Assembly (NCBI GenBank): GCA_024626585.2
Contig: JANKJI020000002.1
Span: 269,160,956-269,188,252 of the forward strand
From: Ginkgo biloba
Lineage: Eukaryota > Plantae > Ginkgophyta
Direction of reading: 5' to 3'
DNA length: 27,297 nucleotides
Shown here: positions 1 through 27,297 of the stretch, in pieces
How the letters are laid out: every line of letters starts with the position of its first letter
Numbering within the stretch: position 1 is the first letter of the stretch
Made by a program: the position numbers and the translations under genes
Notes under the pieces: generated by a model
What the model was told of the DNA's origin: nothing
The model's input: only the letters and a program-made list of their open reading frames with translations
Databases searched by the model: none

Positions 1-187
1 CTTATAAAATGGGTCTTTAGCAATGGAATATTAATTATACTTCCCTCTCCCATGAATTTCTCTCTCTACATATGTAGGCCTATAGTCATAGATGTAGATA
101 TAGTGGATACCATACAATAGAAATAGAAATTTTAAAACTATACCAAATAAAGGTAAGTTAATCTTCTCACACAAGTCAGAGTGACTA

Positions 188-204
188 GGATCTGATACCA
201 ATTG
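188..204 (-). mobile_element. tRNA-Met primer-binding site and adjacent LTR end of a minus-strand LTR retrotransposon
   Basis: Plus 191-200 TCTGATACCA reads TGGTATCAGA on the minus strand, the canonical tRNA-iMet PBS. It is preceded on that strand by ...GCCA-AT (LTR-terminal CA plus 2-nt spacer). Confidence 0.55.
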
Positions 205-3049
205 GCATATCCTTGATAANNNNNNNNNNNNNNNNNNNNNNNNNNNNNNNNNNNNNNNNNAAACATCTCAACTAAAACTAAGGAATAGTTAACTCTTTCA
301 CTATTATAGTGATGAAGAGACCGAAATAATCATCTCCTTTGTTTAGGCCAAACCCAGATATTGCTATCTAGAAAAAGAATCCCTAATCCTACTCTTGATT
401 AAGCTCATAAGAACACCATTTAATAATGTGTATTCAAGTGATAGAACCATTTATGATAACACTTACAAGAGATGTCTACATAATATCATGTGCATATATG
501 ACCTAATTTCATTTAAGAAAAAGCATTTGTTGGTTAAGTTTAAATTCTTCTAGTAAATTAATAATCAACTTCCTTATAAGTTTAATATGATAAAACCTTA
601 AGAGGTATCTATCATAGGTGAAAACTAGCTCTTCATTTTATCTTTGATAATCTATAATGATGCCATTATGTAGTTCTAGATGAGAGGTGATGTAGCAAGA
701 ACATGTGGATAGTGAGCAGAGTTAAATGGATACTCATAGTTGGAATTTTTAATATAAGAGTTATTGTAGTAGTCATATTATGTAGGAGGCGACCATATCT
801 ATTATTTATAAGTCATGGAAATGATAGAATTAATGGGTATATTTATGATTTTCCATGGTCAATTTATTCTTCTTGGCACTACATTTGTTGTTGTATTACT
901 TCTTTGGCATGTTGTTGATGTATATATGAATCTTCATGATAATTAGTTGTATTAGATAGTAGTGTGACATGACATTCAATATGTCACTTCATCTCCATAG
1001 ACGATGGTGATCTTTCTAGGATTCTAATCCATGCAAATTGTTGTGGTGATGGAGTGCTACAATGTTATGATATTATTTGAAGCTAAAAATAGTTATAAGA
1101 TATAAATGAATTGAAATGATTGAATGTTTAAATTATATTTGCCAATGATATGATTATTGATTGAATTTATTCCTTCTATAATGATGTAATAAGTCCATTA
1201 GAGTTAGATAGGAATAATATAACCTAGAATCATTGATGGATAATGTACATAGGTGATTGTGTCAATTGACAAGATAAAAATTGTTGATGTGAAGAGGATG
1301 AAAGTTGTAGACATAGAAGTGATGTGTAGAGATAATGCATAGAAGAAAACACACCAAGGACTATTCATGGATGTGTAGGAGTATCCATGAAGAAATTTGT
1401 AGGAGTCATTAATCATAGTATTTTTTGCCTTACCATCTAATTCATGAAGATTTTACATCACTATCGTATATACTCACTCTCCCTATCATCATGCTAAATT
1501 AAATCATCGCATTAATTTAGAGAATATTTGATGTTGAATGGATGATTTGATGAAGAATTTTGATGCAATAATGGATGAAAGGAAATGTAAATGATGCTCA
1601 TGAAAACCATTTTATGTTATATGTTATGTACCCAGTACCTAGTTCTTATATTATTATTCTCCTACCTACATCTACCTACTCTAGCTACACCTATCTTCAC
1701 ACTTGACATACATGTACCTTCTTATCATACTTGGCATACATGTAAATATCNNNNNNNNNNNNNNNNNNNNNNNNNNNNNNNNNNNNNNNNNNNNNNNNNN
1801 NNNNNNNNNNNNNNNNNNNNNNNNNNNNNNNNNNNNNNNNNNNNNNNNNNTTAATTTGACTTAGTTTAGGAATCAAATTATGAGGAGGTTTGGATGTTAT
1901 GTTTCATTAGAATGGAAGGATGGGTGGAGGGTTTTTAGAGGCCAACTATTATAAATCCACCGAAGGATGGTTCCTTGGGTACATAATTAGTGAGTTTGGT
2001 ATAAGGATAAGATTGTAGTTTATAAAATGTCTAGTTTTGTTACATTAAAAATAGGTTATAAGGAATATTATTGTAGGTTAGTTTTTGTAGGCAAATGCTA
2101 GAGCCATCTAAAATAGATATTTTCTTAATAAGTTCATTTAATAGGTCAACCTTGAGATAAGCTCTCATATTTGACCTAGAACTAAATTGATGTTATTAAA
2201 GCATTAATTTTAAAATATTTTTAAGAAATAAAAGAATAATAATCAATTTATAATTAGAATTTTTTCTTGGATATATTGACATCTTTATCTAAATGGAGGG
2301 ATAATTTTGAATCCCATATTCTATGATCGAATGCTCTTTTTATGTTGTCATACAAGTTGAAGAAATGATTCATACTCAGTGGGAAAGTTAGAATTTTTAT
2401 AATTTCACTAACTACAGATCCTTGGATTAATTTATTTTAAATAAATTAGTAACTACTATGTTTGGAATTGTATGTATTCCTATCAACGTGAATTATGAAA
2501 ATTCAAGAATAAAAATTGGACACACAATTTCTTACACAGAGACAAGAGCAAAATATTTTAACTAAAGAAACTCTACTAGGGAATAAAACTCCAAAATTCA
2601 TTAAATAATGTCATAACAAGGATTACAATCACTGTTCCTATACTTCTATCCATCTAATGTAGCTTTGTATAGTATAAATAATCCCTATGATTGTGTGGAG
2701 ATTTTTTGTCTCCTAAAAAGACTCTTTCACACTCTTTATCTTGTATAACTCTCTATTTTTCTTGCCAATTGCAAAATGTTCTAGCTTCCTTCTCTAAGTT
2801 TCTCCTAACCCTCTCTCTCTTAAAATTTATTGTTCTCCCTTTTTGTTTGATTCTTGATGGCCTTCCAATTTCCTTCCATCCATTCAATTTTAAAATGCCA
2901 AAAATGAGTTGAATAGTTGGTAACTGAATTTAGTGGGCAGTTTCCATAATGTGGTGGTGATAAGGACACCATGTTTGTCGTCTTTTATTTTTTCATTTTT
3001 GAAAAAAAAAAAAATTCTCTAATTTCTATTTTTACTCTTCAATTCATAA

Positions 3050-3410
3050 TATGTGATTGGTGTGTAAAAATATGCGATCGGAGAAAATGGTCGGTTTGTA
3101 AAAATACACTCTCGTTGCATCATGATGAAAGATGCAATCGGTGTGTAAAAATATGCGATCAAAACATACAATCGATTTATAAAAATACACTATGGTTGCA
3201 TTGTGACGAAAATATATGATTGATGTTTAAAAATGTGTGATCAAAGAAGACGATCAATTTGTAAAAATACACTCAGATTACATAAGATGCAATTGTTTGT
3301 AAAATAAGACGATTAGAACATGCAATCGGTTTGTAGAAATACACTCCGATTGCATAAGGTGCAATCGGTTTGTAAAAATAGATGATTAAAACATGCAACC
3401 AGTTTGTAAT
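3050..3410. repeat. Degenerate tandem repeat, ~70-82 bp period, ~4.5 copies, with internal ~35-45 bp subrepeat
   Basis: GTGTGTAAAAATATGCGATC at 3060 and 3141, with a variant at ~3222. AAAAATACACT-like motif at ~3100, 3181, 3263 and ~3336. The core (A)TCGGTTTGTA(A/G)AAATA recurs throughout. Confidence 0.8.
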
Positions 3411-3808
3411 TAGCTCATAATGACAAAAAACCACTAATTTTACTATAACTTTTTAACTGTAGCTCCTTTTTTTGCGCTCCTAGTCTTGTTTCGAAGCCGA
3501 CTTAGAAGGCTACAACTTGTCTTCTTTGACCAACAACTGAGTGTACGGATTTTTCCCATATTTGACTGAAAGTTGATTGTCTTGAAAATGATAGAAAATA
3601 AGTTCAGATCCGAAAACAGATCAACCTGGCACTTGACTTTTTGCTTTGGTAATATCAGCCAAAAATCAAAGCACAATTTGTGATCAATAAAGCAAAGCTA
3701 TGGCACTAGCCAGGCAAACAAAAATCATTCCCCAAGCCCTACATAAAAGGTACATAGTCCCACAAAACAATGGACAACGCAACTTCAGGGAAGAGAACAC
3801 AAACGTTC

Positions 3809-4026
3809 CATAATGAGCAAGAAAGGGACAAAATGAGACAAAATAATCTTTGTTACAATTGCAATGAAACCTAGACAAAAGGACCACATTAGGATCTATA
3901 GAAATGTCAAAAGAAATTCTATCCTATCGAAGCCATAGATGACAAACAAGAGGCTCAAGAAGAACCTGAAGTATTGATCCGTATCTCAGTGGGTGAGTCA
4001 AAATCTCCCAATGTCATTAACTACGG
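3809..4026 (+). mobile_element. Ty3/gypsy gag zinc-knuckle relic
   Basis: Frame from 3809 reads HNEQERDKMRQNNLCYNCNET*TKGPH*DL*KCQKK...EEPEV, resembling the gypsy ERRxKGLCFNCxExWxxGHxC knuckle. There are stops at a conserved Trp and elsewhere, and the relic is cut by the 100-N gap at 4027. Confidence 0.65.
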
Positions 4027-4989
4027 NNNNNNNNNNNNNNNNNNNNNNNNNNNNNNNNNNNNNNNNNNNNNNNNNNNNNNNNNNNNNNNNNNNNNNNNNN
4101 NNNNNNNNNNNNNNNNNNNNNNNNNNACACATTTTTCATCCTCTTATACTATTGATGGCCTTGAATTACAACTTTTAAACATATATACAAATTAAAATAT
4201 TATGTCTATTGAGATCACATTATAATAAATGTGGCCTAAGCTTATCATTAATAAACATATGCACATATAGAAAAGTAAGGCTAGATAATCATCTTATTAA
4301 TAATCATCTAAGTAGCCCACTATCCCTAAGATTATAGGTGGTGCCTCCTCTTGAATTGGAGTGATAGAGATGAAGGTGATTGTAATTATAATACTATCTC
4401 AAGACACATAATTGTACAATACATCTAGATTAAAAATGTCTTCCTTAGAATGAACACTCCTTACCTTTAAAGCAATCGCTTGGTTGAGAAACCAAATTAG
4501 AAAAGATTCATCATGATTTAGTATAATCTTTAAATCTTCAATTTAGTTTTATGGTAAGTAGCAATATTAGTTAGCTTATGTAGTGCATAGTGTATTCCCA
4601 TATTGGTTTGAATTGATACCTATAATAAACAATCAATAAACATCTAGCCTTGCAATTTTGTTAAGATTTATGTATCTCCAAATTTCTATTACAAGAAATA
4701 GATTTTTAAATTAGACACTAATTGGTTTGGATTTCTATTCATGGATGAGCTCATCAATTATGGCTTAGCCACATACAACATGAATCGTAAATTAAGGTGT
4801 GGACATGCTCAACATCAATAGTATATTGGAGATGATATAGCTTTCGACTTCATAAATTTCAAGTAATCCCAAACTCATCTCAAATAGATTTGCATATGCC
4901 CCATCCCTTTTAGTAATTATTTCAAGCGCTCTTATTTTATTTAGTCCTATAACCCTTAAAGGCTTGAGAAATTACTAAAATATAATTGA

Positions 4990-5490
4990 AAAACAGGCAC
5001 ACATAACCTAGTTTAGTGGATAGTGCATATTATAAGATAATCACAATTAATAGATATTACCATTCGAACTATCATGTTACCTTTGCATGTGTTGCTAAGG
5101 ATATTCTTAGGCATGGACCCCTCCATAAACACCTTCCAAGCTAGTATACATGGGTAACACATTGGAACCTTTTGTTAATTGTTTTTAATTTTTTGTTGGT
5201 CTACTCCCTTTCAATGAGGGTCCTCCTTCCTTATAAACAAATCTATGAAAGTCAAGTTGTTGAGATGATAATGCTAATTTGACCACGAAAATATATGACA
5301 CATTGCATACAAGAAAAAAAAACACATCATCATTGTTTTAGAGGATGTATGGAGATGAACTACTATCAAGGAAGTAGATNNNNNNNNNNNNNNNNNNCCT
5401 TCAAGGATATGGGAATAACATGCAATTCTTTGTAAGTCACTCATATTAGATACATGGTGGTTGATCATATATTAGCCCTAAATAAGGGGA
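4990..5490 (+). mobile_element. Possible very degenerate Ty1/copia reverse-transcriptase relic
   Basis: Collinear scraps NYHVTFACVAK (cf. DYxETFAPVAK, ~5067), KQIYESQ (cf. EEIYMxQ) and KDMG (cf. MKDLG, ~5403). Many frameshifts. Confidence 0.3.
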
Positions 5491-6270
5491 TTCATAATGG
5501 GATAAACCAAGATATAAATAATATCTCTCTAAGGGTCTTAAGGGGACAATCCTCCCTTATTAACATTACATGCAAAACATTATAAGAGAGACATTAGGCA
5601 ATAAAAAGCACAAATGTTTTTGGAATGAGGACATTATCTCAACTCACAAGACATAGCAAGAGTAGTTATTAATGATCCATAGAGATACTGGCTTATATTA
5701 TTCACCCTAATGAATGATTCTACACATTAAGAATATTTAATTGCAAATTGTGATTGAATTTTGAGTTGTTTTCTTACCATGCAAGCACTTATAAGATTTA
5801 TATCACAAAGAATTTTTGTGAAGGATGAAGAAAGGAGATTGGTTGAATGCAAATTGTCCTTGTGACAAAAATATAAGACAAGATGACGGAAGTAAAGATG
5901 CTCCTTCATGTGCACATTCTTAAGAACTTGACGCCTCAAAAGATAGGCAATAATTTGCACAAACTGTTAGCTCCTTCTATACATTGAATTTTGACTTGTA
6001 TTAGACGTAATGTGTCATCATACTTTAGAAAATTACGTTGCTTCATAATCTTACTATGGGTTGTAAAAAGAGTTAAAAAAACCCACCAACCATAATAGGT
6101 CACATTGACATATTTCACTTGCTCATGATCAATGAGATATTAATGTTTTCCAAGTGGAAGTTGTAATGTTTCTACAAACCATACATATTTTAATGCTCTT
6201 TTTGTATCCATCATATTCCTTCTTTCTCAAGTAAAGTTTTTTGGAGTTTTCTTTACAATCCTTTAATATT

Positions 6271-6288
6271 CAACAATGCTCCCTTAAC
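6271..6288 (-). mobile_element. Putative polypurine tract / LTR start junction
   Basis: Minus strand reads ...TTAAGGGAGCAT-TGTTG..., a purine-rich tract followed by a TGTTG LTR-like start. Confidence 0.3.
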
Positions 6289-7066
6289 TAGCTAATATGG
6301 TAGAGAGTACTCCCAAAGGGGAAGTTTAAGACATTTATAAAGGCTAGCTTACTTTGGACTTTGTGGTAGGATGAAGGACATTAATACCTTCTTAGTGATC
6401 CCTATTAATTCTCTTTTAAGAGTGTTTCTATTACCTTCCCATGTTTCATTTACCTTTTTTTTCTTATCTAACTAGCTTGCATGCAAACTTAATTACTAGT
6501 NNNNNNNNNNNNNNNNNNNNNNNNNNNNNNNNNNNNNNNNNNNNNNNNNNNNNNNNNNNNNNNNNNNNNNNNNNNNNNNNNNNNNNNNNNNNNNNNNNNN
6601 NNNNNNNNNNNNNNNNNNNNNNNNNNNNNNNNNNNNNNNNNNNNNNNNNNNNNNNNNNNNNNNNNNNNNNNNNNNNNNNNNNNNNNNNNNNNNNNNNNNN
6701 NNNNNNNNNNNNNNNNNNNNNNNNNNNNNNNNNNNNNNNNNNNNNNNNNNNNNNNNNNNNNNNNNNNNNNNNNNNNNNNNNNNNNNNNNNNNNNNNNNNN
6801 NNNNNNNNNNNNNNNNNNNNNNNNNNNNNNNNNNNNNNNNNNNNNNNNNNNNNNNNNNNNNNNNNNNNNNNNNNNNNNNNNNNNNNNNNNNNNNNNNNNN
6901 NNNNNNNNNNNNNNNNNNNNNNNNNNNNNTGGTAATGATAAACCTCAACTAAAAGATTTTGAAACCATCTCTTTTTAAAAAAAGTGGTGGTAAAATACAA
7001 ACTGGCCCTTAGATTGTGAAAGTTGGTTTTGGTTGTTGTGTTGTAATTGGTTAGGTGGTGAAGAAT

Positions 7067-8218
7067 ATGATGATGAAGAATTGGGGAAGAAGACAAATGG
7101 AAGAGCATCATCATATACTTAACATCTCAATGACACAGGAAGNNNNNNNNNNNNNNNNNNNNNNNNNNNNNGAGGGGGAGAAAGCCTGCTTCCTTGTCAA
7201 CTGGTCAGTTACTGGTAAAAGAGGCAGGAAGCATTCCACATGCTCTGACAAAGCATTGGCCAAGCCTTGCGAAGCAAACCCAAATGTCAATGCACCTGAA
7301 GAACTTGCAGAAGATAGAGACATGGCTTACTTTTTGATGATGCTTGCATGCAGTGGCAATGCCAATGGATCTGTTGAGGATGGAACCTTGGACCGAGAGA
7401 TGACCGAGGAGTCAGTCTATCAGTCCAAAACTCGGGTGCTTCTAGTACCCAAGTGTGAATCCGAGGGAAGTATTGAGGATTTAGATGGCCATGATGATCC
7501 ATCAACAAGGACCATAAACAAGAAGATGAAGAATAACAGAATGAGCAGGGTTAGGCCTAAGCCCAAGCCTAGAACTAGGACTAGGCCTGTTGGGGATGAT
7601 GAATCCAGAAGTTTCTTGGAGGATTTTGATGCGGGTCTTGGAGAAACAAGTGGAAAATACAAGTGTAACAAATGCAGCAAGGTGTTTAGTTCTCATCAGG
7701 CTCTGGGAGGCCACAGAGCTAGCCACAGGAAGGTGAAGCGCTGCTTTGCATCCACTAAGACTAAAAACATTGATGAACAAGTCCAAGCCCTGCAAACAGA
7801 AGAAGAAGAAGAGGAGGATATCACTGAGGAAGGTACTTTGAGAATACAGCGTTCTTGTTCAGTTTCAAGAGATGAGGTAAATAATTTGATTCGAGAAGGG
7901 AGTGTGGAGACAGTGTGCCTGAAGGCCAAGGGTCATCAATGCTCTATTTGTCATAAGGTTTTTCAGTCTGGACAAGCTCTGGGTGGGCATAAGAGATGTC
8001 ACTGGATTGGTGACAGAGTACCCACAGCACCCATGGAGACCAGCTTGATCTCCATAGATAAGCAAGATCAGAGTTTTCAAGTCAGAAATGGGCTTGTGGG
8101 GTTGCCTGACCTTAACCACCCACCACCAGTTGAAGAGGAGGATTTGGAAGTTGCTTACAGCATGACAGATATCGTTCCTGCCTTTGCAGGTAGTGTTGAC
8201 CAGAGGTTGAAGGTGTAG
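7067..8218 (+). CDS. Plant C2H2 (QALGGH) zinc-finger transcriptional repressor, ZAT/EPF C1 family, ZAT2/ZAT3(DAZ1/2)-like or ZAT1/4/9-like; N-terminus uncertain
   Basis: Open frame to TAG at 8218. Finger YKCNKCSKVFSSHQALGGHRASH at 7658-7726 is followed by RKVKRCFA. Finger HQCSICHKVFQSGQALGGHKRCHW at 7934-8005. Basic WSVTGKRGRK motif, L-box EDRDMAYFLMMLA, and EAR-like LPDLNHPP at 8102-8125. In-frame ATGs at 7067 and 7097 lie before a 29-N gap (7143-7171), so the start is provisional. Confidence 0.92.
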   Translation: MMMKNWGRRQMEEHHHILNISMTQEXXXXXXXXXXEGEKACFLVNWSVTGKRGRKHSTCSDKALAKPCEANPNVNAPEELAEDRDMAYFLMMLACSGNANGSVEDGTLDREMTEESVYQSKTRVLLVPKCESEGSIEDLDGHDDPSTRTINKKMKNNRMSRVRPKPKPRTRTRPVGDDESRSFLEDFDAGLGETSGKYKCNKCSKVFSSHQALGGHRASHRKVKRCFASTKTKNIDEQVQALQTEEEEEEDITEEGTLRIQRSCSVSRDEVNNLIREGSVETVCLKAKGHQCSICHKVFQSGQALGGHKRCHWIGDRVPTAPMETSLISIDKQDQSFQVRNGLVGLPDLNHPPPVEEEDLEVAYSMTDIVPAFAGSVDQRLKV

Positions 8219-11044
8219 GAATCCTGTAGATAAAATACCCACATTCATTCTGTTGCTGGCTCCAATGCAAGGTAGAGGTTTGTAAAAATGCCCATATGCA
8301 ATGGAACTGTGATGGTAAATCAGGCGGTGGGTATGGAAGCCGAATTGGTCAATACTATTGGGTTGGGGAAGACTAAGCAACTCAGTTTGCATATAATACC
8401 AGTGTTAAATCAATAGAAAAACACTGTTGGGCTCAGGGATGATAAGGAGGAGCCTGGATATTAAGGTATGTACAGCGTAGCCAGCATCTGGGACTACTTT
8501 TTTACATCAATGGCCTGTCTCTGAATGCAACAGAAGGAGCATCATCTTTCGCCTCCGTTGCACCTCTGAATGTCTTTGGCATCCTCAAGGATGAATGGTG
8601 GAGGCATTCAATATATACATATTTGCCTCTGTAAAAATACTTGCACTATTTTCTGTCTGATAATATTGAATTCAAGATTTGAAATGAAGATCTGATTTCA
8701 ATTAAACCAATTACTGATCTGTTTCTTCATCGGTGGGCAGTTACCTTATAACCAAGATTATTACACATTTAAGGCTTTCTAAGAGAAATGCAAGATAGTG
8801 ATTTTTCCTTTTTTCAAGCCAACCATTTTGGCACAGAGTTTGTCTATTGATCTTCAGTCCTAAACAATTTGATGATGGTTTTATTTCTTCTTTTGCCTTT
8901 ACTACCTCGATGTAAAATACCATTTATTTGAGTAATTAGCGATCTAGCTGCAGGAAAGATCTTAGTTATGATTAAGATTTCAGATAACTTTTTTCTTCAG
9001 GAGTTGCTGCAAAGAGGAGCAGCACGGATCAGTATTCCTTCTACATGAACTCAGTGCATAAGTTCGCTTAGTAGTTGCTTTGTACTTTGATTTTTTTCGG
9101 GGGAGTGGTTCCCAAGTATTGATGTATATTGTATCAGTTGCTTTGATTTAACATCCTCCCAGACCNNNNNNNNNNNNNNNNNNNNNNNNNNNNNNNNNNN
9201 NNNNNNNNNNNNNNNNNNNNNNNNNNNNNNNNNNNNNNNNNNNNNNNNNNNNNNNNNNNNNNNNNNNNNNNNNNNNNNNNNNNNNNNNNNNNNNNNNNNN
9301 NNNNNNNNNNNNNNNNNNNNNNNNNNNNNNNNNNNNNNNNNNNNNNNNNNNNNNNNNNNNNNNNNNNNNNNNNNNNNNNTGTAGCCAGTGGTAGTTTTGC
9401 TAGAGTATTTCGTTAGGTGCACTATACTGTTCCACAGTGCATTACTCACCTTTCCAACAACTTTTGTTGCCACTTGTTTATTGCTTTCATATTTGAGTGG
9501 TAAACATTTGCTGCCCTTGGAAGCAAGTTTATGCATGTCCTGTCATTTAGATGATTCTACATTCTGTTTTCTTTTCTACTGAGTATCCATTCACACATAT
9601 GTTGACATTCATGTTGATATATGTATCAGTACTTTTCACTGTAGGTATGCAGTGTATTTTTGAAGACTGTTTGGAAGTAGTTTCAGTTTTTCAGATGGTT
9701 ACTTTTTTAACTTTTTTTAACTATGGCAGAACATTTGCTTGACTAAATGAAACTCATTATTATTAATTAAATGTGGTTATTATTATAACTAGATATCTTA
9801 ACCAATTTGATTCCTTGTTTAATTGTTAATTATCAAAATTCAATCCATTTGTATAGCCTTATTAGTCATTTGGTCACAATTCATTTGTATATTCTATTCG
9901 GTTGTCCTTCACCACATGGACCTGAGTCCCATGTTGAGGCAACCTTATGCTAATAACTTTTCTTTACAAAGTTACAGTAGGCCTTTCATTAACTGAGTTC
10001 TATGTGATACTCAATTATTGACTGTAGGTCAGATCTGAACTGTTTAAGCCTTATTGTCAATAATGAAATTAAAAAGTAATAACTCGTACAATTATTGCCT
10101 TGAATTTGGGACATAATTTTGAGTGAAAACGACCTTAAAGAACAATGACTTCCTAGTAATAGATAGAAACTAATTAGTTCATATTATCAAAAAATATAAT
10201 GAATGATACACTATTGAGAGGGAAAAGAATGTAATTGTTCTCATTCCAATGCTTGTCAATACTGTAAAATCCTTCATAATGGAGGCTCAGCAGATATTAC
10301 TAACTCTTTTCAAATCCCTTGAAAATCTCAATCATGGTTGACTGCATTAAAAAAAAATGACAGATAAATGCTATGAATAAACAAAACATATCCATCAGGC
10401 CTAGTGTGAGTGTGCGCAGTATTACTAATTCAAGTTGCTGTTATTAACTTAAACTGCAACAAGACTTGCATCATTATATTTAAATTTCACCAGAGGGAGA
10501 AAACTGATTTGGAACTGTATCATATATTGATGATACTCAANNNNNNNNNNNNNNNNNNNNNNNNNNNNNNNNNNNNNNNNNNNNNNNNNNNNNNNNNNNN
10601 NNNNNNNNNNNNNNNNNNNNNNNNNNNNNNNNNNNNNNNNNNNNNNNNNNNNNNNNNNNNNNNNNNNNNNNNNNNNNNNNNNNNNNNNNNNNNNNNNNNN
10701 NNNNNNNNNNNNNNNNNNNNNNNNNNNNNNNNNNNNNNNNNNNNNNNNNNNNNNNNNNNNNNNNNNNNNNNNNNNTACTAGTAATTGACATCACTTTAGA
10801 ATACTTGTTTTCTTATTAGGACAATGGGTTTTGGGGATTTATGGAGTAGACTCTGAACACTTGCTCCAATATCTCTTAGTGTATACCAGCACATCGACAA
10901 TTTTTTTAGTCTGGAAAGCATCACCTTATGTAAGCAGATATTTTTCAGAACATAAAGTTTGTTCCAAAAATGAAATAAAGCTATTAGGCAATATTCCACA
11001 AAGGTGTCTACCCATCAAAAATAGGAAAAGAACAATACCCTGCA

Positions 11045-11570
11045 TACGTTGGAGGTCATGCAATAACTGTGAACCAGAAGCCTTTAAAGTGACTTTTGAA
11101 GTCACAACCAAGCAGCAACTAGGTACAAAGATCAGATACACCCAGCCTACACCTATGATTGGTAGTTGAGGGCATAGAGCTCTTACTATCAGCATAGTAC
11201 AATGAACATGATAGTTTCAGAAAAAGGGATGGTATTTTAACATAGGATATGACAATGACAACAAAAGATAATGACAAGTTGGTCAGAAACAGTGGGTCCT
11301 TTGTGGGTTAATTCCAGCTGCAAAAGAGTCAGATGCAACAATATTTATGATCATCATGCCATGAAGGTGGAGGGCTCTCTGGGCAGCTGCTGGCCACATT
11401 AAAAATTGGGTCACCTAATAAGTTGAGGCAGGTGAATCTAACGCCAGTTGGACATTTGCAACTGCAACCCAAGATGAGATGAGGCTTCTGACATTGGCAG
11501 AAAGGAGAAAACAGAGGGGACCGTCATGGCGTTTAAAACAGTGCAAGGACAGATATGTACACACACCCTT
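11045..11570 (+). pseudogene. Decayed relic A of the PnsB1/NDF1 3' coding region
   Basis: Collinear frameshifted scraps: KPLK/KVT (cf. PPLKVS), ATRYKD (cf. AAKY), LVVEGIE at 11159 (cf. IVIHGIE), PLWV+IPAAKES at 11298-11331 (cf. PVFVIPHEKER), DATIFMIIMP (cf. DTSIVFITTP), GQLLA at 11381 (cf. GQLAA), VMAFKT (cf. IIASKT). By-eye alignment only. Confidence 0.5.
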
Positions 11571-11965
11571 TAACAGAAGGGCAATGGAAGGCATGAATGC
11601 AGAAAGAGGGTATTCATGTATGATGTATGCATATGCGTACACACACTTCATAGTTTAATAAAAGTATTNNNNNNNNNNNNNNNNNNNNNNNNNNNNNNNN
11701 NNNNNNNNNNNNNNNNNNNNNNNNNNNNNNNNNNNNNNNNNNNNNNNNNNNNNNNNNNNNNNNNNNNNNNNNNNNNNNNNNNNNNNNNAATGCACGTGTA
11801 TATTGTCAATTTTTTTAAACTTAAAAAAAAACAACATAATTTTAGTTATATTACCTCGTTAAGCTACAGTGTTCATTGGCTAATTTGGGTTTTTTGATAT
11901 TTGGAAATTCAACAATGTTGTGAAAGTAGTTGCTCCTCTGCACTTGGGTTAACTTTGGGGAATGT

Positions 11966-12056
11966 ATTGGAAAGAAATCTATCACTCATCAAAATTCACC
12001 CATGGGCAGTCTGATTAGACAGACAGACAGTTTATCCATGACTCAACGTGTTGAAC
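11966..12056 (+). repeat. Partial copy of the intron-1 hairpin element (left arm), truncated by a 100-N gap
   Basis: AAGAAATCTATCACTCATCAAAATTCACCCATGGGCAGTCTGATTAGACAGACAGACAG aligns with AAGAAAACTATCCACTCATCAGAATGCACCAATGGGCAATTGATTAGACAGGTGGGCAG at 13157-13215. Confidence 0.8.
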
Positions 12057-12158
12057 NNNNNNNNNNNNNNNNNNNNNNNNNNNNNNNNNNNNNNNNNNNN
12101 NNNNNNNNNNNNNNNNNNNNNNNNNNNNNNNNNNNNNNNNNNNNNNNNNNNNNNNNAA

Positions 12159-12650
12159 GGGCACAATTTGGTAGGAATTAAGGCACCGGGGGGCAGAAAT
12201 TTGGTCACGGCAAATGCTAAGAAGAATCAATGGTTGGACCCATTTGATTTTGGAGACGACTCAGACATGGAATACGGAGACCTTTTTGCAGATGGGAAGC
12301 AGGATGCTGAGGAACCTAGGCCTCCTGACGACCCATTTAATGAATATGGTTTTCTAAAATTTCGTAAAGGTTACAATGTGGAGATTGCTTCACTTGGGGC
12401 ACGCGTGAGGGGTGATGTTAGGGCGTGCTGCTGTATGGTGGCTGGGGGTGTTTACGAGAATCTGCTGTTTTTTCCTGTCATTCAGCTGCTGAAAGAAAGA
12501 TATCCTGGAGTGACCTTAGATGTAGTGGCCAGTGCAAGGGGCAAACAGACTTATGAAATGAATAAGTATGTCAGATGGGCTATGGTTTATGACGTTGAGG
12601 AAGAGTTTGTTGCGCCCGCAGACTACACTGAGATGATTGGCAAACTTAAG
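12159..12650 (+). CDS. PNSB1: Photosynthetic NDH subunit of subcomplex B 1 (PnsB1/NDF1/NDH48), first coding exon; start codon and most of the transit peptide lost in a gap
   Basis: Uninterrupted translation KKNQWLDPFDFGDDSDMEYGDLFADGKQD...YGFLKF.KGY.VEIASL...RGDVR.CCC...GGVYENLLFFP.IQLLKERYPGV...RGKQTYEMNK.VRWA.VYD...YTEMIGKLK closely matches the PnsB1 N-terminal half. Similarity ends exactly at AAG|GTAGGC, a phase-0 GT donor at 12651. Confidence 0.93.
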
Positions 12651-12656
12651 GTAGGC
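12648..12656 (+). other. 5' splice donor of PnsB1 intron 1
   Basis: AAG|GTAGGC coincides with the end of homology and a drop to AT-rich sequence. If unspliced, the frame runs 23 more codons to TAG at 12720-12722. Confidence 0.8.
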
Positions 12657-13018
12657 TTCGAGGGCATGGGCGTTCATTTTTCTATTTATTGCCTTGATAA
12701 TGTAAAAGGTTTAGAAGTCTAGGCCATTTTGTATTAATTCTATAAACCTAACTCTGTATATTCTGAAATTTATTTACCAGACAAAAAAGGAAACCTTGAT
12801 TTTATAAATCTCAGACATCTTCTACAGAGTGGGGGTTTTATGGTGATTCCATGAGAACAGAACTTGTGATCAAAATTGCACCCCTCCCTAGCCCTTTTAA
12901 GGGTTCTGAACCTTGCCAAAAGGATAACATATTTCCAAGTTTTGGTCTTCCAAAAAAAACCCAGTTATATGTTTTCTCCTCTCCCAGTGGAAGGATCAAG
13001 ACTTTACTAACTTGCATG

Positions 13019-13110
13019 CAAGGATCAAATTTAAGACTTAGATTCATTGCGCTATGCCATAGAAGTGCAATTGAAAAATGCCCTTGAAATGAGAAGCAAA
13101 ATCATATTTA
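13019..13110. mobile_element. Partial terminus of the same hAT MITE family as 16841-17117, in opposite orientation
   Basis: CAAGGATCAAATTT at 13019 equals the reverse complement of the MITE right end. Weaker similarity continues (TTAGA..CATT...ATAGAAG.GC). Confidence 0.55.
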
Positions 13111-13179
13111 CACACTTCAAGAAAAGGGAGACATGAACGTATGGCTGTCAATTGTGAAGAAAACTATCCACTCATCAGA

Positions 13180-13287
13180 ATGCACCAATGGGCAATTGAT
13201 TAGACAGGTGGGCAGCTTATTCTGTCTCACAGTGTGCTAGACAAGAGCTGCCTGCCTGTCTAATCAACATGCTGCCCATCGGTGCAT
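13180..13287. repeat. ~108-nt imperfect inverted repeat (foldback hairpin) in PnsB1 intron 1
   Basis: ATGCACCAATGGGCA pairs with TGCCCATCGGTGCAT (14/15). TTGATTAGACAGGTGGGCAGCT pairs with AGCTGCCTGCCTGTCTAATCAA (20 Watson-Crick + 2 G:U). Inner TGTCT/AGACA and CAC/GTG stems. Confidence 0.9.
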
Positions 13288-13336
13288 GTAGGCCGTATAA
13301 CCACCTTGTTTGATGTTTATATTAGGTAGGTAGCTC

Positions 13337-13975
13337 AGGTCATTGAAATGGGAGGAATCCACATGGGCAGCCGGCCGGGACATGGATAGGGCGGATCAGG
13401 ATGGATATATACACAATGCTTATCCATGCATTTCCCTTAAAAAGTGTTTTATAGTAAGCGAACATCATTGAAGGGAATGCCAAAGCAGAAATAGTATTCA
13501 AAGAGGCCTTTTTATCATGGTATATACATTAATGGAAACCGCCAGTTTTTTGGTTAAAATAGACAAAAACTTGATGGAACATCATATGCACAATGATTTT
13601 TCTTTTTTTTTGTAGGAATTTAAAGGAAGACAGCATGTGCTAATGAATGTACTCACAGGTGGCGTGCTAATTGCACATTTGTGAAAGTGCACGGCTTAAG
13701 GAGGTTGCAGTTTCAAAATGGGCCGGATGCAGTATACACAGTGGCTGTGTATGCAGTGCAATTTTTTTTACTGCATGCATAGGAAAGCCCATTGACCGAA
13801 CAAATGGATGGTGTTACAAGACATGCATACTTAACTCTGCTTTGTCTGAAATAACTCTTGGGAAGGTCACCTGTGTACTTTTTTGTGTTCTAAGCTGTTG
13901 GTCTGCCTCCCTGTGGGTCAAGGCTCAAAAGATTTAAGAATCATTGGAAGAAGCAATGGGGCAGTCAGAGATGTC
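13337..13975 (+). pseudogene. Decayed relic B of the PnsB1/NDF1 3' coding region
   Basis: STWAAG/PGH (cf. STKLAGLGH) and RADQDGYIH at 13388 (cf. ARDRVSYIY). After a polypyrimidine-TAG acceptor-like site ending at 13615, one frame reads NLKEDSMC**MYSQVAC*LHICESARLKEVAVSKWAGCSIHSG (cf. NLSE..MYTQ..WL...LRVSLSRKVKEVVAAKY..AG..IHG), then FFT..IDRTNG and LGKVTCVLF, and in a shifted frame RIIGRSNGAVRDV (cf. IIASKTGKLADI). In-frame stops and deletions. Confidence 0.6.
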
Positions 13976-13983
13976 TGTCAAAG

Positions 13984-14022
13984 TGTATGTATATATACAC
14001 ACACATACATGATGCATGCATG
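13984..14022. repeat. Compound simple repeat (TATG/TA/CA/ATGC)
   Basis: TGTATGTATATATACACACACACATACATGATGCATGCATGC-type tract. A similar tract lies at 11615-11646. Confidence 0.8.
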
Positions 14023-16840
14023 CCTTTGGGAGATGATCAATTTGAGAATAGGAAAAATGTTAAAGATTAGCAGTTGAGTGATTACATTCTATTTTTGCTT
14101 TAGTTTACCAGTAAATGTAAATGTAATTGGTTTGACAAATTCTCCACCATGTCATGTAAAAAAAGTTGACATCGAATCCATAGGTTTTGGTAAGTTAGTC
14201 TGCATTAACTGAATCCAACGGTAATTCTTGCAACAATCATGGCTCTTGATTCTCTAAGTTACTGGTCGACCCTTACAAAGGGGGAGGGTGTCAACTTCAA
14301 AGTTCAATGAGAATGACTTTATCTTTTAGAAAATACAAGCTTAAACATACTTTCAAAAAGGACAACGATTAGTATTCGTACTAGTGATCTCTTTTAAGTT
14401 TATGCACCCATTGCCAAGGATAAAACGTCAAACAAGTTGGTCATATTGCAACTATTAGATTGAAATGTTAAACAAAATGTTTTAGAATTCGAGGCCTAAT
14501 CCCACTCCATCTTCATGGCACTTCTTTTAGGTGTCCAATAACTATTTGGTCTCTAAGATATGTCTTGTAGAAATTATGAGACCATTTTTTTGAACATTAC
14601 GTTAGTGTGCAAAAATTTGTACAAGTGGATTATGTAAACATTCAACATAAATAGGAAATAAAGCATTAGCTTGTAATGAAAGATAGCTCACATGTTTAAG
14701 ACAAGGTCCGTGAGAGAAAGAAGAGGGTGAAGGGTCAAAACCTAAGGGGTGGAAATATTGTTTCCATTTTTAATTTCACGTGAATTGCCTAAAAACTTTC
14801 CATGCTAAAATAATAGTCGGGGATGTGCCTTATTAGGTAATTGGGTGGTAATGGACTACATGTATATTTTCTTTGAGAGAAAAATGCCCTTTGAGAACAC
14901 TGGTGCATTCAAATATGTTTTTGTAGTGCACAAGCTTACATGTTCTACATATGGAAAACTATATGTCACCAACTTGTTATATTTCTAAAATTTTCCAAAA
15001 AATAAATTCTCATATAGGGAAATTGCTATAAAGTATTAGCCATTATACATTTTTTTGAGAATTTTATTATATTTGCCAAATTTTGTACTAACTTGTAGTG
15101 AAATATATTTTTTTAATGTGAATTTACAAACATTATTATTTAATCCTTATCTTATATATTTTAAAGATTCACTAACCNNNNNNNNNNNNNNNNNNNNNNN
15201 NNNNNNNNNNNNNNNNNNNNNNNNNNNNNNNNNNNNNNNNNNNNNNNNNNNNNNNNNNNNNNNNNNNNNNNNNNNNNNNNNNNNNNNNNNNNNNNNNNNN
15301 NNNNNNNNNNNNNNNNNNNNNNNNNNNNNNNNNNNNNNNNNNNNNNNNNNNNNNNNNNNNNNNNNNNNNNNNNNNNNNNNNNNNNNNNNNNNNNNNNNNN
15401 NNNNNNNNNNNNNNNNNNNNNNNNNNNNNNNNNNNNNNNNNNNNNNNNNNNNNNNNNNNNNNNNNNNNNNNNNNNNNNNNNNNNNNNNNNNNNNNNNNNN
15501 NNNNNNNNNNNNNNNNNNNNNNNNNNNNNNNNNNNNNNNNNNNNNNNNNNNNNNNNNNNNNNNNNNNNNNNNNNNNNNNNNNNNNNNNNNNNNNNNNNNN
15601 NNNNNNNNNNNNNNNNNNNNNNNNNNNNNNNNNNNNNNNNNNNNNNNNNNNNNNNNNNNNNNNNNNNNNNNNNNNNNNNNNNNNNNNNNNNNNNNNNNNN
15701 NNNNNNNNNNNNNNNNNNNNNNNNNNNNNNNNNNNNNNNNNNNNNNNNNNNNNNNNNNNNNNNNNNNNNNNNNNNNNNNNNNNNNNNNNNNNNNNNNNNN
15801 NNNNNNNNNNNNNNNNNNNNNNNNNNNNNNNNNNNNNNNNNNNNNNNNNNNNNNNNNNNNNNNNNNNNNNNNNNNNNNNNNNNNNNNNNNNNNNNNNNNN
15901 NNNNNNNNNNNNNNNNNNNNNNNNNNNNNNNNNNNNNNNNNNNNNNNNNNATATATATTTGAGTTCTCAATTCAATGTTTGAAAAACTTATAGTTGTGTC
16001 ATATCTATTTATATGCTAAGTATTTAATAAGTTTTAATATTAGAAAACACCTACTCTATAGGTAATACCTCCATATAATTAAAGGACTAAATTGGGTTAG
16101 AGAGTGATAATTGCCAATTTTTTGTTACCTTTAAAAATAATTGTACGAACTTATAAAATAAAGTAGAAAATTTATTATTATAGAATAGTGATTCAAAATA
16201 CCAAGGATTGGGATTTCCCAACTAATGGCCATGATCTCGAATCATATGGACTCAATTCTGCTATGTGTATAATATAATCCCTATAGCCATGGGCAAATGC
16301 ACCTAACATCATTGAGACTAAGCCTATTTAACCTTAAGGAGCTCAAACTTATCATTCCTTATTATATTTGTGCAGATGCATTTGTATTTATATAATTACA
16401 ATACAAAAAATTGTAATGAGAATTCATTATTTAGAAAATCATTTTCCTTTATAATTAAGAAGATTAATAAAATAACCAAAATCTAAGCACACTATTAATA
16501 TGTTACTGAGACCAATAATGCTAATAATATTATGGATAACAAGTTTCAAACTACCTCATCGATGCAACCAAACCTTTTTTATCTTTCCTTTTCTTTTTCT
16601 TTGTGTGTGTGTGAGAGAGGACACACAAGATGGAAATGAAAAATACTTGGGATCCTAATCTAGATTAGGAAAAAATCCCATCAAACTAAAGTTTTATTCA
16701 TCTTGCTTAAATTTAATCCCTTGTGCCTCACCTTTCGTTATTGAACTTGTCTTTATGATTAAAACCGTTTGATGAAGGATACTTTGAATGTTCCTTTTTA
16801 TTTAGCCAGCCAAATATTTGATTATTCATTTAGTCGTATG

Positions 16841-17117
16841 TAGGGATCAAATTTGACGGGGAGGGTCCTCCTTCCTTGTAAAGGGGGAATTGTATTATAA
16901 ATTATTAAATAAAATATTAGGAATGATCTTTCCCTACAAATCATTATTATAAATGAATAAGAAATTATAAACTTAAAAAATTATTTATAAAGTGCCCTTC
17001 TTTTTACAAGGAAAATCTTATTGTGCCATTTCATTTGAAGCATAAAAAATGTAGAGCTCTTCTATAATGAGTAAAATGGGTTCTAAAGGGAATGGACGCC
17101 TTCAAATTTGATCCTTG
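16841..17117. mobile_element. Non-autonomous hAT (Ac/Ds-like) MITE, 277 bp
   Basis: TIRs TAGGGATCAAATTTGA / TCAAATTTGATCCTTG (13-bp perfect core; cf. the Ac TIR (C/T)AGGGATGAAA). 8-bp flanking duplication GTCGTATG (16833-16840) / GTCCTATG (17118-17125), 7/8 identical. Inner inverted repeat TTCCTTGTAAA / TTTACAAGGAA. Confidence 0.88.
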
Positions 17118-17619
17118 GTCCTATGTTACCTTATTGATGTATATGTATAGTGCTTAGGTTAAAGAAATTGAGTTTTTTGTGGAAGTCGTTGAGGCCAAAG
17201 TGGCACCAATTTCCTTCTTGTGTTTTTCTTTGAATTTTTAAATAATTCTATTTCTTATGTACTATTAGATTTGGAGTAGCTTAATTATAGTGATTCATAT
17301 AACTATTATTTTTGTACTATTCATACATATTCTTTTATTGTTTGGTCAAGGAAGTACAACCAAACATAAGTACCAAGCGAAGATATAAAAATGACCTGAA
17401 ACAAGAAATTAAACTATTGCTATTTGTAAGATAAATGACAACTTTNNNNNNNNNNNNNNNNNNNNNNNNNNNNNNNNNNNNNNNNNNNNNNNNNNNNNNN
17501 NNNTTATTTAAATTTATATGACTTACAATATTCAATGCCAAGTGATATTATAATGGATAACTAAATAAGAAACACATAGCATAGTGGAAAGGAATAGACA
17601 TATATTTGTTGTACTTTAG

Positions 17620-18035
17620 TTGTAGAGATTAGAAGTAAAACAAGAAAGATTATATACAACTAAGTTTTTAGGCAAAGCACATAAAAGACACCAAAATCTC
17701 ACAAACAAAGGATAATATGATAAGTTTATTATCGCATAAGACTAAAATGAATTGCATAAAGAGAAAAACATTTAAGAGTGCCATCTATTACATCTATCCA
17801 AGATGTTTCCTTTTATTTGATTAGAATAGAATATTGGTAAATTTTAATATACGAACACAAATTACAAAAACATTAAATAAAGACACCATTAAATGCATTA
17901 AGGGGCACTAAGACCAATAAAGGTGAACTAGTCTAAAACCTAAAATAACTAAAATATTACAAAATAATATAAAACTCAAAGACATAAAAGTGCATATAAA
18001 AAATTGAGTTGCTTAATTATTGCTCCCTTCTCAAT
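17620..18035 (-). mobile_element. Possible decayed LTR with adjacent polypurine tract
   Basis: A-rich LTR-like composition ending at GCTCCCTTCTCAA (minus strand TTGAGAAGGGAGC, PPT-like). Boundaries approximate. Confidence 0.3.
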
Positions 18036-19449
18036 GAGATCCACATCAATTGGTTGGTTAATAATCTTTTAATCTTTATTAAGGATCCACTCCTTACTGT
18101 TGTTGTAATTAATCATAATATTGTTTCTTTAGCAATGTTAGAATTTTAACATAACCTACAAAGACATCTTAAAGAAACTATCTAGATTAATGACACATTA
18201 GTGAGATGCAAATTATAAAAAAGAAAATGATACTAAAGCAGTCAAACACAAACTTGAGGGCATACTTATGATAAAATATATAATATCATTGGTGTAAATA
18301 TTAGTCTAAGTAAAACTTGTTGAAGAGATTAATAAAAATGTTCATATAACCTAATTTAGAAAGATTTAAGTTCCATAACATCTTGAAATGTTCTAGCTAA
18401 TAGAAATATAAAATATATAATTACAAAAATGAATAACCTATAAACTATCATGTAAGAAGTGAGGATATCAATATTCTAAGCTATGAAAGGTTATACAACT
18501 AGAAAGTTTTTAACGAAGAACTAGATAATATATTTATCAAATTCCACATCATGCAAGATGGGATGAAGCCTAGAATCTTATGACTAGTAATTATTTCAAT
18601 CTCCTCTTCTCATACATCTACAAAACTTATGCAACTTAGCTTTAACAAATCATATTAACATAAACCAAGCCAAATAAAATGTAATAATCCAAAAGTAAGG
18701 CTTATAGACCACATATGAAGGACCTTTGGATGTGGTAGTTCATGAAAATAATGGAGATACATTCTTCAAGGAAAACCATGTTATGTCCCCAAATTAATGT
18801 ATATGACTATGGTTGACAATGTTAATTGTGTAGAGACAAGTGGTACATCCATGTTTATAAGGGTAATCACAAATTNNNNNNNNNNNNNNNNNNNNNNNNN
18901 NNNNNNNNNNNNNNNNNNNNNNNNNNNNNNNTAAGGGCATTCAAGCCTCAGTTGTAATGTATAATTCATTTTGATCTTAATTATTTTAGAGCATTTTACT
19001 CATTTATGACCTTTTAGAACTCAGGTGAGTCCTTTAATGACTTCTTAGGCTCAGGTGAGCTCCATTGTGATATTATGATCTATTTTATTTTGTGGCATGG
19101 ATTTTATATTGTACACAATTATCATGTATATTGTTGTATCTCCACATTTACATCATTTAGTGCAAAATTTTAATTGTAGAACCCATATGGGTTGCTACAT
19201 AAGCATTGGTAATTTGATATTTAGTTATGATGAGCTTGAAGAATAATGATTGGTTCTCTTGTAATGATTAAAATCCTTTCTAATTACACGTTAAATGACC
19301 CACTCCAAATACCATTCAAACAAGAATATTGAATCAATGAGCATCCATANNNNNNNNNNNNNNNNNNNNNNNNNNNNNNNNNNNNNNNNNNNNNNNNNNN
19401 NNNNNNNNNNNNNNNNNNNNNNNNNNNNNNNNNNNNNNNNNNNNNNNNN

Positions 19450-21900
19450 GATCCCAAATTTTATTTTAAGGTTATCTTCCACATATTAGAAATCTCTATT
19501 CATACTTGATGGTATCTAGAGGTGAGATTAATCTTAGTGAAAAATTTTTCATCATGGAGTTGATCAAGAAGGTATTTGATATAGGAAAGAGGACACCAAT
19601 TCTTAATACTAATATTGTTAAGCACTCCATAGTCAATGCACAAGTGCTAATTCCCATATTTTTTTGGAATGAGTAGATCTAGAGATCCATAAGGAGAAGT
19701 ATTAGGTTAGATTATTCAATAATTAATTAATTGCATAAGTTATATTTATAATAATTTATTCTAGGTTAGACTCTTCCATTATCATAGGTGTATTGTAGAC
19801 TGATTTGTTGGGCAATGGTGCTCACTGAAGAATATCAATGGAATGATGGATGGACCTAAGTGGAGGAATACACTTAGGGTCCTTCAATACATCATTGTAT
19901 GAAGCAAGAATGTCTTATATATCTTTGGGAGGTACTATATATTGAGTTTAGACTTGTCTAACCACATAAATTATAAATTTCTTAGTGGCATTGGTAAATT
20001 TGACTATAGCATCCTTGAAAATGGGAGTAATAGAATGTGAGGAATTAAACTAAAATGTCTTATTATATTTTTATAGCTTATAGGTTCTATGGTATGTATC
20101 GTAGATTGATTATAGATCATAATAATAGGGATTTCCAATCGAGATATCACAATAGTCCATGGGAGTTATATCATAATCTAGAGTGTCAATGAAAGATTCA
20201 TCAACCAAGGTCACATTGTAAAATTTGTCAACCCTTATTGGTTATCCATTTATCTTGATCTAGACAAGATGATAAGGGTGTAGATGTACCATTTTAGGAA
20301 GTTTAAGGGATGTGACTAAGTCCTAGGAAACATGGTTCTTCATGTTGTCATTATCAATGATGTAGAGGACCAAGCGGTAATTGGCTTACTAGTTCTATGT
20401 GAATAAGGCCACTTTATCTATGGAAGGATATTCTTTAGTAATAAAGACACATTTAGGGTTTGATTCGTTGGATTACTAACCACTACTAATTGATCTACCT
20501 CTATTACTTCTTCTTTATTTTACTTAGTTACAAGTCTGTGATATTTTTCTCCTTACGATTTTAGACATTCTTCATTTGAGTGTCTATATGTTGTATGATA
20601 ATTACAATATTTTGAAGAACCCTTGCCATTTGGCTTGGGTTTATACATTAGGAAAGGAGCAAAAGAAAAAGAAGAGAATTTAGACTTTTTAGAAGCTTCA
20701 AGATCTTTGGAGTGTTGCTGACTTAGTCACTCCCTTCCGTTGCACTTTGCCTTCCATCTTTAAAGCAAATTGGAAGGCTTATTCAAGAGAGTTGATTGTC
20801 AAAAGATCCATTTTTCGTTGTAGATGAGAAAAGAGTCCACTTGTGAATTTTTTCTTAAGGATCTCATCTAGGTCTTGGATCTCAAGCATGATGGACATCT
20901 TGTTGAAGCAGTCGATGTACTTTTGCATTGTTTGACTAGATGCTTGGCGAAGATGCAACCACTATTTTGTGAGCTCCTTGTGATACCTATGGGGGTAAAA
21001 CCTTCCTCAGACTACAACTTTGAATTTGTCCCATCTTTGAATGGGAGGTAAATTGTCGGCAACGAGGTGGCGNNNNNNNNNNNNNNNNNNNNNNNNNNNN
21101 NNNNNNNNNNNNNNNNNNNNNNNNNNNNNNNNNNNNNNNNNNNNNNNNNNNNNNNNNNNNNNNNNNNNNNNNTGTGTGACTCTTTAGGTGATAATGGGAG
21201 AGATACAGACTTAGGGGCATATCACTAAAGGTTGTATAAGGTATGTAGAACCTATAAATTTGAAAGGTATGGAAATAATCTTCTTAAAGAGTGTTACTTT
21301 TAGATATACACTATGGTTATTTTTGAAAACTTAGGAAGGTCATACAACTCATAGAGGGTTGAATAATCTTGGTAGAGGTCATTGGAGGGTCACTTAGATA
21401 AGGAGGCCACTATGGAGAAGTCATCATACTCTAATATGACTTTAAAGGTGAATAATAATATCTAGATAGAAGGGTTTCTTTACAAAAAAATAGTGGCTAG
21501 AAATACCGCTTTTCTAGGCTATGATTCCAACTAATATAACTTACTAAGAAAGATGAGAAAAGACTAGATCTATGGCTATAAGAGAGAGAAGCATAAATTG
21601 CTCCAATACAGAAAACACATGTAGGGATTTTATTCATAAAAACCTAGCTTCAAATACATAAGGGTAGTGGAATTTAAATAATAGAGAGGCTCATTATATA
21701 CAATTGATACCTTATGCAACTATCCTTGTCTAAAATAATAATATGTTGATTATTAAGTGGTAGTTATATTTTTAAATATCCACATGTTTTCTAATTCACA
21801 AAACATACTAAAGTATAAACACACACACCAACCAATGAGTATTTATAATATGTGATAAGCACACACAAAATAAACATCCTAACTCTAGACTAGGGTGTTC
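19450..21900 (-). mobile_element. Decayed Ty3/gypsy LTR retrotransposon: 5' LTR - PBS - gag - zinc knuckle - protease - RT (partial)
   Basis: On the minus strand: PBS TGGAATCATAGC (21518-21529, 2 mismatches to TGGTATCAGAGC); gag PIQRWDKFKVVV*GRFYP...WLHLRQ (~21050-20750); knuckle YCNYHTTYRHSNEEC (~20600); protease IIDNDNMKNHVS...PMDYCDISIGNPY (~20360-20120); RT PKKYGN*HLCIDYGVLN...LLDQLH..KFFTKINLTSRYHQV (~19720-19450). LTR outer boundary approximate. Confidence 0.88.
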
Positions 21901-22385
21901 ATTAAACCTCTATAATGAAATTCTAGTGTTATGTAACCTAAATTAATGACTAATATTGAATTATAANNNNNNNNNNNNNNNNNNNNNNNNNNNNNNNNNN
22001 NNNNNNNNNNNNNNNNNNNNNNNNNNNNNNNNNNNNNNGACCATGACCAATAACTAAGGTTGAAACAAATGATTACAAAAAAGAATAAAGGCCCAAAATA
22101 AGGAAAAATATGGTAAAGCATTGAAGTCCAAAGAATGGGTTAAAGAAATATTTGTAGAAAGGAAAAAACCCTACTCAAATTAAAGACTAGCTCTAAACAC
22201 CAATATATACAAAGTTGAGCCCTGGATCCCAATGAAAAATCCATAGAAAGATGGGTGGAAATAAACAAATTGATAACAAACCCATNNNNNNNNNNNNNNN
22301 NNNNNNNNNNNNNNNNNNNNNNNNNNNNNNNNNNNNNNNNNNNNNNNNNNNNNNNNNNNNNNNNNNNNNNNNNNNNNNNNNNNNN

Positions 22386-24726
22386 ATTGGAAAATCATAA
22401 ATCCTTAAGTATATTAGGCTCCTTTAAAATAAATTACACTTCTTCAAATTCATATATAGATTCTCCTTCCAAATAATATCAAACACCTATCTCAAGTGAT
22501 CCAAATGTTCTCCTCTTGACTTGCTAGAAATTGGATTGTCATCCAAATAAATAATGATACTCTTATCAATGAGAAACTTTAGGATTATGTTCATTAATCT
22601 CATAAATGTGATTGTCACATTCGTTAATCTGAATGGAATAACTCTCCAATCATACAACCCATCTCTCATTTGGAAAGATATTTTCCACTCATCTCCTTCT
22701 TGGATTCTAATTTAGTAGTATCTTCTCCTCAGATCCACCTTTAAAAAGTATGAAGAACCTACTAAGATATCCATCACATCATGCATTCATGGCATTGGAA
22801 ACCCATAATTGATGATTACCTTTTTTATGGCTCATGAATCCACACACATGCGTCACATCCCATCATTCTTTGATGTGAGTANNNNNNNNNNNNNNNNCAA
22901 CTATTAATGATCAACTTGCACAACTTACCTTCAAATTTTTATTTAGTTCTAAAAATATTTTTTCTCTATTCCAACTTGTTCGCTTCCTTTGGGCCATTCA
23001 CTAGACCTTCTATACATCATTCACTCCACTCTTATTGGTCATTCACCCAACCTCCTTGGTCATTTGATGAAATACCTTGATTGTTTATTGAACTCTTTTG
23101 GTCATTTCTATCATCCTTTGGTCATTTTCTTGTCACTCCTTNNNNNNNNNNNNNNNNNNNNNNNNNNNNNNNNNNNTAACATTTTTTCAGCCATAAAGTT
23201 TTTTATTTTTTTGAAGTAGATGGTTTAGCCTTCACTTCCTCTTAATCCAAATTTGATATTAGTTCCTCTCTCCTTGATCTTTCATCATTTCTTATAGGGA
23301 ATTGAAATGCTCTATGGCTTTCAACTCTGTAAATGAGATAAACCACATGTCTTTTGGACACATTGAACCTCCCATCAATTCCTCATCCTCTTTATGATAT
23401 GAATTCACCTCATCCTTAGGTATATTATACAACATGCTCACCTCTTTGTCTTGGTGGAAAATAATACCTTCAAGTTGTAGTCCATTCACTATTGGAGTTA
23501 CCTTCTCTACTCTAAGTCCTAGTTCCTCCTCTCCACTTCTAAACTAAGGATTCTATCCCCTTTGTGACTATACTTTTCCTTGTACTTTGATCCAATTTTT
23601 CTTTCATCTTCATGACTAATTGGTATTCTTCTTTCACTATATTCATCTATTGCATGGTAATTTTATCCTGAATGGAAAAGCTCAACCCATTCACATATCT
23701 CATTTTCATCTTCTTCTTATTCTCCTCATGTCCATTCCTTATGGAAAATTTACAAAAATCATCCGTTTACCCTTACATACTCTTTTCTATCTTCTTCAAG
23801 TTTTAAATTTCTTAGAATAACCTTTATTCATAATTTATAGGTAAGAATTTACCCTTAATTTTAGCCACCATTTTGTACTAATTCTTGATTTTGTCCTTAC
23901 TGTTTCTCACCCTATCCTTCTACAAATTCTCCCATAATATAACTACATGTCCTTTCATCCTTATGTATGCAAACTTTACTCACTTAGGGTCCTCCAACTC
24001 TTCCCACTTGAAGTACTTCTCCATAACCCCAATCTAATCCAACAACTATTTAAGCTTTAAACTCCCTCCAAAATCTAGAAATTCCATCTTTGTTCCACCT
24101 TTCTTATTCTTCAATAGTTCCAATAATAATTCTCCCACATCTTTTTTCCTCTATTACTCTCTCTATTTCTCTTCTTCTTCTTCCTCTAATTCTAATTCAT
24201 ATTTCTTTTCAGGCCTATGTCTTTAGGTTTTTTCTCCAATTCCTTAATTCACCTCCTTAGGGATTCAATTTATCTATTAGTTTTTCTTGCTCCTTTATAT
24301 ACTCTTAATGCCATTCCTTGAATGTTCTCCTTACTACAACCAACAATTTAACAAGCCTTCTTGGACTTCCTTAAAATAATTCCATAATGAGCCAACCTAA
24401 GTTTTGATACTAGATGACATAGTTAGAAGAGGTGATAGACCTTAGGGAGGGGATGAATCACTCATCCAATGTAAAATATTCAACAAAACACCCTTGCAGG
24501 AAATTTTAGAGCATACAATAATAGATGACACTTTTTATTAAAATCTAAAACTCACACAAGCTTAAATTACAAGACTTATAAAATATCTTATGAAGGGGAT
24601 TTATATTACATGGCACAACTACCCCATAGGTATTTACATACAAGAAGTAAAGTTACAAGGATTTAAAGTTATTAGAGGAAAACCCCTAATACATAGAGGG
24701 GAATTCCTTTTCGATTCTTTGTTCAT
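22386..24726 (-). mobile_element. Decayed Ty3/gypsy retrotransposon, CRM-like chromovirus: LTR - PBS - gag - RT
   Basis: On the minus strand: LTR-end CA at 24415-24416; decayed Met PBS TAGTATCAAAAC (24401-24412); gag LLD*IGVMEKYFKWEE...VKFAYIRMKGH...KGKFLP...RYVNGLSFSIQD (~24100-23590); RT KNDGM*RMCVDS*AI...IRIQEGDEWK...DGLYDWRVIPFRLTN..TFMRLMN...YLDD...NLKKC (22880-22386). CVDSRAI and FMRLMN are typical of CRM-clade RT. Confidence 0.88.
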
Positions 24727-27297
24727 NNNNNNNNNNNNNNNNNNNNNNNNNNNNNNNNNNNNNNNNNNNNNNNNNNNNNNNNNNNNNNNNNNNNNNNNNN
24801 NNNNNNNNNNNNNNNNNNNNNNNNNNGCCATGGATCAATATTTTCTTATACTTCATCACTTCACATTAATAGTTTTTGTATGTTCACCTTAATTTTATAA
24901 AATAATTACATAGATAAGTCCATATGATTGAGTGAGTATTATTATTTATTATATTAGATAATTGTTGGAATAGTAATTCCTATAAAATATGTATTAGGGT
25001 TTATTTTTTCATAATTGAATAATAATTCTTTTAATTACATAACTAAGTTCTATGATTTCTCTTTGGAAATTGGTTTATTAAATCGTAAAATCTAAGTGGA
25101 ACTTTGAGAGAATAATTCATCCTTAGTAGATTCTTAGATTACCATGGCCTAAGTTTTAAATTTTATGATTCAAAATTTTTTCATGTATGATGAAGAAGGA
25201 TTTCAAAATATTTCATTTTAGCATGACTAGTCAGCCTTTAGGAAAAGGCACTATGGTGGATAGGAAAACCCATAATGACACATAATAAAATGTGTATTTA
25301 ATCTAGGGAAAGGTTCAACACATACCATAAAATGTTCAATTCATCCTACAATTGAACTTGAGAGTTAATTTTTGGCCTAGATCAGCGAGTTTCTCAATTG
25401 TAAACCATATTGTCACATTCTTAAGGTTCAATTCAACATTCAATAGATGTAAGAATAATCCATTTGGTATAAAATACTTTTACAGGTGACTCTTAGAGAA
25501 TAATTCACACTTTTACAAAGCTACTTCAATTTTTGTTAAAAATTACTTCTCCAACACCATGCCAATTAGCATAAGAGATTTCTTTCAAGTTCTAATTTTT
25601 TCTATATTGCCAACACAAATTGAATTTATTTTTTTATCTTCCTTTTCTCTTTGGTTCTTATATATTTATGTATTTTCATACTTTATGAAATTTTTATGTA
25701 AAATAACAAACCTATAAATACTCCACCATCACCTACTTATTAAAGGAAGTAGAATTATTAAAGCATCAGGTTGTTACTCTTACAAAAAATCTTGAGGCTA
25801 TGAGTTACAATACTTCTAGTGGGGGTTCCTCTTTAATGACATCTTATCTTTTGGATTGAAAGGAATTGATCAAGATCAACACCTATATTTATATAGTACC
25901 ATTTGATGGTTCTATTAATGCTAAGAAGGTATATGATTAGATTTATGATCTCNNNNNNNNNNNNNNNNNNNNNNNNNNNNNNNNNNNNNNNNNNNNNNNN
26001 NNNNNNNNNNNNNNNNNNNNNNNNNNNNNNNNNNNNNNNNNNNNNNNNNNNNNNNNNNNNNNNNNNNNNNNNNNNNNNNNNNNNNNNNNNNNNNNNNNNN
26101 NNNNNNNNNNNNNNNNNNNNNNNNNNNNNNNNNNNNNNNNNNNNNNNNNNNNNNNNNNNNNNNNNNNNNNNNNNNNNNNNNNNNNNNNNNNNNNNNNNNN
26201 NNNNNNNNNNNNNNNNNNNNNNNNNNNNNNNNNNNNNNNNNNNNNNNNNNNNNNNNNNNNNNNNNNNNNNNNNNNNNNNNNNNNNNNNNNNNNNNNNATA
26301 AGAGTTGGATATAATTTTGATTATGATCCCAAATAGAACTTACAACTTTGTATTGAATATTAACAAGAAATTAAAGAAGACTTTATTACAAGATAAAGGA
26401 CCATCTAGTTCATTTAATGGTACAAATAAAAATAAGGGTTCTTATTTTTCTTAATAATTCTCTTTATTTCTCTCAAAGGGAGAGAAATAATAAGATTTTA
26501 TAAAGAATAAGTATGGGCCTATTGACCAAACTAAATTTTTTAATGCCACCAGTGACATGGGCACACCGATGATGAGTTTTTGAGAATACCAAGAATAAGG
26601 GAATACATATTAAGAATATGATGGTGTGTTAGGAATAAGAGAACATGTTTGACATTGAATGGAAATTAAGATGGATAGATCATTATACCTAACTAACACA
26701 AGTACTACTATCTCTCTACCATGCTACAAGTATCTTCTTATTCAATAAGTACATATGAAGTAGTGCCTGATGAAAGTCATTCTTGATAATGGAAGAANNN
26801 NNNNNNNNNNNNNNNNNNNNNNNNNNNNNNNNNNNNNNNNNNNNNNNNNNNNNNNNNNNNNNNNNNNATCTTAGACAAGTGACTACTAGTAGGCTACATA
26901 GCCTTGTGAATAATGTATCATAAAATTTAGGGGTTTTAATTACAAAAGCCATATTTTTATAACGAGAGGTTGCATGTGGCTCTCAAATTAACATTTTGGG
27001 TATATTAGGTCATTGAATCAATAATCACACCTCATCATACAACTCATGTATTCTTTTTTAGTTATTAATAAAAAGTGTCATTTGTTGGTTATTGCAGGTC
27101 CATTCTGCAACTACTTTTCTCTGATCCTCTAAAAAATCTCAAAATTTGTCATCACCCCATCATAATCGATATGGATCCATTTTAATTAATTAATCAACCT
27201 ATTTTTCCCTCATTTTATCCTTTCCTATTTTTTTTGGGTAGTGAGGCCCATACTGCTTATTTTCACTAAATGTTATTTTTTAGCACACCTTCTTACA

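Follow-up and report, generated by a model that had tools for sequence, protein, structure and literature searches.

The locus studied here raises the question of whether a first exon of PnsB1 (NDF1) that stands alone in a long stretch of Ginkgo biloba DNA is the remnant of a dead gene, the source of a shortened protein or the beginning of a working gene. PnsB1 is a nuclear-encoded subunit of subcomplex B of the chloroplast NDH. The original prediction, made from the 27,297 nucleotides of this stretch (the window), had described a pristine exon 1 followed by the rubble of the later exons. This was read as uneven decay in a lineage without ndh genes, and two explanations were offered: (a) a protein made from exon 1 alone, or (b) splicing of exon 1 over dead duplicate exons to functional exons further on or inside a gap. 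The features discussed are listed in Table 1.

Table 1. Coordinates of the exon, gap, intron and claimed relics in the window
Feature	Position	Strand	Remarks
100-N assembly gap	12057..12156	.	conceals the upstream end of exon 1, including start codon, transit peptide and 5' UTR
PnsB1/NDF1 exon 1, readable part	12159..12650	+	164 codons, corresponding to Arabidopsis PnsB1 residues 46-192
Intron 1 start	12651..12722	+	donor GTAGGC, then in-frame read-through tail VGFEGMGVHFSIYCLDNVKGLEV and stop, not used as coding
Intron 1, readable extent	12651..27297	+	no exon 2 in readable sequence; 12 N gaps, the largest at 15178-15950
Claimed 3' exon relic	13337..13975	+	PnsB1 similarity not above chance
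Claimed second decayed copy	11045..11570	.	PnsB1 similarity not above chance

Identity, limits and constraint of exon 1

Similarity searches revealed that exon 1 matched the conserved N-terminal region of experimentally identified PnsB1 chains. The PnsB1 chains of solved NDH-PSI supercomplexes gave E values of 3.7e-67, 3.3e-61 and 1.9e-56 for 7wff_a (residues 46-192), 9grx_1 and 7eu3_6, respectively. A full-length PnsB1 profile of 157 orthologues scored 278.8 bits on exon 1 and at most 4.7 bits on the rest of the window. An exhaustive phmmer search returned 79 relatives of exon 1, and nearly all of the strong ones aligned as far as residue 164. A Pfam search with exon 1 alone showed no meaningful match; the Pfam signal of the family lies in the C-terminal half.

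With Arabidopsis PnsB1 (NDF1/NDH48, At1g15980) the exon aligned end to end, had the blocks WLDPFD, RGDVR.CCC, GGVYENLLFFP.IQL and RGKQTYE.NK in common and shared the ...LK boundary, and its spliced continuation started with the YYD motif of the family. The differences from the Arabidopsis protein are that only about one third of the Ginkgo protein is visible and that three highly conserved residues are changed (P35S, P69R and N137Y).

The stop-free PnsB1 exon of the original prediction was thus borne out by the open frame and by the matches to PnsB1 chains, while the word pristine was overstated, as the exon adjoins the 100-N gap and neither the start codon nor the transit peptide is visible. 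The frame was open from 12159, its first readable base after the gap, and orthologues extended about 35-60 residues further at the N-terminus than the readable exon. The missing start codon presumably falls within the gap. Throughout, the window is draft sequence broken by 22 gaps totalling 3,211 N.

The closest protein was KI387_030630 of Taxus chinensis (P0198), with 76% identity over exon 1, followed by the conifer mRNA product P0085 (476 aa, locus L001) with 74%; angiosperm PnsB1 proteins reached up to 74%. Searches with P0006, with exon 1 and with the gymnosperm-weighted alignment A1 as queries returned no full-length PnsB1 of the same species and no match above 76% identity. P0085 carries PF01075 at residues 345-459 and represents the complete gymnosperm protein expected from the Ginkgo gene. 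Both it and the Taxus protein are the closest sequences found, yet they belong to other lineages.

Constraint was estimated against the mRNA of L001, the closest full-length orthologue, which comes from a conifer close to Taxus. The comparison showed a dN of 0.179 and a dS of 1.50, giving a dN/dS of 0.12, which is approximate with dS near saturation. This ratio, which the original prediction had proposed as a check, is far from 1. Among the 59 columns conserved at 95% or more in the 157 orthologues, exon 1 differed at three (P35S, P69R and N137Y, in exon-1 numbering). Seven orthologues were inspected in the same way (conifer, Amborella, lycophyte, moss and three others), and six of them differed at 2-6 of the 59 columns and Amborella at none. 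The three changes in Ginkgo are not assembly errors, because the transcript contigs described below agree with the genome. Exon 1 genuinely belongs to PnsB1 and evolves under purifying selection.

Splicing at the exon 1 donor

The GT donor at 12651 (AAG followed by GTAGGC at 12650/12651) and the read-through stop at 12720-12722, both pointed out in the original prediction, were confirmed in frame. Reading past the donor adds 23 codons, and the resulting frame was called as 188 codons including the stop.

A word search with a 604-nt query, of which exon 1 made up about 81%, showed that 20 public sequencing runs contain the stretch, and 78-89% of the sampled query words were present in seven runs guessed to be RNA. 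By their dates and structure (2016, 2018, and 2019 with several samples), the DNA runs look like one draft genome project and later resequencing. Four runs were compared with 12157-15177, namely X15, X18 and X20, which were only guessed to be RNA, and X24, which is declared as RNA. One contig each was obtained from X15, X18 and X20 (studies P8, P11 and P12), with lengths of 2168, 2015 and 2282 nt, respectively. All three had 0 differences from the genome over the 494 nt of 12157-12650, and all three departed from it exactly after 12650. The sequence past the junction was inspected for 30 nt, and the same 30 letters were found in the three contigs, AATAAGTACTATGATTTAGTTGTGTCAAGC. In frame they encode NKYYDLVVSS, compared with NRYYDLVISTKLAG at the start of exon 2 in the conifer orthologue and with the RYYDM.LSTKLAG that the original prediction had looked for. 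Run X24, of which only about 2% was sampled, had no reads on 12157-15177.

In this family a conserved phase-0 intron follows ...LK and the next exon begins with x-[RKE]-YYD, and the donor and the NKYYDLVVSS continuation of the Ginkgo transcripts have this arrangement. Because the contigs leave the genome at 12650 and continue as NKYYDLVVSS, the exon 1 donor is used and joined to a proper exon 2. The contigs carried 1102-1254 nt beyond the junction, which would accommodate the rest of the coding sequence (about 810 nt) and a 3' UTR. Ahead of 12157 they had another 397-572 nt, and the missing 5' end accordingly belongs within the gap at 12057-12156 or on its far side. The C-terminal glycosyltransferase-family-9-like domain of PnsB1 has about 270 residues, and the Ginkgo contigs are long enough to contain it.

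Two further observations were made on the runs. A 196-nt contig of X15 lay inside intron 1 (12699-12894). Its depth was 5.7, compared with 86.5 for the contig of the exon, and pre-mRNA, intron retention or carried-over DNA could each account for it. Run X13, labelled as organism B, had 89% of the sampled exon-1 query words; the sample may have been mislabelled or mixed, or a very close relative may be its source.

Explanation (a) holds that exon 1 is read through to the stop at 12722 and that the resulting protein is kept for an NDH-independent role. It can draw on the 23 codons that stay open beyond the donor and on the small X15 contig, but the donor at 12650 was used in all long contigs, and these 2.0-2.3 kb contigs hold 1.1-1.25 kb past the junction, which contradicts it. 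The intronic contig, for its part, had the far lower depth given above, began only at 12699 and was not joined to the exon, and the recognisable glycosyltransferase-9-like part of PnsB1 sits in the C-terminal half that such a protein would lack. Such open tails also occur in unspliced ORF calls of many plants whose PnsB1 is complete. In many public PnsB1 "proteins" of other plants, 190-270 residues long, ...LK is followed only by V and a brief tail of unrelated sequence, as in the Logan/JGI ORFs P0001, P0003, P0004, P0008, P0010, P0201, P0202, P0203 and P0246. The ...LKV tails of these plants show that the intron sits at the same place throughout land plants and that ORF callers routinely read through the intron on unspliced or genomic contigs. 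These short public proteins look like truncated or read-through calls and not like real short isoforms, and the 188-codon read-through frame at the Ginkgo locus is the same artefact, not evidence of a truncated protein. The Taxus protein KI387_030630 (222 aa) likewise ends just past exon 1 with an unrelated tail, and appears to be an incomplete annotation of a gene with the same long-intron structure. Taken with the transcripts, this makes a protein of exon 1 alone scarcely credible.

Search for later exons and their relics

The absence of a readable exon 2 up to 27297, stated in the original prediction, was confirmed in three ways. Neither tblastn nor the profile search showed any PnsB1 signal downstream of exon 1 in the window, and the 30-nt exon 2 start taken from the transcripts had 0 matches in the window at up to 3 mismatches. 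The exon 2 continuation was used solely as a DNA pattern within the window. The largest downstream gap comprised 773 N.

The "collinear fragments with stops, frameshifts and deletions" that had been described at 13337-13975 did not hold up. Using tblastn with all retrieved PnsB1 proteins at permissive settings, nothing below E = 0.006 and nothing collinear was obtained outside exon 1. The shuffle control set 15 diverse C-terminal parts of 267-271 residues against each region and against 200 shuffled versions that kept its dinucleotide composition. The best tblastn HSP at 13337-13975 reached 20.4 bits, against 19.0 +/- 1.6 for the shuffles (32 of 200 at least equal), and the best collinear plus-strand chain scored 47.4 against 44.3 +/- 9.4 (53 of 200 at least equal). 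The alignment is thus not significant relative to shuffled controls, an outcome that the original prediction itself had named as removing the relic. The readable intron (12651-15177) likewise did not stand out from its shuffles. The claimed second copy at 11045-11570 had a best HSP of 20.0 bits against 18.6 +/- 1.5, and its plus-strand chain was matched in 82 of 200 shuffles. An any-strand chain in the latter region, reached by 7 of 200 shuffles, was rejected as a nominal result from one of 12 tests, on the wrong strand and with a profile score of -0.3 bits.

A C-terminal profile HMM of 157 PnsB1 parts, run with filters off on every stop-free six-frame piece of the window, gave a best score of 2.8 bits anywhere. 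The best scores were -1.3 bits at 13337-13975, with a summed positive score of 0, and -0.3 bits at 11045-11570, with a summed score of 0. The power of this search was determined on a conifer C-terminal coding sequence decayed in silico with 1 indel per 100 nt, its own protein being excluded from the profile. All 20 copies with 30% substitutions were detected (with the best piece scoring 10.0 bits or more and the pieces together 25.9 or more), as were most copies at 40% substitutions. In a repeat search, exon 1 and the claimed relic regions had no repeat in common. Disrupted copies of later exons were not found near exon 1, where scores equalled those of shuffles and stayed at or below 2.8 bits. 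The "uneven decay" is intron sequence read by eye.

A pseudogene in an ndh-less lineage, with exon 1 intact by chance and the 3' exons decayed in place, would agree with the lack of a readable exon 2 in the window and of a visible start codon. It is opposed by the missing above-shuffle PnsB1 similarity at 13337-13975, 12651-15177 and 11045-11570, by a profile that recovers 20 of 20 copies with 30% substitutions and indels, by spliced contigs with mean word depths of 86-336 and by the low dN/dS of exon 1, and is extremely unlikely. Nuclear NDH subunit genes are known to be lost in a coordinated manner in ndh-less plants, namely Pinaceae, gnetophytes, some orchids and Erodium (PMC4404220). In contrast to such losses, the Ginkgo gene is expressed, spliced and constrained, and decay products are absent. 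Among gymnosperm plastomes, all ndh genes are reported to be lost in Pinaceae and gnetophytes and kept in Conifers II (PMC12807257). The nearest proteins to exon 1 come from ndh-retaining gymnosperms (Taxus, 76%), and the notion of uneven decay in an ndh-less lineage is unsupported.

Other features were seen in the window. About 4 kb upstream of exon 1, on the same strand, a 387-codon open frame (7055-8218, plus strand, with a gap at 7143-7171) codes for a Q-type C2H2 zinc-finger protein of plants that has two QALGGH fingers (Pfam zf-C2H2_6, E 5e-21), and looks like an intact, intron-less neighbouring gene. Intron 1 contains an imperfect hairpin of about 108 nt at 13180-13287 (DNA fold -37.3 kcal/mol, z = -6.1). 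A similar arm, ATGGGCAGTCTGATTAGACAG, occurs at 12002-12022, within 11975-12056 directly before the 100-N gap. The hairpin element and the similar arm probably represent a MITE-like repeat, which may have caused the assembly break at the 5' end of exon 1.

A probably long first intron and the nature of the locus

With the exon 2 start absent from the readable window, intron 1 must span more than 14.6 kb or have its 3' end inside a gap. The first intron of PnsB1 is far shorter in small-genome angiosperms than at the Ginkgo locus. Introns of Ginkgo average 7,884 bp, and 12.45% of them are longer than 20 kb (PMC5118899); a first intron of more than 14.6 kb is therefore unremarkable in this genome.

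The transcripts might instead derive from an identical or near-identical second copy elsewhere, the locus itself being a 5' fragment produced by segmental duplication or by a scaffolding mis-join. Exon 2 is indeed absent from 14.6 kb of downstream sequence, the assembly at the locus is full of gaps (22 gaps, 3,211 N), and contigs cannot tell identical copies apart. The contigs of three runs, however, showed 0 differences from this locus over 494 nt, the low-depth X15 contig covers the locus's own intron at 12699-12894 as pre-mRNA would, and the absence of exon 2 needs no special cause where introns above 20 kb are common (PMC5118899). A second copy as the source, the strongest of the competing readings, is unlikely. 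It is very unlikely, too, that the locus is a stand-alone copy of exon 1, or has its further exons on another scaffold, and is transcribed with a minor read-through product, the N-terminal third of PnsB1, without being the source of the full-length mRNA.

The locus is very probably the 5' part of an ordinary, functional nuclear PnsB1 gene with a long intron; it is neither a pseudogene nor the source of a truncated protein. Exon 1 is expressed and spliced at 12650/12651 to an exon 2 located beyond 27297 or in a gap. On this reading, the remaining exons, of about 270 codons, would be intact and would lie more than 14.6 kb downstream or partly in an N gap, the genome would have a single copy of exon 1, and the species would keep its plastid ndh genes. 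Explanation (b) of the original prediction stands in part: exon 1 is indeed joined to a real exon 2, downstream or inside a gap, while the dead duplicate exons over which it was to splice do not exist.

The PnsB1 made from this gene would do its usual job in the NDH-PSI supercomplex, and the locus adds nothing new to the biology of the NDH complex. The result is mainly a correction: what had been taken for "rubble" is AT-rich intron sequence. An intact gene in a giant gymnosperm genome normally looks just like this, with one isolated first exon and then many kb of non-coding DNA and gaps.
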